From Candidatus Omnitrophota bacterium (GTDB taxonomy: Bacteria; Omnitrophota; Gorgyraeia; 2-01-FULL-45-10): a stretch of 64,000 nt of DNA. Both the position numbers and the translations under genes were made by a program. Under the pieces are notes generated by a model. That model worked only from the letters and a program-made list of their open reading frames with translations. It did not search any database and was not told where the DNA came from. Location of the stretch: assembly GCA_041648975.1 (NCBI GenBank), contig JBAZNZ010000002.1, forward strand, positions 8,222-72,221, written 5' to 3'. Positions 1-64,000 of the stretch are shown here, in pieces (positions within the stretch are counted from its first letter, which is position 1; each line of letters begins with the position of its first letter).

Positions 1-754
1 CGTTGGAATCGTTAAAATATACCTGGTTCGTCATCCTTAACTTGGTTATGTCCGTCGGAAAGAAGCCCAGCTCATGCTCGACAAGGTTTCGCGTATCGAC
101 TCTCAGCTTTGAACCTTTGTTCCCGTTCGCAAGCCTCGCTTTCCTGCCGGTGTAATCCCTGCCAAGAAATCTGTATGTGACCTTCTGGTATATCCTCTTC
201 GTTATCTTATGCTTGATGCTCGTATTCACCTCGTTGCCTATAAAAGTGCCGTTCGTGTCGTGGGAGAACCACAACCCCTCAAAACCGTATCCGACACTCA
301 GCGTAAACATATCGAAGAGGCCCTGTTCTATACCGGCATAAGCATTCCCGTCGAGCATGTTGACATCGTTGATCCTGAAATAATTCACATTCATCATATT
401 AAAACCGAAATAGGAGCCCATCGGCCCGTATTTAAAATCATTTAAGGGATATTTGAAATCCATCCCCGCCGTCTCCTGGACATATCCGTCGCTCTTCTTG
501 TTGGAATTAAAGAGCGGGTTGGTGTCCAATCCCATCGTCACACCGACGATGGAATTGGCGGAGAGCTTATCCTTGGACGGGACGGTCCTTTGCCTTTGCA
601 TAAGGAACCTTTCAGTCGGCCTGGTCACAACTTTATATTTCGGCTCCTGCTCCTCCACCGTATCCGTCGCGGCGAGTATCGGGCCCGCTGAAAATGAAAA
701 AGCAACGCACAGAAGCAACATTAAAGCTTTCTTCCATCCAGAAATATTTCTCAT
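1..754 (-). CDS. Outer-membrane beta-barrel-like protein with signal peptide; 3' end runs off the window edge (partial)
   Basis: Minus-strand ATG at 754-752 preceded by a GGAGG ribosome-binding site. Translation starts MRNISGWKKALMLLLCVAFSFSAGPILAATD (signal peptide) and continues with alternating hydrophobic/Gly/aromatic beta-strand pattern (YAGIEQGLFDMFTLSVGYGFEGLWF). Absent from the ORF track only because no stop codon falls inside the window. Confidence 0.5.
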   Translation of the reverse strand, partial: MRNISGWKKALMLLLCVAFSFSAGPILAATDTVEEQEPKYKVVTRPTERFLMQRQRTVPSKDKLSANSIVGVTMGLDTNPLFNSNKKSDGYVQETAGMDFKYPLNDFKYGPMGSYFGFNMMNVNYFRINDVNMLDGNAYAGIEQGLFDMFTLSVGYGFEGLWFSHDTNGTFIGNEVNTSIKHKITKRIYQKVTYRFLGRDYTGRKARLANGNKGSKLRVDTRNLVEHELGFFPTDITKLRMTNQVYFNDSN

Positions 755-786
755 ACGATTTCCTCCGGCGATCATCATGTAGGACC

Positions 787-1584
787 TTAGGTCGTGTCCG
801 GTATGCTGACCCCTCCTTGCCTGGCCTCTATCCTCTGTTCATCCCTGTTTTCATTGACGTTATCCTTTTTAGAGTCTAGCTGGTCTATGGCATTCCCCAT
901 GTTGCCTGCCTGGTTGAGATTAACCATAGACGACAACCCCAACCTTGACAGCACATCCTGCCTCCACTCATTCCACTTCTGGAAGTCGCCGGCCGTCAAC
1001 CTCTCGAGGATCATCGCCTTATCCTTTTCCAGTATCAGCTTCCACCCCTCTTTTACATTTACCATATCCCCTTTTATATTACCGAACTCATCCAATATCG
1101 CCGTATAAATAGAATCCTCGAGCGCGCTGAACATGGAAGCCGCCTCATCGGCGCTTACGGTCCAGCCTGTTGCCCTTGCGCCGCTTAAACCGAGCGGTGT
1201 CTTTACCTCAAATGCCGACCCCTTGGGAAGATCGTTAATGAGCGCCATGGCCGTCCCGCTCATGAGCTCGATCAAGTAAGGCGATTCGGACTTCCTCACG
1301 AATACGTCGGAATTCGGTTCGATCCTTACTATGTTGGCGTCTTTTTTTGAGAAAGATATCTCGACAGCTTCTTTATCGAGCGTCTTTATCCTATCGCCGT
1401 TACCGACGGCCATCTTCAGATCGCACGGGCTCCATGTATTAGTCCCGGACTTCATTATCTTGGGATCGCCTTTCAGATAGACGATCTTAACATCACCCTG
1501 CTGAGCCTTCGCCATATTGAAGAAAACCACGGACATCGCCGCAAATACTATAAAAATAAGTCCAAACCTGACCGGCTTAACCAT
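787..1584 (-). CDS. Hypothetical membrane-anchored/periplasmic protein (possible FecR-like domain), last gene of the Mla operon
   Basis: 265-aa ORF with an N-terminal hydrophobic segment (LIFIVFAAMSVVFF). Sits directly downstream of mlaD on the same strand. Confidence 0.45.
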   Translation of the reverse strand: MVKPVRFGLIFIVFAAMSVVFFNMAKAQQGDVKIVYLKGDPKIMKSGTNTWSPCDLKMAVGNGDRIKTLDKEAVEISFSKKDANIVRIEPNSDVFVRKSESPYLIELMSGTAMALINDLPKGSAFEVKTPLGLSGARATGWTVSADEAASMFSALEDSIYTAILDEFGNIKGDMVNVKEGWKLILEKDKAMILERLTAGDFQKWNEWRQDVLSRLGLSSMVNLNQAGNMGNAIDQLDSKKDNVNENRDEQRIEARQGGVSIPDTT

Positions 1585-1597
1585 GTAGCACCCCTTC

Positions 1598-2236
1598 CTA
1601 TTTGCTCCCCTTCATTAAAAGTTTCCATGGATGGCGCTTTATATCCTCGCTGAATTCCTTGAAATTTACCGTGGTCTGTTCCAGGTTATTGGCGATGTTG
1701 CCTATATGTTCCTTATTGTCTTTGACTACGCCTGTTACATTTTCGGCCAGAAGCTTGACCTCTGCCAGGGTCTTGTCCAGGTTCTCGGCTATCGCATCCG
1801 CCCTCTTCATGAGTTTTCTCATCTCTATAGGGTCTTCGCTTAATAGGACCGCCCCGTCTTTAACAAATGGCTTTTCAACCGAACCGGAAGTGATACCTAT
1901 ATAGGCGTCCCCTATCATGCCGGACGTGGATATGAAAGCGACCGAGTCCTCATGTATCCTGGCAGTGTCTTTGATAGAGAGGACGAGCTCTATCTTTGTC
2001 TCCGGCACATACTGGAACGCTATGCTGTTCACGCGGCCGACTTCTATGCCGGCAAGCTTTACAATGGAGTCTATCTTTATGCCTTCAGCGTAATTGAAGT
2101 AGGTCTTCACCTTATACGGCTTACTTTTAAAATCGGTGGTCTTTACCCAGAAAGTAAGCCCCACTACTATCGCCGTGATGACTATTACGCCTGTCTTCAT
2201 CTCATTATTTATCTTCATCTCATTTCCTTTCATCAA
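1598..2236 (-). CDS. mlaD: MlaD-like MCE-domain substrate-binding protein
   Basis: N-terminal TM helix followed by an Mce/MlaD-type domain (KVKTYFNYAEGIKIDSIVKLAGIEVGRVNSI). Located after the mlaF and mlaE homologues. Confidence 0.8.
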   Translation of the reverse strand: MMKGNEMKINNEMKTGVIVITAIVVGLTFWVKTTDFKSKPYKVKTYFNYAEGIKIDSIVKLAGIEVGRVNSIAFQYVPETKIELVLSIKDTARIHEDSVAFISTSGMIGDAYIGITSGSVEKPFVKDGAVLLSEDPIEMRKLMKRADAIAENLDKTLAEVKLLAENVTGVVKDNKEHIGNIANNLEQTTVNFKEFSEDIKRHPWKLLMKGSK

Positions 2237-2272
2237 ATTTTTTACTTATAACTTAAAACTTACGACTTATAA

Positions 2273-3070
2273 CTATTTTATGAGCTGCTCCAGGTAATCG
2301 TCTTTCTGCTGGAAAAACCTTATAGGCCCGTCGGGGCTGCCCATGACGAACTGCTGGACCATCTGGTTCGAACTCTTCTTTATCTGCTCCGGCGTCCCCA
2401 CCTCGAGGACTTTTCCTTCGTAAAGCATCGCTACCCTGTCCGCTATGGAAAATACGCTCTTCATATCGTGGGTCACCACGATGCTCGTTATGGCCAGTTT
2501 CTTGGAAAGATCTATTATGAGTTTGTCTATGACGCCGGCGACTATCGGGTCTAAGCCCGCCGTCGGTTCGTCGTAAAAGACTATCTCCGGGTCCATCACT
2601 ATCGCGCGCGCCAGCCCCACCCTCTTCCTCATGCCTCCTGAAAGCTGGCTCGGCATGAGATCCTCGAAGCCCCTCAAGCCCACAAGCTCCAGCTTCATCT
2701 TTACCACTATATCGATAACGCTCCTGTCGAGCCTGGTATGCTCCCTGAGCGGAAGGCTGACGTTCTCTCCGACAGTCATCGAATCGAAGAGCGCTGACGA
2801 CTGGAACGACATCCCGATCTTCTTCTTGACCTTGTCCATCTCGTCTTCGTTCAAAACGCTGAGGTCTTTTCCCAGCACGTGGACCTTGCCGGAATCGGGT
2901 TTCAGCGCGCCGATGAGATGCCGGAGGAATGTGCTCTTGCCGCACCCCGAGCCCCCCATTATCACGAACGTCTCGCCCCTGTATATCTCAAGGGATATGC
3001 CGTTCAGTATGGTCCGGTCGCCGAATCTCTTCACTACCTTATCGGCCTTTATTATAATCTCTTTTTCCAT
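2273..3070 (-). CDS. mlaF: ABC transporter ATP-binding protein MlaF
   Basis: Walker A motif GGSGCGKST, ABC signature LSGGMRKRVGLARAI, Walker B FYDEPTAGLD. About 265 aa, typical for MlaF. Confidence 0.85.
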   Translation of the reverse strand: MEKEIIIKADKVVKRFGDRTILNGISLEIYRGETFVIMGGSGCGKSTFLRHLIGALKPDSGKVHVLGKDLSVLNEDEMDKVKKKIGMSFQSSALFDSMTVGENVSLPLREHTRLDRSVIDIVVKMKLELVGLRGFEDLMPSQLSGGMRKRVGLARAIVMDPEIVFYDEPTAGLDPIVAGVIDKLIIDLSKKLAITSIVVTHDMKSVFSIADRVAMLYEGKVLEVGTPEQIKKSSNQMVQQFVMGSPDGPIRFFQQKDDYLEQLIK

Positions 3071-3082
3071 ATATTCATCGGC

Positions 3083-3877
3083 CTATTTCTGAGTAAAATA
3101 GAATAATCCCGTCAATATACAGTCAAACAGGATTATCAATATGAAACTGGTAACCACGCTGAGCGTCGTCGCCTTGCCCACGCCTTCGGCTCCGCCCTTC
3201 GCCCGAAGGCCCATGTAACATCCTATCAAAGAGATTATGATCGCGAATACGACGCTCTTGATGAGCCCGGTCCAAACGTCTTTCCACTGCATAAATTGGA
3301 AAGAGAACGTCAAATACCTGTAAGGATCGAGGCGGAGATTGAACACCCCGACTAAAAATCCTCCGAAGATGCCTGTCATATCGGCAACTATAGTAAGACA
3401 CGGCAGCATTACAAGAAGCGCCAGGAACCGCGGCACAACGAGGAACCTTATCGGGTTGAGCGCCATAGTCTCAAGCGCCTCTACCTGTTCCGTTACCTTC
3501 ATCGTCCCAAGTTCAGCCGCAATGGCCGCGCCGACGCGCCCGGCCACGACAAGCGCAGTAAGAACCGGCCCGAGCTCCCTGGCAATGCCTACGCTCACCA
3601 TCGGCGCCACGAATATATTCGCCCCGAACCTGGACAGCTGGTAAGCGCTCTGCATGGCTATAACTATCCCGGTGAAAAAGGATACGAAGAAAGCTATGAG
3701 GAAAGAGCCGGCACCGGCAAATACCATCTGGCTGAATATGCTTTCGCTCTTCACGAATTTGTTCTTCAAGGGCCCGGCTATGAGCCAATAGAGCGTATCA
3801 AAAAATAGGGCCAGCACATCCGAGATCTGCCGGCCCGTATTTAAAATAATGCCGCCTGTCTTTTCAAATAAGTTCAT
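3083..3877 (-). CDS. mlaE: ABC transporter permease MlaE
   Basis: 264-aa polytopic membrane protein with the MlaE/Ttg2B pattern. Gene order mlaE-mlaF-mlaD. Confidence 0.85.
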   Translation of the reverse strand: MNLFEKTGGIILNTGRQISDVLALFFDTLYWLIAGPLKNKFVKSESIFSQMVFAGAGSFLIAFFVSFFTGIVIAMQSAYQLSRFGANIFVAPMVSVGIARELGPVLTALVVAGRVGAAIAAELGTMKVTEQVEALETMALNPIRFLVVPRFLALLVMLPCLTIVADMTGIFGGFLVGVFNLRLDPYRYLTFSFQFMQWKDVWTGLIKSVVFAIIISLIGCYMGLRAKGGAEGVGKATTLSVVTSFILIILFDCILTGLFYFTQK

Positions 3878-3892
3878 AGTATGACGGCCTCG

Positions 3893-4228
3893 CTACATGA
3901 ACGTTGAGATGGCTTCTTCTTCGTCTGCCATTATTTCAAACAGCTTCTCGAGCTTGGTTATCTCGAAGAGGCTCTTTATCTTTGGAGAAAGGCCGGTTAA
4001 CCGCAGTCTTCCGCCGTAAGCTTTCATATTCTTTAGTGTCTCCACCAGAGTCGCAAGCCCGGATGAGTCCACATAAGTGACCTTGGTCAGGTTTATAACT
4101 ATCTTTGGCGTCTTTTGGGAAAGCAGCTTGTCGAAGGACTTCTTTATAGCCGGACTTGAGTTTATATCTATCTCGCCGTCTACATTACATACAGTCAATC
4201 CGTTCTTGGATTCTATCTTAACGGCCAT
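3893..4228 (-). CDS. STAS-domain protein (anti-sigma-factor antagonist, SpoIIAA/RsbV-like; possible MlaB analogue)
   Basis: 111 aa. The conserved phospho-serine context VTYVDSSGLATLV is typical of anti-anti-sigma STAS proteins. Confidence 0.75.
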   Translation of the reverse strand: MAVKIESKNGLTVCNVDGEIDINSSPAIKKSFDKLLSQKTPKIVINLTKVTYVDSSGLATLVETLKNMKAYGGRLRLTGLSPKIKSLFEITKLEKLFEIMADEEEAISTFM

Positions 4229-4255
4229 AAATCATCTCCTTTTCTGCTTCGCCTT

Positions 4256-4591
4256 TCACGCGTCTAATGTTCTGAATCTTTTTATCATCCTTATTCTATT
4301 TCCTGATTCATTGAATTCGACCTTGTCCATCAATTTCAATATAAGATATACGCCTCTGCCGGAATTCCTGAGGATGTTTCCATCCTTGGTAGGATCCGGA
4401 AGGAGCTTATGGTCAAAACCCGCTCCCCGGTCCTCGACCTCGATATTAAGGATACCGTCATCGACCCTGCAATCCACCTTGACCGGTAATTTCCTGTTCG
4501 ATCGGTTGCCGTGGACGATCGCGTTCCTGACGGCCTCTTCCACGCATAACTTTATATCGAACAGCGCTTCTTCTTCCAATTTATATGGCAA
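4256..4591 (-). CDS. RsbW/SpoIIAB-like anti-sigma factor serine kinase (GHKL ATPase); TTG start
   Basis: N box EEAVRNAIVHGN, G1 box VEDRGAGFD, G2 box GRGVYLILKLMDKVEF. The start codon is TTG at 4591-4589. The upstream in-frame stop coincides with the accA stop, and no ATG/GTG lies between them. Confidence 0.65.
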   Translation of the reverse strand: MPYKLEEEALFDIKLCVEEAVRNAIVHGNRSNRKLPVKVDCRVDDGILNIEVEDRGAGFDHKLLPDPTKDGNILRNSGRGVYLILKLMDKVEFNESGNRIRMIKRFRTLDA

Positions 4592-4675
4592 AAGGCTTTT
4601 AGTGATCTTCGAAGAGATTTCTTTTACATACTTTATCTCGCTGGGAACAGTTATAATAATCGCTTTAGCTCCGTT

Positions 4676-5653
4676 CTATTTTTCCGTGAATTTACCGATC
4701 GCCCGTATCCTGGAGTACCTCATATCCAGCAATTTGGTCCCGGACAGGCCCTTTAACTCGGCCAGGTCCTTCTTTATTACCTTCTTTATGTTATCGGCCG
4801 ACTCCTGAGGATTCCTGTGCGCCCCGCCGAGAGGTTCTTTTATTATACCATCGATAATTTGCATTTCAAATAAATCTTTCGCCGTCAATTTCAGCGCTGC
4901 GGCCGCGTCAGGCGCTCTCGAGCGCTCCTTCCACAATATGGCCGCGCACCCTTCGGGGGATATCACCGAATAATATGAATTTTCAAGTACATATGTCCTG
5001 TCGCCGATACCTATGCCGAGCGCCCCGCCGGATCCGCCTTCCCCGATAACAAATATGATCACCGGCGTAGCCAGGTCGGCCATCCTTCTTAAATTGTACG
5101 CGATCGCCTCAGCCTGGCCCCTCTCTTCAGCGCCTATCCCCGGATACGCTCCCGGCGTATCAATAAACGAAATTACCGGCAGGCTGAACTTTTCGGCCAT
5201 CTTCATCACCCGGATAGCCTTCCTGTACCCTTCCGGATGCGCGCTGCCGAAATTCCTTTCAAGGTTCTCTTTGGTATCCTTCCCCTTCTGGTGTCCTATA
5301 ACTACGATATTTTCACCGCCCACTTTCGCCAGGCCGCAGATCATCGCCTTGTCGTCGGCGTAATGCCTGTCGCCGTGGATCTCTATGAAATCCGTCATCA
5401 TCATATCTATATAGTCAAGTGTATACGGCCTTTTGGGATGACGGGCTATCTGCACCCTCTGCCACGGAGTCAGGTTATCATATATCTCTTTCTTTATGCG
5501 AGAGAGCTTCTCCTCGAGTCTTGTTACCTCCCCGGATATGTCTATGTCCTTATGGGCGGTGAACCCTCTGAGCTCGCCTATCTTCCTCTCCAGCTCTAAT
5601 ATGGGCTTCTCGAATTCCAACCCGTAAACATGTATAGCCATGTGATACTCCAA
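4676..5653 (-). CDS. accA: Acetyl-CoA carboxylase carboxyltransferase alpha subunit
   Basis: 325 aa. Conserved AccA blocks: PKRPYTLDYI, FIDTPGAYPGIGAEERGQAEAIA, GEGGSGGALG. Confidence 0.9.
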   Translation of the reverse strand: MEYHMAIHVYGLEFEKPILELERKIGELRGFTAHKDIDISGEVTRLEEKLSRIKKEIYDNLTPWQRVQIARHPKRPYTLDYIDMMMTDFIEIHGDRHYADDKAMICGLAKVGGENIVVIGHQKGKDTKENLERNFGSAHPEGYRKAIRVMKMAEKFSLPVISFIDTPGAYPGIGAEERGQAEAIAYNLRRMADLATPVIIFVIGEGGSGGALGIGIGDRTYVLENSYYSVISPEGCAAILWKERSRAPDAAAALKLTAKDLFEMQIIDGIIKEPLGGAHRNPQESADNIKKVIKKDLAELKGLSGTKLLDMRYSRIRAIGKFTEK

Positions 5654-5668
5654 TAGATTCCGCGATAA

Positions 5669-5790
5669 GTTACGTAACGTTACATAAAGTTACGTAAGGT
5701 TACATAATGTTACCGCCAGCACTCAATATTTTTAAAACTCGCAACCTTATGTAACCTCATGGAACCTGATGTAACCTTATGCAACATCCG
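5669..5790. repeat. Paired inverted arrays of a 10-bp tandem repeat (GTTACRTAAN x4.5, spacer, then NTTATGTAAC-like x4) in the accA promoter / L,D-transpeptidase terminator region
   Basis: 5669-5714 reads aGTTACGTAAcGTTACATAAaGTTACGTAAgGTTACATAAtGTTACC. 5743-5790 reads aaCCTTATGTAACCTCATGGAACCTGATGTAACCTTATGCAAC, the reverse-complement units. The 10-bp period equals one helical turn. Confidence 0.8.
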
Positions 5791-5797
5791 CGAATCT

Positions 5798-6739
5798 TTA
5801 GTCGACGATCAGCACTTCAGTCCCCTCCGGGACTATGGTATATAACTCTTCGACTTCCGCGTTCTTCATCCTCACGCAGCCTTCTGTGACGCTCCTGCCT
5901 ATCGATTCGGGCTCTATCGTCCCGTGGATCCCGTACCCCTCTTTGGATATACCGAGCCACCTGGAACCGAGCACATTCTTAGGATCCCCGGACTGAACCA
6001 CCCCTCCGGTGGGCGGATACCATGGCGGATCGACTATCTTGGTCGTGATCTTGAACGTGCCTACCGGCGTGCATGAATTTTTGCCGGTAGAGACCCTGTA
6101 TGTCTTCAATATATTTTCATTGTCCTTAAGCGTCAATATATTCTGTGACTTATCGACCGCTATGCTGAACCTGGATTTATTAATCTTGATATTTTCCCCT
6201 ACCCTGATAGCGTTGTTCTTAAGGCCGTTCGCCTTTGCTATCAACTCTACGGTGGTGCCGTATTTTTTCGCGATCCTGGTCAGCGTGTCGCCCTTCTGCA
6301 CCTCATAAGAAACAGAGTCCGGGGTCGGTATAGGCGAGAACAATATCTGCACGTTCACATTCTCCAGCGCCTCCTGCGCTTTCAATATCTCCCCCGACGC
6401 CGGGAACTTCTCTACTAACTTCTGGTAGGCGTCCCTCGCGTTCAGCAGCTCGCCGGATTTTTCGTATGTGGATCCGAGCAAAAAATAAGCCGTCAGGGCT
6501 TCGGCCGATCCGGGCGACTTCACTATAAGTATCTTCAGGTTCTTTAACGCTGTTTCGGTCTGGCCCTGCTCGAGCAATTTCTTGATGTCGCCCAGCTTCA
6601 TGACGGATTGATTAATAACCGCCGCGGACGACGCAGCCGCCCCTGATGGGGCTTTCGTTGAAATTATAATGTACCCTAGGACAGAGGCCGTTATTAAGAA
6701 TAATATAACCGCGCCGACAATCAGGAATCTCTTATCCAT
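5798..6739 (-). CDS. LysM and TPR-containing L,D-transpeptidase (YkuD domain)
   Basis: Signal/TM N-terminus and TPR-like region. LysM motif YEVQKGDTLTRIAKKYGTTVELIAKANGL. C-terminal YkuD catalytic motif GIHGTIEPESIGRSVTEGCVRM. Confidence 0.8.
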   Translation of the reverse strand: MDKRFLIVGAVILFLITASVLGYIIISTKAPSGAAASSAAVINQSVMKLGDIKKLLEQGQTETALKNLKILIVKSPGSAEALTAYFLLGSTYEKSGELLNARDAYQKLVEKFPASGEILKAQEALENVNVQILFSPIPTPDSVSYEVQKGDTLTRIAKKYGTTVELIAKANGLKNNAIRVGENIKINKSRFSIAVDKSQNILTLKDNENILKTYRVSTGKNSCTPVGTFKITTKIVDPPWYPPTGGVVQSGDPKNVLGSRWLGISKEGYGIHGTIEPESIGRSVTEGCVRMKNAEVEELYTIVPEGTEVLIVD

Positions 6740-6764
6740 TTAATATTGCCCCCGTTAAAAGTTA

Positions 6765-7214
6765 TCACTTATAGAACAGCAATGAGACGAGGATGCCCAG
6801 GACCATGCCCGCCCAGACTTCTATGGGCGTGTGGCCGATGAACTCTTTCAGCTTGTCTTCGTCTAATTTCTTTTTCCAGTATATATCTTCCAGCATCTTA
6901 TTCAATATATTGGCCTGCCGGCCCGTGGCGAGCCTTACGCCCTGCGCGTCGAAAAGGACTATGAGGGTGAACGTAACGGTTATAGCGAACAGCGCGGAAT
7001 CAAAACCATATGTAATACCCACCGACGTCGCGAGGGACGATACCGCGGCGCCGTGAGAACTGGGCATGCCGCCGGAGCCGACAAACCACCGGAAGTTGAA
7101 CTTCTTTTCCCTGAACACGCCAAGCAGGACCTTTATCGTCTGCGCTATGAACCATGCGGCCGCCGATGTCCAGAATATGTAGTTGTGGCTGAACTCAATT
7201 AGGTTTGCAATCAT
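6765..7214 (-). CDS. Divergent PAP2-family membrane protein (DUF212-like)
   Basis: 149-aa membrane protein carrying GSGGMPSSHGAAVSSLATSVG, the signature of divergent PAP2 / acid-phosphatase-like proteins. Confidence 0.6.
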   Translation of the reverse strand: MIANLIEFSHNYIFWTSAAAWFIAQTIKVLLGVFREKKFNFRWFVGSGGMPSSHGAAVSSLATSVGITYGFDSALFAITVTFTLIVLFDAQGVRLATGRQANILNKMLEDIYWKKKLDEDKLKEFIGHTPIEVWAGMVLGILVSLLFYK

Positions 7215-7288
7215 ATTAGCTTTATATTATAATATATAAAATCCGGTTATTCAAATAGAATATAGCATATAACGCGAGGAGGGCGGTC

Positions 7289-7840
7289 ATGAGAAAACTG
7301 TTGGCGCTTACCGCAATAGCGATAGTAACGGCGCTTTTGGCGCCGTCCATATGCTTAGCGGGCAGCAACGAGCTGTCGTACCTGATTAATAAAGGAAATC
7401 CTATAAAAGTTTTCATGAAAGATTTCGTTAATGAATCCGGGCAGAATCAGCTGGTAATGGGAGAATTAGAGAAAACGGTGGAAAAATCGTTGCTTGCCAG
7501 AAAAGCCGTCACGTTCCATATAGCGAAGACTATCGAACAAAGCGATATATGCATATCATGCACCGTTAAGAAATACCAGTATCTCGAAAAAGGCCCACTC
7601 AAGTTTTCCCCAAGCCCGCAAGCTATGCTCTTAGACGCCGCTGCGTCAGCAACGGAAAACTACGTCGAGATGGACGCGGAATTCGTGATAGCGGACTCCA
7701 GAACAAATAAGACGCTCTGGAAAGACACGATCGGATTTTACGAAAAGAAAGTGATGACGCCCGCTGAAAGCACGCCGATAATATATGATCACGTAGCCAG
7801 GCGTTTTCTCTGGAAATCTTTCGGCAAGCCAAATAAGTAA
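7289..7840 (+). CDS. Hypothetical secreted or lipoprotein
   Basis: Signal peptide MRKLLALTAIAIVTALLAPSICLAG. No recognisable domain. Only plus-strand gene in this block. Confidence 0.5.
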   Translation: MRKLLALTAIAIVTALLAPSICLAGSNELSYLINKGNPIKVFMKDFVNESGQNQLVMGELEKTVEKSLLARKAVTFHIAKTIEQSDICISCTVKKYQYLEKGPLKFSPSPQAMLLDAAASATENYVEMDAEFVIADSRTNKTLWKDTIGFYEKKVMTPAESTPIIYDHVARRFLWKSFGKPNK

Positions 7841-7896
7841 GTCGATCTACAACGTGCCGAGGTCTCCGACCGAGGCCAAGCCAAATAAGCCTTCTA

Positions 7897-8454
7897 TCAA
7901 CCCTTTATAAGAGCCAGGGCTTCAGCCCTGGTCTTTTCGTTCCGCCTAAAGACGCCGCGTACGGCGCTCGTTATGGTAAGGACGCCGGGTTTCTTTATAC
8001 CCCTCATGCTCATGCAGAGGTGCTCGGCCTCTATTATAACCAGGACGCCCTTAGGGTTGAGTTTCTTCATTACTATATCGGCTATATCGGTGGTAAGGCG
8101 TTCCTGGACCTGCAGCCTCCTGGATAGGATATCGACCACCCTGGCCAGTTTGCTTAAGCCCGTGACCTTGTTATTGCTGGGCAGGTAAGCGACATGCGCT
8201 TTCCCTACGAACGGCAGCAGGTGATGTTCGCATATCGAATAAAGAGGTATGCCTTTTAACAGCACTATCTCATCATGATCTTTTTCGAATACCACCTCGA
8301 GCTCTTTGCCGGGGTTGATGCCCGTCCCGCCCAATATCTCTTCATACATCTCCGCGACGCGCTTTGGGGTATCTTTGATATCGGGCCTCTTAACGTCCTC
8401 TCCGACCGCGATCAATATCTCTTTAACAGCCTTTTCGATCCGTTTTTTGTCCAT
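7897..8454 (-). CDS. folE: GTP cyclohydrolase I
   Basis: Conserved FolE core: [20 protein letters not shown] ... [18 protein letters not shown]. Confidence 0.9.
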
Positions 8455-8480
8455 ATATAGCTCCTATTAAATTACGGTTC

Positions 8481-8590
8481 TAAGTAAAAAGTCAAAAGGA
8501 AAAATGTAAAAGTCGTGTGTCGCTGTCGCGACCTTAAATATAGGTGCGAAGTACACAACACTTTTGCCTTTTCACTTTTTCCTTTTACCT
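8481..8590. repeat. Inverted arrays of AAAAGTN heptamer repeats forming a long imperfect hairpin between the mnmE stop and the folE start
   Basis: Left arm taAGTAAAAAGTCAAAAGGAAAAATGTAAAAGTCgtgtg (8481-8517). Right arm cacaACACTTTTGCCTTTTCACTTTTTCCTTTTACC (8553-8590). Confidence 0.7.
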
Positions 8591-9982
8591 TTATTTTCCG
8601 ATACAGAATTGCTCAAATATCCTATCGAGGATATCATCCGAGACAGACTTGCCGACTATGAGCCCCAGATGATACAGCGCTTCCTTCAAATCGACAGCGA
8701 CCAGCTCGCAGGGCGTTCTCTTTGCAAGCGCCTTCTTAACTGATAGCATATTATCGAGCGCCCTGTCAAGAAGCTCTTTGTGGCGCGCGTTCGCCACTAC
8801 TGCCGATTCGCCCTGGTCATACTCTCCGCTCCATACGGCCCCAAGCAACTCCTTCTCCAGCGTTCCTATATTACGTCTCTTCCCAACCGATATCTCGACT
8901 ATCTTATCATCCTTGAAAAACTTTTTGGCTTTTTTCGCGTCCGTCTTTTTCGGAAGGTCGGATTTGTTTATCACCACTATCTTCTTCTTGCCGAGTGCCA
9001 ATTTTATTATATCCAGGTCTTCTTTTCCGATCGCGGTAGAGCCGTCGAGCACGAGGATCACTATATCCGCGAGATCCAGGTACTTCTTGCTCCGCTTCAC
9101 GCCCTCCTTATCGAGCGCGTCCTTCGCATCGGCTATGCCCGCCGTATCCACAAGCCTGACTGGAACACCTTTAAGGTTTATGACTTCTTCCACAGCGTCT
9201 CTCGTTGTTCCCGGTATAGGAGAGACTATGACCCTGTCCCTGTTCAACAGCAGGTTCATCAGGCTTGATTTGCCGACGTTCGGCTTGCCGCAGATTATCG
9301 CCAGCACCCCTTCCCTTAGCACTGCGCCGCTCCGGTATGTGCGGACAAGATCCTGCAATCCGCGTATAACGCCTTCAACCTTTTTTACCAGCCCGGAATT
9401 CTCTATTATCTCTATGTCTTCTTCCGGAAAATCTATAGAGGCCTCTATCTGCGAGGCTGCATCGATCATGGAATCAAGTATCGCGTTCACCTTATTCGAA
9501 AGTCCGCCGTCAAGCTGGCTCATCGCGACCTTCAGGGATCCTTCGGTCTTGGATCTGATGACGTCCAGGACCGCTTCCGCCTGCGCCAGGTCGAGCCTGC
9601 CGTTAAGGAACGCGCGCTTCGTAAATTCTCCGGGCTCGGCCAGACGCGCCCCGCGTTCCAATATCAGTTCAAGGGCCCTCTTCGCCGCCTGGATTCCTCC
9701 GTGGCAATTTATCTCCACAACATCCTCTTTCGTATAGCTCTTCGGAGCCTTCATAACGGTCAAAAGGACTTCATCAACTACCCTGTTTTTTTCATCTACT
9801 ATGTGGCCGTAATGGACTGTGTAAGTCTTAAATTTGGAAGGCTTATCTTTATCTTTTGAAGCGAATACGGCATCCGCGATCATGAGCGCCTTTGGCCCGC
9901 TGAGCCTGGCTATGCTTATACCTCCCTCGCCTATCGGCGTGGAGAGCGCGGCAATAGTATCGTCTGGACTATTATTTTTCAT
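8591..9982 (-). CDS. mnmE: tRNA modification GTPase MnmE (TrmE)
   Basis: 463 aa. G domain GKPNVGKSSLMNLLL...DTAGI. Ends in the characteristic CIGK tetrapeptide. Confidence 0.9.
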   Translation of the reverse strand: MKNNSPDDTIAALSTPIGEGGISIARLSGPKALMIADAVFASKDKDKPSKFKTYTVHYGHIVDEKNRVVDEVLLTVMKAPKSYTKEDVVEINCHGGIQAAKRALELILERGARLAEPGEFTKRAFLNGRLDLAQAEAVLDVIRSKTEGSLKVAMSQLDGGLSNKVNAILDSMIDAASQIEASIDFPEEDIEIIENSGLVKKVEGVIRGLQDLVRTYRSGAVLREGVLAIICGKPNVGKSSLMNLLLNRDRVIVSPIPGTTRDAVEEVINLKGVPVRLVDTAGIADAKDALDKEGVKRSKKYLDLADIVILVLDGSTAIGKEDLDIIKLALGKKKIVVINKSDLPKKTDAKKAKKFFKDDKIVEISVGKRRNIGTLEKELLGAVWSGEYDQGESAVVANARHKELLDRALDNMLSVKKALAKRTPCELVAVDLKEALYHLGLIVGKSVSDDILDRIFEQFCIGK

Positions 9983-11289
9983 AGGCCGCTTCCCGTCAAT
10001 ATTTCCCGCGCTTCGCCCACCACGAATAGCGAACCCGTTATCAGTATAAGATCTTCTGCTCCGGCCTTTGACTTTGCCTGTCTCACGGCTTCTTCAACAT
10101 TCGAGGTAACAACCGAATTTTTGGATGTTATCAATGCTTTCATCCTTGCCGGGTCGAGCGAGCGTTCGGCAATACGGGACTTTGTCAATACAACAGAATC
10201 CGTTATCGGTAAAAGTTCTTTCAGTATCCCCTCTATGTCTTTGTCGCTTGAAACGCCGAGCGCAAGTATTAATTTTTTATATTTAAATATCGTCTTAACG
10301 GAATCGGCAAGCGCCCTCGCGCTTGCGGCGTTCTGCGCGCCGTCCAGCACGATATGGGGCCTCTTCGACACTACCTCAAGCCTGCCGTCCCACCTGGCGG
10401 AGGCGATCCCGACTCTTATCGCTTTCGGAGATACCGCTATGCCATGATCGCCGAGAGATTCCACGATCCCGACGGCCGTCGCCGCGTTGATGACCTGATG
10501 GGCGCCTAAAAGCTTCGTCTCCAACGCGAGGTATTCGCCCGCCATTCCGGATACATTGAAGACCTCTTTCTCTTCCGCGCTCTCCAGTTCTTTAAATTTT
10601 ATATCTCTTCCGACTACTACCAGCTTTGCGTTTTTGCGTTTGCAGACGTCTTTGATGGTTTCCATCGCCTCTTCTTCCTGCGGCGCGGTAACACATACGA
10701 GGCCATCTTTGATTATCCCGGCTTTTTCATAGGCTATCTCACGGAGCGTATGACCCAATTTATCGGTATGCTCGTAACTTATCGGCGTAATGGCGCAGAC
10801 GAGCGGTTCTATGATATTAGTCGCGTCCAGCCTGCCGCCGAGGCCGACTTCGTAGACTGCAAGATCAACGGCATTTTCCTTGAAATAAAGATAAGCGATG
10901 GCTGTGTAGACCTCAAAAAAGGACGGCGCTTCCGCGCCCATCTCCGACAGCGCGCCCTTTACATTATCCAGAAGCCTTCCCACATCCTCTTCTTTTATGA
11001 AGGCTTCATTTATCCTGATCCTCTCGCAGAAAGACGAAAGGTGAGGAGATGTATAGAGCCCTACTTTAAATCCGGATTTTCTTAATATTGAATATGTTAT
11101 GGCGCAGGTCGAACCTTTACCTTTCGTTCCCGCCACATGGATAGACTTTATGCCTTTTTGCGGATCTCCGAGGAGAGATGAAAGTTTCCTCATCCTGTCT
11201 AATCTAAACGATCTATTATAGTCGTAGCTGTTGAGCTTCTCGTAATTGGTGAATTCGTTAAGGTATTCCAGGGCTTCGGGGTAAGTCAT
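9979..11289 (-). CDS. folC: Folylpolyglutamate synthase / dihydrofolate synthase
   Basis: Mur-ligase P-loop HVAGTKGKGST. FolC family length of 436 aa. Overlaps the mnmE start by 4 bp. Confidence 0.85.
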   Translation of the reverse strand: MTYPEALEYLNEFTNYEKLNSYDYNRSFRLDRMRKLSSLLGDPQKGIKSIHVAGTKGKGSTCAITYSILRKSGFKVGLYTSPHLSSFCERIRINEAFIKEEDVGRLLDNVKGALSEMGAEAPSFFEVYTAIAYLYFKENAVDLAVYEVGLGGRLDATNIIEPLVCAITPISYEHTDKLGHTLREIAYEKAGIIKDGLVCVTAPQEEEAMETIKDVCKRKNAKLVVVGRDIKFKELESAEEKEVFNVSGMAGEYLALETKLLGAHQVINAATAVGIVESLGDHGIAVSPKAIRVGIASARWDGRLEVVSKRPHIVLDGAQNAASARALADSVKTIFKYKKLILALGVSSDKDIEGILKELLPITDSVVLTKSRIAERSLDPARMKALITSKNSVVTSNVEEAVRQAKSKAGAEDLILITGSLFVVGEAREILTGSGL

Positions 11290-11298
11290 GGGATAAGA

Positions 11299-11386
11299 TA
11301 GTTACCAGTTACCAGTTACCAGTTACCAGAATAGTCAAACTGCCACTTTTCTTTTCTGGTTACTTCCTTTCTGGTTTCTGGTTACT
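11299..11386. repeat. Inverted arrays of AGTTACC heptamer repeats (x4 and x3) between the purH stop and the folC start
   Basis: 11299-11329 reads AGTTACCAGTTACCAGTTACCAGTTACCAGa. 11355-11386 reads tCTGGTTACttcctttCTGGTTTCTGGTTACt, the complementary units. Confidence 0.8.
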
Positions 11387-11393
11387 ATTGTTT

Positions 11394-13028
11394 TTAATGC
11401 TTAAAATGCCGTACTCCCGTAAAGACCATTGCTATGCCGAGTTTGTCGGCCATCTTTATGACCTCCGCGTCCCGTATCGATCCGCCCGGCTGTATTATGG
11501 CCTTGGCGCCGGCTTGCGCTGCCTGCTCGATCCCGTCTTCTTTAGGGAAGAACGCGTCGCTGGCGAGCGTGGAATCCTTCGACTTTGCTCCCGCCTTTTC
11601 AGCGGCGATCTTGACAGAAACCACCCTGGACATCTGTCCGGCTCCTACGCCAACTGTCTTCGTGCCCTGGCACAACACTATCGCGTTGGATTTGACGTGT
11701 TTGGCGACCACCCATCCGAAAAGCAGCGACTCTATCTGAGCTTTTGTCGGCTTGGCTTTGGTGACAACCTTAAGATCGGACTCTTTGATATGCGCCAGGT
11801 CCCTGTCCTGGATAAGAATGCCTCCCACGACCTTCTTCATGTCCCTATCCGGAGCGCCTGGTCTTGAGCCGAATCCTTCGACAAGCTCAGGATTCGGCCC
11901 TGAGCCTGTCGAAGGGCCAAAATTCTTCACTTCCAGAAGGCGCAGGTTCTTTTTTGTCCGCAATGCATCGAGCGCCCCTTTTTCATACGACGGCGCTATT
12001 ATGCATTCGACAAAATCAGCTTCCTTGAGGATGGTATTCGCCACCTCTATATCCACAGGGCGGTTGAACCCGACGATGCTTCCGAAAGCGCTGAGACGAT
12101 CGCAATCAAGCGCGTCTATGTAAGCCTGCTTCAGGGTTTTGGCAACGGCCGTCCCGCAAGGGTTGGTGTGCTTTATTATGGCCGCGGCAGGCGCTTCGAA
12201 TTCTTTCACTATTTCAAGGGCCGCATTAAGATCGATTATGTTATTAAAAGAAAGCTCTTTGCCGTGAAGTTGCGCCGCGCAGGAGACGCTTGGCTCATTG
12301 GCCGCTTCATCTTTATAAAATGCCGCCTTCTGGTGCGGGTTCTCTCCGTATCTCAGGTCCTGAAGTTTTTTGAATTTTAAATCGAGCGCCTGCGGGAAAT
12401 CTTCGTCCTGGCCATCGGCCCCTTGCCCTTTCAGATATGCGTATATCGCCGCGTCGTAACACGACGTCTTCTGGAATACCTTCACTCCCAGTTCGACTAA
12501 AAGGTCCTCCGATACGCTGCCGTTTCGCTTCTCCATCTCTTCGATGACCCTCTTATAATCGGCGACATCGCACACTACACATACGCTCCTGTGGTTCTTT
12601 GCCGCGCTTCTCAGCATTGAAGGCCCGCCGATGTCTATATTCTCTATCGCCTCTTCAAGTTTAGTGCCCGGCTTCGCTACCGTCTTCTCGAAAGGATAGA
12701 GATTGACGACAACCATATCTATAAGGCCGATCCCATACTTCTTAACGGTCTCCATGTGTTCTTTGTTATCGCGCAGCGCCAACAGCCCGCCGTGGACCTT
12801 CGGATGAAGCGTCTTCACCCTGCCGTCGAGCATCTCGGGAAAACCCGTATGCTCGGAAACGTCTTTTACGTTAATACCGAGAGCCCTTATGGCCTTAGCC
12901 GTCCCGCCCGTCGATAGTATCTCAACGCCGAATTTATTCAAAACCTTTGCAAGATCCTCCAGACCGGACTTATCCGACACGCTTATGAGCGCCCTGTTAA
13001 TCTTCACGTTAACTCCTCCTTGCCTCAT
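11394..13028 (-). CDS. purH: Bifunctional AICAR transformylase / IMP cyclohydrolase
   Basis: N-terminal MGS-like domain [12 protein letters not shown]...ILSTGGTAK followed by the AICARFT domain. 544 aa. Confidence 0.9.
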
Positions 13029-13786
13029 TTTTTCGCTGCTTTGCCCTGGTTTGCGACTGCGTCCATAGCCTTTTTCACCTCTTCGGGATCACCGAGATAA
13101 TAACTCTTTAACGGTTTCAGATTATCATCAAGTTCATATACTAACGGAAGTCCTGTAGGGATATTCATCCCTACGATATCTTTGTCGGAAACATTATCCA
13201 GATATTTTACCAGCGCCCTTAACGAATTCCCGTGCGCCGCTATTATGATCCTCTTGCCGGATTTCACCGCGGGCGCGATAGCCTCATGCCAGTAAGGCAG
13301 GAACCGCGCGACTGTATCCTTAAGACATTCCGTAAGAGGCGCATCCTTTTCAGCCAGGTCTTTGTAGCGCGGGTCTTTGGCCGGGTTCCTCGGGTCTTTC
13401 TTCTCCAGGGCCGGCGGACGGACGTCGTAACTCCGCCTCCAGATAAGAACCTGTTCTTCCCCGTATTTCGAGGCCATCTCCGATTTGTTCAATCCCTGCA
13501 GCGCGCCGTAGTGCCTCTCGTTCAGCCTCCAGGAATTATAGACCGGTATCCACATAAGGTCCATCTCATCAAGGGTGACCCACAATGTCCGAATGGCCCT
13601 TTTCAATACGGATGTGTACGCGGCGTCGAATACAAACCCCTCTTTCTTGAGCGCCTGGCCGCCTTTTTTCGCTTCAGCCATGCCCTTTTCGGAGAGGTCG
13701 ACGTCCGTCCATCCGGTAAAGCGGTTCTCCTTATTCCATACGCTTTCGCCGTGTCTCAGCAGCACCAATCTCTTCATCGTAGTCAT
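13025..13786 (-). CDS. gpmA: 2,3-bisphosphoglycerate-dependent phosphoglycerate mutase
   Basis: [27 protein letters not shown] histidine-phosphatase motif. 253 aa. Confidence 0.9.
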
Positions 13787-13871
13787 CCTTTCGATTAATT
13801 TTCAAAAATTATTGTATCACAAAAGTATTCATATGAAGAGTAAAATATTTTATTGTTTGGTGGTAAATAAT

Positions 13872-14996
13872 CTACAGCAGCGCGCTGGAAACGGTGTCAC
13901 AGAAGAGGAATCCTTTTCGTTTGAGGCATATGCCGGTTGGAACATTATTATCCTTTTTGTACTTAATAAGTCCTTTTTCAATAAGCTCTGCGATGGCATT
14001 TCTTTCGATCTTATTAAAATCGTAACCAGTCTTTGCCGTGAACCATTCAAAATCGATTCCGCCTTTAGTCCTGATCTTCACGGCTGCGGTCTCTTTCGCC
14101 GTTTCAAGCGGAGGAAGCTTCTCGCTAAAATCCGTAAGGTCGTTGCCATTCTCCGCCCTGATTATATAATCTTTTATGCCCGACACATTCTTCTTCCTTA
14201 CCCCGCCGATGTATGAGAACGCCGAAGGGCCCAACCCCAGATACTGACCATTATCCCAGTAGTTAAGATTATGCTTTGACTCACATCCTTCGAGCGCGAA
14301 GTTAGAGACCTCATACTGCTTGAAGCCTCTCAGGCTGAGCATGTCTATGGCCAGCTCATACATCCCCGCGACAGACTCGTCCTCCAGCGGCGTAATGCTT
14401 TTATTGGATGCGGCAAAAAATAGAGGGGTGCCTTTTTCGTAGGTCAGTTCGTAGCAGGAGACGTGAGTTACGGGAAGCTTTGCCGCTTCTTCCAGCTCCT
14501 TTTTCCATCTCTCCGCGCTTTCGCCCCAAAGCCCGAATATGAGATCGATGCTTACATTCTTGAATCCTCTCTTAGCGGCGAGATGGACCGATTCAACAGC
14601 CTTTCTGCTATTATGTATCCTGCCTATCTTTTTTAGTTTCCGGTCATCGATTGATTGCATCCCAATGCTAATACGGTTTACGCCTGAATCCAGCATGATC
14701 ATAACCCTTTCCTCGTCAAGGCTTTCCGGATTGGCTTCAACTGTAAATTCGGAAACATTTTTGACAAGCGGTTTAAGGCTTTTCAGCATCTTTTCGAAGA
14801 GACATGTGCTTAACGCCGTGGGGGTCCCCCCTCCTATATATATACTAGAAATATTATATTCGAGTTGCTGAATTTGTGATGCCAGTGCATCCATGTACGA
14901 AGAGGCAACCTCCTCTTCATAAATATCACTATAAAAGTTGCAGTAGACGCACTTCCTTTTACAAAACGGTACATGAATATATAATGAGGTTACCAT
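13872..14996 (-). CDS. hemW: Radical SAM HemW/HemN-like haem chaperone (oxygen-independent coproporphyrinogen oxidase-like)
   Basis: CxxxCxxC motif in LYIHVPFCKRKCVYCNF. HemN family length of 374 aa. Confidence 0.8.
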   Translation of the reverse strand: MVTSLYIHVPFCKRKCVYCNFYSDIYEEEVASSYMDALASQIQQLEYNISSIYIGGGTPTALSTCLFEKMLKSLKPLVKNVSEFTVEANPESLDEERVMIMLDSGVNRISIGMQSIDDRKLKKIGRIHNSRKAVESVHLAAKRGFKNVSIDLIFGLWGESAERWKKELEEAAKLPVTHVSCYELTYEKGTPLFFAASNKSITPLEDESVAGMYELAIDMLSLRGFKQYEVSNFALEGCESKHNLNYWDNGQYLGLGPSAFSYIGGVRKKNVSGIKDYIIRAENGNDLTDFSEKLPPLETAKETAAVKIRTKGGIDFEWFTAKTGYDFNKIERNAIAELIEKGLIKYKKDNNVPTGICLKRKGFLFCDTVSSALL

Positions 14997-15043
14997 GAGA
15001 TATATTATAGAGGAAATAACCGCAGAATTCTATTCATAAAAAA

Positions 15044-15077
15044 AGCGAGGGGACGTCTTAAAACGCCCCCTCGATGA
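15044..15077 (-). terminator. Intrinsic terminator downstream of the 15098..15778 membrane-protein gene
   Basis: GC hairpin GAGGGGACGTCTTAAAACGCCCCCTC, followed on the minus strand by a T run (plus strand shows AAAAAAA upstream). Confidence 0.6.
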
Positions 15078-15097
15078 AAAAATAAATCCTGACTATC

Positions 15098-15778
15098 TTA
15101 TTTCTTCAGGTTATCGACAATATCCTTAACGAACTTGCCGGCGATATCCTTGCAGCCAAGACCGAACGCGATCGCTATGCCCAGGCCGATCGACACCAAT
15201 ATCACATTCACTGCAAGCACTATCAGAGTCGACGCTATCTTCAGCTGTTCAATGGCTATAATGATCGCAAATATCACAATGACCATGTGCGTCACTTTAG
15301 CCAACAGCTTTGCCTTGTTTATACCGGCATTGCCGGCAGCCGTACGCACTATAGTAGCTATGAAATTAGCCAGGAAAGCCCCTACGATCATGATGAATAT
15401 CGCGCCTAACAGGTTCGGCACGTATTCCACGAGCTTTGCCACAAGATCAGCGGCGATAGTTAGATTAAGCGTCCCTAAAGCCGTCGCCAACACTATCAAT
15501 ACGATGACCCAGTATATCACCGCCCCTATCAATTCGGACAGGGTTATCTTGATATCGCCGTGCGCCAGTACATTGGATATGCCTGCCTTATCGCTCGCCG
15601 AATCAAGCTGCGCGGCTTTAAGCACTCTTATAACTACCGCCTCTAACAACTTAGCGATAAGCCAGCCTATTACTAAAATAAAGATGGCGCCCGCTATAGT
15701 GGGTACGTAACTCCATACCCTCACCAGCATGGCCTTAACAGGATCGACCACAACAAACGTCAACCATTCCATACACAC
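15098..15778 (-). CDS. Polytopic membrane protein with repeated conserved-TM-helix segments (MscS-related N-terminal type)
   Basis: 226 aa with repeated hydrophobic helices. No catalytic motif seen. Confidence 0.45.
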   Translation of the reverse strand: MCMEWLTFVVVDPVKAMLVRVWSYVPTIAGAIFILVIGWLIAKLLEAVVIRVLKAAQLDSASDKAGISNVLAHGDIKITLSELIGAVIYWVIVLIVLATALGTLNLTIAADLVAKLVEYVPNLLGAIFIMIVGAFLANFIATIVRTAAGNAGINKAKLLAKVTHMVIVIFAIIIAIEQLKIASTLIVLAVNVILVSIGLGIAIAFGLGCKDIAGKFVKDIVDNLKK

Positions 15779-15925
15779 CTCCCCTTTTAAAGCTCTCGTC
15801 CGTCAAGATCGACAGCCGAAAGCCACCCCTTTTACGATCTTATGGTATATATTATTAAAAGTTTACCACAAAATCCGTTTTTGGCAAGGGTGGAAGGAAA
15901 AATTTTCCCGTTCGGGGCGCGGATC

Positions 15926-18310
15926 TTATCCGCACTTTGAATAACCGCAGGACTTGCAGATCATACACCCTTCGACATGCCATAAGGCGCTTCCGCAGTC
16001 CGGACATACGCCGACTATATTACCGGTCTTGGATTTTACGGCCTGCCCGCCTGTAATCGCCCCACCGGGCAGGCGGGCCTGCCCGCCTGACATTGCCCCC
16101 TCGGGCAGGCGGGCCTTTGCCACTCCTCCGGACCCTTCGGACGCTATCTGGGCGCTATTTTGGCCTGCTTGCGGCGCCGCAGTATCGGTCTCAGGCGCCT
16201 TTTTAGCCTTCTCATCCTGCATCCTTCTCTCTATAACGCGCGCTATGGCGTCGCTGCAGGAGAATATCCTGCCGCCTTTTTCCCAGCTGGGCGACGGGCA
16301 CCTTATCCCGCGAAGCTGCTCGATGATGGAATTCGTATCTATCCCGCTCCTGAAGGCCAGAGAAACGAGCCTTCCGATAGCCTCGAGTTGGCTCATCGCG
16401 CATCCGCCGGCCTTACCCATGGAGGTAAAGAGCTCAAACGGCAGGCTCTTTTCATCTACATTTATCGTGACATAGAGATTTCCGCATCCTGTAGCTATCT
16501 TGGTCGTAGTGCCGGTTATGACATTAGGCCTTGGCCGCGGCACTATCTTCGTTTCGGAAGGCGCTTTTATATCAGGCGCAGCTGATCCGGATATATTCAA
16601 TACCTGCTCTTCCCTGGATTTATCCCTGTAAATAGTCACGCCTTTGCAGCCGGTTTCATATGCCAGCATATATATAGAGTAGACGTCCTCCGTGGTAGCT
16701 TCGGTGGGAAGATTGACTGTCTTTGATACCGCGTTATTCGTGTACTTCTGGAAAGCCGCCTGCATCTTTATATGCCAGACGGCTTCTATGTCATGAGCCG
16801 TAACAAAAAGCTTCTGGGCGTCTTCCGGCACCTGGTCGAGTCCCCTGACAGTTCCCTTTTCCGCGATAATATTCATAAGTTCCGTTGAATAGAAGGACCT
16901 CTTTTCGGCTACTTCTTCAAAATAAGGATGGACTTCCACGAATTTCGTATTGTCCAGTATGTTCCTTATGTAGGAAATAGCGAATACAGGCTCTATACCG
17001 CTGGAACAATTGGCAATGATAGATAAAGTCCCTGTCGGCGCTATAGTCGTAAGCGTTGCGTTCCTGAGCGGCCTCGCGCCCGGCACATCGTATATGCTTC
17101 CGCGGAAATTCTGGAAAGCCCCTCTCTCTGCGGCCAGGTTCCGGGAAGCGGCCTGCGAAGTCTCCAGTATGAACTTCATTATCTTTTCAGCCATCTGTGT
17201 AGCGTTCTCCGAATCGTAGCTCACCCCTAACATCAGGAGCATGTCGGCGAAACCCATTACGCCGAGGCCGATCTTACGATTCGATTTGGTCGTATCCTCT
17301 ATCCTCTTCAGGGGATAGCAGTTCATGTCTATGACATTGTCAAGGAAGTGGACAGCCTTTATTACGGTATTTCCCAGCTTTTTCCAATCTATCTCGCCGG
17401 AGGATATCATCCTGGCTAAATTTATGGATCCCAGATTGCAGCTTTCATACGGAAGAAGAGGCTGTTCCCCGCAAGGATTGGTCGATTCTATCTCACCCGC
17501 CTTCGGCGTCGGGTTATCCCTGTTGATCCTGTCTATAAAGACTATCCCCGGCTCACCGTTCTTCCATGCCATTCTTATTATCAGGTCCAGCACCTTCCTC
17601 GCGTTCAATTTCTGCACGCATTTCTTTGTGTGAGGATCGATGAGATCGTAATCTTCACCCTTTATGGCCCTCTTTATGAAATCCTCGGTGATCGCCACCG
17701 AGATATTAAAATTGGTTATCTCCTTGTCGCTCTCTTTACACGTCACGAACTCGATTATATCCGGATGATCCACCCTCAGGATGCCCATGTTGGCGCCCCT
17801 GCGCGTCCCGCCCTGCTTGACCGCCTGGGTCGCGGAATTGAAGACCTTCATAAAAGATACCGGACCGCTTGATATGCCGCCCGTTGACCGTACCGGAGAA
17901 TTTTTTGCGCGCAGCCTGGAAAAAGAAAAACCGGTGCCTCCGCCGGATTTATGTATGAGGGCCGTATCTTTGATCGTCCCGAATATCGACTCCATCGAGT
18001 CATCTATGGACAGGACAAAACAGGCCGATAACTGCTGGAGATCCCTGCCCGCGTTCATCAGCGTGGGAGAATTCGGAAGGAATTCCAGGTTAGCCATCAT
18101 ATCGAAAAATTCGCGCTCGGCGCGCGCGACCTGCTCATCCGTTTTTCCGTAGTACTTATCGGCCGTCGCTATGTTCGACGCTACCCGGTGGAACAACTCC
18201 TCGGGCGTCTCTATGACCTTACCGTCGTCATCCCTTTTCAGGTACCTCTTCTCTAATACCTTCCTGGCGCTTTCCGACAACGCCGCCTTTCCGCCGCTCT
18301 TCTCTTCCAT
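15926..18310 (-). CDS. nrdJ: Adenosylcobalamin-dependent (class II) ribonucleotide reductase
   Basis: 794 aa. RNR catalytic core present (e.g. PCGEQPLLPYESCNLGSINL). C-terminal zinc ribbon CPDCGSALWHVEGCMICKSCGYSKCG, typical of monomeric NrdJ. Confidence 0.9.
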   Translation of the reverse strand: MEEKSGGKAALSESARKVLEKRYLKRDDDGKVIETPEELFHRVASNIATADKYYGKTDEQVARAEREFFDMMANLEFLPNSPTLMNAGRDLQQLSACFVLSIDDSMESIFGTIKDTALIHKSGGGTGFSFSRLRAKNSPVRSTGGISSGPVSFMKVFNSATQAVKQGGTRRGANMGILRVDHPDIIEFVTCKESDKEITNFNISVAITEDFIKRAIKGEDYDLIDPHTKKCVQKLNARKVLDLIIRMAWKNGEPGIVFIDRINRDNPTPKAGEIESTNPCGEQPLLPYESCNLGSINLARMISSGEIDWKKLGNTVIKAVHFLDNVIDMNCYPLKRIEDTTKSNRKIGLGVMGFADMLLMLGVSYDSENATQMAEKIMKFILETSQAASRNLAAERGAFQNFRGSIYDVPGARPLRNATLTTIAPTGTLSIIANCSSGIEPVFAISYIRNILDNTKFVEVHPYFEEVAEKRSFYSTELMNIIAEKGTVRGLDQVPEDAQKLFVTAHDIEAVWHIKMQAAFQKYTNNAVSKTVNLPTEATTEDVYSIYMLAYETGCKGVTIYRDKSREEQVLNISGSAAPDIKAPSETKIVPRPRPNVITGTTTKIATGCGNLYVTINVDEKSLPFELFTSMGKAGGCAMSQLEAIGRLVSLAFRSGIDTNSIIEQLRGIRCPSPSWEKGGRIFSCSDAIARVIERRMQDEKAKKAPETDTAAPQAGQNSAQIASEGSGGVAKARLPEGAMSGGQARLPGGAITGGQAVKSKTGNIVGVCPDCGSALWHVEGCMICKSCGYSKCG

Positions 18311-18424
18311 CTTATATTCTCCTATAAAATGATCGCTGTTTCTTGAATAAAATTATAAAAAAATACCGGAATATCGCTTTCCGGTCTTAGAATATACCAT
18401 ACATGACGTAATAAGTCAAGGGGA

Positions 18425-18471
18425 ATACTATATATTGTGTTTTTCATGAGTGATGACACTATTAGTAGGGG
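18425..18471. promoter_or_regulatory. Candidate NrdR-box pair upstream of nrdJ
   Basis: 18425-18440 ATACTATATATTGTGT matches the NrdR box consensus acaCwAtATaTwGtgt at 15 of 16 positions. A weaker second box ACACTATTAGTAGGGG (18456-18471) lies with its centre 31 bp away, the usual two-box geometry. Confidence 0.5.
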
Positions 18472-18599
18472 CCTGTCTCCGGCGAGATTTTATGATCTAT
18501 TTATGAATTCTTATTATTAAAATATAAAAGCCCGTGGTTTTAGTTCGATATCTCGCGTATCTAACAAATACCAAGGGCTCATTATTATAATTGTGAACT

Positions 18600-18806
18600 T
18601 TATTTTTTTTCTTCTTTTTTAAAAGCCTGTTCGTCTTTCATCTCGCTCACTCCGGCTATCACGGCTATGGCTCCCGCGAATATCATTATGGCTGGAACGA
18701 TGCCTTTCAAGACAAGCATCGTCAAACCCCACCATCTGACCAGCCCTAACAGACCAAGAAGTGCGACAACGGCTCCGATAATCACGCTTAGATACTTACC
18801 CATCAT
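18600..18806 (-). CDS. Small two-helix membrane protein
   Basis: 68 aa, two hydrophobic helices and a Lys/Glu-rich C-terminus. Confidence 0.4.
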   Translation of the reverse strand: MMGKYLSVIIGAVVALLGLLGLVRWWGLTMLVLKGIVPAIMIFAGAIAVIAGVSEMKDEQAFKKEEKK

Positions 18807-18904
18807 CTCACCCCTCCTTTCTGATCGATCGCGAAAAAATTATATCACGCCGCAATTTCTGTTGCAAGAAAAAAGATTAAAAAAAATTTTCTGCTACTAC
18901 TATT

Positions 18905-19155
18905 CTAACCTAAGCTTAGTTATGTGAGCACTGAAAATATTTCCCCTACGCTCTAACTACGGGGTCGGTCTTTGTTCAGTCGAAAAACGGGAGCCTGCGG
19001 CAACTCGGCCGGCGTCCCGCCTTCGGCGGGACGATAATCCGGCCTCGAACAGCCTTGGCTCTTTTAATATCAAAACATTGTTATATATAACCGTTTTTCT
19101 TCTTCACAAAGACCTAATATTTTCAATGTGCTCATCATAACGTCGGCTTAGGTTA
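18905..19155. mobile_element. MITE-like rod-shaped palindromic element, copy 1 (251 bp, 38-bp imperfect terminal inverted repeat)
   Basis: Terminal repeats TAACCTAAGCttagTTATGtGAGCACtGAAAATAT and ATATTTTCaaTGTGCTCATcATAAcgtcgGCTTAGGTTA. Nested internal complementarity ggtctttgt/acaaagacc, gaaaaacgg/ccgtttttc, ggccgg/ccggcc. Apex hairpin GTCCCGCCttcgGCGGGAC. Confidence 0.7.
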
Positions 19156-19425
19156 TCCAGCCTGCTGTAGCAAGAAAATTTTTTTACACACTCAGGTGGC
19201 AGAACTTTTGGGCGATTGCCGAAGCGAATGTCGTAAAATTTCGATACCTATTGGCGATATAGCAAGGACTCGCAAACCTGTCAACAGCATGCCCTCAGTC
19301 CGGGTTACGAGGCCATCGAAATTTTACCACAGCAAATTTACATGCCTAATGTAAATTTGCGGCGAGCGGAGGCAACGCCCGAAAGTTCACGCCGGACTGG
19401 GGTTGGGAGAAAAATTTTACGCGGA

Positions 19426-20937
19426 TTATTTCTTGCGGGTCTTCTCGGTTACGTAGAACTGCATATACTTGCCCAGCATCAGGCGCGTCTGCGCGTCCAC
19501 CGCGGGAGTCGAGCCGAGGACGGCCACGAAGAGCGGCGCGAAGAACCACTGGATTATCATGATGAGCCTCTTTTCGGGCTTCACATCCTTAGGCCGGGGA
19601 GGCAGCAACCTTATCGTTATGAATATGCAGACAAAGATCGTAAAGAGCGACACTCTGAAGAGCGCGGCAGAGACGCTGGGAAGGTTATATCCAATCGCCG
19701 TCTGCCTGAAAAGCCCGCCCCCGAAGATCAGCGGGAGCGGCGCTATGAACGTTATGATTATAGCCCATATCGCCCACGTATAGTGGCTCTCGAGGATATT
19801 GAACGCGCGCCTTATCTTCTTTATCAAGGGTATCTTCTTGTTATCCATAAAGCCCATCATCACATAAGGGAAATTCTCGACGCCCCATGCCCAGCGCCGT
19901 TTTTGTTTATACTGTTTTATTATGGTAGGCACTATGCCTTTCGCGGTAGCCACATCCATCGATACCGTCACGTATAGAGGTATAACGGAATAATCCCCGT
20001 CAAAATACAGGAAGCACTTCCAGTAAATCACCGAATCATCGGATATCATATCGACCGGCCAATACCCGACGTCAACCAATGTCTTGAAGCTCATGCTGTG
20101 GCTTGAAAAAGTGACGAACTTCTCCAGCCTCATAGTCTCTATCATCTGCATAAAACTCGATCCGAGCTCAAGGATGCGCGCTATCGACCGGGCATGCCAG
20201 ATATTATTGTTGTAAACCGGTATCGGCTGGTAGCTCGAACGCGTCCTGTCGGGGTTGACAAGGTAATGATAAGTAAGGCATCCGAAATATTCTTTCTCCA
20301 CGCACGTATCGGCGTCAAAACAGGATATTATGACATTCTCATAACCTATATTTTTGGAGTCCAGATAATCCTTAAGCGCCCTGGCGCCCCATGACGCGTT
20401 AGCGCCTTTGACCTTAACCTCGCCCGGTATATTATCGGGGTGTCTTGTTACCAGGAATCCCAAAAAGACGTCTTTATACTTATCCTTCAACAAAACGGCA
20501 TTATCCCATACCTCCTGGCCGGCCCTTTCCTCTATGCTCAATACCACGGTCATCCTCTCTTTGGGATAATTTGCTTTCTCGAGCGCCGATATGGACGCCG
20601 TCAATATATCCGGCCCTTCTTTATATGCCGGAAAGAGGATTGCCTGATAAATACTATTATATTCTATCCCGTTCACCTTCTGTATGTTATTGCACTGGCC
20701 GATCCAGTCTATCTTCTTCTCTTTTTCCATCCTGCGGTACGCGAAGACCAGTAGCGTTGTCAGATAACATACCCTTATGACCCAGTACAGGTCGAACGTG
20801 ATGACGAAGATGGCCACCCACACAGGCCTTACGAAAGCAAGCGCAAACAGGGTAATGAGCGTCGTCCATGTCAACAAACCAGGTATTATCTCGAAGAGGC
20901 GCTTATAAAACTTATCGTTTCTCATCCTGGGTCTCAT
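19426..20937 (-). CDS. Membrane-embedded processive family-2 glycosyltransferase (cellulose/chitin/hyaluronan-synthase-like)
   Basis: 503 aa. N- and C-terminal TM helices. DxD motif in ISCFDADTC. QxxRW motif QKRRWAWG, characteristic of processive beta-glycan synthases. Confidence 0.75.
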   Translation of the reverse strand: MRPRMRNDKFYKRLFEIIPGLLTWTTLITLFALAFVRPVWVAIFVITFDLYWVIRVCYLTTLLVFAYRRMEKEKKIDWIGQCNNIQKVNGIEYNSIYQAILFPAYKEGPDILTASISALEKANYPKERMTVVLSIEERAGQEVWDNAVLLKDKYKDVFLGFLVTRHPDNIPGEVKVKGANASWGARALKDYLDSKNIGYENVIISCFDADTCVEKEYFGCLTYHYLVNPDRTRSSYQPIPVYNNNIWHARSIARILELGSSFMQMIETMRLEKFVTFSSHSMSFKTLVDVGYWPVDMISDDSVIYWKCFLYFDGDYSVIPLYVTVSMDVATAKGIVPTIIKQYKQKRRWAWGVENFPYVMMGFMDNKKIPLIKKIRRAFNILESHYTWAIWAIIITFIAPLPLIFGGGLFRQTAIGYNLPSVSAALFRVSLFTIFVCIFITIRLLPPRPKDVKPEKRLIMIIQWFFAPLFVAVLGSTPAVDAQTRLMLGKYMQFYVTEKTRKK

Positions 20938-21874
20938 CTTCCTTTTTCATTAAGAACTGCTTCAAGGAATCCAGAAACGTCTGCCGCAGGTCAAGCCTGT
21001 AAAGATGGCTCTTACCTGAATCTTTGCTTATATCCGTAAAATAAAGGGAGTCGGCGCTTCTGTCATAAAAAAGTCCCTGGGGCCTTTTATTGAATTTATA
21101 AAGCGTTATTATATTACGTTTCTCTCCGCCCCTGAGTTCTACCACCTTTATATCGCTTTCGGTGATCACTATAATATATCCGGAGCCGGAATACCAGAAG
21201 ACGTCCCTGATCGGTTCTGTCGTGGTCATGACCTCTTCGACGCGCGCGGCGTCGCTTCCCTTTCCGTAGAGCGTCTTGTCCAGGTCAAGGTATACGACCG
21301 AAATAGCCCTTTCTGTATAATACAGGAATTTGTCGCTGTCAGGAGAGAATTTTTTTGCTATTATCCTGTCCGGCCAGTTTGAATACCGGGATATCCTGCT
21401 TGAAACGGTCCCGTCGATGCTCGATTTGAAGAGCCCTTTACCGTTCATATAATAGATATTGTTCTTGTCATACGCGACAAAATTGAATGTCTCGCGGTTA
21501 CCTACCTTCTTTACATCCTGCGTGACCGGGAAGAGGACTATCCTGTCCGCCTTGGTCACCATATTAGGCCTTACCGCAAGCTCTCTTTCCCACGGATAAA
21601 AATCTTCCCGCCTTACCTCTACACGGTAATTGCCGGGCTTCAGCTCTTCCACCTGGGTAGGGGTAAGGGACGGGTGAAGTTTGCCGTTAACATATACGGA
21701 AGCGCCCGCAGGATGGCTATTAATATAAAGTATACCGGTCTTATATACTTTAAGCGCGTTGTAATCTATGTGATAGCCCAGCGAATACGATAATAATATA
21801 GGAAGCGTCACAAAAAACAGGACGACCGACAGGTAAAACGCCACCATCCTCTTCAATCTGTCGCTTTTTTTCAC
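20912..21874 (-). CDS. PEGA-domain membrane-anchored protein
   Basis: N-terminal TM helix, then PEGA-type segment GASVYVNGKLHPSLTPTQVEELKPGNYRVEVRREDFYPWERELAV. 3' end overlaps the GT2 gene by 26 bp. Confidence 0.6.
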   Translation of the reverse strand: MKKSDRLKRMVAFYLSVVLFFVTLPILLSYSLGYHIDYNALKVYKTGILYINSHPAGASVYVNGKLHPSLTPTQVEELKPGNYRVEVRREDFYPWERELAVRPNMVTKADRIVLFPVTQDVKKVGNRETFNFVAYDKNNIYYMNGKGLFKSSIDGTVSSRISRYSNWPDRIIAKKFSPDSDKFLYYTERAISVVYLDLDKTLYGKGSDAARVEEVMTTTEPIRDVFWYSGSGYIIVITESDIKVVELRGGEKRNIITLYKFNKRPQGLFYDRSADSLYFTDISKDSGKSHLYRLDLRQTFLDSLKQFLMKKEDETQDEKR

Positions 21875-22948
21875 CTAAGCACCTTCTTCCCCCTGCTTAT
21901 CCTTCCTTTGAAGGTGCAGGGTGGATATCCTGAGTTGGCCGCATCCGGCGTCTATATCTTCGCCTCTCGATTTGCGGTGAGTGGCATTTATGCCGTTTTG
22001 TTTCAATATATTGACAAAATCTTTCGCTTCCCTGCCCGAAGGCTGGCCGATCCCCGCCGCCGTCCGGTTATGAGATATGGTGTTCACCTTGCACTTAACT
22101 CCCTTTAACAATTTTGCGAGGCTGAGGGCATCCTGCGCGGAGCTGTTGACGTCTTTTATCAGAACATATTCAAACGTGATGACCCGGCCCGTCTTTTCGA
22201 TGTAATCCACGCAAGCCCTCATGAGGTCTTTTAACGGATATTTTTTATTAACTGGCACGAGCTTCGACCTCACACTGTCATCGGCTGAATGCAGGGAGAC
22301 TGAGAGCTCTACTTGAAGTCCCTCGCCCTTCAGCCTTTCTATCCCCGGGATTATCCCGCAGGTCGATATGGTCATCCTCCTTGCCCCTATGTTGAAAGCG
22401 ACCTTGTCGTTAAAGACCCTGATCGAGCTCATCACATTATCAAAATTATCCATGGGTTCGCCTATGCCCATGAATACGAGATTCGTGATCGGAGGATCGG
22501 GGTTCTTCTCTCTCAAAAATATTACTTCGTCGAGTATCTCCGATTGCGCAAGGTTACGTATAAAACCCAGGCCGGCGCTGGCGCAAAAACTGCAGCCGTA
22601 TTTGCAGCCGACTTGCGATGACAGGCAGGCTGTGGCCCTATTACCGTCCGGTAAAAACACCGTCTCTATCGTGTTTCCATCGTCAAGTTTCAGCAGATAT
22701 TTTGTAGTGCCATCCAGCGAAGAACGTCTCGAGTCCGCCATCGCGGGATGCGTTATACGGAACTCCTCTTTCAGCCACTTGCGCAAGGCTTCCGGCATAT
22801 CGGTCATCCCGTCGAAAGACTTCACGCCCGTTATATATAGATGCCTGAATATCTGGTTAGCCCTGTAAGGCTCCGCAGCCATTTTTTTTAACCTGGCCGC
22901 AAGCTCAGCCTTAGACAGGTCTTTTATATTTTCACGTATTTTATCCAT
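21875..22948 (-). CDS. rlmN: 23S rRNA m2A2503 methyltransferase (radical SAM)
   Basis: Radical-SAM motif CSSQVGCKYGCSFCASAG plus the conserved RlmN C-terminal cysteines. 357 aa. Confidence 0.85.
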   Translation of the reverse strand: MDKIRENIKDLSKAELAARLKKMAAEPYRANQIFRHLYITGVKSFDGMTDMPEALRKWLKEEFRITHPAMADSRRSSLDGTTKYLLKLDDGNTIETVFLPDGNRATACLSSQVGCKYGCSFCASAGLGFIRNLAQSEILDEVIFLREKNPDPPITNLVFMGIGEPMDNFDNVMSSIRVFNDKVAFNIGARRMTISTCGIIPGIERLKGEGLQVELSVSLHSADDSVRSKLVPVNKKYPLKDLMRACVDYIEKTGRVITFEYVLIKDVNSSAQDALSLAKLLKGVKCKVNTISHNRTAAGIGQPSGREAKDFVNILKQNGINATHRKSRGEDIDAGCGQLRISTLHLQRKDKQGEEGA

Positions 22949-23082
22949 GGATTAAGCGTTGATTGCGAAGGCGGACAAGAAAACATCTTGAATAATCTTT
23001 TATTTTAGTATAAAATCTGACGGAAGGCAAGGCTTTTAGTCATATGATATGATATACCGGATCCGTAAACGAGGCCCGATCG

Positions 23083-23490
23083 ATGGGTAAGGTAACGCTC
23101 AAGGTCTTTCTTTTAATAGTAATGACGGACATCAATGAGTCCATTGCCCAGCTCTTCCTCAAAAAAGGTCTTGTTAATACCGGCGTTACGTCTGTAACGT
23201 TCCAGAACATGGCCGAATTCTTCTTAAAGGTATTCTCTTCTCCCCTTGTGTGGCTCGGCATACTGGTATTCCTTGTCAATTTATTGCTATGGTTGACCGT
23301 ATTATCCCGCGTGGACCTTAGCGTAGCCTCTCCGGTCGGGAGCACAAGCTATATATTCGTTCCTATCCTGGCGGTATGCTTCCTCCACGAGACGATAAAC
23401 CCCCTGCGTTGGGCCGGCATCGTATTGATAATAGCCGGGATCCATTTCGTATCCAGGAGCACTCACACGAAAGAAGACGGCGGTACATGA
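23083..23490 (+). CDS. SMR/EamA-like 4-TM half-transporter (ArnE/ArnF-like subunit 1)
   Basis: 135-aa, four-helix small membrane protein. Confidence 0.55.
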   Translation: MGKVTLKVFLLIVMTDINESIAQLFLKKGLVNTGVTSVTFQNMAEFFLKVFSSPLVWLGILVFLVNLLLWLTVLSRVDLSVASPVGSTSYIFVPILAVCFLHETINPLRWAGIVLIIAGIHFVSRSTHTKEDGGT

Positions 23491-23864
23491 TCAAGTTGAA
23501 GATAGTTATGCTGATATTGCTCGCGGAATTTTGGGGAGTCGCAGGGCAGATATTCTACAAGAAGAGCGTAAACTCCATAGAGACGCCTAATCTGCGCGAT
23601 ATTAAATCCTATGTAAAATTTCTCAAGAGTGTGCTGGCCGCGCCCGCTACGTGGATAGGTTTTTCTTTTATAACGGTCGGCTTCCTCGTATGGTTCCTGG
23701 TCCTGGCGCAGGCCGACCTCAGCCTTGCCTTCCCTATTGACAGCATGCAGTATGTGCTCACCCTGGTAGCCGCCCATATCTTCCTGGGGGAGAAAGTGAA
23801 CCGCCTCAAGCTTACAGGCACCATACTCGTCATGGGCGGGATATTGCTGGTCGCTATAAGCTGA
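23487..23864 (+). CDS. SMR/EamA-like 4-TM half-transporter (subunit 2)
   Basis: Start MIKLKIV overlaps the previous stop in an ATGA arrangement. 125 aa, four TM helices. The track ORF 23376..23864 contains it with a later true start. Confidence 0.5.
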   Translation: MIKLKIVMLILLAEFWGVAGQIFYKKSVNSIETPNLRDIKSYVKFLKSVLAAPATWIGFSFITVGFLVWFLVLAQADLSLAFPIDSMQYVLTLVAAHIFLGEKVNRLKLTGTILVMGGILLVAIS

Positions 23865-23879
23865 GGGCTTTCCAGACCT

Positions 23880-25196
23880 TCACCTTGCATAACGATCATC
23901 GATTATGCGAAGGAGTTTATGCTTGCCGGCCCTTAGAGTCGACGGCGGGTGGCAGGCAAACGCTATTTCGAATATGGCTATAGAATAATTTTTCCATAAG
24001 TCCGGGTAACGGTTCTTTATATTTTCCAATATCCTGGCTTCCGTCGCCTCCCTGAAAAAGCCATCCCTCAATTCGATATTAAATTCCATTATCTCTTTTA
24101 TTCCGCGCAGCTTGAATACTATCTGCCAGTCGCTCGTCAGGCCATCTATGTCTTTTAGTATCTCTTCAAACATCAGCGGGTAGAGATTGCCGCCGGAGGC
24201 CACTATCAACTCATCCGACCTGCCGCGCATCTTCTCAAGCCTCCTGTACGGCATACCGCAGGCACAGGGTTCTTCCATTATCCTGCTTATATCCCCGTTC
24301 CTGTACCTGATAAGCGGCATCGTAGCGCGCCCCAAAGTCGTAAACGTGACCTCGCCGTATCCGTCTTTATCCGGTTCGGCTATCTCAACCATGAAATCAT
24401 CCTCGTCGATGTGGTACCCGCCGCACTCAGGCGTCACCTCTCCGCCTATTATCCCGCCGGATTCGACGGACGCGTATACCATCTTCACCTTCGCTCCCTT
24501 CCATACTTTCTCCATCCAGGGCCTTGCCGCGTCAGGCATCTCTTCGGCGCCTCCTATAATGAGCTTCAGGGGGTAAGCGCCTTCCTTCTCCGCTATCTCG
24601 GTCAGTTTGATAAGCCACGTAGGCTCACCCAGGACGACATTTATATTGTAGATGGGGATCCTCTTGTAAACCTCCATGGGGTCGACCTTGCCTGCCGCAA
24701 GCGCGAAGATGCGCGACTTCTCGATCCCCTTCTGCGTCACCATGCCCGGTATCCATATGCAAAAGTCAAACGCGTTGACGAGGCGGTCTGTCGGCTTCAG
24801 CCCCCATAAAAAGAACCCGGCCGCGTTGAACCTGCCAATATGGTCGAGCTCCGCCTGCGTCAGATATATACGCTTATTCCTGCCTGTCGTGCCGGACGAT
24901 TCGAAGACGGCCTCCGGCTTGCCGCAAATGAAATCTTCGGCCCTTTCCATTATATCTATTGGAGTCGTGTAGAAATCTCCCAGGTCCGATGGCTTATTTA
25001 TTTTGCGGGGGTTAATCTTGAGGGAATCGAACTTTTCTCTGTAGAATCTCGAATTCCTGTAGGTGTACCTTACGATATGCTTGAATGACGCGTCCCGCTT
25101 CCAGTGAACGAGACGGCGTGGCGCTGCCTTTATAAAATTACTCAGGACTCTCGGAGGTGTGATCGAAACGATCTTATCCGCTATAGTCGAGAGCAT
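23880..25196 (-). CDS. PaaK-like adenylate-forming enzyme (phenylacetate-CoA ligase / F390 synthetase / CapK family)
   Basis: 438 aa. AMP-binding motif FESSGTTGRNKRIY, C-terminal small domain. Architecture is that of the PaaK family, not long-chain acyl-CoA synthetases. Confidence 0.7.
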   Translation of the reverse strand: MLSTIADKIVSITPPRVLSNFIKAAPRRLVHWKRDASFKHIVRYTYRNSRFYREKFDSLKINPRKINKPSDLGDFYTTPIDIMERAEDFICGKPEAVFESSGTTGRNKRIYLTQAELDHIGRFNAAGFFLWGLKPTDRLVNAFDFCIWIPGMVTQKGIEKSRIFALAAGKVDPMEVYKRIPIYNINVVLGEPTWLIKLTEIAEKEGAYPLKLIIGGAEEMPDAARPWMEKVWKGAKVKMVYASVESGGIIGGEVTPECGGYHIDEDDFMVEIAEPDKDGYGEVTFTTLGRATMPLIRYRNGDISRIMEEPCACGMPYRRLEKMRGRSDELIVASGGNLYPLMFEEILKDIDGLTSDWQIVFKLRGIKEIMEFNIELRDGFFREATEARILENIKNRYPDLWKNYSIAIFEIAFACHPPSTLRAGKHKLLRIIDDRYAR

Positions 25197-25204
25197 ATAT
25201 AGCC

Positions 25205-26623
25205 TTAAACCTTCTTCAGTGCTTTTTGCAGCGCTTCCTCGAACAGATCCACTCCAAGGTCGATCTCTTTTTGCGTAATATATAACGAAGGCGCCAGCGT
25301 AAAAACGTTCTTATAATAACCGCCCACGTCCAATATTAGCCCGCGCCTCTTGCCGCCGGCAGTCAGCCTCCCGCCCAGGCCTATCTGCTCTATCGCGTCC
25401 GTCAACTCCTTATTAGGCGTATACCCGTCCTTCTGGCACATCTCTATCCTGAGCGCCATACCCAGGCCGTCTACATCACCAATAACTTGCGGATACTTCT
25501 TCTGCAGGCTCTTCAGGCGCGACACGAAATATTTGCCTTTCTTCGGCACTTCTGCGGCAAAATCCGACTCCGACAGCAGTCTCATCACCTCTAAGCCTAA
25601 AGCAGTGCCCTGCGGATTTGAAGAGAACGTAGAATGGGTAGACCCCGGAGGAAAAGCCTTAGGAGATATCAGTTTCTCTTTGGCCCATATGCCGGATATC
25701 GGGTTCATGCCGTTGGTAAGAGCCTTGCCGAATACCACTATATCCGGAGTGACGTCGAAATTCTCAATTGCCCAAAACTTCCCGGTCCTGAAGAAGCCCA
25801 TCTGTATCTCATCGTCGACCATCAGAATCTTGTAATCATCGAGCACCTTCTTTAACCCCGGGAAATATTCGGCCGGAGGTATTGTATAACCGCCGGTCCC
25901 CTGGACCGCTTCAACGTAGAACGCGGCAAATTCGCATACGCGCGTCTTCTTATCGACTACCCCGTAATATTCTGATTCGAACAATTTCTCGAACTGTTTC
26001 AGGCAGTACATCTTGCACGTCTCTCTCTTCTGTCCGTAGAAACACCTGAAACAATAAGGGAAAGGTATGAATAGAGCCCTTTCCCCGAAATGGCCGTAAT
26101 ACTCCCTATATCTGAAACTGGATGTGATGGCGGACGCGCCGAGCGTCCTGCCGTGATATCCGCCCATGAACGCGAACATCAGGGATCTGCCGGAACTGCG
26201 CCTGACAAGCTTCAGGGAATCCTCAAGCGCCTGGGCGCCGCCCACATTGAAATGGACCCTGCCCTTCTCTTCAAATACGCGCTCCATCCTCTCCCCTATG
26301 CTTGCCGCAAGACGAATCTTCTCTTCATGGAGATACTGGCAGGCGAGCTGAGGAAGGCGGTCTATCTGCGCCCTGAGGGCGAGGTTGAAACGTTCGTTGC
26401 CGTATCCGAAATTCACCGCGGAGTAGATCATCTGTAGATCGAGGAACTCGACGCCCTCCCTGTCATATAGATAGCTGCCCTGAGCGCGCGCGAATATGTT
26501 GGGCTTGTCGACGTAATGGACCGTATCCCCCCATGAGCAATATTTCGCCTCCATCTTCAGAAGCTCGCCCTCGGTCATCCGCCTATCTGATATTAAGGCG
26601 TTAGTCTTTGATGTCCTGGTCAT
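25205..26623 (-). CDS. Class III (omega-type) PLP-dependent aminotransferase
   Basis: 472 aa. Catalytic lysine context VVFGKALTNG and an MVDDEIQMGFFRTGKFWA block. Confidence 0.75.
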   Translation of the reverse strand: MTRTSKTNALISDRRMTEGELLKMEAKYCSWGDTVHYVDKPNIFARAQGSYLYDREGVEFLDLQMIYSAVNFGYGNERFNLALRAQIDRLPQLACQYLHEEKIRLAASIGERMERVFEEKGRVHFNVGGAQALEDSLKLVRRSSGRSLMFAFMGGYHGRTLGASAITSSFRYREYYGHFGERALFIPFPYCFRCFYGQKRETCKMYCLKQFEKLFESEYYGVVDKKTRVCEFAAFYVEAVQGTGGYTIPPAEYFPGLKKVLDDYKILMVDDEIQMGFFRTGKFWAIENFDVTPDIVVFGKALTNGMNPISGIWAKEKLISPKAFPPGSTHSTFSSNPQGTALGLEVMRLLSESDFAAEVPKKGKYFVSRLKSLQKKYPQVIGDVDGLGMALRIEMCQKDGYTPNKELTDAIEQIGLGGRLTAGGKRRGLILDVGGYYKNVFTLAPSLYITQKEIDLGVDLFEEALQKALKKV

Positions 26624-27267
26624 GGCATTCTCCTTTTAAAATATTCATAAATGTCTTTCAGGTTCTTGAAAGGAACATGCGGCAGCTTCTCTTCGCTGAA
26701 ATGCTTCATCAGGTATCCTTTAGCGAAGACGATATCCGCCTCTTTGGACGCGCATACATCGGACAACCCGTCGCCTATATAAACCGAAACCGAGCCTTTT
26801 TTGAATTTTTTCACCAGCGTTGTCTTTTTGCAATGGGCGCAATCACCGCACCTTTTATTATTCAGCGGGAAAGACGGTATCAGCCTGTCTTTGGACATCC
26901 TTAACCTGTTTGAATAAACCGGCACATCTTTTATGCCGTTCTTGCGCAATACAGCGTTCAGGATATAATCAAAATTGTCGCTTACGATCATCGTCCTGAT
27001 CTTTTTTGAGTCGAAGAACTTGATCAGCTTGTTAAAATAAGGATCGATCTCAACGGTGCCTATATAGTCATCCAGGGCTTCTTTCGTTACCCTGACGCCC
27101 TCCATCTGCCCCTTTAGGCAATCCCTTGAGCCGATCTCCCCATTCTTCCACTTCTTCTCGAGCTCAACCCAACGGTCATCGCTGGAATACCGTTCAATGA
27201 GGCCGTCCAACACATCTTTTGTGGTGATAGTATTATCGAAATCGAAAAACACGGTAGGTTTATTCAT
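26620..27267 (-). CDS. HAD-IB family phosphatase (MtnX-like, with CxxxC cysteine pair)
   Basis: HAD motif I FFDFDNTIT. Cysteines CGDCAHC. Overlaps the aminotransferase start by 4 bp. Confidence 0.65.
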   Translation of the reverse strand: MNKPTVFFDFDNTITTKDVLDGLIERYSSDDRWVELEKKWKNGEIGSRDCLKGQMEGVRVTKEALDDYIGTVEIDPYFNKLIKFFDSKKIRTMIVSDNFDYILNAVLRKNGIKDVPVYSNRLRMSKDRLIPSFPLNNKRCGDCAHCKKTTLVKKFKKGSVSVYIGDGLSDVCASKEADIVFAKGYLMKHFSEEKLPHVPFKNLKDIYEYFKRRMP

Positions 27268-27337
27268 GGGATATAGTTTACACCAATTTATATCTTCTTA
27301 CAAGTTGAAACAGAAAAATATGCGGGAAAAATATGTA

Positions 27338-29134
27338 TCAACACCTGCCTGAAACCGAAACCATCTCTTTTATCTCTTTACAAACACCATGCTTTAAAAG
27401 CTCTTCCAAGTATAAGGGGATCGTAAGAGACCAATTGTCTTTGGATATGGTCCCGGGACGGTTTACCCTGTAAGCGTATAGATCCCCTTTATACAGGCCA
27501 GCCATGTTAAGATAATCCATAATAAGCTCAATGCAGAAGATCGAGCGGGAGCTAAGTGTTATCTTTAAGGCAGCGGCAATTGTGTCAGGGCTGGATTTTT
27601 CCTTCATTGACCCTTTAAGCTTAAAGCGCTGCCATAACTTCTCTTTCTCTTCATACGTGTTCTCATACATCTCTATAAAATCCCTTAACTCTTCCGGCCT
27701 TTTGCCCAGAATCCCTACTAACAAATCTACCGATCTTATACTGTCGAGCCATCTTAACCTGCCGTGTTTGGACCGGACAGGATCGAAAAGCCTGTCCTGC
27801 GCGGCTGAGTAATCTATATTACGGTCGAGCGATTTTCTTATGAATAGCGGTTGATCTACGGTTCCTGCCTCATTTTCCCACCACGCTGCCCAGTTCGTCG
27901 TATCGTGGGTAGACAACATCGCTACGGACATCTCACGATATTCTTCAGGATCAAGGAAATCATGCGTCTTTACCCAGTCTTTCGTCCAGCGCTGGACTTC
28001 ATTGCCGGGAATAGCGAACTCTTTAAGCGTTTCAGGGCATGCCTTGGGTATCATGCCGAGGTCTTCGGCGCATAGGAGCATCCTGGTATTCCCGCACATC
28101 ACCGACAGGATAGATACGCCGTGTTCCTTCCACAGGTGCTCATCGGAGGGATCAAATACGCCATTAAGCCCCTCATTCTCCTGCGGATCGTTATACGGGA
28201 TACTCCATATACGGAAAAGGCCGACCACATGGTCCACTCTCAATATATCGTAAAAATTCTCCGCGAATTTGAGTTTCTCTTTAAGATATGTGTAGCTGTC
28301 CGCCGATATCTTGTCCCAGTCATACGTCGGCATCCCCCACCTCTGCCCTTTGGCGCAATACATATCCGGCGGCGCGCCTGCCGCAAAATCCAACTTGAAA
28401 AATTCCGGGTGGGACCAGACATCCGCGCTGTCCCTCGATATCAGTATGGGCAGGTCGCCGCACATCAGGACGTTCTTAGAGCCGGCGCATGACCTGGCTT
28501 CGGCAAATTGTCTATATGCGACCCATTGAGACCACTTCTGGAAATCGACCTCTTTTCCATGTTTTTTTGCGAATATAGCAAGCTCGCGGCCATCATGTTC
28601 TTTATAACGCTCTTCCCATTCATACCATGGCTTACCCTTATGGAACTCTTTCAGGACCTTAAATAGGGCAAAATCGTCAAGCCAATATGCGTTATGATCC
28701 GAGAATTTTTTAAGATCTTTAGCGTCTCCGGCCCCTTGCGCCGAATATATATGCCGCAGGAGTTTTATCTTTTCATCTTTGATCTTATAATCGACATGCT
28801 TTTGCCCGGAAGGATTGGCCTTTCTTGCAGCCTCTATTTTAGCTTGGATGGTTTTGTCGCTCGCCCCCGGGAGAGCGACTAAAGATATGTACATCGGCTC
28901 AAGCGCAAAAGAGCTCACCGCGTCGTAAGGGCAAAAGGTCGATCCCGTTTCGTTCATCGGCAGCAACTGAAGTATAGAGCAGCCCGACTTATGGCAGAAT
29001 TCAATCAGGAGTTTCAGATCATCGAAGTCGCCGATGCCGATGCTGTTCTTCGAATATACCGAAAAAAGAGGCGCCAGTATACCGGCCCTCTTCTGCGTCC
29101 CAGCCTTATTCCAGGTATTTTTTGTCATGGACAC
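27338..29134 (-). CDS. malQ: 4-alpha-glucanotransferase (amylomaltase, GH77)
   Basis: 598 aa with GH77 signature blocks (VRVDHVVGLFRIWSIP, LCAEDLGMIP). Confidence 0.85.
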   Translation of the reverse strand: MSMTKNTWNKAGTQKRAGILAPLFSVYSKNSIGIGDFDDLKLLIEFCHKSGCSILQLLPMNETGSTFCPYDAVSSFALEPMYISLVALPGASDKTIQAKIEAARKANPSGQKHVDYKIKDEKIKLLRHIYSAQGAGDAKDLKKFSDHNAYWLDDFALFKVLKEFHKGKPWYEWEERYKEHDGRELAIFAKKHGKEVDFQKWSQWVAYRQFAEARSCAGSKNVLMCGDLPILISRDSADVWSHPEFFKLDFAAGAPPDMYCAKGQRWGMPTYDWDKISADSYTYLKEKLKFAENFYDILRVDHVVGLFRIWSIPYNDPQENEGLNGVFDPSDEHLWKEHGVSILSVMCGNTRMLLCAEDLGMIPKACPETLKEFAIPGNEVQRWTKDWVKTHDFLDPEEYREMSVAMLSTHDTTNWAAWWENEAGTVDQPLFIRKSLDRNIDYSAAQDRLFDPVRSKHGRLRWLDSIRSVDLLVGILGKRPEELRDFIEMYENTYEEKEKLWQRFKLKGSMKEKSSPDTIAAALKITLSSRSIFCIELIMDYLNMAGLYKGDLYAYRVNRPGTISKDNWSLTIPLYLEELLKHGVCKEIKEMVSVSGRC

Positions 29135-29235
29135 TATATTATATAATTATCTCCTTTAGGTCAAGTTAAAAGAGGACAAGAAATCCTTTCGCTTCGTTCA
29201 TCTGCACGTCAAATAAATTTTATGGGTCCTGCTTC

Positions 29236-29574
29236 TAACCTAAGCCTCGTTATTCGAGCACTGAAAATATTCCCCAGCGCTCTAATACTTGGGTCGGTCT
29301 TTGTTCAGTCGAAAAACGGGAGCCTGCGGCAACTCGGCCGGCGTCCCGCCTTCGGCGGGACGATGATCCGGCCTCGAACCCTCCTTCGTCCCGCCACCTT
29401 TGGCGGCGGTACTTCGGAGGGATTTCGCCGAAGCAATCTATGGTAATACTACGGAATGCGAAGGCGAACAGCCTTGGCTCTTTTAATATCAAAACATTGT
29501 TATATATAACCGTTTTTCTCCATCACAAAGACCTAATATTTTCAATGTGCTCATCATAACGTCGGCTTAGGTTT
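29236..29574. mobile_element. MITE-like palindromic element, copy 2 (339 bp; carries a 90-bp nested insertion at 29380-29469)
   Basis: Same terminal repeats and interior as copy 1. The extra segment, itself hairpin-rich, is flanked by a CGAAC direct repeat. Confidence 0.7.
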
Positions 29575-30052
29575 ATAGCTGCCCAGACATCAGTAACTCC
29601 GGGACGTTTCTATCTGGAAATTTTTCGGGTGACGCGGCTTGAGACTTTTTATGATAAGGGCGAAGTATGGATGGGGTGTCCCGAATACAGCAAGTGTAGT
29701 TCGGGCATATAGATACGCGCTTATATATACCACGGGATTGTAAACCCGTTCCTGCCTTTATGCTTACGGGTGGCAGGAACGGATGGGGTGCCCGAATGTT
29801 AATGACTGTGGTTCGGGATACATAGATACGCGCATAGAATATACCGATATCTAATGACTGAGAGTCAAGTTAGACCGTTATCTACCCCGCATAGTATAAA
29901 GAAATAGGGAGATTGTAAACCCATACGAGCCCTTTAAAAGAAAAAGTCTCAGCCGCGGCAGGACCCGAAAAATTTAATCCTACATGGGCTAGTGTCCGGA
30001 AGCACGCGGCAGACTGGGGATGGGCGAAAAATTTCAAATTTCAAAATTTCTG

Positions 30053-30081
30053 TTGACATAACAGGAGTGCCGTGGTATATT
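30053..30081 (+). promoter_or_regulatory. Sigma70-type promoter (TTGACA, 17-bp spacer, TATATT) with an upstream A/T-phased AAATTTC x3 UP-like tract
   Basis: 30053 TTGACA. 17-nt spacer TAACAGGAGTGCCGTGG. TATATT at 30076. About 175 nt upstream of the cspA ATG. Confidence 0.65.
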
Positions 30082-30115
30082 ATTACTGCAGTTAAGAAGG
30101 ATAGGAGATCTTGGA

Positions 30116-30151
30116 CCGTAAGGCTGGATTGACCGACCTTGCGGTTTTTTT
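30116..30151 (+). terminator. Intrinsic terminator/attenuator inside the cspA leader
   Basis: Stem CCGTAAGG ... CCTTGCGG (one G-U pair) followed by TTTTTTT at 30145-30151. Confidence 0.55.
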
Positions 30152-30255
30152 ATTCGCTGTCGCTGTCATAGGCGAATAATCCGCCAACGCTTTATGGCGG
30201 ATGATCATTATCCCGTATTTGCTGCAATTTTCAGCGAAAGGAGGCAACAAGATCA

Positions 30256-30456
30256 ATGGTTAAAGGAAAAGTAAAATGGTTCTCAAACGAGAAAGGTTAT
30301 GGGTTTATTACTCCTGAAAACGGAAATGATGTATTCGTGCATCACACTTCGATTCAGGGTGAAGGCTATAAGTCTTTGGAGGAAGGCCAGGATGTCGAGT
30401 TAGATATCGTGCAGGGCCCCAAAGGCGAACAAGCTGCAAACGTAGTGAAGTTATAA
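30256..30456 (+). CDS. cspA: Cold-shock protein (CspA family)
   Basis: 66 aa. RNP1 and RNP2 motifs KGYGFI and VFVHH. Confidence 0.9.
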
Positions 30457-30474
30457 CCGGGTGAGAATAATAAA

Positions 30475-30512
30475 CCATCTTCCTGATTTTATTCAGGAGG
30501 GTGGTTTTTTTA
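30475..30512 (+). terminator. Intrinsic terminator after cspA
   Basis: Stem CCATCTTCCTGA / TCAGGAGGGTGG followed by TTTTTTTA. Confidence 0.65.
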
Positions 30513-30554
30513 TTTCAAATACCGCTCAATTGACAAGGCCGCTTTAAGCGTGCT

Positions 30555-31298
30555 ATGATATCCCGTATGACACAGGCTATAGTCACTATAGCAAAAAATT
30601 TCATGAATCTGCTGTATCCTATGCGGTGTTACGCCTGCGGGAAGGATCTCGAAGCGTTGAACAAATACGGCGTCTGCGACGACTGCGTTAGCCGCATACG
30701 AAAGAATCCAGCGCCGTTCTGCCGCATTTGCGGCCGCCCCGTGGAAAAAAGTTCATGTCTGTGCGCCGAATGCAAAAGATCGGCCCCGTTTTTCGACAGG
30801 GCGTATTCGGCGTACCTTTATGAAGGCGTACTTAAAGAACTTATCCATAAATTCAAATATAATGGCAAGATACGGTTATCCCGCATATTGTCAAAACATA
30901 CGGCTGACTTTATTGAAGATAACGGCGATATAGTTAAAGATATAGACATTATAACCTGCGTTCCGCTGCAAAATAACCGTTTAAGGGAGAGAGGCTTCAA
31001 TCAGTCCAGGATACTGGCTTTCAATATATCCGAAAGGGCCGGGATTCCGTTTGCCGATACATTGGAAAAGCGCGTATCTACAAGACACCAGAATGAGCTG
31101 TCCAGGGACGAAAGGCTGTCCAACCTGAAAGGCGCATTCGCGGTCAGGGCTGAGGCAGACATCTATGGCCTTGCTGTATTATTGATAGACGACGTGATGA
31201 CAACGGGGGCGACCCTGAGCGAATGCTCCAGGGCGCTCCGGGATGCCGGCGCCAAAGAGGTGCGTTGTCTTACACTGGCGCGGGGCGTTGGAAATTGA
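30555..31298 (+). CDS. comFC: ComF-family phosphoribosyltransferase-domain protein
   Basis: N-terminal double zinc-finger cysteines (CYACGK...CDDC, CRICGR...CAEC). C-terminal PRTase motif LLIDDVMTTGATL. Confidence 0.75.
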   Translation: MISRMTQAIVTIAKNFMNLLYPMRCYACGKDLEALNKYGVCDDCVSRIRKNPAPFCRICGRPVEKSSCLCAECKRSAPFFDRAYSAYLYEGVLKELIHKFKYNGKIRLSRILSKHTADFIEDNGDIVKDIDIITCVPLQNNRLRERGFNQSRILAFNISERAGIPFADTLEKRVSTRHQNELSRDERLSNLKGAFAVRAEADIYGLAVLLIDDVMTTGATLSECSRALRDAGAKEVRCLTLARGVGN

Positions 31299-31359
31299 CA
31301 TCAACTTAATCACTTAATTACTTAATCGCTTAATAGCTAAGTCGGACATAACTCCATAC

Positions 31360-32451
31360 ATGAAGATAATAGATAAATATATAGTCAAGGGTTTCGTGGG
31401 GCCTTTTATATGGTGCACATTTGTATTCCTTATAATGGCCGTCATAATAGATATATTCTCGTTTATCGACGATATTGTTAAGTTCAAGATACCGGCGATG
31501 TCGATCTTCAATTTTTATCTATACTATTCGCCTACAATATTCATACAGGTAACGCCGATGGCGATACTCCTCTCAACCATATATATACTAAGCAACCTCA
31601 ATAAGCATAACGAGGTGACCGCTATGAAATCGAGCGGCATAAGCCTGTGGCGAATAATGGCCCCCATACTGATAATAGGAACGATCGTCGCGTCAGTCAT
31701 ATTCATAGTCAACGACAGGGTAATACCGCCCACATCCAGGAAGGCCGCCGATATCAGGCGTTATGAGCTCGAGAAAGAAAAGCGCAAACAGAGCGCTCAG
31801 AAGATAGTGGAGAACGTCGCGATATACGGTTCCGGGAATAAGATAATTTTTGCGCGGAACTACGATACCGAAAAAAAGACCCTGGGGGATATAATAATAC
31901 ACCAGCACGACAAGGCCGAGAATCTCGTGTCCAAGATCACTGCCCAAAGCGGCACATGGACAGAGGACGGATGGAAGTTCAAAAAGGTCATAATGTGGAA
32001 GATAGATAATTCGGGCAGGATACTGCAGGAACCCTTATTCTTCGATGAGAGGATAATCGCCCTTAAAGAGAAGCCCTCCGATTTCGCTAACCGGGAATGG
32101 CGCGCCGATTACATGAGTCACAGGGAGTTAAAGAATTACATAAAAAATTTTGAGGGCACTGGAACAAGGCTGATTAAGAGCCTGCAGGTAGACCTGCATT
32201 ACAAGGTAGCTTTTTCTCTCATAAGCCTTATAATCATACTGATAGGGGCGCCGTTCGCTTTGATAACTACCCGCGGCGGCGTTTTGATAGGCATGGGCAT
32301 GAGCATAGCGATAGGCCTCCTCTACTACGCCTTTATCGCCATAAGCCTCGCGTTCGGAAAAGCGGGGTTTCTGCCTCCTGTAGTTGCGGCATGGTCCGGC
32401 AACGTCGTATTCACTATCCTCGGAATATATCTGATAAATAAGAGAAGTTAG
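31360..32451 (+). CDS. lptG: LptF/LptG-family lipopolysaccharide export permease
   Basis: 363 aa. Start MKIIDKYIVKGFVGPF, typical of YjgP/YjgQ permeases. Six TM helices with a central periplasmic domain. F versus G assignment uncertain. Confidence 0.7.
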   Translation: MKIIDKYIVKGFVGPFIWCTFVFLIMAVIIDIFSFIDDIVKFKIPAMSIFNFYLYYSPTIFIQVTPMAILLSTIYILSNLNKHNEVTAMKSSGISLWRIMAPILIIGTIVASVIFIVNDRVIPPTSRKAADIRRYELEKEKRKQSAQKIVENVAIYGSGNKIIFARNYDTEKKTLGDIIIHQHDKAENLVSKITAQSGTWTEDGWKFKKVIMWKIDNSGRILQEPLFFDERIIALKEKPSDFANREWRADYMSHRELKNYIKNFEGTGTRLIKSLQVDLHYKVAFSLISLIIILIGAPFALITTRGGVLIGMGMSIAIGLLYYAFIAISLAFGKAGFLPPVVAAWSGNVVFTILGIYLINKRS

Positions 32452-33779
32452 TCCGCGCCTTCGTGGCTTATCTCTACTTTACCTTCGGGCATCTTACTCT
32501 TCCTGGATATGACCCTTCTTAATGTCGTATGTTTTAATACGATATCTTTTGTGTTCCCGACGTTCAATTTTTCAAAAAGGAACTCGAACTTCGCCTCTAC
32601 CTCTTTCGCGATCGCGTCCCGCGTGTCGGCTGGAAGGCCAAGAATATCCTTCTTAAAAGCGCCGAGAGCTTTCTTCCTGGAACTGTATATGAACTGCTCG
32701 TCGGTCTGGTCGGCCTTCTTTTCTCCGGCCATGTTCTTCCTTATCCAGTCGTATATCCTATCCTTCAGTTCTTTCGGGAAATGGCCGGATTCATACACCA
32801 TGTTCTGGAACTCTGTCGCGAGATGCACCTCCGCGGTCCCGACCTCGGGGAATTTTCCGAACGCCTCAGCGGGAAGGGTCGAGGCTCCGTGCTGGACGGC
32901 CCCGGCGAGGGCGTATTCTTCGCGCGCTATCTTGGACAGGTTCTTCAGGGTGTCAAAATCCAGTTTAACCTTGGCTATCGTGCCGTCAGGCAAAACGACC
33001 CCGCCATGCGACGTGCCGGTCTGTATGCTTATCTTCGATATACCACATCTGCCCTTGCGAAGCCTCTCTTTATAACCTTCCATAAATGCGCGCAGATCCT
33101 CGGGGGTCGAATTTTTGCTGCCGACCTCCCCTATCTCCCCGCCGACAGATACCTCTATACCGCGCGGCTGGTTCTGCCGGATAAAGTTAGTAAGCTTGGC
33201 GCAGACTTCGTAGTTGAGCTCCTGCTGTTTTTTAATAGAGCTTTTAGATAGATCAACAAGGGTGGACGAGTCTATATCGATATTGTAAAAACCGCCTTCC
33301 ATCGCCTGGATTATCAGGGCTTTTATGCTCTCCAGCTCCTTTTCAGGATCCTTCTCGTAATTCTTGTGGCTTACCTGAAAATGGTCTCCCTGGATGAATA
33401 TGGGGCCCTTCCATCCTTCTTTCATGGCCGCGGCCAGACATACGGCGGTATATTCAACCGCAGGCTGGTTTGTATATCCCATTTCCGATTTTGCTATTTC
33501 AAATATAAAAGGTCCGGCATTATTGCGCTTAGCCACCCTGAATATCGCCTTTGCCAGATCATAGGTAAGCGTCCTCAGGTTTATCGCGGGCACCGTGAAA
33601 GCCGCGGGAAATTCTCCCTTACCGCGCGCCATGTAGAACTCATTTATGCTCGACGGGTATACCCCGCCTTTGTAAGCCAGCCCCGCGATCTTCTTTGCGA
33701 TTTTTTTCTTATCATCAATATTTTCCGTCAGCGCAAGATCCAGCGCCAACTTGTCCATATCTAGCGGTCTTCGTCCCAT
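32448..33779 (-). CDS. fba: Class II (metal-dependent) fructose/ketose-bisphosphate aldolase, long form
   Basis: Class II aldolase motifs GDHFQ, TGTSHG, QHGAST. 443 aa. Confidence 0.7.
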   Translation of the reverse strand: MGRRPLDMDKLALDLALTENIDDKKKIAKKIAGLAYKGGVYPSSINEFYMARGKGEFPAAFTVPAINLRTLTYDLAKAIFRVAKRNNAGPFIFEIAKSEMGYTNQPAVEYTAVCLAAAMKEGWKGPIFIQGDHFQVSHKNYEKDPEKELESIKALIIQAMEGGFYNIDIDSSTLVDLSKSSIKKQQELNYEVCAKLTNFIRQNQPRGIEVSVGGEIGEVGSKNSTPEDLRAFMEGYKERLRKGRCGISKISIQTGTSHGGVVLPDGTIAKVKLDFDTLKNLSKIAREEYALAGAVQHGASTLPAEAFGKFPEVGTAEVHLATEFQNMVYESGHFPKELKDRIYDWIRKNMAGEKKADQTDEQFIYSSRKKALGAFKKDILGLPADTRDAIAKEVEAKFEFLFEKLNVGNTKDIVLKHTTLRRVISRKSKMPEGKVEISHEGAD

Positions 33780-33805
33780 TTTAAGTCAATCTCCTCTCTT
33801 AAGTT

Positions 33806-33936
33806 AAATTCGAAATACGAATATCGAAATCCGAAACAAATTCTAAATCCTGATTTCCAAAACATCACTTCTTATCATTAGAATTTTCGAACATTCGGAT
33901 TTGTTTCGAATTTCGGATTTCGAGCTTCGAATTTTA
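33806..33936. repeat. Inverted arrays of CGAAATN-type heptamer repeats between the ahcY stop and the fba start
   Basis: Left AAATTCGAAATACGAATATCGAAATCCGAAACAAATTC. Right GAATTTTCGAACATTCGGATTTGTTTCGAATTTCGGATTTCGAGCTTCGAATTTTA. Confidence 0.7.
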
Positions 33937-33940
33937 CCCT

Positions 33941-35197
33941 TTATGTCCCCATCTCCCAGCTATCCAGATATTTCTCCTGCTCCTCGGTAAGAGTATCTAT
34001 CTTTATGCCGAGAGACTCAAGTTTAAGTTTCGCGATGTTCTTGTCTATGAAATCCGGGACTTTATATACCTTTTTGCCGAGTTTTTTGTAATTCTTGGCT
34101 AAATATTCGCAGGCCAACGCCTGGTTCGCGAAGCTCATGTCCATTACGCTGGCAGGATGGCCCTCAGCGGCGGCGAGATTGATGAGCCTGCCTTCGCCCA
34201 GCAGGTTTACGCGCCTGCCGTCCTTCAAGGTGTATTCATCGACAAATTCCCTGACCTTGCGTTTTCCCTTAGCGATCTTTTCCAGGGCCGGTATGTCTAT
34301 CTCAACGTTAAAATGGCCGGAATTGGCGACTATCGCGCCGTCTTTCATAAGCTCAAAATGCTCTTTCCTTATGACGTTTATATCGCCGGTCAGCGTAACG
34401 AATACATCCATCTTTTTGCAGGCCTCTCTAAGAGGCATCACATTAAATCCTTCCATGACAGCCTCGAGAGCCTTTAACGGATCGACTTCGATTATCGTCA
34501 CATTGGCGCCCATGCCTCTTGCGCGCATCGCAACGCCTCTTCCGCACCAGCCATAGCCGCATACCGCGAAATTCGATCCAGCCATAAGGACGTTGGTCGA
34601 GCGTATTATGCCGTCGATGGTAGACTGGCCGGTCCCGTAACGGTTGTCGAACAGGTGTTTTGTATCCGCGTCGTTCACGGCGATTATAGGGTAAAGAAGG
34701 AGATTCCTCTTCTCCATGCTCCTTAAACGTATAACGCCGGTCGTCGTCTCTTCGGTCCCGCCCAGCATATTTTTGGCCAGCGAGCCCTTAGATTTGTGGA
34801 CAGTCGAAACGAGGTCCGCGCCGTCGTCCATGGTTATGTTCGGCGAGGTTTCGAGGACGCTGTTTATGTGACTGTAGTATTTTTTGTTGTCCTCCCCCTT
34901 TATGGCGAAGGTGCTTATCTTCATGTCCTTCACCATCGAGGCGGCGACGTCATCCTGCGTACTCAACGGGTTAGAAGCGCATACGGACACAAGCGCCCCC
35001 CCTTCTTTTAAGGTAAGGGCGAGATTAGCCGTCTCTGTCGTTACGTGGAGGCAGCACGATACCTTCAACCCTGCAAGCGGCCTTTCTTTCCTGAAATGTT
35101 TCCGGACGAGCTGCAGGACGCGCATATACTCGTTCGCCCACTCTATGCGCAATTTACCCTTTCCAGCGAGTTTTAGATCTTTGACATCATATTGCAT
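33941..35197 (-). CDS. ahcY: Adenosylhomocysteinase
   Basis: 418 aa with an NAD-binding [10 protein letters not shown] block, conserved throughout. Confidence 0.9.
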
Positions 35198-35213
35198 GGT
35201 ATATCTCCGCGTT

Positions 35214-35301
35214 AGTTATAAGTTGTAAGTTTTAAGTTTTAAGTCGCAAGCTATCAACAATTCGCTTACGACTTACAACTTACGACTTACGACTACTTAA
35301 C
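35214..35301. repeat. Inverted arrays of TAAGTTN / ACTTACN heptamer repeats between the metK stop and the ahcY start
   Basis: Left gttaTAAGTTGTAAGTTTTAAGTTTTAAGTCGCAAGC. Right GCTTACGACTTACAACTTACGACTTACGACTACTTAAC. The right arm overlaps the last metK codons. Confidence 0.8.
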
Positions 35302-36465
35302 ATACTTCTTTAAATCCTTCGCCACATCCGTCTTTTCCCAGGTAAACCCTTCTTCGGTCCTGCCGAAATGTCCGTAAGCGGCCGTCTTCCTGTACCTTGT
35401 GCCGTCGGATTCCCGCAACTTCAAAGTGGCTATTATTCCCTGAGGCGTAAGCTCGAAATGCTCCCTTATCACCTTCTCGATCTTCTCATCGCTTATCTTT
35501 CCGGTCACGTATGTATTGATCATCATGGATACCGGTTCGGCGCGTCCGATGACATAAGCAAGCTGTATAAAGAGCTTATCGGCGATGCCTGCGGCGACTA
35601 TGTTCTTGGCTATATACCTTCCCATGTATGCGCCGGAACGGTCGACCTTTGTGGGGTCTTTTCCTGAAAAAGCCCCGCCGCCGTGGGACACGGTACCGCC
35701 GTATGTGTCGACTATGATCTTGCGGCCGGTCATACCGGTATCCGACTGCGGCCCGCCGATCACGAATTTACCGGTCTGGTTAATAAAGAATTCCGTCTCC
35801 TTATCGATGTAATTTTTCAGGACCGGAAGCGCCACCTTTTCGATTATCTCTTCCCTTGCCTTCTTTGAGAGCATGTCGGTCTTCTTATCAACAACGTCTT
35901 CGGTATGCTGGCTCGCGAGGACGACTGAATTCACCTTAACCGGTTTGCCGTCGTGATATTCCACCGTGACCTGCGATTTTCCGTCGGGTCCGAGATATTT
36001 CAGCTCGTTGCTCTTTCTCACCTCAGCCAGTTTCCGGCAAAGTTTATGAGCGAGCATTATCGGCAGCGGCATAAGTTCCGGCGTCTCCTTGCAGGCATAT
36101 CCCATCATCATGCCCTGGTCTCCGGCCCCGCCTTTGTCTACTCCCATGGCAATGTCCGGCGACTGCGTATGTATGGCGTTCAATATGGCGCATGTGTGAT
36201 GATCGAACCCGTATTTAGGATGTGTGTAGCCTATATCCTTCAGCAGGCTTCGACACAGTTTATGTATATCCACATATGCCGTTGTCGTTATCTCCCCGCC
36301 TACTATTATAAGGCCCATGGTAACATAAGTCTCGCATGCGACCCTGCCTGCCGGATCCTGTTTCAATACCTCGTCAAGGACGCTGTCGGAAACCTGGTCA
36401 CATACCTTGTCGGGATGGCCTTCCGTTACGCTTTCCGATGTGAACAGATATTTATTCTTCGTCAT
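35293..36465 (-). CDS. metK: S-adenosylmethionine synthetase
   Basis: [13 protein letters not shown]-terminal motif. 390 aa. Confidence 0.9.
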
Positions 36466-36599
36466 CTTCCCTTCTCCTTTTTAAATGAGGCCTCAACTTA
36501 TGGAGCGATAGCGAACATAAGTTGTCCGGATTGCTCAAACGTTGGGCCGAATTTAATGCCGAAAGATACATTTAAAAAGCCCATGCTTTTCGATACAAA

Positions 36600-37358
36600 C
36601 TATCTTTCGGCGCTCTCCTTTTTCCTGTATTCCCTGTCCGCTTTCTCATAAGATTCGATATTCCCTATATCGTACCAATCTTCAAGAAATGTAAACCCGT
36701 AAACCCTGTCGACCTTGCTCATCCAGCTTATATAGTAACCGGGGGCGTCAAGCTTATTCTGCTGTTTTACATATTCTTCTATCAAGGACAATTTTTCTTT
36801 AGGAAAATAATATATTCCGCACGATATCAGGGTAGATTTCGGTTTCTCAGGTTTCTCTTCGAAGTCGACCACCTTTTCGTCAACGTCTATCTCGACAACG
36901 CCGAAGCTCCTGGCCGACTCAAACTTCTTTATGTCATGCAGAGCTACTGAAACGCCGTCTGCCCTCCCTTTGGCGAATTCGATAAATCTATCAAGGTCAA
37001 AATCGAACAGGTTGTCGCCCGCTATCACCAGGAGATCATCGTCTATCTTCTTTGACTTAATGGCAAATTCGAGGTCCTGCACGGCACCTAGTCTATTCTC
37101 GTTGGCCGTAGTCCCGTCGTTTAATAATTCGGTCTTTTTCCTGTGGAACGACGTCATAAGCCAGCCGTTGAAGCTGCCGTAGAACTTATCATTCGTAACT
37201 ATACATATCGAACTCGCGGCGTTCTTCATTGCCGCGATCTTATCCAATATCCTGTCGATCATCTTTTTCCCGCCGACGCTCAAGAGCGACTTCGAAGTAT
37301 TCAGGGTCATCGGATGAAGTCTGATAGCGTAACCGGCAGCCAGAATAACAACTTTCAT
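36600..37358 (-). CDS. Sugar-phosphate nucleotidyltransferase (NTP_transferase family)
   Basis: N-terminal VVILAAGYAIRLHPMT motif, a G-x-G-x-R-type variant of this family. 252 aa. Confidence 0.65.
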   Translation of the reverse strand: MKVVILAAGYAIRLHPMTLNTSKSLLSVGGKKMIDRILDKIAAMKNAASSICIVTNDKFYGSFNGWLMTSFHRKKTELLNDGTTANENRLGAVQDLEFAIKSKKIDDDLLVIAGDNLFDFDLDRFIEFAKGRADGVSVALHDIKKFESARSFGVVEIDVDEKVVDFEEKPEKPKSTLISCGIYYFPKEKLSLIEEYVKQQNKLDAPGYYISWMSKVDRVYGFTFLEDWYDIGNIESYEKADREYRKKESAER

Positions 37359-37384
37359 AACTTTTCCCTTTTTACTTTTGCCTT

Positions 37385-38455
37385 TTACCCTTTCTTTGAC
37401 AATTCTTTTTTAAGATACGTTATCCTGTCTACAGGTGTCGGGTCTGTCCTGTTCATTATGGCAAGATAGAAACTTGCAAAATCGCCCATATATATGAGCG
37501 AAAATATCCTCGCCAATAATCCGTCACCGGAAGAATGGACTTCCGTCGCTTCGATGCCTTCCGTCTTCAGCATCCTCTTGACGATATCCATCCTTAATCC
37601 TATGCGGGGACTATCCCCCTTATCTCTTAATAAAATGACAGCAAAACTTTTCAGTATACGTTCCGGATTTGCCCAGCCGACGATCTCATTATGGCACATC
37701 TCGGGAAAAGTATGGACGGATGAAACGGTTTTGGAATTTTCCGCAAGCTCGCCTCTCCATCTGGTAGCCGCGCAGTCTATATGTTCCTGGCCGGCATAGA
37801 TCACAGGGTATTTAAGGTATAATTTCCCGGCGATCTTCTTTGCCGGGTTAACGCTCTCAGGAACGGCATGGCCCAATCTCTCCTTCAGGCGGCTTAAGAC
37901 CTTTATCGTCTCAGAGATATCCTTTTCCTGGCTTCCCGCAAATCCTATTTTAGACAATAGGATAAGGAGAGGAAAGAACGAATAGCCTATAGCGCAGCGG
38001 GGCGGCAGCCCTCCGGGTATGATGACCGCGGGAAAACCGTCGGCTTCGGCCATCTTCTTTAGTTTCCCGCCGGAAGTTATGACTATGATATCGGCCTTTT
38101 TAGCCTTGGCGTCTTTATACGAGCTTATCGTCTCTTCGGTATTCCCTGAATAGCTTGAGGCTATAATCAAAGATCCTCTGCCCACAAAACCGGGCACGGT
38201 ATAGTTCCTGTTAACAAACAGAGGGGCCCTCGCCTTATCGAAGAGATATGATCTTGCGATATCCGCGCCGATGGCTGAACCGCCCATACCCGCGCATACT
38301 ATATTCTTATATCCGGATTTGAAACGCCGCGGCAGGTCGATCTTAGATCCTATACTACTGGCGACAAGGCACTGCTGAGGCAACAGCTCGATCGTCTCCA
38401 GCATACCTGCCCTGTCATATCTCGTAATATTTTTCGGATCGTCTAAGTTCATTCT
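37385..38455 (-). CDS. Bifunctional phosphoglucose/phosphomannose isomerase (SIS-domain, archaeal-type PGI/PMI)
   Basis: SIS motifs GMGGSAIG and IASSYSGNTEET. Start placed at the second Met (MNLDDPK) so that it does not overlap ptsI. The ORF track extends it to 38488. Confidence 0.65.
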   Translation of the reverse strand, partial: RMNLDDPKNITRYDRAGMLETIELLPQQCLVASSIGSKIDLPRRFKSGYKNIVCAGMGGSAIGADIARSYLFDKARAPLFVNRNYTVPGFVGRGSLIIASSYSGNTEETISSYKDAKAKKADIIVITSGGKLKKMAEADGFPAVIIPGGLPPRCAIGYSFFPLLILLSKIGFAGSQEKDISETIKVLSRLKERLGHAVPESVNPAKKIAGKLYLKYPVIYAGQEHIDCAATRWRGELAENSKTVSSVHTFPEMCHNEIVGWANPERILKSFAVILLRDKGDSPRIGLRMDIVKRMLKTEGIEATEVHSSGDGLLARIFSLIYMGDFASFYLAIMNRTDPTPVDRITYLKKELSKKG

Positions 38456-38456
38456 G

Positions 38457-40223
38457 CTATTCCACTTCGATCGCCAGGTCCGGAACAATCTCTTTCAATT
38501 TTTTCTTAGCGAACCTCTCCACCTCTTTCCCCGTGGAAAGGGTCATAGCCTCCTGAGCTATCTCTTTCGCCTGTCTGATAGTCACGGACCTTATAATACG
38601 TTTTATCTCCGGGATGGCTATAGGCGAGGTGCTGAATTCGTCAAGGCCCAGCCCAAGAAGCACTATGGTCATTACTATATCGCCGGCCATCTCTCCGCAC
38701 ATACCAACCCACACGCCCGCGTTATGGCCGTTCTCTATCACGTTCTTTATAAGCCTCAACACGGCAGGGTGGGCCGGCTCGTATAGATACGCTATCTTTT
38801 CGTTCACCCTGTCGACAGCAAGCGAATACTGTATAAGGTCGTTCGTACCTATCGAAAAGAAGTCTATCTCCCTGGCGAGTATATCGCTGGTAAGCGCCGC
38901 GGAAGGGACTTCGATCATAGCGCCTACCTCTATATCCTCATCGAATTCGACGGCCTCTTTTTTAAGATCCTTCTTAGCCTCTTCCAGGAGGGTGTTCGCC
39001 TGCCTCAGCTCTTCTACGCCGGATATCATAGGGTACATAACTTTAAGTTTTCCGAATGCCGAAGCCCTCAGGATTGCCCTGAGCTGCGCCTTAAATATAT
39101 CAGGCCTCGCGAGACAGAATCTTATAGCGCGCCATCCAAGAAAAGGGTTCATCTGCTGCGGGACATCGAGTTGAGAAAGGAACTTATCGCCTCCCAGGTC
39201 CAGCGTCCTGATTATGACAGAATTCGGCTTCATCTTCTTCGCGACGGATGAATACGCCTTGAACTGCTCCTCTTCGGTAGGAAGGTCCTTCCTGTTCATA
39301 TAGAAATATTCCGTCCTGTACAGGCCTATGCCGGTGGCCCCGTGCGCTATGACAGAGGCCACATCCTCCGGCACCTCTATGTTTGCCGACAGCTGTATGC
39401 TCTTGCCGTCGAGAGTAATGGAGGGCTGGTTCTTGAGCTCGAGCAGGTGTTTTTCAATGACCGCGAACCGTTCCTTATCCTGCTCATATTTTTTCAGCGT
39501 TTTAGCAGACGGATTTATTATGACAAAACCATGGGTGCCGTCTATTATCACTTCGTCGCCGTTCTCGACCTTCTTGGTCAGGGTCTCCAGGCCTACAACA
39601 GCGGGTATCTCCAAAGATTTCGCCATGATGGCCGTATGAGATGTCCTGCCGCCTATATCTGTCGCAAAAGCGGTGACATTCTTCTTATGCATTGTGGCGG
39701 TATCGGACGGCGAAAGGTCGTACGCTACGACCACGACCTTCTCTTTCAAGTTTGACAGTATGTCCTCTTTCGCTCCTATCAGATTTTTCAGGATCCTCCT
39801 ACCGACGTCGTTTATATCGCTTATACGTTCCTTTAGATATTCGTCATCCATCTCCGAGAATACCTTGATATATCTCTTCAGGACGTCCTGGAAGACGTAT
39901 TCGATCGAAAGCTTCTCCCTCTTAAGCCTCGACACCACCTCTTCTATCAACATGCTGTCGTCTATTACCAGGAGGTGCGCGCTGAATATCTGCGCGTGCT
40001 CTACGCCCATCTCCTCGGAAATGCGTTTCTTTATATCGATTATTTCGTTCTTGGTCTGGATGAGAGCGTCCTTGAAACGCTTTATCTCCGAAGGTATGTG
40101 CTCATCTTTTATATTACGCCTGGAGATAGTATACTGCTCTCTTCCGAAAAGGAACGCCTTGCCTATGGTTATACCCGGCGAAGCCGGTATTCCTTTCAGC
40201 GCTGTCTCTTTCTTCTTATTCAT
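38457..40223 (-). CDS. ptsI: Phosphoenolpyruvate-protein phosphotransferase (PTS Enzyme I)
   Basis: 588 aa. Phospho-histidine region GGRTSHTAIMA. PEP-utilising domain. Confidence 0.9.
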   Translation of the reverse strand: MNKKKETALKGIPASPGITIGKAFLFGREQYTISRRNIKDEHIPSEIKRFKDALIQTKNEIIDIKKRISEEMGVEHAQIFSAHLLVIDDSMLIEEVVSRLKREKLSIEYVFQDVLKRYIKVFSEMDDEYLKERISDINDVGRRILKNLIGAKEDILSNLKEKVVVVAYDLSPSDTATMHKKNVTAFATDIGGRTSHTAIMAKSLEIPAVVGLETLTKKVENGDEVIIDGTHGFVIINPSAKTLKKYEQDKERFAVIEKHLLELKNQPSITLDGKSIQLSANIEVPEDVASVIAHGATGIGLYRTEYFYMNRKDLPTEEEQFKAYSSVAKKMKPNSVIIRTLDLGGDKFLSQLDVPQQMNPFLGWRAIRFCLARPDIFKAQLRAILRASAFGKLKVMYPMISGVEELRQANTLLEEAKKDLKKEAVEFDEDIEVGAMIEVPSAALTSDILAREIDFFSIGTNDLIQYSLAVDRVNEKIAYLYEPAHPAVLRLIKNVIENGHNAGVWVGMCGEMAGDIVMTIVLLGLGLDEFSTSPIAIPEIKRIIRSVTIRQAKEIAQEAMTLSTGKEVERFAKKKLKEIVPDLAIEVE

Positions 40224-40244
40224 AATATTCCCTCATCCTGGACG

Positions 40245-40523
40245 CTATATGACAAAATCCTCAATATCGTCGCTTAACAATAACTTCTCGAGTTCCGCGA
40301 TCGCCCGCTCGGCGTCCTCGCCGTCCGCCGCTATCAATACTTTGACCCCGGCGCCGGCCTCGAGCATCATTATCCCCATTATGGACTTCCCGTTAACCTT
40401 CTGCTTTCCTTTGGATATGGTAATGTCGCAGTTGAATTTGTTGGCGATCTGCACAAATAGCGCGGCCGGCCTGGCGTGCAGGCCTTGTTTATTCCTTATC
40501 ATTATCGTCTTCTCAACAGTCAT
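40245..40523 (-). CDS. ptsH: Phosphocarrier protein HPr / NPr
   Basis: 92 aa. Active-site His in NKQGLHARPAA. Confidence 0.85.
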   Translation of the reverse strand: MTVEKTIMIRNKQGLHARPAALFVQIANKFNCDITISKGKQKVNGKSIMGIMMLEAGAGVKVLIAADGEDAERAIAELEKLLLSDDIEDFVI

Positions 40524-40528
40524 ACATT

Positions 40529-41773
40529 TTATCCTTTAGATTTCTTTAAACTCGTTACCAGGTCGATTATTATTTTTGCCAACCTGGCCGGGTCGTGCCT
40601 CACATAATCACTGCTGTTAACTATATGGGCTTCCACTACTTTGCATTTCATCTTCTTTAAATTATCGGAATCGGGAACGACCGGATATGACTCCTCCGCT
40701 TTATATTTTTCCGCCATCTCTTCCGGGATCTTCGCGGTATTTATAATGCAGTAATCGACGATGCCCGGAGCTCCGTGTTCCACCATGGCCTTGAGATGGT
40801 CACTCGCCTTGTAATCGTCCGTCTCGCCCTTTTGCGTCATCACATTGCAGACGTATACTTTTACCGCCCTGGACTCAAGTATCTCTTTGTAGATCCTGCC
40901 TACCAGCAGGTTCGGCATTATGCTTGTATACAGGCTCCCAGGCCCCAGCACAATGGTATCCGCTTTCCTGATGGCGTCTATAGCCTCATCGGTAGGCCTG
41001 CAATTTACAGGCCTTAAATGTATCTTTTTAATTGGGCTTCCGGCGGACGCAATACTGGTCTCGCCGATCGTCTGTCTACCGTCCAGGTGGTCCGCCACCA
41101 GAGTAACCTTATCCAGCGTAGAAGGCAGCACCCTTCCTCTTATTGCCAGGACCTTGCTGGATTCTTTGATAGCCGCGTCAAAATTTCCCGTAACTTTGGA
41201 TAGCGCCGTTATGAAAAGGTTCCCGAAACTATGCCCGCCGAGTTCGCCGCCTTCTTCGAACCGGAACTGGAAAAGCTTGCCCATCAACGGTTCCGCGTCG
41301 GCAAGCGCGACGAGGCAATTCCTTATGTCTCCCGGAGGCAGGACGTCGAATTCCTTCCTCAATCTACCCGACGATCCCCCATCATCGGATACGGTGACTA
41401 TGGCGGTAATGTTGCTGGTATATTCTTTCAATCCGTGCAGCAGCGTCGACAACCCCGTCCCGCCGCCTATTACGACTATCTTCGGCCCTTTTTCCAGGAT
41501 CCTTTTCTGGTATATCTTGTCGACAAGTTCATCGTTGCCCTGGGGCAGAAAAACCAGCACGAGAGATTTTATTATACGTTTTATTCCCGTGACTACAGCC
41601 AATATACCTATTATTATAATAATGCCCGCAAATGTCTTGTTCTTAGGGTGTTGCTCCAGCAGTACGGTAACAAATCCCATCGATATCATTATGATACCGA
41701 AGACGGTCAATGTGATCCACCGCTTGACCCACATGCCCGGATACAGCCACTTAAAAGCATTTAATATTTTCAC
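40529..41773 (-). CDS. yvcK: YvcK/CofD-like gluconeogenesis factor (UPF0052) with N-terminal TM segment
   Basis: VVIGGGTGLSTLLHGLK and VSDDGGSSGRLR motifs. Confidence 0.8.
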   Translation of the reverse strand: MKILNAFKWLYPGMWVKRWITLTVFGIIMISMGFVTVLLEQHPKNKTFAGIIIIIGILAVVTGIKRIIKSLVLVFLPQGNDELVDKIYQKRILEKGPKIVVIGGGTGLSTLLHGLKEYTSNITAIVTVSDDGGSSGRLRKEFDVLPPGDIRNCLVALADAEPLMGKLFQFRFEEGGELGGHSFGNLFITALSKVTGNFDAAIKESSKVLAIRGRVLPSTLDKVTLVADHLDGRQTIGETSIASAGSPIKKIHLRPVNCRPTDEAIDAIRKADTIVLGPGSLYTSIMPNLLVGRIYKEILESRAVKVYVCNVMTQKGETDDYKASDHLKAMVEHGAPGIVDYCIINTAKIPEEMAEKYKAEESYPVVPDSDNLKKMKCKVVEAHIVNSSDYVRHDPARLAKIIIDLVTSLKKSKG

Positions 41774-41823
41774 TATCTTCAGCGCCTTTTTAGAAAATTA
41801 AAAAAGGAGGATATTCTTCTTTT

Positions 41824-42288
41824 TTAATATTTTTTGGAGTCTTCTTCCTGAATTATGTGGAGTATCTCTTTTTCGTCCTTGGCCTTCTTGAGCATCTCCC
41901 TGAAAAATTTGTCTTTAAGCATCCTGGATATCCTGGCGAGTGCTTTCAGATGCGGGCCTGCAGACTCCTCGGGCGCTATGAGCAAAAAGAATATATAGAC
42001 AGGCTCCCCGTCTAGAGAGTCGAAGTTCACTCCCTTCTGGGACAGCCCAAATGCGGCTACCAGGTTCTTCACATTCTGGGATTTAGCGTGCGGTATACCG
42101 ATCCCCTGGCCGATACCCGTCGATCCCAGAGATTCCCTCATCATAAGGGCTTTTACAAGTTCCTCCTTGTTCTTTATCTCGTCTGCCTTAGCCAGAAGGT
42201 CTACCAGTTCCCTGATAACGCCTTCTTTATCCGTCGATTTCAGGCTTCCAGCGACGGCTTTCTTGTTCAAAAAATCCATTATCTTCAC
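41824..42288 (-). CDS. ptsN: PTS EIIA-Ntr (nitrogen-regulatory IIA, fructose/mannitol family)
   Basis: 154 aa. Active-site His in GIGQGIGIPHAK. Confidence 0.8.
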   Translation of the reverse strand: MKIMDFLNKKAVAGSLKSTDKEGVIRELVDLLAKADEIKNKEELVKALMMRESLGSTGIGQGIGIPHAKSQNVKNLVAAFGLSQKGVNFDSLDGEPVYIFFLLIAPEESAGPHLKALARISRMLKDKFFREMLKKAKDEKEILHIIQEEDSKKY

Positions 42289-42602
42289 CCCGCACCTTCC
42301 TTCCTTAAATTTAACGTTGTATTTTATAAAGAGATTTTTTTACAATACCTTTCCCGCACCAAAAGATATTAGAAGGTGCGGGGTTTATGTGGATGCTGCC
42401 TCCTATTTTATTCTAGCGTCAGATTTGCGTACAAATTTGATATTGAGGCAGCGCTAAGAAATGCGAACGAATAGTGAGCATTTTAGCTGCCGAAATATCT
42501 TACCCGTCACCCCCGCGCGTTGTTATAGGTCCTTCGTCGGACTACTATCTAACCGTATCCTCCTCAGGATCATTTTTTACCCGAGTTAGACTATTGTAAA
42601 AA

Positions 42603-42677
42603 ATGGAGCGGCGGATGGGTTTCGAACCCACGACATCGACCTTGGCAAGGTCGCATTCTACCACTGAATTACCGCCG
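42603..42677 (-). tRNA. tRNA-Gly (GCC)
   Basis: Reverse complement GCGGCGGTAATTCAGTGGTAGAATGCGACCTTGCCAAGGTCGATGTCGTGGGTTCGAAACCCATCCGCCGCTCCA. Cloverleaf with anticodon loop TTGCCAA. CCA is encoded. Confidence 0.9.
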
Positions 42678-42957
42678 CTTTTGCAAAGCAAAAGCGATGC
42701 TGAGCTAGCCATGAAGCGCGACGAACAGGAGCGCTTCAGGCGACGCGAAGCACCTATGCTTCGACTAAAATATAATTGCGCTAAAGTCTGACCGCTTGCC
42801 CGTGAACTGATCCTAGGTCCTTCGTTGGCCTACAGTTTGACTCCAGCCTCCTCAGGATCTTTCTCTTCATATTGTCTATAGGTATTTCAGCCGCTAAAAT
42901 CCTTCCTTTGGTCGGATTTCTTTACGCGGCTTCAATATCAAAATTGCTTCGCAATTT

Positions 42958-43033
42958 TGGTGCCCGCACCAAGAATCGAACTTGGAACCTTGACATTAAG
43001 AGTGTCCTGCTCTGCCAATTGAGCTATGCGGGC
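42958..43033 (-). tRNA. tRNA-Lys (CTT)
   Basis: Reverse complement GCCCGCATAGCTCAATTGGCAGAGCAGGACACTCTTAATGTCAAGGTTCCAAGTTCGATTCTTGGTGCGGGCACCA. Anticodon loop CTCTTAA. Confidence 0.85.
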
Positions 43034-43150
43034 AATCTCAGTCAGTTTTAGCGCAATAAATTGTTGAGCCTAAACCCGACCTTAAACTATTCATGGCGAA
43101 ATCCGCCGAAGCACCTTCTAGCTTGCGCCTTGATTGCGGAGGCGGAAGCT
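43034..43150. repeat. Partial tandem duplication of the tRNA-Lys upstream unit, ending in a copy of the first 12 nt of the tRNA
   Basis: The unit is homologous to the tRNA-Arg 120-bp repeat (ATTGTTGAGCCTAAACCCGACCTTAAACTATTCATGGCGAAATCCGCCGAAGC...). It ends GAAGCTATGCGGGCG, matching the tRNA-Lys 5' end AGCTATGCGGGC. Confidence 0.65.
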
Positions 43151-43523
43151 ATGCGGGCGTCGCGAAAACCGTCCTGCTATATCGCTCCTTAGAAGGAAAC
43201 CTAGGTTTCCTTCTAACGTCCCGCCAGGACTATAACTCTGGGCGGGACTGTTTTCCTTCCTCTAACTTTAACACCAAAAACAAAAAAAGCATGGAATAAA
43301 ATTCGCTATATCTAAAAATCCCTAGTTGCTTAGAGCGATAATTATATCAAAATCATAAATTAAATGCAATAAATTCTATTAGATATGGCAAAATACGTAA
43401 TTTAGCCAATTTTATTCTGACTATTTCATTCCACTCGAGCTGATATAGGTCCTTCGTCGAACCGCAGTCTAACTCAATCCTCCTCAGGATCAAATTTTAC
43501 CTGAGTGAGACTGCAGTAAAATT

Positions 43524-43608
43524 TGGTGCGGGCGAAGGGATTTGAACCCCCAAGCCTTGCGGCATACGGTCCTAAGCCGTACACGTCTGCCAATTCCGTC
43601 ACGCCCGC
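43524..43608 (-). tRNA. tRNA-Leu (TAG), long variable arm
   Basis: Reverse complement GCGGGCGTGACGGAATTGGCAGACGTGTACGGCTTAGGACCGTATGCCGCAAGGCTTGGGGGTTCAAATCCCTTCGCCCGCACCA. Anticodon loop CTTAGGA. Confidence 0.85.
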
Positions 43609-43929
43609 GTAAGTCCACTTAAGTCACATCGTCAGAGTTTAGGTATTTTGTGCATTGCGCTGTTGTATTCGCTTTGCGCAAGGCCAATTCCGCCACTTCT
43701 ATCTGACTGGATATCTCTTGCACTTCCAGCCTAAGTGACGGGCCACGTCCGCTGAAATTTATGTATAAATTTCATCCCGAGGCTGCGACAAATCGGAGCA
43801 GCCGAGGGAATACATCTTAAGTCAAATCGTCAAAGTATATTACAGTTTTTTATCTGTAGCCCCTCGCAGCTTGACTAAAATACATGCTGCTCGGGACAAA
43901 TTTCGCCTGAGTTAGGCTGCGGCAAAATT

Positions 43930-44006
43930 TGGCGCGCCCGGGGTGAATCGAACACCCAGCCTACTGGTTCGAAGCCAGCCACTCTATCCAATTGAGCTAC
44001 GGGCGC
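43930..44006 (-). tRNA. tRNA-Arg (TCG)
   Basis: Reverse complement GCGCCCGTAGCTCAATTGGATAGAGTGGCTGGCTTCGAACCAGTAGGCTGGGTGTTCGATTCACCCCGGGCGCGCCA. Anticodon loop CTTCGAA. Confidence 0.85.
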
Positions 44007-44246
44007 TTTTACTCAAATAAGCACAAAAATTGTTGAGCCTAAACCCGACCCTAAACTATTCATGGCGAAATCCGCCGAAGCTTCAACCGGTATCGCTGAT
44101 TCAGCGAAGGCGGAAGCTACGGGCGCTTTTACTCAAATAAGCGCAAAAATTGTTGAGCCTAAACCCGACCCTAAACTATTCATGGCGAAATCCGCCGAAG
44201 CTTCAACCGGTATCGCTGATTCAGCGAAGGCGGAAGCTGCGGGCGC
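44007..44246. repeat. Two tandem 120-bp copies of the tRNA-Arg upstream region, each ending with the first 12 nt of tRNA-Arg
   Basis: Period measured from AAACCCGACC at 44041 and again at 44161. Both units end GGCGGAAGCTACGGGCGC (unit 2 reads GCTGCGGGCGC). The tRNA 5' end is AGCTACGGGCGC. Confidence 0.8.
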
Positions 44247-44394
44247 TCTTTAAAAGGTCCGCCTCTTTCAACCTGCCGCCGCGCAGGCCGCTATTCGCGG
44301 CATTTACGATCGCCTCCACATCCTCATTCGTTATGTCGCCCTGTTTTATCGTAATCATCCGGCAAAAGGCGCCTTACGCCTGATATTCTACTCT

Positions 44395-46053
44395 CTATTC
44401 GATCGATATATTCTCTTCGACCTTAAAATTATCCTGGAAAGTGAAGTCGCCGGACAGCTCCGGCAGTTTAAATTGCGTATCATGGGCGCCTTCACTTATC
44501 TTCTTCGCGCGATATCGTTCGAACTCCCCGCTTTTTACGACCTTCAAAAGCGGGGACCCCAGGAGTTGCGCCTGCCGTATCCAGCTGTATTCGCAATTCT
44601 GGCGGCAAAGTTCTTCTTCTATGGACTTTAGAAATCCTTTTTTCTCTTCAAGAGTGGGCACGCCGTCAAATTCCACTAAAAATATATAACGCGGCGGGTG
44701 GTCCCATTGGACGGAAGCGGAGAAGAGCTCCACTATCATCTTGTGAGCGTCGAGGGCTTTATTCACCGCCTCGTTCACCTGCGATTCGTATACCTTCTCT
44801 CCCGTAAGCGAAACGGCGTTAAGGCCTTTCTGCACGAATTCTATGACCGGCGTCTTGTTGAAAAAACCGTCGACGACAATAACGTCGTCTATGTTATAGC
44901 GGTATAACCCTCCGGGGGTGGTGACGACCAGCAAATATTCTCTGCCCTTTTCCAGTTCGTCGCAAAGAAAGACGCGCTTGTCCTTCTTTGACATATCTTC
45001 CCTGGGTATAAATTCATAAAAATTCGCGTTTATGGCAAGGACGCCTCCTGCCCCTTCATCGCTCATCGGTATGGAACTACGGGCTTCCGTGGAAAGGCAG
45101 CCGAAATCCCTTATAGGGACGTCCCCAAAATACTGAGGCAGCTCCTTAAGGTATATCTTGACCGTCCCGCCTTTCCAGCACTCTATGAGCTCCAGGCCCG
45201 GCCAGAAATATTTCGGCAATAGGGCCCCTCTCTCCTTCAGAATATCTTTCAGGACCGCTGCGCGCGCCGGGTTCGGCCTGAACGCCGCTTCTATCTCACG
45301 TCTTATATTCTCGGAAATATCGAATTCTTTATTTAAAGAACCGCGTTCGATATCGTCTATTATCTTATCTTTCCATATCTCTATTTTTTTGCACAGTAAT
45401 ACTAATGTGCTCGGGTTCAACGTTGCTACAGTCGTTATATTCTGCTCTATGCCGATCCTGAGTATGCAGTAATATCTCGCGTCGTAATCTTTTATCTCAA
45501 AAACCTGGTGCGGCAACGCGTAGAGGCTCTTAACGGCGATTGGCAGGTTCCTGTAACCGAACCCGCTCTCTGCTCCGTAAGGCAGCCCCGATCCCGTATA
45601 TCCTTCTATCTCGGGGCTTATGACGGCCAGCACCTTGCCGTCCAGGACGCGCGGATGATCCCTTGAGATATAATATGACCACAGGGTCGAAACCTCGGCC
45701 TTCTTCTCCCGCGAATAGCCGGTCACGGGGATAAGCTTTTTGCGGCTGGTAGTGCCGCTGGTGGCGCCGAAGAATATCGGCTTATCCACGGTCAGGACAC
45801 GATCCTCCCCTTTCTCCATCTTTTCAAGGTAAGGAAGAAAGGTCTCGAAGTCGTTCACGGGAACCGTATTCTGGTAATCCGCAATGGATCTTATACTGGA
45901 AAAGTCGTAACGCCGTCCATATTCTGTGTTACGGTTGCGCTTGAGGAACTCCAGAAGAATTTTTTTCTGGGCGCGCACAGGGTCTTTTGTAGACCGTTCA
46001 AACGCCATTGCCTTGAACGCCAATAGTTTGACAGCAAGATACGCTATATTCAA
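44395..46053 (-). CDS. GH3-family protein (auxin-responsive-GH3-like acyl-acid amido synthetase; adenylate-forming superfamily)
   Basis: 552 aa. N-terminal adenylation motif FGATSGTTSRKKLIPV. Overall GH3 layout (YGAESGF, C-terminal domain). Confidence 0.7.
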   Translation of the reverse strand: MNIAYLAVKLLAFKAMAFERSTKDPVRAQKKILLEFLKRNRNTEYGRRYDFSSIRSIADYQNTVPVNDFETFLPYLEKMEKGEDRVLTVDKPIFFGATSGTTSRKKLIPVTGYSREKKAEVSTLWSYYISRDHPRVLDGKVLAVISPEIEGYTGSGLPYGAESGFGYRNLPIAVKSLYALPHQVFEIKDYDARYYCILRIGIEQNITTVATLNPSTLVLLCKKIEIWKDKIIDDIERGSLNKEFDISENIRREIEAAFRPNPARAAVLKDILKERGALLPKYFWPGLELIECWKGGTVKIYLKELPQYFGDVPIRDFGCLSTEARSSIPMSDEGAGGVLAINANFYEFIPREDMSKKDKRVFLCDELEKGREYLLVVTTPGGLYRYNIDDVIVVDGFFNKTPVIEFVQKGLNAVSLTGEKVYESQVNEAVNKALDAHKMIVELFSASVQWDHPPRYIFLVEFDGVPTLEEKKGFLKSIEEELCRQNCEYSWIRQAQLLGSPLLKVVKSGEFERYRAKKISEGAHDTQFKLPELSGDFTFQDNFKVEENISIE

Positions 46054-46123
46054 ATGCCCGCCTTTTTTTGATTCATTATAGGTATTTTATCCCAATATAT
46101 CAAGAAATATCACAGCGCGCGCC

Positions 46124-46158
46124 AAAAAAATGGCAGGCTAAAAAATATAGCCTGCCAT
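46124..46158 (-). terminator. Intrinsic terminator after the 46182..46538 gene
   Basis: Perfect 10-bp stem ATGGCAGGCT / AGCCTGCCAT. On the minus strand it is followed by TTTTTTT. Confidence 0.7.
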
Positions 46159-46181
46159 TTCCAAATTACCTCTTCAAAGTC

Positions 46182-46538
46182 CTATTCTGTAACTGTTACC
46201 GACTTTGCCTTCTCGGTATTGCCTTCCTTCAGATATTCAACCACTACCTTCTGACCTTCTTTGAGTTGGTTGAAAGTAACAGCGTTGACCGTATCATCCA
46301 CTATCTTCACGGTCTCGGTGAACGGGAATATCCTCGTCTCGCCGGTATCGCTCTTAACGGTGAGTTTCTTCTCGCCGGTGACAGCCTCTTCAGTGGCGCC
46401 TACCACGGTCCCCACAAATACGCCGCCTGCCTCGATCACTACGCCAACCGGTTCGGTGGCTTTAAGAGTATCATCCTGTGCGTAACATACCGCGCACAGG
46501 CTGATCAACGCTAATAATGCGATAAAAGTCTTCTTCAT
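46182..46538 (-). CDS. Small secreted hypothetical protein
   Basis: Start taken at MKKTFIALLALISLCAVCYA (signal peptide). The track ORF extends to 46559. Gly/Val/Thr-rich mature part. Confidence 0.45.
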   Translation of the reverse strand: MKKTFIALLALISLCAVCYAQDDTLKATEPVGVVIEAGGVFVGTVVGATEEAVTGEKKLTVKSDTGETRIFPFTETVKIVDDTVNAVTFNQLKEGQKVVVEYLKEGNTEKAKSVTVTE

Positions 46539-46632
46539 CTGCTTGCTCACCCCCTTCAAGGTTTACTTATAATTGTAAAAGTATACCTTCAAGTTGTAAA
46601 AAAATCAAGTTTTTTTGGTCATCTAGCTTTTG

Positions 46633-47694
46633 TTAGGAATTAATCGCCCGCTCAAACGCCTTATGGTCGTTAACCTTGGTACTCGCCTCTTCGACGGTCA
46701 CCAATCCGTTCTTGCACAGGTTTTCGAGCGACTGGTCGAGAAGCTGCATGCCCTCCTGGCGCGCTGTCTGGATGGTTGAATACAGTTGGGAGGTCTTTCC
46801 TTCCTTAATAAGGTTCTTTACGGCGGGGTTGGCCAGCATTATTTCAAAAGCAGCTATCCTGCCGGCCCCGTCCTTCCGGCGCAGCAATGTCTGGGCAATT
46901 ACCGCCCTCAAACATGTGGATAACTGCATGCGCACCTGCGGCTGCTGGTGGGGCGGAAAGACGTCCACTATCCTGTCTACCGTCTGGGCGGCGTCGTTCG
47001 TATGCAGGGTGGCAAATACCAGATGGCCTGTCTCGGCCGCGGTTATGGCGTTGGATATAGTCTCCAGGTCTCTCATCTCTCCCACGAGGATGACGTTGGG
47101 GTCTTCCCTGAGAGCGTCCCTGAGAGCGGACGCGAACGATTCCGTGTCTATCCCGACCTCCCTTTGGTTTATTTCGCAAAGCTTGTTCTGGTGGACAAAT
47201 TCGATAGGGTCCTCTATTGTTATGACGTGGCGCTTAAAACTCGCGTTGATATATCCTATTATAGCGGCCAGGGTAGTCGATTTGCCGCTTCCGGTCGGCC
47301 CGGTTATCAATACCATCCCGTTAGGTTTTGCCGCCAGTTCCTTTACGATGGACGGCAGGCCTAAGTCTTCTATAGTAGGCACTTCGAAAGGGATGCATCT
47401 CATCACCGCCCCAACGCATCCGCGCTGCCTGTATACATTGACCCTGAAACGGGCTATGCCGGGCACCGAATATGAAAAGTCGAACCGGTGGCTCTCTTCA
47501 AATATCTTTCTCTGGCCTTCCGTCATGATGGAATACATATACTTCTCTATATCCTTTGAAGCCAGTATGCCGAGATCGGAGAATGATAGTTCGCCGTTAA
47601 CGCGGAATATCGGCGGACTTCCCGCCTGAAAATGCAGATCGGAGGATTTTTTAATAACCAGAGTGCGTAAAAGGATATCGATATTGATCGCCAT
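46633..47694 (-). CDS. pilT: Type IV pilus retraction ATPase
   Basis: Walker A GPTGSGKSTT, Asp box and His box. PilT-specific AIRNLIRE-like block. 353 aa. Confidence 0.9.
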   Translation of the reverse strand: MAINIDILLRTLVIKKSSDLHFQAGSPPIFRVNGELSFSDLGILASKDIEKYMYSIMTEGQRKIFEESHRFDFSYSVPGIARFRVNVYRQRGCVGAVMRCIPFEVPTIEDLGLPSIVKELAAKPNGMVLITGPTGSGKSTTLAAIIGYINASFKRHVITIEDPIEFVHQNKLCEINQREVGIDTESFASALRDALREDPNVILVGEMRDLETISNAITAAETGHLVFATLHTNDAAQTVDRIVDVFPPHQQPQVRMQLSTCLRAVIAQTLLRRKDGAGRIAAFEIMLANPAVKNLIKEGKTSQLYSTIQTARQEGMQLLDQSLENLCKNGLVTVEEASTKVNDHKAFERAINS

Positions 47695-47704
47695 CGCTCT
47701 CTCC

Positions 47705-48187
47705 CTATCTATCGTCCTTCTTTTTCTGTTCGGATCTAACGTCCTTTAAATAAAGCTGGCTCGGCAGTTCCCCTGCCTTCGCTTTTGCCAGAAGGTTATC
47801 CACCTTGACGATGAGGTCTTTTTTAGAAACCGGCTTCATTATATAATCGTCCGCGCCCATTTCAAGGGCCCGGACTATATCGCTGTCTTTGTCCTTAGCG
47901 GTCACCATAACTATAGCCATTTGAGCATTACCCGGGTCTTTCCTTAACGCGCCGCATACCTGGATACCATCCATCTCCGGCATCATTATATCCAGCAACA
48001 CCATCGCCGGACGCGCCTTACCAGCTATCTCTATCGCGTCTTTTCCGCTATATGCCTTCAACGCCTCGAATCCAAATACCGTCAGCAGCGTAACTAAAAG
48101 CTCCACATTTTCCTTGCCGTCATCCACGACCAAGATCTTGACCTTATCAGCCACTTTTTTCTCCTTGTAACATGTAATATTATACAC
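47705..48187 (-). CDS. Single-domain response regulator (CheY/PilH-like)
   Basis: Receiver domain with ILVVDD, phospho-acceptor Asp in LLDIMMPEMDG, and conserved Lys in YIMKP. Confidence 0.7.
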   Translation of the reverse strand: MYNITCYKEKKVADKVKILVVDDGKENVELLVTLLTVFGFEALKAYSGKDAIEIAGKARPAMVLLDIMMPEMDGIQVCGALRKDPGNAQMAIVMVTAKDKDSDIVRALEMGADDYIMKPVSKKDLIVKVDNLLAKAKAGELPSQLYLKDVRSEQKKKDDR

Positions 48188-48241
48188 CTAAAATGATCAT
48201 TTGCCAAGAGTAGCCAAAATTGTTACCAAAATTGTTACGGC

Positions 48242-49366
48242 ATGATATACTATTCCATAATGAACATCGCAAAAAACCTTGTAAAGATCTTCGTCGTCTC
48301 AGTGATCCTCATCGCGGTCACCATCGCTTTTATTTCGCTCTACATGCAATTATTCGGCAAGCGCGCTATCGAAGAGGCCGTCAGCAATATGCTGGGCTCC
48401 CGGATAAAGTTCACGGGCGTGGCGCTCGACATAAAGAAAAGCATGGTCAGCTTCCAGGGTTTTACGGTAATGAACAAGATGGAGTTCGAAGAGAATATCT
48501 TCATGGCCGATAAATTCACAGTATCGATAGACAGGGAAAAGTTCGAGAAAGAGAGGCAGCTCGTTTTTGAGGAGATACATATCGACAGGGGCACGCTGAC
48601 CATCGAGAGGAACGCTAAAGGGCTGCTCAACCTTGCCGCATGGCCCGTGTATGATCCTCCCGGTCAGGCGGGAGTCGCGTATGCCGCGGAGGCTCCGGCT
48701 TCAGGCGGCATCTACAATTTCGCGAAGAGCATAAAAAAGATAACCATATCGAATTCCGTGCTCAGGTTCAAAGACTACTACATATCCCGGGAACCATTCT
48801 CGATATACGCCGATAATTTTAATTTCGAATTCACGCCTACCGGGATCTCCCGGGAAAAAATCGGGGCTGACTGCAGTTTCAAACTCAGGATCCCCGTGCT
48901 GAATTCTGTAAACGGCAGCGCCGAGTTCAGCGCCGGCATGGCTATCTATCCTGAAAGGGTGGATATGGAAGCGGCTTTATACACCAACTATATAAACATG
49001 GCGCTCTTCCTGCCGTATTTCGACGCGTATACGCCGTTCTCCGTAAAAGACGGCGTCTTCAGTTCGGACACCCGGTTCCGTATGCATGATAACATGGTAG
49101 ATTCGCTCACAACGATATCCTTTCACAAACTGCATATCAAAGCCAAACCCGGCGCTGAAAATTCGCAGTTCCTGCAGACGTCTGTGAACAGGCTTACTCC
49201 ATATCTCATGTCACGGCAGGGCAACCTGATATTTGATTTTGTGATAAAGGGGCCGGCGGAGAAACCGGAGGCAGGGCTGGGGCCGCGCGTGAAGTACGCA
49301 ATCGGCATGGTAGCCCTAGAAGAATTCAGCAAGGCCATGCAGCAGCTGCAGAACCTCAAACAATAG
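48242..49366 (+). CDS. Hypothetical N-terminally membrane-anchored protein (AsmA/DUF748-like?)
   Basis: 374 aa. One N-terminal TM helix, then a beta-rich region. The family assignment is a guess. Confidence 0.35.
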   Translation: MIYYSIMNIAKNLVKIFVVSVILIAVTIAFISLYMQLFGKRAIEEAVSNMLGSRIKFTGVALDIKKSMVSFQGFTVMNKMEFEENIFMADKFTVSIDREKFEKERQLVFEEIHIDRGTLTIERNAKGLLNLAAWPVYDPPGQAGVAYAAEAPASGGIYNFAKSIKKITISNSVLRFKDYYISREPFSIYADNFNFEFTPTGISREKIGADCSFKLRIPVLNSVNGSAEFSAGMAIYPERVDMEAALYTNYINMALFLPYFDAYTPFSVKDGVFSSDTRFRMHDNMVDSLTTISFHKLHIKAKPGAENSQFLQTSVNRLTPYLMSRQGNLIFDFVIKGPAEKPEAGLGPRVKYAIGMVALEEFSKAMQQLQNLKQ

Positions 49367-49369
49367 ACC

Positions 49370-51340
49370 CTATTCGTATCGAAGGGCTTCGATCGGGTTG
49401 AGCTTGGAAGCCTGCCTTGCGGGCCAAAGGCCGAAGAGCACACCGATTACAACGGAAAATGTCGTAGCTAGCACTATCGAAAACATGGAAACCTTTATTG
49501 CCCATCCCGCCAAGAGAGCCAAAAGAAGAGCGATGCCTGAGCCGGTTATCACACCCACTATACCGCCGCTAAACGTCATAACTATCGCCTCTATCAAAAA
49601 TTGAATCATTATATCCGCATCGCGGGCGCCTATCGCTTTTCTGAGGCCTATCTCCCTTGTCCTCTCAGTGACGGATACCAGCATTATATTCATGATGCCT
49701 ATACCGCCCACCAGAAGCGATATCGCGGCTATGGATCCCAAAAGCCATGTCATAGTCTGTGTAGTCTTTGTCATAGTCTCCTGTATCTCAGCCATATTTC
49801 GTATCTCGAAAGAGTCCTCGGCGTCTTTACTGTTTAAACGATGGCGTTTTATTATAGTCTCTTTTATAAGGTCCTGCGTCTCGTCCATCAATAACGGGTC
49901 GCTTACTTCAACGTCTATCGAATCGATATATTCTTTGCCCAGGACACGGTACATAGCGGTCGTTACGGGTATCACCATCAGATCGTCCTGATCGCGCATC
50001 ATATTTGCCCCCTTGGTCGGCAAAACCCCTATTACCTGGAATATCACCTTATTCGCCTTAATAAAGGAACCTACCGGATTATCCTGCCCAAACAGCTCTT
50101 TTGCCACAGTCGCGCCTAACAGGGCCACCCGCGCCCGCGCTTTCAATTCATCCTCCGTAAAAAATCTGCCTATGACCGGAACAGAAGCGCGCATTTCGGC
50201 GTAGCCGACCCCTGTGCCCTGCACCTGCGTATTCCAGTTGCTATTTCCGTAAACAACCTGCGCCCTGCCGCTTACCGTGGGAGATACTCTCTTTGCGCTC
50301 GGGATCTTCGATATGGCGTCTACGTCCTGAAAAGTAAATCGCGTCACCGTCCCCGCTTCCAACGCCACACCGTGCGTCCTGTGGGAACCCGATCTCACCA
50401 TAAGAAGATTAGAACCCAAGGAAGCCAACGCTTTCGAGACAGACTCTTTAGCTCCCTGGCCAAGCGCGAGCATAGCTATTACAGCCGCCACTCCTATAAG
50501 TATTCCCAGCATGGAAAGGAGCGAGCGCATCTTATGAGAAATTATCGACCAGAAGGCCTGCTTAAAATGATCGACAAACTCCGCGCCTTTCAGGTCGGTG
50601 TTCTTTTCCGATAATATATCGTCTATAGGGATATTAACCGGGGCCGGATGGGCGTTTTCGCCCTTACCCTTTTGCGTTTCATCGGAAACGATCTTGCCGT
50701 CCCGCATCTTGATGATCCTCTTGGCATGTTCAGCCACTTCCTCCTCGTGCGTTACCATTATAATGGTCTTCCCTTGAGCGTTCAATCCTTCCAGTATAGC
50801 TATTATCTCATTCTGGCTCTTCGTATCGAGATTACCCGTGGGTTCATCGGCCAGGATAACGAGCGGCTCGTTCACAAGAGAACGGGCTATGGCCACGCGC
50901 TGTTGTTCTCCGCCGGACATTTCATTCGGCCTGTGAGACACCCTGTGTGACAAGCCCACACTCTTTATCTTTTCCGCCGCCCTCTCTTTTAAATGGCGTT
51001 TCCCGGCATATATTAGAGGAAGCTCCACGTTTTCAAGAGATGTTATACGCGGTAGGAGATGAAATTGCTGAAATATGAAACCCATCAACCGATTCCTTAG
51101 AACGGCAAGCTGGTCATCGTTAAGGCCGGTAACATCCTTACCTCCTAAATAATATTTGCCTGAATCCGGCCTGTCAAGAAAACCCATGAGATGCATAAGC
51201 GTCGACTTGCCGGATCCGGAGGGGCCCATTATAGCCAAAAATTCGCCGGCATCCACCTTGAGGGAGACGCTTTGCAATGCCGCCACCCCCACCTTGCCTG
51301 TCCTGTAAGTCTTTGATATGTTCTTCAGTTCTATCATATA
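49370..51340 (-). CDS. macB: MacB-type fused ABC ATPase-permease (FtsX domain)
   Basis: Start placed at [11 protein letters not shown], just after the macA stop. The track extends it to 51415. Walker [13 protein letters not shown] signature [16 protein letters not shown]-terminal 4-TM FtsX permease. Confidence 0.85.
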
Positions 51341-51344
51341 TCGT

Positions 51345-52313
51345 TTATTTACCGCTCTTCTTGCGCTGAGGCATGAGAGGATTGGTGCCGATCTTAGAAT
51401 TAGCTTCAAGATCATATTTCTGGCTCTTTATCAGGACCGTATCCTGCTCCGAAAGACCGGAAACGATCTCTATATTTTTTTCATCGGCTATGCCGAGCTC
51501 CACTTTCCGCTCCACTCCTTCTTTACGCGGCCCTCCGGATACAATCACGTAAGCCGCTCCGTCCTTATCTTTCTTGACCGCCTCAAGCGGCACAAGAAGA
51601 GCGTCGTCTTTCGTCTTTTCCACTATATTGACGGTCGCGGACATTCCCGAGCGGAAGACTTGCGGGACGCTGTCAGGCATGACATCGACCTCGTAAATGG
51701 TCACGTTATTCACCGTTGTGGACTCATAATATATGTGGTCTACCTTCCCGTCCACCTTGATCTTAGGATACGCGTCAAGGCTTATCATAGCTTTTTGCCC
51801 CACGCGCACCCCGCCTATATCGGTTTCGTCTACCTGCGCCTGCACTATCAGATGGTCCGACAGGACGATAACGGCGTCCGACGAGGTGATCGTCTGGCCC
51901 GATTCGCAGGTGCTGACTATGACCTCGCCGTCTATCGGAGAGATCAGGGGGGCCGCTTTATACACTTCCTGCCAGTATTTGACCTCTTCAGGCCCTCTGG
52001 CTCTAGCGGCGTCCAGGAGCGCCGCTCTTTCGGTCGAGCTCATCCACGCCAACGTCTGTCCCGCCTTCACCATATCCCCTTCCTTGACCAGGATCTCGTC
52101 TATCCGTCCGTTTATCGGAGGCTTCACCTCCAGCCTGTTCTCCGGCTGGACCGTCGCTGTCGAAGTTATCATAGTCTGGATACTGCCGATCACGGGTCTC
52201 ACTTCCCTGGTGACTTCACCTGAAGATTTTTTATTTACCGCGAATAAAAATATCACCGCCAGGATGATTAATAATAAGCCAAGGTATAATTTCCATCTAT
52301 TAATTTTGATCAT
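51345..52313 (-). CDS. macA: MacA/HlyD-family periplasmic adaptor (membrane fusion protein)
   Basis: N-terminal TM helix, then biotinyl-lipoyl, beta-barrel and membrane-proximal domains. 322 aa. Confidence 0.8.
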   Translation of the reverse strand: MIKINRWKLYLGLLLIILAVIFLFAVNKKSSGEVTREVRPVIGSIQTMITSTATVQPENRLEVKPPINGRIDEILVKEGDMVKAGQTLAWMSSTERAALLDAARARGPEEVKYWQEVYKAAPLISPIDGEVIVSTCESGQTITSSDAVIVLSDHLIVQAQVDETDIGGVRVGQKAMISLDAYPKIKVDGKVDHIYYESTTVNNVTIYEVDVMPDSVPQVFRSGMSATVNIVEKTKDDALLVPLEAVKKDKDGAAYVIVSGGPRKEGVERKVELGIADEKNIEIVSGLSEQDTVLIKSQKYDLEANSKIGTNPLMPQRKKSGK

Positions 52314-53616
52314 AATCCAACGTTCCTCCCTTTGCCTGGATCCAATTGGCTTCGGCTATTAAAGAAGCCGCTTCCGACTCTACGTAACTCTTTTTTGCCG
52401 AGACAAGGTTGTCCTCTATGATTATCCAGTTATCGAACGACATCAAGCCGATTGAGTATTCGGCCCTGGCTATCTTTGCCCGTTCTTCAGTCGCATCCAG
52501 ATATTTCTTCCGCACCCACACGTTTTCGATCGCGTTCTGCAGGTTCGTCCAGGTATTCGCGAGCGTCAGGATCACGCCGTCGCGTCCCGATCTCTCATCG
52601 TCGAGGGCCTGGCCTAATACGGCCTTCGCCTTCGAAACTGCGGCAACCCTGTTTCCGCCGTCAAAAAGCGGCAGCGATATGCTACCGCCTACAGTCCATT
52701 CGTTCTTATCGGGCGGCCATTGCGTATTAGTATTATCCAATCCTCCGCTTAAATAAACCTTTGGAGCGAAGTCGGCGTAAGTCGATTTCAATCCAAATTT
52801 GGCGGACTCTCTCTTCTCGATGAGCTGCTGCAGGAGCGGGGTCGTCCGGGCTAATTCCTCGAAGTCGGGCCTCAACTCAACCTTATCCTGGACCTCAAGG
52901 CTTCCGTTCGCCGACATTGGAATGAATGTCGAGCGGCCCATCTCTTTCGTAAGCTGTCTTTGCGAATAATAGACGCTTCTCCCGGCCTGGTCGACATCGT
53001 AAGTAGCCTGGGCGACATCGGCCTCTGCGGTCATCAGCGACCCGCGATGCTCACGGCCGCCTTCATACCGCAGCTCGACAAGACGGAGGTTCTGCTTGCG
53101 CCGGGCGGCTATTTCTTTCGTTACCTTAACGAGTTCCTGGGCCTTGAGGAGGTTTGCGAAAGCGGCCCTCAGGCTTAGCCTTATATTAGAGGATGTAACG
53201 TCATAATTATACCTGGAGGATAATATATTCCTCTCCGCGGCGGAAAGATCAAAAGAGGTCTTGAACCCGTCGAATAACAGTTGCTCTCCTGTAATGCCGT
53301 ATTTGTAGCTTGTCTTGGGTTTAGCGCCTGTGGATGAATGGCTGACCATCGATGTACCTGTGCCGCCGCCGCTCGCCGACTGTGAGGTCGTCCTGGCAGC
53401 CGAGCCCGCTATTTGCGGCATTATAACACTCCTGGTCACCTCTTTCGACGCCTTGGACTGGTTCACCTGCTCCATGGCCGACATGAGGTTGGGGTGCTGG
53501 TTCTTCGCTTCTATTACGCAATCATACCATTCCATCGTCTCTTCGGGCTGCGCGATACCGAATGCGGCGGAAAAATGAATAATAAAAAATGATATTAAGA
53601 GTGTCCTCAATAGCAT
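52300..53616 (-). CDS. tolC: TolC-family outer-membrane efflux channel
   Basis: Signal peptide. Two-repeat OEP architecture. 438 aa. Confidence 0.8.
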   Translation of the reverse strand: MLLRTLLISFFIIHFSAAFGIAQPEETMEWYDCVIEAKNQHPNLMSAMEQVNQSKASKEVTRSVIMPQIAGSAARTTSQSASGGGTGTSMVSHSSTGAKPKTSYKYGITGEQLLFDGFKTSFDLSAAERNILSSRYNYDVTSSNIRLSLRAAFANLLKAQELVKVTKEIAARRKQNLRLVELRYEGGREHRGSLMTAEADVAQATYDVDQAGRSVYYSQRQLTKEMGRSTFIPMSANGSLEVQDKVELRPDFEELARTTPLLQQLIEKRESAKFGLKSTYADFAPKVYLSGGLDNTNTQWPPDKNEWTVGGSISLPLFDGGNRVAAVSKAKAVLGQALDDERSGRDGVILTLANTWTNLQNAIENVWVRKKYLDATEERAKIARAEYSIGLMSFDNWIIIEDNLVSAKKSYVESEAASLIAEANWIQAKGGTLDYDQN

Positions 53617-53705
53617 CCCGGCCTTCCCTCTCCTGCTTTTAATATCTGCATAGATAATATCACACTATTATTTATTAGACAATAATAGTATGCCGAAAAG
53701 TTCCG

Positions 53706-54374
53706 TTACTTCAGCTTTTCAGGGTGGTGTTTGACGACCTCGGCCTGGACCATATATATGACGTCTTCGGCTATATTTGTAGTATGGTCGCATATGCGCT
53801 CCAGGAAGCGGGCTATGAGCAGCAGTTGAACGGCCCTCGGGGCCGTAGAAGCATCTTTAACCATATAATCCTCTATCAACTCTTTTTGTATCGCGTTCCT
53901 AAGGCGATCGGCCTCGGAATCGGACAGCGCTACTTTTTTCGCCGACTCTATGTCCCCTTTGATGAACGCGTCTATCGCCATCCTCACCATGCCTTGCGCG
54001 AGGGCCGTCAATTTCGGTATATCCACCAGAGGTTTCAAGAAAGGTTTATCGACGATCTCCAAAGTGCGCTGGGCTATATCTACCGCTATATCGGCTATCC
54101 TTTCGAGTTCCGAATTTATTTTCATGGCGGTAGCGATGATGCGCAGGTCTTTTGCCATAGGCTGATAGCGGGCGATCAGGTCGATGCATCTTTCATCGAC
54201 TTCCAACTCCAGTTTATCGACAAACTTATCGGCATCGACCACGGCCTGGGCCATCCCTCTATCGCGGTTCTTCAGCGCCTCTATCGACTTATAGATGGCC
54301 TCTTCGGCATAAGCCCCCATCCTCAGGATCTCAATATTCAGCTCTTTCAGTTCCTGGTCCATGTGGCGTTCCAT
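53706..54374 (-). CDS. phoU: Phosphate signalling regulator PhoU (copy 1)
   Basis: 222 aa, two PhoU repeats. About 70 percent identical to the second copy at 61293..61970. Confidence 0.9.
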   Translation of the reverse strand: MERHMDQELKELNIEILRMGAYAEEAIYKSIEALKNRDRGMAQAVVDADKFVDKLELEVDERCIDLIARYQPMAKDLRIIATAMKINSELERIADIAVDIAQRTLEIVDKPFLKPLVDIPKLTALAQGMVRMAIDAFIKGDIESAKKVALSDSEADRLRNAIQKELIEDYMVKDASTAPRAVQLLLIARFLERICDHTTNIAEDVIYMVQAEVVKHHPEKLK

Positions 54375-54401
54375 ATCGATCTCCTTTTCCCTTTTTACTT
54401 T

Positions 54402-55157
54402 TTAACCGTATCTTCCTGTAATGTAATCCTCTGTCCGCTTATCGCGCGGAGCGGTAAATATCCGTTCGGTCTTGTCGAACTCCACAAGTTCGCCCAATAA
54501 CATGAATCCGGTATCGTCGGAGACGCGCGCCGCCTGCTGCATGTTATGGGTCACTATTATTATAGTATAATCGGACTTCAATTCACGCATTAATTCTTCG
54601 ATACGCATCGTAGCCTCCGGATCGAGAGTCGAACAGGGCTCATCCATTAACAGCACATCCGGTTTAACGGCTATAAGCCTGGCTATGCACAGCCTCTGCT
54701 TCTGTTCCAATGACAGGCCGAGAGCCGGCTTATTCAGCCTGTCCTTTAATTCATCCCAAAGGAGGACGCTCTTCAGGCTCTTCTCCGCTATATCATCAAG
54801 CTCATCGCGTTTTACGTTATCGGCGTGTATCCTCTCTCCGAAAACGATATTCTCATATATGGACAGAGGGAAAGGATTCGGACGCTGGAAGACCATGCCG
54901 ACTTTTTTACGCAGACGCACCAGGTCTGTGCAGGACTTAAGGATGTCCGCGCCGTCGATCAGGATCTCGCCTTTTGTCCTCACTCCGTCGATCATGTCAT
55001 TCATCCTGTTGAAGACCCGCAGCAAGGTAGACTTACCGCAGCCGGAAGGCCCGATCACAGCAGTGATATTCCGCTCCTTAAAAACCGCGTTCACGTCTTT
55101 TAGCGCGCGAAAGCTGCCGTACCACAAGTCCAGTTTTTTTATCGCTATCTTATCCAT
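54402..55157 (-). CDS. pstB: Phosphate ABC transporter ATP-binding protein PstB (copy 1)
   Basis: Walker [10 protein letters not shown]. PstB-type C-terminus. Confidence 0.9.
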
Positions 55158-55169
55158 GATGTTTAGGCC

Positions 55170-55928
55170 TTATCCGAATTTTCCTCTTACATATCCGTCA
55201 GTGCGTTTGTCGGACGGCGCGGTAAATATCTTTTCCGTCCTGTCGATCTCTACAAGTTCTCCGTTCAGGAAGAACGCAGTCCTGTCAGCCACCCTCGAGG
55301 CCTGTTTCACGTTATTTGTCACGAGCACTATCGTATATTTTTTCTTTAACTTGAGCATAGCGTCTTCTACCTTGGCCGTAGATATCGGATCCAGCCCCGA
55401 ACACGGCTCATCGAACAGTATCACCTCCGGCCCTACCGCCAGGGTCCTGGCTATGCAAAGGCGCTGCTGCTGCCCTCCCGATAATTTGAACGCGGATTCT
55501 CCCATCCTGTCCTTTACCTCTTCCCATAGATAAGCTTCTTTCAGCGCATTCTCTGTTCTTTCGCCCAGCTCCCGTCTGTTCGTTAAACCGTGCCTCCTCA
55601 ACCCGTAGGCCACGTTTTCGAATATTGACAGCGGCAGCGGCAGGGGCAGGGCGAATACCATACCCACTTTTGCGCGCAGCTCTTCAGCGTCGACCTTGCG
55701 GATGTCCTTGCCTTCGAACATTGCTTTCCCGCTCATCTTAAAATCGGCGGACAGGTCATTAAGGCGGTTGAGCGTCCTTAAAAAGGTCGTCTTGCCGCTG
55801 TTAGAAGGCCCTATCACGCCCAGTATCTCATTGCGGCGCACACCGAGGCTTACCCGCCTCAAGACATGCGCGCTGCCGAACCATATATCTAGGCCATTTA
55901 TTTCAAAGACTTCGCTTCTCTCTACCAT
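55170..55928 (-). CDS. pstB: Phosphate ABC transporter ATP-binding protein PstB (copy 2, tandem)
   Basis: Walker A GPSNSGKTT, signature [13 protein letters not shown]. Immediately follows copy 1, a pstBA/pstBB-like arrangement. Confidence 0.9.
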   Translation of the reverse strand: MVERSEVFEINGLDIWFGSAHVLRRVSLGVRRNEILGVIGPSNSGKTTFLRTLNRLNDLSADFKMSGKAMFEGKDIRKVDAEELRAKVGMVFALPLPLPLSIFENVAYGLRRHGLTNRRELGERTENALKEAYLWEEVKDRMGESAFKLSGGQQQRLCIARTLAVGPEVILFDEPCSGLDPISTAKVEDAMLKLKKKYTIVLVTNNVKQASRVADRTAFFLNGELVEIDRTEKIFTAPSDKRTDGYVRGKFG

Positions 55929-56770
55929 TTCTTCCTCTTCCTGAATTTATAACGTATTACGATCGCCACCAGATTCATAAACAGGACGAGCGCCAGTAGT
56001 ACGAGCGCCGTGCCGTATCTTATCTTTTCGTCTACATTAGGGACCTGGGTCGATATGACGTAAAGATGGTATGGCAGCGCCATAGCCTGGTCGAAGATGG
56101 AATCCGGAAGCCGCGGCAGATAGAACGCCGCTACCGTAAAAAGAATAGGCGCTGTTTCGCCGGCCGCCCTCCCGAGGCCCAATATCGTCCCTGTCAGGAC
56201 GCCGGGTATCGCGTTCGGAAGGACGATATGCCTTATCGTCTGCCATTTACTCGCGCCTAAAGAGAGGCTCACCTCCCTGAACGAATACGGGACGCTCTCC
56301 AGGGCCTCGCGCGATGTTGTGATTATAATAGGTAAGATCATGATGCCCAGTGTAAGCGAGCCTGAAAGTATCGAAGCGCCGAATTTGAAAAATACTACGA
56401 ACATCGCCAATCCAAAAAGCCCGTAGACGACAGACGGCACGCCGGCAAGATTCACGATCGCGAGTTTTACGATACGCGTCAAAAGGTTGTCCCGGGAATA
56501 CTCGCTTAAGTATACCGCCGCCAGCAGCCCTATCGGCAGGGCAAATATGATAGCGCCCGTTACCAGATATATTGTTCCGACGATCGCGGGGAATATGCCG
56601 CCCGCGCGCATACCCTGGCGCGGTATGTCCGTCAGGAACTGCCAGTTTATCGCCGGCAGCCCTTTCTGGATTATGATCACGACAATGAGCCCTACCGGCA
56701 CGACTATCAAAAGAGTCGCCAGAAAGAGAAAGAAGAACGCTATTCTTTGAGACCTGTGCGGGTTTTTCAT
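55922..56770 (-). CDS. pstA: Phosphate ABC transporter permease PstA
   Basis: 282-aa, 6-TM permease with an EAA-like loop. Confidence 0.9.
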   Translation of the reverse strand: MKNPHRSQRIAFFFLFLATLLIVVPVGLIVVIIIQKGLPAINWQFLTDIPRQGMRAGGIFPAIVGTIYLVTGAIIFALPIGLLAAVYLSEYSRDNLLTRIVKLAIVNLAGVPSVVYGLFGLAMFVVFFKFGASILSGSLTLGIMILPIIITTSREALESVPYSFREVSLSLGASKWQTIRHIVLPNAIPGVLTGTILGLGRAAGETAPILFTVAAFYLPRLPDSIFDQAMALPYHLYVISTQVPNVDEKIRYGTALVLLALVLFMNLVAIVIRYKFRKRKKW

Positions 56771-56835
56771 CCTTCGACGCGCTCCTCATTTCATTCGTCA
56801 CTTGCTCAGGATGACCCTGAGCGAAGCCGAATGGG

Positions 56836-57702
56836 TCATCGCTGCCTTTTATGTAAAAACAGGTCCGCCGTCACGTTCACGGCGAAACTTATCACGAACA
56901 GGACTATCCCGACGGCGAAAAGGGCAAAATAATGTTCGCTGCCTACAACGGCCTCGCCCATCTCAGCCGCGATAGTCGCTGTAAGCGTCCTCACCGGGAC
57001 AAGGATGCTCGCGGGGATAACGGCCGCGTTACCCGTGATCATCATGACCGCCATCGTCTCTCCGATGACCCTGCCTATACCGAGCATCACCGCGGCCAGA
57101 ATGCCGCTTGACGCCGCCGGCAGCATAACACGCCGGATGGTCTGCCAATGCGTAGCGCCGAGAGCGAACGCTCCCTCTTTGTAACTCTTCGGGACCGAGT
57201 AGAGCGCGTCTTCGGCTATCGAGACTATCGTGGGCATGGCCATGAACGCCAGCATTATCGAGCCCGACAGGGCCGTCAATCCTGTAGGAATATGGAACAG
57301 AGTCTTCACCAGCGGGACTAGCGTCACCATACCTACGAATCCGAGGACGACGCTCGGTATGGCGGCCAGTAATTCTATCCCCGCTTTTAAGACCTCTTTT
57401 GTTTTGACGGGCGCGACTTCGGCTATATATATAGCGCATCCTACCCCTATAGGGATGGATATCACCGCGGCGCCGAATGTGACCAGAAGAGAACCGAGGA
57501 TGAGCGGCAATATCCCGAGCTGCGGCGGCTCTGAGATAGGATACCAGCTCTTTCCAAAGAGGAATTTAAAAGGACTTACAGTATTAAATACCGCAAGCCC
57601 CTCTTTAAGCAAAAATAAAAATATCAGCACGACAAAAAATATCGAAGCTAAACCGCAAATAAGGATTAACTTTTCAATAATGAATTCTTTTATCTTACGC
57701 AT
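56836..57702 (-). CDS. pstC: Phosphate ABC transporter permease PstC
   Basis: 288-aa permease preceding pstA. Confidence 0.9.
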   Translation of the reverse strand: MRKIKEFIIEKLILICGLASIFFVVLIFLFLLKEGLAVFNTVSPFKFLFGKSWYPISEPPQLGILPLILGSLLVTFGAAVISIPIGVGCAIYIAEVAPVKTKEVLKAGIELLAAIPSVVLGFVGMVTLVPLVKTLFHIPTGLTALSGSIMLAFMAMPTIVSIAEDALYSVPKSYKEGAFALGATHWQTIRRVMLPAASSGILAAVMLGIGRVIGETMAVMMITGNAAVIPASILVPVRTLTATIAAEMGEAVVGSEHYFALFAVGIVLFVISFAVNVTADLFLHKRQR

Positions 57703-57707
57703 TGAGT

Positions 57708-58562
57708 TTATTCATTAACAGGCACGAAGTCGGTTGCCAGGACAATTTCCTGGCCTTCTTTCGAGAGCGTATAATCGATAAACTTCTTTACCAGGTTTTC
57801 GGGATTGCCGTTGGTATAAAGGAAAAGGGGCCTCGATATCGGATATCTGTTATTCAGGACATTCTCTATCGTAGGCGCGACATATTCGGACTTTTCGTCT
57901 TTGGCCACAGCTACGGGCTTTTGCTTTGGCGATATATACCCCATGCCGTAATATCCAATGGCCGAGCGGTTACCCGCAATTTCATCGGCAATGGCCTGCG
58001 ACGATGAGAGCATGAGCGCGGCCGGGGCGAATTCCTCGCTTCCGCCGGCGTTGCCTCCCCTCAATACGTGCTCCTTAAAATATACATGGGTCCCTGAATT
58101 AACCTCGCGCGACAGGACTACTATCTTCTCATCGACACCGCCGACGTCTTTCCAGTTTTTAACAGCCCCGGTAAATATACCGGCCAGCTGTTCTATAGTA
58201 AGCGCGCTAACCGGGTTCCCGGGATTCACCACGACGACAAGACCGTCGAGCGCGACTTTTATCTCCTTCGGATGTATCCCTTTTTTTTCCGCGATGGTTA
58301 TCTCTTTCCCCTTGATATTCCTCGAGCTCATAGCGATGTCGCAGGTCCCGCTTATCAGGCTCGACAGCCCCGTTCCTGACCCGCCTCCCGTGACCGCCAC
58401 AAAATCAGCAGGGTCTTTCTCCATGAATTTCTCCGCCCATGCCTGGCCGAGATTGACCATCGTATCAGAGCCTTTAACCTGGATAGAATTATTCTCTTTT
58501 GCCGCGAACGCGGATGACGCTAGCGTCAGCGCTATAAGAAATAGCATAAATTTTTTTAACAT
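57708..58562 (-). CDS. pstS: Phosphate-binding periplasmic protein PstS
   Basis: Signal peptide. PBP fold with SGTCDIAMSSR and TGGGSGTG motifs. Confidence 0.85.
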   Translation of the reverse strand: MLKKFMLFLIALTLASSAFAAKENNSIQVKGSDTMVNLGQAWAEKFMEKDPADFVAVTGGGSGTGLSSLISGTCDIAMSSRNIKGKEITIAEKKGIHPKEIKVALDGLVVVVNPGNPVSALTIEQLAGIFTGAVKNWKDVGGVDEKIVVLSREVNSGTHVYFKEHVLRGGNAGGSEEFAPAALMLSSSQAIADEIAGNRSAIGYYGMGYISPKQKPVAVAKDEKSEYVAPTIENVLNNRYPISRPLFLYTNGNPENLVKKFIDYTLSKEGQEIVLATDFVPVNE

Positions 58563-58675
58563 AAATCCTCCTTGATTTCACCCAAAGTATACTACTTCCG
58601 TATTATGCGTATATGAGGACGATGTTAAATCTGTGTAAATTACTGCCGGTTACGAGGAGATGTGATATACGCAGG

Positions 58676-60451
58676 TTATTTAGGAAGCGTGAAGTAGAAC
58701 TTCGACCCGAAACCCTCGACGCTTTCTACGCCGACTTTCCCTCCGTGTAATTCTACGATATGCTTGACGATAGAAAGCCCGAGCCCGGTACCGCCCAGTT
58801 CGCGCGAACGCGCCTTGTCGACCCTGTAGAACCGCTCGAATATCCTGGGAATATCTTTTTCGGGAATGCCGGCGCCTGAATCTTCAACGGTGATCTTCAC
58901 TTCACCGTCTTTTTCCTCGCCGACGATCCTGATGCTCCCTTTATCCTTATTGAATTTTATCGCGTTATCGATCAGGTTGGTCAATACCTGCTCTATCCTG
59001 TTCTCATCGGCCATGACCGAGATCCCCGGCGCCAATTCGTTCATCACTTCTATACTCTTCTTGCGCAGCTGCGATTTAAACCCCAGGATAATCCCCTCGG
59101 CCAGCCGTCGCAGGTGTATCTCTTTCTTCTCAAGCGCGATCTCTTTCGATTCGAGATGCGACAGGGAGAGCAGATCGTCGACCAGGCTATTGAGCCGCTC
59201 GGCGTGCTCCTGGATGATCCTTAAGAATTCGCGGCTATTTTCCCTGTCATCCACTGCGCCGTCTAAGAGCGTCTCTACGAAACCTTTGATCGATGTGAGC
59301 GGCGTCTTCAATTCATGGGATACGTTGGCGATGAAATCGCTCCGGATAGTCTCCAGCCTCCTGATCTGGGTTATGTCATGTATGACTACCAGGCATCCCG
59401 AAACGTCTTCATTGTCGAAGATCGGCGCGGCGTTCACCTCAAATATCCCGCGAATGGGATAGACAAGCTCGATATGGGCTGAGGCAACCTGTCCATCCCG
59501 CAAAACGGCGTTTATGACTTCTGAGATATCGTTATTGCGTATCGTTTCCAGGAATGCCCTTCCATGCGCGTCTTTCTTTAATACGCCGAATATCTTCTCT
59601 ATAGTGGGATTGATGGAGACGATACGCCCCTCTCTGTCTATTATTATGACCCCTTCGACCATGCTGCTGAATATCGCCGCGAGTTTCTGATTCTGGGCCT
59701 TGATCTCGGTTATCTTACTTTCTATATCCTCTGCCATATTATTAAGCGTGTCTGCCAGCTCTCCCATCTCATCTTTGGGGCCCTGTATGATCCTGCGGCT
59801 GAAATCGCCTTTTGAAAATCTGCGTGAGATCTGGATAATCCGTCTTACCGGCTTCATGGTATTCTGCGCTACCAATGAACCCAGGACAAATGCAAGCGCC
59901 AGGGCAAATAGAAATCCCGCGGCGACTATCTTTCTTATGGCTGAAAGCGTCTGCTGTACGCTTTCCAGGGTAAGAGCTAACCTCAATACGCACTCGGGCC
60001 TCTCCTTATTTTTAAGCAACAATGCCGCATAGAGCATATCGATCTTCAGGGTCGGGGAATAACGGATATCCGTGCCTGTGCCGCCGTCCCGGGCGCTCCT
60101 CACCTCCGGCCGGTTCAGGTGGTTTTCCATTCTCGAGATATCTTCAGAGGTTTTCCCGGAATCCGCGAGGACTTTGCCGCGGTCATCGATGACGGTGATC
60201 CGGCATTTAGCCTTAAGACTGAGCTCTCTTACCAGCCTGATCAGAGAGGCATGTCCTTCCTCATTAAGGATATCTGCGGTGATCCGGCTCCCGATCAAAT
60301 TTGCCTGCGTGATGAGGGTGTCCTTGATATTGCGGAGGGAATTCTCTTCCAGGTTCCTATCGAGGAAGAATGCCACCAGACCAAATGACGTCAATATTAC
60401 AACGGCATACGATAGGATCAGTTTTGATTTAAAACTTATTTTTGCCGCCAT
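58676..60451 (-). CDS. phoR: Sensor histidine kinase PhoR-like (TM, HAMP, PAS, HisKA, HATPase)
   Basis: H box SHELKTPLT. N, G1 and G2 boxes present. 591 aa. Confidence 0.85.
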   Translation of the reverse strand: MAAKISFKSKLILSYAVVILTSFGLVAFFLDRNLEENSLRNIKDTLITQANLIGSRITADILNEEGHASLIRLVRELSLKAKCRITVIDDRGKVLADSGKTSEDISRMENHLNRPEVRSARDGGTGTDIRYSPTLKIDMLYAALLLKNKERPECVLRLALTLESVQQTLSAIRKIVAAGFLFALALAFVLGSLVAQNTMKPVRRIIQISRRFSKGDFSRRIIQGPKDEMGELADTLNNMAEDIESKITEIKAQNQKLAAIFSSMVEGVIIIDREGRIVSINPTIEKIFGVLKKDAHGRAFLETIRNNDISEVINAVLRDGQVASAHIELVYPIRGIFEVNAAPIFDNEDVSGCLVVIHDITQIRRLETIRSDFIANVSHELKTPLTSIKGFVETLLDGAVDDRENSREFLRIIQEHAERLNSLVDDLLSLSHLESKEIALEKKEIHLRRLAEGIILGFKSQLRKKSIEVMNELAPGISVMADENRIEQVLTNLIDNAIKFNKDKGSIRIVGEEKDGEVKITVEDSGAGIPEKDIPRIFERFYRVDKARSRELGGTGLGLSIVKHIVELHGGKVGVESVEGFGSKFYFTLPK

Positions 60452-61151
60452 CCGACACCCGGTCTTCGTCGTCGAACCTGTACCCGTAATTCTTGACTGT
60501 CACAATGCGCCCCGATTCGCCCTTCAGCTTCTTTCGGAGCGTCGTTATGTGCACATCCACCGTGCGCGTCTGTATCTCCGAGGCCTGGTCAAAACCCCAA
60601 ATATTATCCAGCAGATAGTCGCGCGACAGGACCCTGCCCTTAGCCTTTATGAGCGTCTTTAGAAGTTCAAACTCTTTGGAGGTGAGCTCTATTGCCTTGC
60701 CTTTAACCGTCACCGCTATCCTGGACAGGTCGATCACGAGGTCGCCCGCTTTCAATATATCTTGCGGCTTGCCCTTATCGCCCGCCCTGCGCAAAACCGC
60801 TTTTATACGCGCTATCAATTCCCGAGGGCTGAAAGGCTTTGTAATATAATCATCGGCGCCCAATTCAAGTCCGACGATCTTATCCGATTCCTGGCTTTTC
60901 GCTGTAAGCATTATTACGGGGATAACTGTTGTTTTAGGATCCGCTTTAAGGACTTTGCATACCTCTAAGCCGTCAATGCCGGGAAGCATAAGATCTAGGA
61001 TGATCAGGTCGGGCCGTCCGCTCTTTACCGCCGCCCCGGCGTCTTCCCCGCTTCGGACGGATATAGTCTTAAAGCCTTCCTTCTTGAGGTTGTACTCCAG
61101 CATCTTGACTATATCTTTTTCGTCTTCGACGAGCAGTATGGTCGCTTTCAT
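60429..61151 (-). CDS. phoB: OmpR-family response regulator PhoB-like
   Basis: Receiver domain ILLVEDE plus winged-helix C-terminus. Overlaps the phoR start by 23 bp. Confidence 0.85.
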   Translation of the reverse strand: MKATILLVEDEKDIVKMLEYNLKKEGFKTISVRSGEDAGAAVKSGRPDLIILDLMLPGIDGLEVCKVLKADPKTTVIPVIMLTAKSQESDKIVGLELGADDYITKPFSPRELIARIKAVLRRAGDKGKPQDILKAGDLVIDLSRIAVTVKGKAIELTSKEFELLKTLIKAKGRVLSRDYLLDNIWGFDQASEIQTRTVDVHITTLRKKLKGESGRIVTVKNYGYRFDDEDRVSDGGKNKF

Positions 61152-61292
61152 CGCTCTCCTGAAAAATAGAGGATTCTCGTGGATATTCTATCAGACTATT
61201 ATCCGCAAGACAATGGTATTGTTTCTGCGCGGTAATTTTATCGGTAGGCAGGTTTGAGTATAGCTCGCAAAAATTTCATTACGCGGCCGGCT

Positions 61293-61970
61293 TTATTTAT
61301 CGCCTGTTAACTTCTCGGGATGATGTTTGACGACCTCGGCCTGGACCATATAGATCACATCTTCCGCGATGTTGGTAGCGTGATCGCATATTCGCTCAAG
61401 GAACCGGGCTATCAGGAGAAGCTGAACAGCCCTTGGAGCCGTAGAAGCGTCTTTAGCCATATAGTCTTCTATCAGCTCTTTTGTTATCAGATTCCGCAGC
61501 TTATCGGCCTCGCCGTCGGATAATATGACCTTCTTGGCCAGTTCCACGTCACCCTTTACAAATGAGTCCACAGCCATCTTAACCATATTTTGGGCTACTA
61601 CCGTCAGTTTAGGGATATCGACTAAAGGTTTAAGCAAAGGTTTGTTGACTATCTCAAGCACGCGCTGCGCTATGTCTACGGCGATGTCGGCTATCCTTTC
61701 AAGCTCGGCGTTTAATTTCATGCCGGTTGTGATAAAGCGCAGGTCTTTGGCCAGGGGCTGGTGTCTCGCGATAAGATCTACACATTTTTCGTCTACGACC
61801 AATTCAAGCCTATCGATATTGTTATCATTCTCTATTACCGCTTTTGCCAGTTTCGCGTCCCTCCCCTTTAACGCTTCTATGGACTTATGGATGGCATCCT
61901 CGGCAAAGATCCCCATCTTCAATATATCCTGGTTCAGATCCTTTAATTCTTCGTCAAAATGTCTTTTCAT
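61293..61970 (-). CDS. phoU: PhoU (copy 2)
   Basis: 225 aa, clear paralogue of 53706..54374. Confidence 0.9.
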   Translation of the reverse strand: MKRHFDEELKDLNQDILKMGIFAEDAIHKSIEALKGRDAKLAKAVIENDNNIDRLELVVDEKCVDLIARHQPLAKDLRFITTGMKLNAELERIADIAVDIAQRVLEIVNKPLLKPLVDIPKLTVVAQNMVKMAVDSFVKGDVELAKKVILSDGEADKLRNLITKELIEDYMAKDASTAPRAVQLLLIARFLERICDHATNIAEDVIYMVQAEVVKHHPEKLTGDK

Positions 61971-62045
61971 TGAAATTTCCCCTTTTTTCGCTATGAAATT
62001 TCATCCCGAGCCGCTGTCATCTAATTCCCGCGGCGAGGGACTACC

Positions 62046-62441
62046 TTATCTCTGTTTCTGCAGGTCAAAATGTATCTTCCGCGGAAGCTCCGTTCTGATA
62101 CGAAGCACGGCCTCTTGCGGCGGAAATTTTTCGTCTATCGGGATTGCCCGGATCTTCACGTAATCGTCCTTATCCAATATGCCGGTAAACCGGTAGACAA
62201 AAGGCGTTGTGCCTATTAATTTTCCGTCCCACTTGATCCTGGCCTCGCTCGGCCCGGCAGTGACCCGTATCTCGTATCCGTTATATTCATACGACTTGCC
62301 GTTATACCAATAATTGTTCGGCTCCACCGGATTGAGCTGAAAAGAGCCCAACGCGGAGACAGCATCGGAATTGCGTATTTCATCGACAGACGCGCACGAC
62401 GACAATAATAAACAAACGGCGATACATGCGATAATTTTCAT
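62046..62441 (-). CDS. Hypothetical lipoprotein
   Basis: Lipobox LLLSSC. 131 aa. Confidence 0.5.
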
Positions 62442-63196
62442 CCGAACCTGCCTGTTATGTAGTCTTCGGTAATCTTTTTACCCGGCTTGGTAAACATTAT
62501 ACTCGTAATATTATACTCCACAAGCTCCCCCAACATGAAGAAGGCCGTGAAGTCGGAGATCCTTGCCGCCTGCTGCATATTGTGGGTCACGATAATTATG
62601 GTGTACTTTTTCTTCAGCTGTTGTATCAATTCCTCGATCTTCAGCGTCGCGGTAGGATCCAGCGCCGAAGCAGGCTCATCCATAAGTATTACCTCGGGCT
62701 CGACCGCCAGGGCCCTTGCTATACAAAGCCTTTGCTGCTGGCCGCCGGAAAGCTCGAAGGCGTTTTTATTGAGCCTGTCCTTCACCTCATCCCATATGGC
62801 TGCGTCTTTCAAACTCTTTTCCACCCGATCCTGTATATAGTATCTATCCTTTACGCCGTTTATCCTTAAGCCGTACGCCACATTATCGAATATCGTCTTC
62901 GGGAAAGGGTTTGATTTTTGAAATACCATTCCTACTTTACGCCTTATATTTACAACGTCTACATCTTCATCGTAGATGTTCTTGCTATCCAGTATTATCC
63001 GCCCCTCAGCTCTCGCGCCGAGTATAGTGTCATTCATGCGGTTTATGCTGCGCAAAAACGTAGACTTACCGCATCCCGACGGTCCGATGATGCCGGTCAC
63101 TTTATTTGTGGCGATATCCATCGACACATTTTTTAACACCTGCATCTTGCCGTAGTAAAAATTAAATTTCCCGACCCTTATTTTAACATCTTCCAT
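62438..63196 (-). CDS. pstB: PstB (copy 3)
   Basis: Walker [10 protein letters not shown], signature [13 protein letters not shown]. Confidence 0.9.
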
Positions 63197-63200
63197 TGGC

Positions 63201-64000
63201 TCACTCCACCCTGACCTTTCTTAAATGATACCGCAAAATCACGGCGCATAGGTTCATAATGAACACAAGCGCGATCAATACCAGCGCTGATCCGTACGCT
63301 ATAGGCCTTACTTTGCTTATCGCATGGTGCTGGGTCGACATTATATAGAGATGGTATGGAAGCGCCATAAATTGGCTAAATACGGATTTTGGCAAAAACG
63401 GCAGAAAAAACGCGGCCCCCGTAAAAAGTATGGGCGCCGTCTCTCCGGCGGCGCGGGACAAGCCCAGTATGGTGCCTGTTAACATGCCCGGTACGGCATA
63501 CGGCAATACATTCGTCTTTATCGCCTGCCATTTAGTCGCTCCCAACGCTAAAGCCCCTTCTCTATATGAATTTGGGACGTTCTTTAACGCCTCTTCGCTT
63601 GCCGTGATCGTCCAGGGCAGGGTCATTAGCCCAAGCGTTAACCCTGCCGACAGGATACAAGTTCCGAGATTCATCATCTGGACAAATAATATAACACCAA
63701 AGAGCCCATATACTATTGAAGGAACTCCCGATAAATTGCGGATAGCCATCCGGATCAGCCGCGTTATCTTGCCGTCTACCGCATATTCATTTAAATAAAC
63801 AGCGCATCCCATCCCTAAAGGGATCGCCAGTAAAGCCGTTATAAGAGTGACTAAAAAAGTGCCCACTATAGCCGGCAATATACCTCCTTCGGTCATGCCG
63901 TTCCTGGGCATGGACGTCAGGAACTCCCAATTTATCACGCCGATACCCTTGCTTACAATGTCATACAGAATGACTATTAATACAGCCATGACGACGCCTA
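63201..64000 (-). CDS. pstA: PstA (copy 2); 5' end probably beyond the window
   Basis: Aligns with PstA copy 1 from about residue 20. The reading frame is open to the window edge. Confidence 0.8.

Follow-up and report, generated by a model that had tools for sequence, protein, structure and literature searches.

Structured hairpin spacers at tRNA gene borders in Omnitrophota and their association with a small GIY-YIG nuclease gene

rRNA IVS are extra hairpins at peripheral helices, which occur sporadically among strains and are presumably removed or tolerated. Copies of a tRNA 3' end beside the intact gene are known from the tRNA sites of genomic islands and from the 178-bp repeats of E. coli tyrT. 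REPINs consist of short imperfect palindromes, present singly or as inverted doublets that form a larger hairpin, with a variable spacer, A/T-rich ends and mosaics (PMC3337134). SegB, a phage GIY-YIG endonuclease associated with tRNA genes, is a driver of recombination and tandem amplification at these sites (PMC13096335).

Here, we analyse the surroundings of four tRNA genes in a 64,000-nt stretch of DNA from a Candidatus Omnitrophota bacterium (the window). All four genes encode their CCA end:

42604-42678, minus strand: tRNA-Gly (GCC), found by ARAGORN and the Rfam tRNA family
42958-43033, minus strand: tRNA-Lys (CTT), found by ARAGORN and the Rfam tRNA family
43524-43608, minus strand: tRNA-Leu (TAG), found by ARAGORN and the Rfam tRNA family
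43930-44006, minus strand: tRNA-Arg (TCG), found by ARAGORN and the Rfam tRNA family (67.4 bits)

As the original prediction had it, these genes form a spaced cluster; they share the minus strand, and the intergenic gaps along Gly-Lys-Leu-Arg measure 280, 491 and 322 nt. Six small open reading frames (ORFs) across the cluster region have no Pfam match.

The gaps are occupied by a recurrent hairpin unit. One unit consists of an AU-rich hairpin set against the mature RNA end, followed by a second hairpin that we call the GA platform. The platform is closed by a helix GAUNN/N'N'AYC and further contains a U:A pair, tandem G.A pairs and an inner hairpin that varies; its long form reads GAUCCUGAGGAGG...CGACGAAGGACC. 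Two units placed tail to tail make a doublet, which fills the spacer of neighbouring tRNAs with its AU hairpins toward the genes. In the window, the CCA of each of the four tRNAs is directly followed by the AU-rich hairpin (P1), and GAUCCUGAGGAGG...CGACGAAGGACC is the second hairpin (P2). The modules downstream of the tRNAs, and the one outlying copy, are:

42572-42603, minus strand: P1 of the Gly trailer, an AU-rich hairpin from the first base after CCA (fold; P1 covariation)
42528-42571, minus strand: P2 of the Gly trailer, long form, GATCCTGAGGAGG-N22-CGAAGGACC (88 bits)
42421-42527, no strand given: second half of the post-Gly doublet, with linker (42500-42527), inverted module (42439-42499) and AU hairpin (42421-42438)
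42755-42957, minus strand: Lys trailer, with P1' (42940-42957, GCGAAGC loop) and a 59-nt module (42881-42939, GATAT/ATACC variant)
42755-42859, minus strand: remainder of the Lys trailer, with long P2 (42816-42859) and linker (42755-42815)
43448-43523, minus strand: Leu trailer, with P1 (43492-43523) and long P2 (43448-43491) (87.7 bits)
43859-43929, minus strand: Arg trailer, with P1 (43898-43929) and degenerate P2 (43859-43897) (38.6 bits)
61972-62041, plus strand: the sole module outside the tRNA cluster, with AU hairpin (61972-62002) and CCC-variant module (62003-62041) (18.7 bits)

The scores come from a covariance model built on 45 copies from other contigs together with the window's own Gly and Leu copies. 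The Gly (42522-42606) and Leu (43442-43526) trailers therefore reach their 88 bits (87.7 for Leu) partly by construction, while Lys (42810-42890, 50.5 bits) and Arg (43853-43932, 38.6 bits, E=6e-8) are independent of model building. The Arg copy is degenerate, its P2 being a 'CCC' variant, GTCCCGAG...CGAGGGGC. The predicted position of the element was correct: what stands 'before' a gene in plus-strand coordinates is downstream of a minus-strand tRNA. In the Lys trailer, the P2 core lies about 100 nt from the tRNA with another module in between, and its linker (42755-42815) resembles the 5'UTR of a GIY-YIG ORF found in relatives. The Gly P2 folds as a rod (UCCU/AGGA, tandem G.A, G:C, tandem G.A, GGxx/yyCC). 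Together with P1 and the second half, whose inverted module at 42439-42499 has its GA strand on the plus strand, it makes a complete tail-to-tail doublet at 42421-42603. Across the 64 kb, the covariance model places every copy in the tRNA cluster except the one at 61972-62041, which sits between two protein-coding genes and has ATCCCGAG...CGAGGGAC as its module. The boxes GATCCTGAGGAGG and ACGAAGGACCTA occur exactly three times each in the 64 kb, always within the cluster; at up to two mismatches, GATCCTGAGGAGG has seven matches in the window against 1.6 in shuffled sequence.

Upstream of the tRNAs, the picture is more varied:

42679-42754, no strand given: Gly leader, with inverted module (42696-42754, GATGC/GCACC closing-stem variant) and AU hairpin (42679-42695)
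43034-43158, minus strand: Lys upstream block, running from a copy of tRNA-Lys nt 1-11 (43148-43158) through a hairpin UCCGCC/GGCGGA and TTTCGCCATGAATAGTTTAAGGTCGGGTTTAGGCTCAACAA to a variable stretch
44007-44246, minus strand: Arg upstream block, two tandem 120-nt copies, 99% identical
43683-43839, minus strand: scar of an older tRNA-Leu 5' end
upper parts of the Leu scar: 24-nt duplicate (43816-43839), inverted CCC-variant module (43775-43809) and AU hairpin (43754-43773)
lower parts of the Leu scar: copies of tRNA-Leu nt 1-11 (43742-43752) and nt 7-20 (43683-43696)

Gly and Leu share a leader type made of an inverted hairpin module and an AU hairpin, which in Gly (42679-42695) ends at tRNA position -1. 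This type differs from the upstream block, of which Lys has a single copy and Arg a tandem pair of 120 nt each; the Lys and Arg blocks are 98% identical over 55 nt. Within the Lys block, TTTCGCCATGAATAGTTTAAGGTCGGGTTTAGGCTCAACAA is the conserved part and the stretch from there to the tRNA is variable. The expectation of homologous flanks on both sides of every tRNA thus held for the 3' side, where all four trailers match the covariance model, and failed for the 5' side, where the GTTTAGGCTCAACAA block stands upstream of Lys and Arg only. Each Arg tandem copy starts with a copy of tRNA-Arg nt 1-11 (44116-44126 and 44236-44246). The block is likewise joined to the leftover nt 1-11 of its own tRNA in Lys and, in another contig (L133), in Phe. 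Since the leftover belongs to the own tRNA in three different tRNAs, the block was inserted into pre-existing genes, and such tRNA fragments mark past insertions. Beyond the 11-nt tRNA duplication, the block lacks inverted ends, and conservation does not extend to its 3' end.

The hairpins have the hallmarks of conserved structure. A generic module pattern gave 118 matches against 0-3 in shuffles and revealed five covarying closing-stem variants; paired cells amounted to 90.5%, against at most 52% when the partner was slid, with both-sided changes at nine pairs. The boxes are invariant across many genomes and the stems covary, and P1 is also supported by covariation. In the trailers, G-U pairs number 45 of 354 on the sense strand and 9 of 260 on the complement (p=4e-5). 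The inverted leader modules show no strand signal, a test that is uninformative there because their stems are perfect Watson-Crick helices. A long-range stem between the leader and trailer of one gene (rRNA-type, RNase III) was rejected: the duplex energy of cognate pairs, -17.0 kcal/mol, is no better than the -16.8 kcal/mol of non-cognate ones (permutation p=0.42), and the closing-stem variants of a gene's two flanks usually differ. A kissing or alternative pairing of the P1 loop with the P2 apex was rejected as not general: the Leu copy reaches a striking -19.3 kcal/mol, but cognate pairs stand at -5.3 against -5.4 for non-cognate ones (p=0.56).

The modules had also been proposed to act as a promoter and terminator pair. 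The terminator half has some backing in relatives: P1 is a canonical intrinsic terminator, in which a GC stem stands between an A run and a U run, in four homologues (L127, L131, L141 and L148). In the window, a terminator scan at P1 found none, P1 there being AU-rich and lacking a GC stem with a U tract behind it. The promoter half found no backing, as scanning and inspection of the upstream block and the leader modules gave no convincing sigma-70 site.

The family is previously undescribed: even at E values of up to 10, the modules match no family in Rfam 15, and literature searches (sequence strings; Omnitrophota tRNA repeats) found no paper describing the element. Rfam matches in the examined sequences were limited to tRNA, tmRNA, RNase P RNA and a group I intron. 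A weak 17-bit match to Acido-Lenti-1 at 43188-43231 is a palindrome and not that motif. Integron attC sites were rejected on inspection of the alignment, where RYYYAAC ... GTTRRRY boxes are not conserved at module ends. With respect to MITEs, the doublets are inverted repeats, and no target-site duplication is seen at their ends. A BoxA-like CUUUAACA after P2 is present in a subset of copies only, and the conserved linker is the 5'UTR region of the GIY-YIG ORF.

Other Omnitrophota contigs carry the same element. The loci were fetched by module pattern or by GIY-YIG protein, so their frequencies are biased, and some short contigs (e.g. L177) may be assembly chimeras. Among 61 distinct long cores in these contigs, 40 adjoin an intact tRNA or tmRNA, at least five stand behind a duplicated 3' fragment of a tRNA, and 13 come after '...CCA' where no tRNA was called (one or more of these being an intron-containing tRNA). 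The 3' module lies downstream of at least 15 tRNA isotypes and of tmRNA, and modules also occur within P3 and P12 of one RNase P RNA gene. Their polarity is strict: downstream of tRNAs, 52 modules read in the sense direction, some 30 nt beyond CCA; upstream, 21 modules are inverted, with their ends 18-22 nt short of tRNA position +1; and the AU hairpin faces the RNA gene in all cases. No element was seen in rRNA, as the fetched loci contained no rRNA genes. Among tRNAs that were not the reason for retrieving a contig, 5 of 31 carry the module. The element is therefore widespread among stable-RNA genes and not universal. These counts speak against both readings that had been left open, since a module at so many isotypes, at tmRNA and in RNase P RNA of other contigs is not confined to the window's cluster, and one at 5 of 31 unselected tRNAs is not a trivial consensus terminator of all tRNAs. 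Beyond the phylum, repeats with ATCCTGAGGAGG...CGAAGGAC boxes are abundant, interspersed and often in inverted pairs in Sphingomonadales, and also occur in Armatimonadetes, Acidobacteriota and Actinomycetota.

In relatives, the central linker of the doublet holds a stand-alone GIY-YIG ORF of 80-92 aa. The ORF matches the PF01541 catalytic domain alone and has no NCBIfam match. It lies between P2 and an inverted module in L124, L134 and L154. Homologues from the protein search (L175, L176, L177 and L179) are inside tRNA clusters with modules on their flanks; overall, the ORF stands between modules in L124, L134, L154, L176, L177 and L179, and between tRNAs in at least six loci. Modules at tmRNA and within RNase P RNA have no ORF nearby. 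As a tblastn search found no GIY-YIG gene in the 64-kb window, the nuclease link rests on the relatives, whose cassettes align with the window's spacers. The post-Gly doublet aligns to L179 26-79 and 410-491, with the ORF (94-372) missing in the window; the Lys-Gly spacer aligns to L177 33-96 and, at 90%, to L154 387-456; and the Gly leader matches the module that follows the ORF in L154 at 90% identity across 70 nt. The window spacers thus match both flanks of GIY-YIG cassettes with the ORF absent. On the reading proposed below, the tRNAs would not each sit in a cassette of their own; the spaces between them would be taken up by miniature derivatives, or empty target sites, of an endonuclease cassette.

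Spacer turnover is fast. In a near-identical strain (L173), flanking genes are 100% identical and the whole Lys-to-EIIA spacer is replaced. In a syntenic contig (L084), the paralogous Lys and Arg trailers share 96.5% identity over 85 nt, whereas the orthologous Lys and Arg trailers of the window and L084 share about 65%. Presence also differs among orthologues: Leu has a module in the window and lacks it in L084, and Arg is the reverse. Taken together, the sequence comparisons support flanks that are homologous, modular and exchanged among different tRNA genes.

This bears on the idea that whole cassettes were propagated within the cluster and their tRNA bodies replaced. Flank propagation or gene conversion is real, given the Lys/Arg block identity (98%), the L084 trailers and the L173 replacement; replacement of the tRNA body did not stand. 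A promoter-tRNA-terminator cassette that was duplicated and then swapped its tRNA would account for the near-identical Lys and Arg blocks and the related trailers of all four genes. It would not account for the absence of the block from Gly and Leu, nor for the own-tRNA nt 1-11 leftovers at the block in Lys, Arg and Phe (L133). Across many genomes, the trailer is found behind 15 or more isotypes, behind tmRNA and in other contexts, and with RNase P RNA included this means that the spacer element moves and the tRNA does not. We regard the body-swap account as scarcely credible.

We propose, at about even confidence, that the window spacers are either derivatives of a GIY-YIG cassette of tRNA clusters that lack its gene, or empty target sites for it, and that they are spread by recombination and transcribed as structured spacers. 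This proposal builds on the observed distribution, hairpin covariation, polarity, turnover and GIY-YIG association. The nuclease would drive the spread: cassettes would be copied from one tRNA border to another and made uniform by break-induced recombination, for which the conserved tRNA sequence could provide the homology anchor. The ORF lacks a DNA-binding domain like that of Seg or I-TevI, so a homing activity is putative. Modules would be transcribed together with the tRNAs, fold as hairpins and be removed in the course of tRNA maturation; acting in RNA, P1 may be a 3'-end or terminator-type hairpin and P2 is predicted to sequester a GAAGGA Shine-Dalgarno-like box, and we infer any regulatory role from these features. 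The link could also be reversed, with the nuclease merely targeting a conserved host spacer.

A related possibility, which we consider rather unlikely, is that the host itself selects P1-P2 and the inverted leaders as cis RNA structures that define and protect stable-RNA ends, either as terminator-like hairpins or as platforms with tandem G.A pairs for an RNase or RNA-binding protein, the GIY-YIG gene being a secondary invader. Such a signal would explain the strict register, with P1 right after CCA and the leader hairpin ending at -1, as well as the invariant boxes with covarying stems over many genomes, the G-U pairs enriched on the transcribed strand of trailers and the canonical terminators in L127, L131, L141 and L148. 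The window's other intergenic regions, with one exception, are also free of modules. However, a host signal would hardly be carried by just 5 of 31 tRNAs not used for contig retrieval, differ between the window and L084 at Leu and Arg, or be swapped between near-identical strains (L173). The leader modules are inverted and their RNA therefore has no G.A pairs, and their stems are perfect Watson-Crick. RNase P substrates are usually without a stable hairpin ending at position -1, which makes such a leader unusual. A further reading takes P2 for a catalytic or ribonucleoprotein RNA (a small self-cleaving ribozyme that cuts the trailer, or a K-turn bound by an L7Ae-type protein). Small ribozymes typically combine an invariant core with variable stems, CUGAGGA...GAA recalls the cores of hammerhead and box C/D RNAs, and inspection of the alphaproteobacterial version allows a drawing with C-stem, 3-nt bulge, tandem G.A and NC-stem. 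P12 of RNase P RNA, where GA modules occur in one gene here, is a position at which archaeal K-turns are bound by L7Ae. Against this, searches at E up to 10 matched no family of ribozymes or of K-turn-containing RNAs, and covariation in the Omnitrophota long form, which is symmetric (GAGGA / GACGA), fits a continuous rod with no three-way junction or 3-nt bulge. A hammerhead cleaving after CCA was rejected on inspection, as hammerhead positions A14 and A15.1 are not satisfied and extra nucleotides stand between stem I and C3, in addition to the rod pairing and the missing Rfam match. Overall, a catalytic or K-turn P2 is very improbable.

The same hairpins may be viewed as DNA. On that view they would be selfish palindromes of REP/REPIN type that a Y1 (RAYT) transposase mobilises and inserts preferentially at stable-RNA genes; both the single units and the inverted doublets would fold into hairpins when the DNA is single-stranded. 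Singlets and tail-to-tail doublets agree with this, as do a spacer that varies without loss of the hairpin, terminal A/T runs and the ATCCTGAGGAGG...CGAAGGAC repeats of Sphingomonadales, often in inverted pairs, and of three further phyla. Very stable DNA hairpins, too, feature GAA triloops and tandem G.A pairs. Yet the copies are not dispersed, all but one in 64 kb being in the tRNA cluster, and the G-U pairs abundant on one strand of the trailers would, at the DNA level, become G-T mismatches. The candidate transposase is a single Y1_Tnp ORF at the edge of L179/L180, with a module about 0.9 kb away. A REPIN-type origin is thus improbable, if less so than a catalytic P2.

If the GIY-YIG cassette reading is true, a small nuclease cassette, together with its miniature derivatives, shapes the tRNA clusters of a phylum about which little is known. 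This reading would explain hypervariable tRNA spacers between near-identical strains and the assembly breaks there. It would also mean an uncatalogued, strongly structured RNA/DNA motif that annotators now miss or translate as spurious ORFs. Tentatively, and with more doubt than for the spacers themselves, this could be an undescribed mobile system in which a minimal GIY-YIG nuclease, inverted GA-platform hairpins and gene-less miniatures colonise stable-RNA borders and peripheral helices in Omnitrophota. The ATCCTGAGGAGG...CGAAGGAC core in other phyla would point to cross-phylum structured elements or to a common host factor for tandem G.A pairs. Since the tandem-G.A platform recurs across several phyla, following it could lead to a recognition factor, or a mechanism of mobility, that they share.

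How, then, does the element compare with known systems? Hairpins immediately after a tRNA with A and U runs at their sides recall the terminators and 3' external transcribed spacers of tRNA operons, except that a second, sequence-conserved hairpin always follows P1. Like rRNA IVS, modules occupy peripheral positions (P3 and P12) of an RNase P RNA gene; unlike them, they lie mainly outside the mature RNA, in leader and trailer. Genomic-island sites and tyrT have tRNA 3'-end copies, which are also found here together with 5'-end copies, but here the inserts are non-coding and about 50-150 nt long, no integrase is seen, and the 5' duplications span tRNA nt 1 to nt 11 in three different tRNAs. As in REP/REPIN/BIME elements, modules are imperfect palindromes in both orientations, with a doublet at 42421-42603; they differ in standing at stable-RNA borders with fixed polarity, in a core without a GTAG-type head and in being associated with a GIY-YIG nuclease. 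The nearest parallel is SegB of phages T4/T6, a GIY-YIG gene that likewise lies between tRNA genes of many isotypes, in a tRNA region marked by recombination, tandem amplification and preferential inheritance (PMC13096335). The partial tRNA duplications and tandem repeat of our locus resemble that region. In contrast to SegB, the gene is found on a bacterial chromosome, its ORF of 80-92 aa is predicted to be a catalytic domain alone, and it is bracketed by inverted hairpin modules whose ORF-less miniatures are far commoner. The cassette reading, if true, would extend the phage association of SegB with tRNA genes to bacterial chromosomes.

The four tRNA genes of the cluster are flanked by a GH3-family gene on one side and a PTS EIIA gene on the other, in what is otherwise an ordinary bacterial chromosome segment (the ENA contig L172 matches the window at 100% identity). 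Their features, and the only copy in the window of the element described below that lies outside the cluster, are:

43930-44006, minus strand: tRNA-Arg (TCG), CCA encoded, Rfam match
43524-43608, minus strand: tRNA-Leu (TAG), CCA encoded, Rfam match
42958-43033, minus strand: tRNA-Lys (CTT), CCA encoded, Rfam match
42604-42678, minus strand: tRNA-Gly (GCC), CCA encoded, Rfam match
61972-62041: weak module copy between protein-coding genes

An AU-rich hairpin, P1, directly follows the CCA of all four tRNAs. After Gly and Leu, it leads immediately into a second, sequence-conserved hairpin of 44 nt, P2 (GATCCTGAGGAGG-N22-CGAAGGACC), whose two boxes occur three times each in 64 kb, always within the cluster. 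The Arg trailer carries P1 and a degenerate P2 (GTCCCGAG...CGAGGGGC); the Lys trailer has a short P1 (GCGAAGC loop), then a different 59-nt module (a GA-platform hairpin unit), and P2 ~100 nt from the tRNA. The original prediction of a related 3' element after each tRNA is borne out: a covariance model of P1-P2, built on 45 copies (43 from other contigs plus the window's own Gly and Leu copies), matches all four trailers (Gly 88, Leu 88, Lys 50.5 and Arg 38.6 bits). The promoter-like block predicted upstream of each tRNA survives only in part. Specifically, GGTCGGGTTTAGGCTCAACAA occurs once upstream of Lys and twice upstream of Arg (as a 120-nt tandem repeat); Gly and Leu lack it. The intergenic region beside metK (36483-36554, plus strand) holds what may be another tandem-G.A hairpin, AAATGAGGCC...GGCCGAATTT; the loose pattern that picked it up is not enriched over shuffles.

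Most copies fold into two consecutive hairpins. In the alignment of 45 copies, 90.5% of paired cells are complementary, compared to no more than 52% once the partner column is shifted. P1 (pairs 12:34, 13:33) and P2 both contain pairs changed on the two sides; in P2, pair 54:74 is CG in 33 copies, AU in 10 and UA in one. The P2 rod runs through UCCU/AGGA, tandem G.A, G:C, tandem G.A and GGxx/yyCC to a bulged G and an apex that varies. In shorter relatives, all that is retained is GAUNN-UGA...GAA-N'N'AYC, a pattern with 118 matches in 368 kb of Omnitrophota sequence versus 0-3 in shuffles, and its closing-stem variants (CC/GG, AT/AT, GC/GC, AC/GT and CT/GG) are themselves covariation. G-U pairs are in excess on the tRNA strand of trailer modules (45/354 vs 9/260 on the complement, p=4e-5), which indicates a hairpin shaped on the transcribed strand. 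A leader shows no preference for pairing with the trailer of its own gene (p=0.42). Complementarity between the P1 loop and P2 apex is present in the Leu copy but is not general (p=0.56).

Modules also obey a polarity rule. Downstream of tRNAs they stand in sense orientation, ~30 nt after the CCA (52 cases); upstream they stand inverted and stop 18-22 nt short of +1, and an AU hairpin lies in the gap (21 cases). In the window, the upstream rule holds for the Gly leader (42679-42754) and for the displaced leader that belongs to an older tRNA-Leu 5' end (43754-43809). Joined tail to tail, a trailer unit and an inverted unit form a doublet, of which a complete example follows Gly (42421-42603). 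A perfect palindrome of 28 nt, TTAGAAGGAAACCTAGGTTTCCTTCTAA (43189-43216), lies upstream of the Lys block and looks like two module ends (GAAGGA..CC and GG..TCCTTC) joined tail to tail.

A two-box scan of the genome collection yielded more than 120 loci, and a stricter metagenome scan 51 Omnitrophota-type contigs. Among 61 distinct long cores, 40 lie directly next to an intact tRNA or tmRNA, at least five follow a duplicated tRNA 3' fragment and 13 follow a '...CCA' without a called tRNA. In one of these 13 cases, a group I intron splits the tRNA, whose 3' end abuts P1-P2 (L135:512-710, plus strand, Rfam 64.9 bits). On whether such flanks are confined to this cluster or borne by all tRNAs, the answer is neither: they occur elsewhere at at least 15 isotypes (Lys, Met, Gln, Asp, Phe, Thr, Arg, Asn, Ala, Gly, Val, Cys, Leu, Glu and Tyr), yet a module lies within 130 nt of only 5/31 tRNAs that were not the reason for retrieving their contig, so the element is not universal. 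Orthologous clusters disagree on which tRNA carries a module. Other stable RNAs are involved as well. tmRNA has modules on both sides in two contigs (L020 and L138), and a bona fide type-A RNase P RNA gene (L147:2971-3463, plus strand, Rfam 148 bits) contains an inverted 59-nt module with AU hairpin at P3 and a full doublet in place of the P12-P14 region. No Rfam family covers any form of the element, and our literature search found no paper on it.

Fragments of tRNA accompany the elements. Every upstream-block copy is preceded by a duplicate of nt 1-11 of the cognate tRNA, and tRNA-Phe in L133 has the same block with the same junction; the block hairpin covaries between the two (UCCUCC/GGAGGA in L133 vs UCCGCC/GGCGGA in the window). 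Upstream of the window's Leu gene are copies of tRNA-Leu nt 1-11 and nt 7-20. These 5' fragments look like scars left where insertions entered the 5' part of genes already in place. In relatives, the 3' side has an insert of 100-150 nt that separates the intact tRNA from a duplicate of the tRNA's final 17-27 nt, with P1-P2 coming after the duplicate. A second recurrent element in this position, without a match in Rfam, is:

L140:435-610, L151, L152, L162, L163:2664-2848, L165 and L173:160-320: element of 110-150 nt containing ...GAAGCTCGCG..CGCCGACCAACGGGAGGAAAAGGCCTCCGGCCGACAG...

L133 also holds a 'mini-tRNA' (335-375, minus strand; GCCGAG-ATCCTTCGCTTCGCTCAGGATC-GGCACCA), in which a 22-nt minimal module joins the first 6 nt of tRNA-Phe to its last 7 nt plus CCA; it lies upstream of both the upstream block and the intact tRNA-Phe.

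In three relatives (L124, L134 and L154), an ORF of 80-84 aa, comprising a GIY-YIG catalytic domain only, sits exactly between a sense P2 and inverted module(s). A protein search returned 83 homologues, several of them named Omnitrophota GIY-YIG nucleases and most on very short contigs. Contexts retrieved by protein similarity, not by module, repeat the order tRNA-P1-P2-ORF-inverted module-AU hairpin-tRNA (L176/L178, L177, L179/L180 and the complete genome CP070780.1, L175); a homologue with 53% identity (L181) has neither tRNAs nor modules there. The window's spacers align to both cassette flanks, with the ORF missing. In four loci, GAAGGAYC lies 8-12 nt before the GIY-YIG start codon, so the P2 3' box could double as a ribosome-binding site, paired with UCCU in the hairpin.

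Individual cassettes show further rearrangements. In L134, a 37-nt unit (the 3' half of P2) is present in five tandem copies before the ORF (1845-2030, plus strand); after the ORF (2331-2624) there is one short inverted module plus a tandem array of three 59-nt modules, also inverted and each accompanied by an AU hairpin. L177 and L178 are 100% identical from the GIY-YIG 5'UTR through the ORF, module, tRNA-Asp and beyond, and differ in their upstream tRNAs (Arg-CCT vs Val-TAC), each with its own P1-P2; both are ~750 nt and could be assembly chimeras. A Y1 transposase (PF01797) ORF, possibly a RAYT-like partner, starts ~0.9 kb downstream of the tRNA-Asp trailer module in L179 and L180 (2667-2679 in each, minus strand).

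The spacers turn over rapidly. L173 (NCBI assembly GCA_028715235.1) matches the window at 100% identity across at least 1287 nt of EIIA-CofD, as well as across tRNA-Lys and its upstream block. The stretch of ~670 nt between the Lys CCA and the EIIA start codon is different (L173:160-838 vs window 42289-42957): L173 has another insert and other P2 variants there, and identity around tRNA-Gly is only 82%. Within one population, this tRNA spacer is hypervariable. Contig L084 is syntenic with the window; this synteny, along with how related proteins are named, assigns the lineage to Candidatus Omnitrophota. The paralogous Lys and Arg trailers of L084 share 96.5% identity across 85 nt, versus ~65% (Lys and Arg) and ~81% (Gly) for orthologous trailers between the two contigs.

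Judging from sequence, the window's tRNA spacers may quite plausibly be gene-less derivatives, or empty target sites, of a putative tRNA-cluster endonuclease cassette. The spacer elements would move by break-induced recombination that uses conserved tRNA sequence as its anchor. Such recombination would account for their spread to many isotypes, the homogenisation of paralogs, the swapping of alleles between strains, the tandem repeat and the partially duplicated tRNAs. The main rival, in which the modules serve the host as processing or termination signals and the nuclease merely targets them, strikes us as rather unlikely. The strict register and strand-specific G-U pairs favour an RNA role, and the patchy distribution and rapid replacement of the modules speak against its being essential.

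The same boxes extend beyond Omnitrophota. Acidobacteriota, Armatimonadetes and Actinomycetota have GTCATCCTGAG-hairpin-CGAAGGAT forms that do not adjoin tRNAs. Sphingomonadales and other Alphaproteobacteria have abundant interspersed repeats with the same boxes, in many copies per genome and usually as inverted pairs:

Within L001-L120, e.g. L018:3402-3447 and L114:1206-1850: alphaproteobacterial form, GCTCATCCTGAGGAGG-hairpin-CGTCTCGAAGGAC

The shared boxes may reflect common descent or shared constraint. Among known systems, the modules resemble REPIN doublets (PMC3337134) and rRNA intervening sequences, and recombination of the proposed kind around tRNA genes is described for the phage GIY-YIG enzyme SegB (PMC13096335).

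Follow-up and report, generated by a model that had tools for sequence, protein, structure and literature searches.

The window (the whole 64,000-nucleotide stretch of DNA analysed here) contains a cluster of four tRNA genes, all four on the minus strand: tRNA-Gly-GCC (42604-42678), tRNA-Lys with anticodon CTT (42958-43033), tRNA-Leu-TAG (43524-43608) and tRNA-Arg with anticodon TCG (43930-44006). The tRNA-Lys and tRNA-Arg genes, identified by ARAGORN and with Rfam scores of 66.5 and 67.4 bits, respectively, are intact. Each is preceded by a segment that we call E, present as a single unit at tRNA-Lys and as two units at tRNA-Arg, and E is found nowhere else in the window. The rest of the window consists of ordinary chromosomal genes, with PtsN, YvcK, HPr and PtsI on one side of the cluster and GH3 and ABC transporters on the other. 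The organism belongs to Omnitrophota; the neighbouring GH3 protein matches one from a Candidatus Omnitrophota MAG at 100% identity. Pfam hits across the window ORFs are to housekeeping genes only, and neither Pfam scans nor precomputed Pfam hits identified an integrase, transposase, reverse transcriptase or Cas1 among the ORFs of the 64 kb. In Rfam 15, only the four tRNAs exceed the gathering threshold and no family matches E. A permissive Rfam search of positions 42300-44450 returned chance-level matches only, and the related sequences likewise yielded only tRNAs.

The region upstream of tRNA-Arg was described in the first-pass annotation as two extra copies of a 120-bp period at 44007-44246, and this description is borne out by TRF, which reports positions 43995-44252 with a period of 120 bp, 2.1 copies, 97% matches and 0 indels. 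A repeat search pairs 43995-44114 with 44115-44234 at 99% identity. The two extra units, 44007-44126 and 44127-44246, are identical at 118 of 120 positions, and differ at 44023/44143 (A/G) and 44119/44239 (A/G). Each 120-bp period is composed of an E segment of about 108 bp, which is non-coding, and a 12-bp copy, or stub, of the first 12 nt of the tRNA. Read in the sense of the tRNA, a unit consists of the copy of tRNA nt 1-12 followed by about 108 nt of E, and the intact tRNA comes next. The Arg locus therefore has the order stub (with one mismatch), E, stub, E, tRNA-Arg.

All elements of the array lie on the minus strand. Nucleotides 1-12 of tRNA-Arg itself occupy 43995-44006 and read AGCTACGGGCGC on the plus strand. 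The proximal E unit (44007-44114, 108 nt) belongs to repeat families D1 and D2 and is matched by an nhmmer profile of E with an E-value of 3.8e-29; its sequence contains a TCCGCC...GGCGGA hairpin at 44071-44114, a core within 44027-44081 and an A/T-rich tail at about 44007-44029. Between the two E units is an exact, 12/12 copy of tRNA-Arg nt 1-12 (44115-44126; GCGCCCGTAGCT in the tRNA sense). The distal E unit (44127-44234, 108 nt; head hairpin at 44191-44234) differs from the proximal one at a single position (44143 G versus 44023 A), and is followed by a second copy of the 12-mer with one mismatch (44235-44246; GCGCCCGCAGCT in the tRNA sense and AGCTGCGGGCGC on the plus strand). The earlier statement that each copy ends in AGCTACGGGCGC thus holds for 44115-44126 and fails by one position for 44235-44246.

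On its left, the array ends with the distal 12-mer, and directly next to this lies what is left of a macro-domain gene (44247-44358, minus strand), which was taken from the ORF list and matches macro domains in the PDB by phmmer (E = 6e-5 and 6e-4). The remnant comprises about 28 N-terminal residues and a short internal piece; the C-terminal part of the gene is absent from the window. Because the macro-domain reading frame continues into the distal 12-mer, a rearrangement breakpoint must lie at, or within a few nucleotides of, the left end of the array. The Arg flank has therefore been rearranged and does not provide a clean native leader.

The E unit at tRNA-Lys (43034-43146, minus strand, 113 nt) was identified as a member of repeat family D2, by nhmmer (E = 7.2e-28) and by alignment, and has its head hairpin at 43102-43146. 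It is flanked by a 12/12 copy of tRNA-Lys nt 1-12 at 43147-43158 on the minus strand (GCCCGCATAGCT; AGCTATGCGGGC as it appears in the window). A partial unit had previously been assigned to 43034-43150. The unit is real and is in fact complete, spanning 43034-43158 and including the 12-mer AGCTATGCGGGC. The Lys core (43058-43112) is 98% identical to that of the Arg units; differences are concentrated in the loop of the hairpin and in the final ~16 nt of the tail. With a common core and unshared loop and tail end, the Arg and Lys copies are mosaic and cannot be simple recent copies of one another. On the far side of the Lys stub is module P (43159-43290, minus strand; palindrome I5), which contains two hairpins and is the displaced native upstream region of tRNA-Lys.

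E is 108-113 nt long in the window and has three parts: a head hairpin, a core and a tail. The head lies beside the 12-nt stub, starts with TCCGCC(T/C)TCGC and ends with GCTTCGGCGGA, forming an imperfect hairpin with an invariant 6-bp stem and a loop of 22-25 nt that varies among copies. The hairpin is modestly more stable than shuffled sequence (z from -1.1 to -3.8), and the invariance of the stem means that it offers no covariation evidence. The conserved core follows the pattern TTTCGCCAT(G/A)A.TAGT....GTCGGG.TTAGGCTCAA. The A/T-rich tail of 22-30 nt abuts the +1 position of the tRNA and is poorly conserved at its end, so that only the stub-side end of E is conserved and the tRNA-side tail varies among copies. 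There are no terminal inverted repeats in E, and no inverted repeat joins the ends of the unit. We also considered a coding role and rejected it; short ORFs are present on either strand and show no conservation from one copy to another. In the copies at Gly and Lys, a TAAAAY or TGGTAGAAT box is located 8-13 nt upstream of tRNA +1. Because consensus scans called no sigma-70 promoter and no canonical terminator inside E, we can only infer a promoter role for it.

E is not restricted to the window. An exact 18-mer scan of 185,579 species genomes located it in one other genome, the Omnitrophota MAG L008, where it lies upstream of tRNA-Gly-CCC and is preceded by the stub GCGAGCGTAATT, the first 12 nt of that tRNA. 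When JGI metagenomes were searched with the other conserved block, two further copies emerged: the orthologous Gly-CCC copy in L065, also from Omnitrophota, and one next to tRNA-Met in L072, whose stub is GGCGGGGTAGCT. The architecture is identical in every case, with tRNA nt 1-12, the TCCGCC hairpin, core and tail, and the intact tRNA in the same order at Arg (twice), Lys, Gly-CCC in L008 and L065, and Met in L072. Across the five positions, the junction between the 12-mer and TCCGCC, the orientation and the 12-bp length of the repeat are constant, and the 12-mer matches its local tRNA throughout. The junction falls between tRNA nt 12 and 13 in every copy, outside the anticodon loop, T loop and 3' end.

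The metagenome scan also returned E-like heads without a tRNA in L033 and L051; among the contigs that carry E or an E-like head, the assignment to Omnitrophota applies to the window, L008 and L065. In L051, tRNA-Ser has a stub that matches at 11/12 positions, and next to it come an E-like head and a body of a different kind; this L051 copy has an 80-nt loop and no ORF. This is a probable sixth case of E. The earlier suggestion that the junction tracks the adjacent gene is therefore upheld well beyond the window, with Arg, Lys, Gly-CCC and Met, and probably Ser, each carrying its own 12-mer. Among the 30 tRNA calls in all DNA that was fetched, which include the same genes repeated in overlapping contigs, an upstream copy of nt 1-12 was found only beside E or an E-like head. 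A 12-mer copy with no more than one mismatch is expected by chance within 400 nt upstream at a rate of about 9e-4 per tRNA. Most tRNAs in the E-bearing genomes are without E, and the roughly five independent insertions known come from exact-word scans, which miss diverged copies.

Several wider searches gave negative results. No longer, potentially autonomous relative of E was present among the matches listed in the single genome and metagenome scans, and BLAST of the unit against annotated plasmids and phages gave no match. Scans of viral contigs with blocks from E and from the 3' element described below produced chance matches in coding regions (L130 and L146) or nothing. The 18-mer CTTCGGCGGATTTCGCCA was discarded as a marker for a wider family; about 89 of its 122 metagenome hits come from an abundant repeat that is unrelated to E and has only ~20 nt in common with it.

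The Gly-CCC copies have two features that bear on the nature of E. Its core is ~92% identical between L008 and L065, compared with 77.5% for the PfkB coding DNA, which suggests that the core is under constraint, and the stub matches the tRNA at 12/12 positions in both despite the diverged flanks. In addition, the 13 nt that follow the core in these copies match tRNA nt 13-25 (13/13), a correspondence that is at odds with a simple 12-bp target duplication. The idea that the core is generally embedded in a longer tRNA 5' fragment (nt 1-25) was examined and set aside, as the match is clear in Gly only, weak at Met and Lys (8/13) and absent at Arg (6/13).

Orthologous sites that lack E define its boundaries. 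The PfkB–tRNA-Gly-CCC–LysM/M23 neighbourhood is conserved among relatives, with E present in L008 and L065 and the site empty in L134, L137 and L139, where tRNA-Gly-CCC follows the PfkB stop codon by 9-13 nt. The L065 sequence runs from TAG through ATGAGCAATAAGT, the stub GCGAGCGTAATT and E to the tRNA, and the L134 sequence from TAA through ATGAGCGATCGGC, the counterpart of ATGAGCAATAAGT, directly to the tRNA. PfkB nucleotide identity is ~68% for the outgroups L137 and L139 and 77-81% for L008, L065, L134 and L136. Since both outgroups are empty, the ancestral state of the Gly-CCC site is the empty one. L136 retains only the tRNA-proximal third of E (TAGGCTCAACAATGGTAGGAT...) and has lost the stub and the hairpin, consistent with the tRNA-proximal part being the useful, promoter-like part.

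A second set of empty sites is found in L145, whose YvcK protein is 84% identical to that of the window. The same set of Arg, Leu, Lys and Gly tRNAs is located upstream of PtsN in this relative, and E is absent at both Arg and Lys. Module P instead abuts +1 of both tRNA-Lys and tRNA-Arg, with ~95% identity between the two, and the window sequence upstream of the Lys stub is orthologous to the L145 sequence that directly precedes tRNA-Lys. An attempt to define the orthologous Arg site by GH3 synteny was abandoned, as GH3 homologues (66-69% identity) do not share a conserved neighbourhood. The empty orthologous sites at Gly-CCC, Lys and Arg indicate that E together with one 12-mer is a discrete indel at no fewer than two independent loci, i.e. 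at least two. A fixed recombination point inside the tRNA 5' end had been proposed from the window alone, and the indel lies exactly there, at nt 12/13.

These comparisons bear directly on the simplest account of the Arg array, in which slippage or unequal crossing-over multiplied a native Arg promoter region, or an assembly artefact expanded a repeat. The exact period, the 118/120 identity and the 12-bp flanking repeats, which would favour unequal exchange, are all in keeping with a local process, and short-read contigs L001 and L002 break near or within the array, as might be expected of an assembly problem. An artefact is argued against by the two positions at which the units differ and by the k=141 assembly, which crosses them unambiguously. 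The ENA contig L003 has an identical two-unit array with 0 mismatches inside it; the Arg copy number comes from short-read assemblies, and L003 may share reads with the window assembly. Local slippage does not account for single units at Lys, Gly-CCC and Met, at other loci and in other genomes, or for their absence from orthologous sites. Nor does E show detectable similarity to module P: a MAFFT alignment hinted that E might be a diverged copy of it, and we dropped the idea when local alignment scores equalled the mean for shuffled sequence. As a complete explanation, a purely local origin is thus very improbable. It may still explain the second Arg unit, which carries the Arg-specific loop and tail (118/120) and so derives from the first Arg unit rather than from the unit at Lys. 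It could have been produced by unequal exchange across the 12-bp repeats or by re-insertion into the regenerated target; both routes predict the same structure and cannot be separated by it.

A mirror-image family occupies the 3' side of tRNA genes in relatives and is absent from the window. Its members have the order intact tRNA, variable tail, conserved core with a hairpin at its end (...GGCTACGCAGGCGAGC.C.GCGAGCCGAAGTAGC), 21-nt copy of C56-A76 and native trailer. We found this 3' family at tRNA-Lys, the very tRNA that also bears E, in L004, which comes from a sister strain ~97% identical to the window, and at tRNA-Gly-GCC in L142 and L141. A version with a different core lies at tRNA-Tyr in L072, the contig that also has E at tRNA-Met. 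The 21-nt repeat corresponds to C56-A76 of whichever tRNA it follows, the junction lies in the T loop (55/56), and the cores at Lys and Gly-GCC are ~90% identical. We also asked whether the left part of the 3' element tracks the local T arm and rejected this, since both copies resemble a Gly-GCC-like T arm. In E and the 3' family alike, the conserved hairpin end touches the partial tRNA copy and the variable end touches the intact tRNA. The repeat in both is of constant length and extends to an exact terminus of the tRNA, nt 1 for E and nt 76 for the 3' family.

We favour the view that E acts, or acted until recently, as a non-autonomous, tRNA-specific insertion element of Omnitrophota whose flanking repeat is copied from the target, and give this reading about an even chance of being correct. 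E would insert in one orientation between nt 12 and nt 13 of a tRNA gene, on the 5' strand of the D stem, and would come to be flanked on either side by nt 1-12 of the target. Because these 12 nt are duplicated around E, an intact tRNA gene would be re-formed directly downstream, and the old upstream region would be moved ~120 bp away together with the 12-nt stub. The intact tRNA-Arg gene is the target re-formed in this way downstream of two E units. As the stub always has the local tRNA sequence, the duplication was probably made from the target at insertion, through a staggered cut with fill-in or another target-copying step, by an enzyme that would act in trans and be encoded elsewhere. Insertion would regenerate the target, so that a second unit could follow by a second insertion or by unequal exchange.

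The weight of this reading is carried by an indel bounded by a 12-nt repeat in a fixed position and orientation, by a repeat that tracks 4-5 tRNAs, and by cores that are near-identical within a genome. Near-identical cores accompanied by different 12-mers in one genome make the repeat appear to be copied from the target and not carried by the element, and a constant 12-nt length combined with a target-matching sequence is the pattern that would be expected of a target-made duplication. The mirror-image 3' family, with its 21-nt copy of whichever tRNA it follows, also speaks for this reading. Other observations fit it less comfortably: only one end of E is conserved, the copies are mosaic, insertions are few, no transposase, integrase or reverse transcriptase was identified in the window, the Gly copies have tRNA nt 13-25 after the core, and the duplication runs exactly to the tRNA terminus. 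This last property is common to both families and would not be predicted from a plain staggered cut.

An exact terminus would be in keeping with E being a miniature att-type element resembling a CIME, with fused arms, an integrase encoded elsewhere and tandem units formed by accretion. E would then bring 12 nt and a promoter with which to rebuild the gene, and recombination would take place inside the first 12 nt of the tRNA. As in classical tRNA-integrating elements, the direct repeat corresponds to a terminal piece of the tRNA and ends exactly at the terminus; according to Williams's survey of 2002, this is reportedly how the direct repeats of such elements are built. The T-loop junction (55/56) of the 3' family is a canonical integrase sublocation and its 21-nt repeat reaches the CCA end, the intact gene is re-formed in a fixed orientation, and arrays are expected from repeated integration. 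However, a core borne by the element would tie a lineage to one tRNA, and the opposite is seen: a 98%-identical core carries different 12-mers at Arg and Lys in one genome, with 4-5 tRNAs used overall, and the 3' family is equally promiscuous, with ~90% identical cores at Lys and Gly-GCC. No integrase is present in the window or next to any copy, a 120-bp double-stranded circle would be a poor recombination substrate, and we know of no integrase sublocation in the D arm. The att core that the first-pass annotation had considered, carried by the element, therefore fits poorly with near-identical cores bearing tRNA-specific 12-mers and with a 64-kb window devoid of integrase genes, and we regard an att-type origin as unlikely.

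Duplication to the exact mature end of the tRNA, with inner junctions in the D arm (12/13) and the T loop (55/56), would also arise if the copying were RNA-mediated, with a mature or processed tRNA, or an RNase P leader fragment, acting as the template or primer in reverse transcription or in RNA-templated repair. Each element has a single conserved end and, at the other end, a variable, A-rich tail, which resembles the products of target-primed reverse transcription, and the 120-nt unit would correspond to the piece that RNase P would cut from a transcript initiated at the stub. Against such a route, the window contains no reverse transcriptase, tail lengths are fairly constant and not ragged, and we know of no bacterial precedent. 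Moreover, CCA is encoded in the gene, which makes gene ends and RNA ends indistinguishable. We consider an RNA-mediated duplication quite improbable.

Returning to E as a tRNA-specific insertion element, E and its 3' mirror might together represent a new class of bacterial mobile element that reads tRNA genes through their conserved D-arm or T-loop sequence, or the tRNA itself, and copies its target to the mature terminus. The copying step might be RNA-templated or might involve a widely staggered, Cas1-like attack. We put this broader proposal forward tentatively and with considerable doubt. If it is true, essential tRNA genes would serve as reusable safe landing sites at which promoters and terminators are swapped.

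The consequences of insertion for the host gene can be considered separately. At the empty sites, tRNA-Gly-CCC begins 9-13 nt after a stop codon and has to rely on co-transcription. The hairpin of E, the box before +1 and the retention of the tRNA-proximal part in L136 point to a role as insulator and promoter, and E probably insulates the tRNA from upstream transcription and supplies it with a new promoter.

Such a role would also be served if E were not mobile at all and instead were a host leader cassette, comprising a terminator and a promoter, that has spread among tRNA loci by recombination and keeps its stub for an RNA-level function, perhaps by offering read-through transcripts a decoy for the 5' acceptor strand or by forming the beginning of a short RNA. 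Other flanking modules with borders at tRNA ends are indeed shared among these tRNAs (module P upstream; trailer hairpins and D5 downstream), the core of E is more conserved than neighbouring coding DNA, and the stub has stayed at 12/12 in L008 and L065 despite their diverged flanks. In predicted minimum-energy folds of read-through precursors, the 3' acceptor strand of the tRNA pairs with the stub in three of four cases; such pairing is expected for any duplicated strand and so is no evidence of function. A host cassette offers no mechanism that would place an exactly matching 12-nt stub at each new locus. In addition, the distal Arg stub is already mismatched, L136 has lost the stub and hairpin and kept the tRNA-proximal part, and most tRNAs in these genomes are without E. 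We judge a host cassette to be improbable.

E is therefore best described, on what its sequence suggests, as a putative and previously undescribed miniature insertion element specific for tRNA 5' ends, with a 3' counterpart in relatives; a full-text literature search returned no description of such an element. If this description is correct, E would represent a different way of using an essential gene as a harmless landing site, and tRNA promoters and terminators would be exchangeable in a poorly known phylum. The enzyme responsible could prove to be a recombinase or transposase whose target is compact, conserved and programmable-looking. On a practical level, E units break short-read assemblies at tRNA loci and may be misannotated as tRNA fragments or pseudogenes.

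In size and organization, E resembles the small repeats of bacterial genomes, such as MITEs and the Correia/NEMIS, RUP, ERIC and REP/BIME elements. These are non-autonomous repeats of ~100-150 bp, present several times in a genome, that duplicate their targets and sometimes have promoter or terminator activity. E is likewise non-coding, within this size range, associated with a target duplication and possibly a promoter or terminator. Presence/absence polymorphism, as used to recognize MITEs, is observed for E at Gly-CCC and, between the window and L145, at Lys and Arg. The flanking duplication is of constant length and variable sequence, and at 12 bp is longer than is usual for MITEs. MITEs differ in having terminal inverted repeats, which E lacks, in making duplications of 2-9 bp, and in showing no specificity for tRNA targets or for orientation.

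Casposons and the Cas1-mediated integration of CRISPR spacers provide a precedent for long target duplications. The duplication arises from widely staggered attacks and is 14-15 bp for casposons and the whole repeat for CRISPR, and some casposons insert at the 3' end of tRNA genes, where a terminal segment of the tRNA becomes the duplicated sequence. In contrast to E, casposons are large elements bounded by terminal inverted repeats, with genes for Cas1 and a polymerase; E is found at the 5' end, and the window contains no Cas1. A fixed position relative to tRNA genes, used as a 'safe haven', is also characteristic of Ty3 and the Dictyostelium TRE elements. These are autonomous retrotransposons from a different domain of life that are targeted by Pol III factors and insert outside the coding region.

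The tandem arrangement at tRNA-Arg recalls the 178-bp repeats (3.14 copies) behind E. coli tyrT, reportedly described by Egan and Landy in 1978, each of which is said to contain the last 19 nt of tRNA-Tyr. Both are tandem units beside a tRNA gene that carry a terminal tRNA fragment. The tyrT repeats differ from E in occupying a single locus on the 3' side, with no sign of the unit at other tRNAs, and are closer to the 3' family.

A further parallel is with the phages, ICEs and genomic islands that integrate into tRNA genes through the att sites of tyrosine integrases, and with CIMEs, their non-autonomous remnants. Like E, these use a tRNA target, are bounded by direct repeats of terminal tRNA sequence, rebuild an intact tRNA, have a fixed orientation and can accrete. 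They measure kilobases, encode an integrase, recombine in the anticodon loop, the T loop or the 3' end, and supply their own tRNA segment, so that one lineage uses one tRNA. To our knowledge, the bacterial tRNA-gene insertions described so far all lie in the 3' half of the gene and bring their own tRNA segment. E differs in each respect: it contains no gene in its ~108 bp, joins the tRNA at nt 12/13 in the 5' D arm, has repeats specific to 4-5 tRNAs, and seems to obtain the missing 12 nt by copying them from the tRNA in which it lands.

Shared modules appear to make up the flanks of tRNA genes in this lineage. A relative that lacks the ~108-bp non-coding element E (L145) carries an upstream module, P, composed of two hairpins, before both tRNA-Arg and tRNA-Lys (1500–1687 and 3690–3873). 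These copies are ~95% identical, and the end of the module coincides exactly with tRNA +1. Within the window, module P lies on the minus strand at 43159–43290, upstream of the tRNA-Lys stub, the copy of tRNA nt 1–12 that precedes E. Downstream of several window tRNAs there are two conserved modules in common, D4 (42571–42632, 43491–43552 and 43897–43958) and D5 (42526–42574, 42814–42862 and 43446–43494). One of these modules forms a trailer hairpin, conserved in its loop, immediately after CCA, and the other is the element GATCCTGAGGAGG...CGAAGGACCTA.

A mirror-image counterpart of E is found behind tRNA-Lys in the ~97% identical sister strain (L004, 160–321), behind tRNA-Gly-GCC in close relatives (L142, 269–409, and also L141) and behind tRNA-Tyr in L072 (9797–9962), a contig with E at tRNA-Met. 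Reading away from the tRNA, this 3′ element consists of a variable tail, a conserved core with a hairpin end and a 21-nt repeat of C56–A76 of the tRNA it follows, beyond which the native trailer begins. The window's own tRNA-Lys and tRNA-Gly-GCC genes are without it.

At tRNA-Gly-CCC, the 13 nt that follow ...GGCTCAA in the E copies (CAATGGTAGAATA) are the same as tRNA-Gly nt 13–25 (L008 1761–1773, the same position in L065, and 3917–3929 in L136, where E is partial), so that contiguous tRNA sequence lies on both sides of the E core. The same comparison is weaker for Met and Lys (8/13), and for Arg the match is absent (6/13). A 13/14 copy of tRNA-Leu nt 7–20 (GTGGCGGAATTGGC) is positioned 94 nt upstream of that gene (43683–43696 versus 43589–43602), in a register that differs from that of the E stubs and without E. 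Chance could account for this copy (roughly p = 0.005 per tRNA), or it could be the scar left by another event.

The left flank of the tandem E array at tRNA-Arg is a decayed macro-domain gene on the minus strand (44247–44358), whose residues 2–29 resemble the N-termini of macro-domain proteins in the PDB (E-values of 6e-5 and 6e-4). An internal deletion appears to be present, the C-terminal part is absent from the entire window, and the reading frame of the remnant enters the distal 12-mer of the array (44235–44246). Just upstream of the array, two ENA assembly contigs, L001 and L003, share an overlap of exactly 141 nt (44275–44415), equal to the assembly k. This overlap signals a branch point in the assembly graph, and thus possibly strain variation beside the array. 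Between tRNA-Lys and tRNA-Gly-GCC, L145 contains a 23S rRNA intervening-sequence protein domain gene (PF05635; 3950–4404) bracketed by short repeats of the TAGCGTATAGCG type; its absence from the window is another sign that the tRNA cluster is an insertion hotspot.

An E-like element occurs on the reverse strand of a GC-rich soil contig (L033, 1–290) as two tandem 140-nt units (TTCCGCCTGCGCC...CTTCGGCGGATTTCGCCAG...GGCTCAACAA) bordered by GTCGTCCCGACCA repeats; no tRNA lies close to these units. A ~200-nt repeat family, very abundant in sediment and soil metagenomes (about 89 loci within L011–L129; e.g. L024 1480–1700 and 2260–2480, and L107 4841 (−) and 12531 (+)), has TGCTTCGGCGGATTTCGCCA in common with E and nothing further. 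Its terminus contains a GGAGG...ATGGAGG motif and a hairpin, CCACGGGC...GCCCGTGG, and it matched no Rfam family. Elsewhere in the window, the ribonucleotide reductase ORF has at its 3′ end (16040–16116) 2.1 copies of a GC-rich, palindromic 36-nt unit (GGCCTGCCCGCCTGAAATCGCCCCACCGGGCAGGCG) that looks REP-like.
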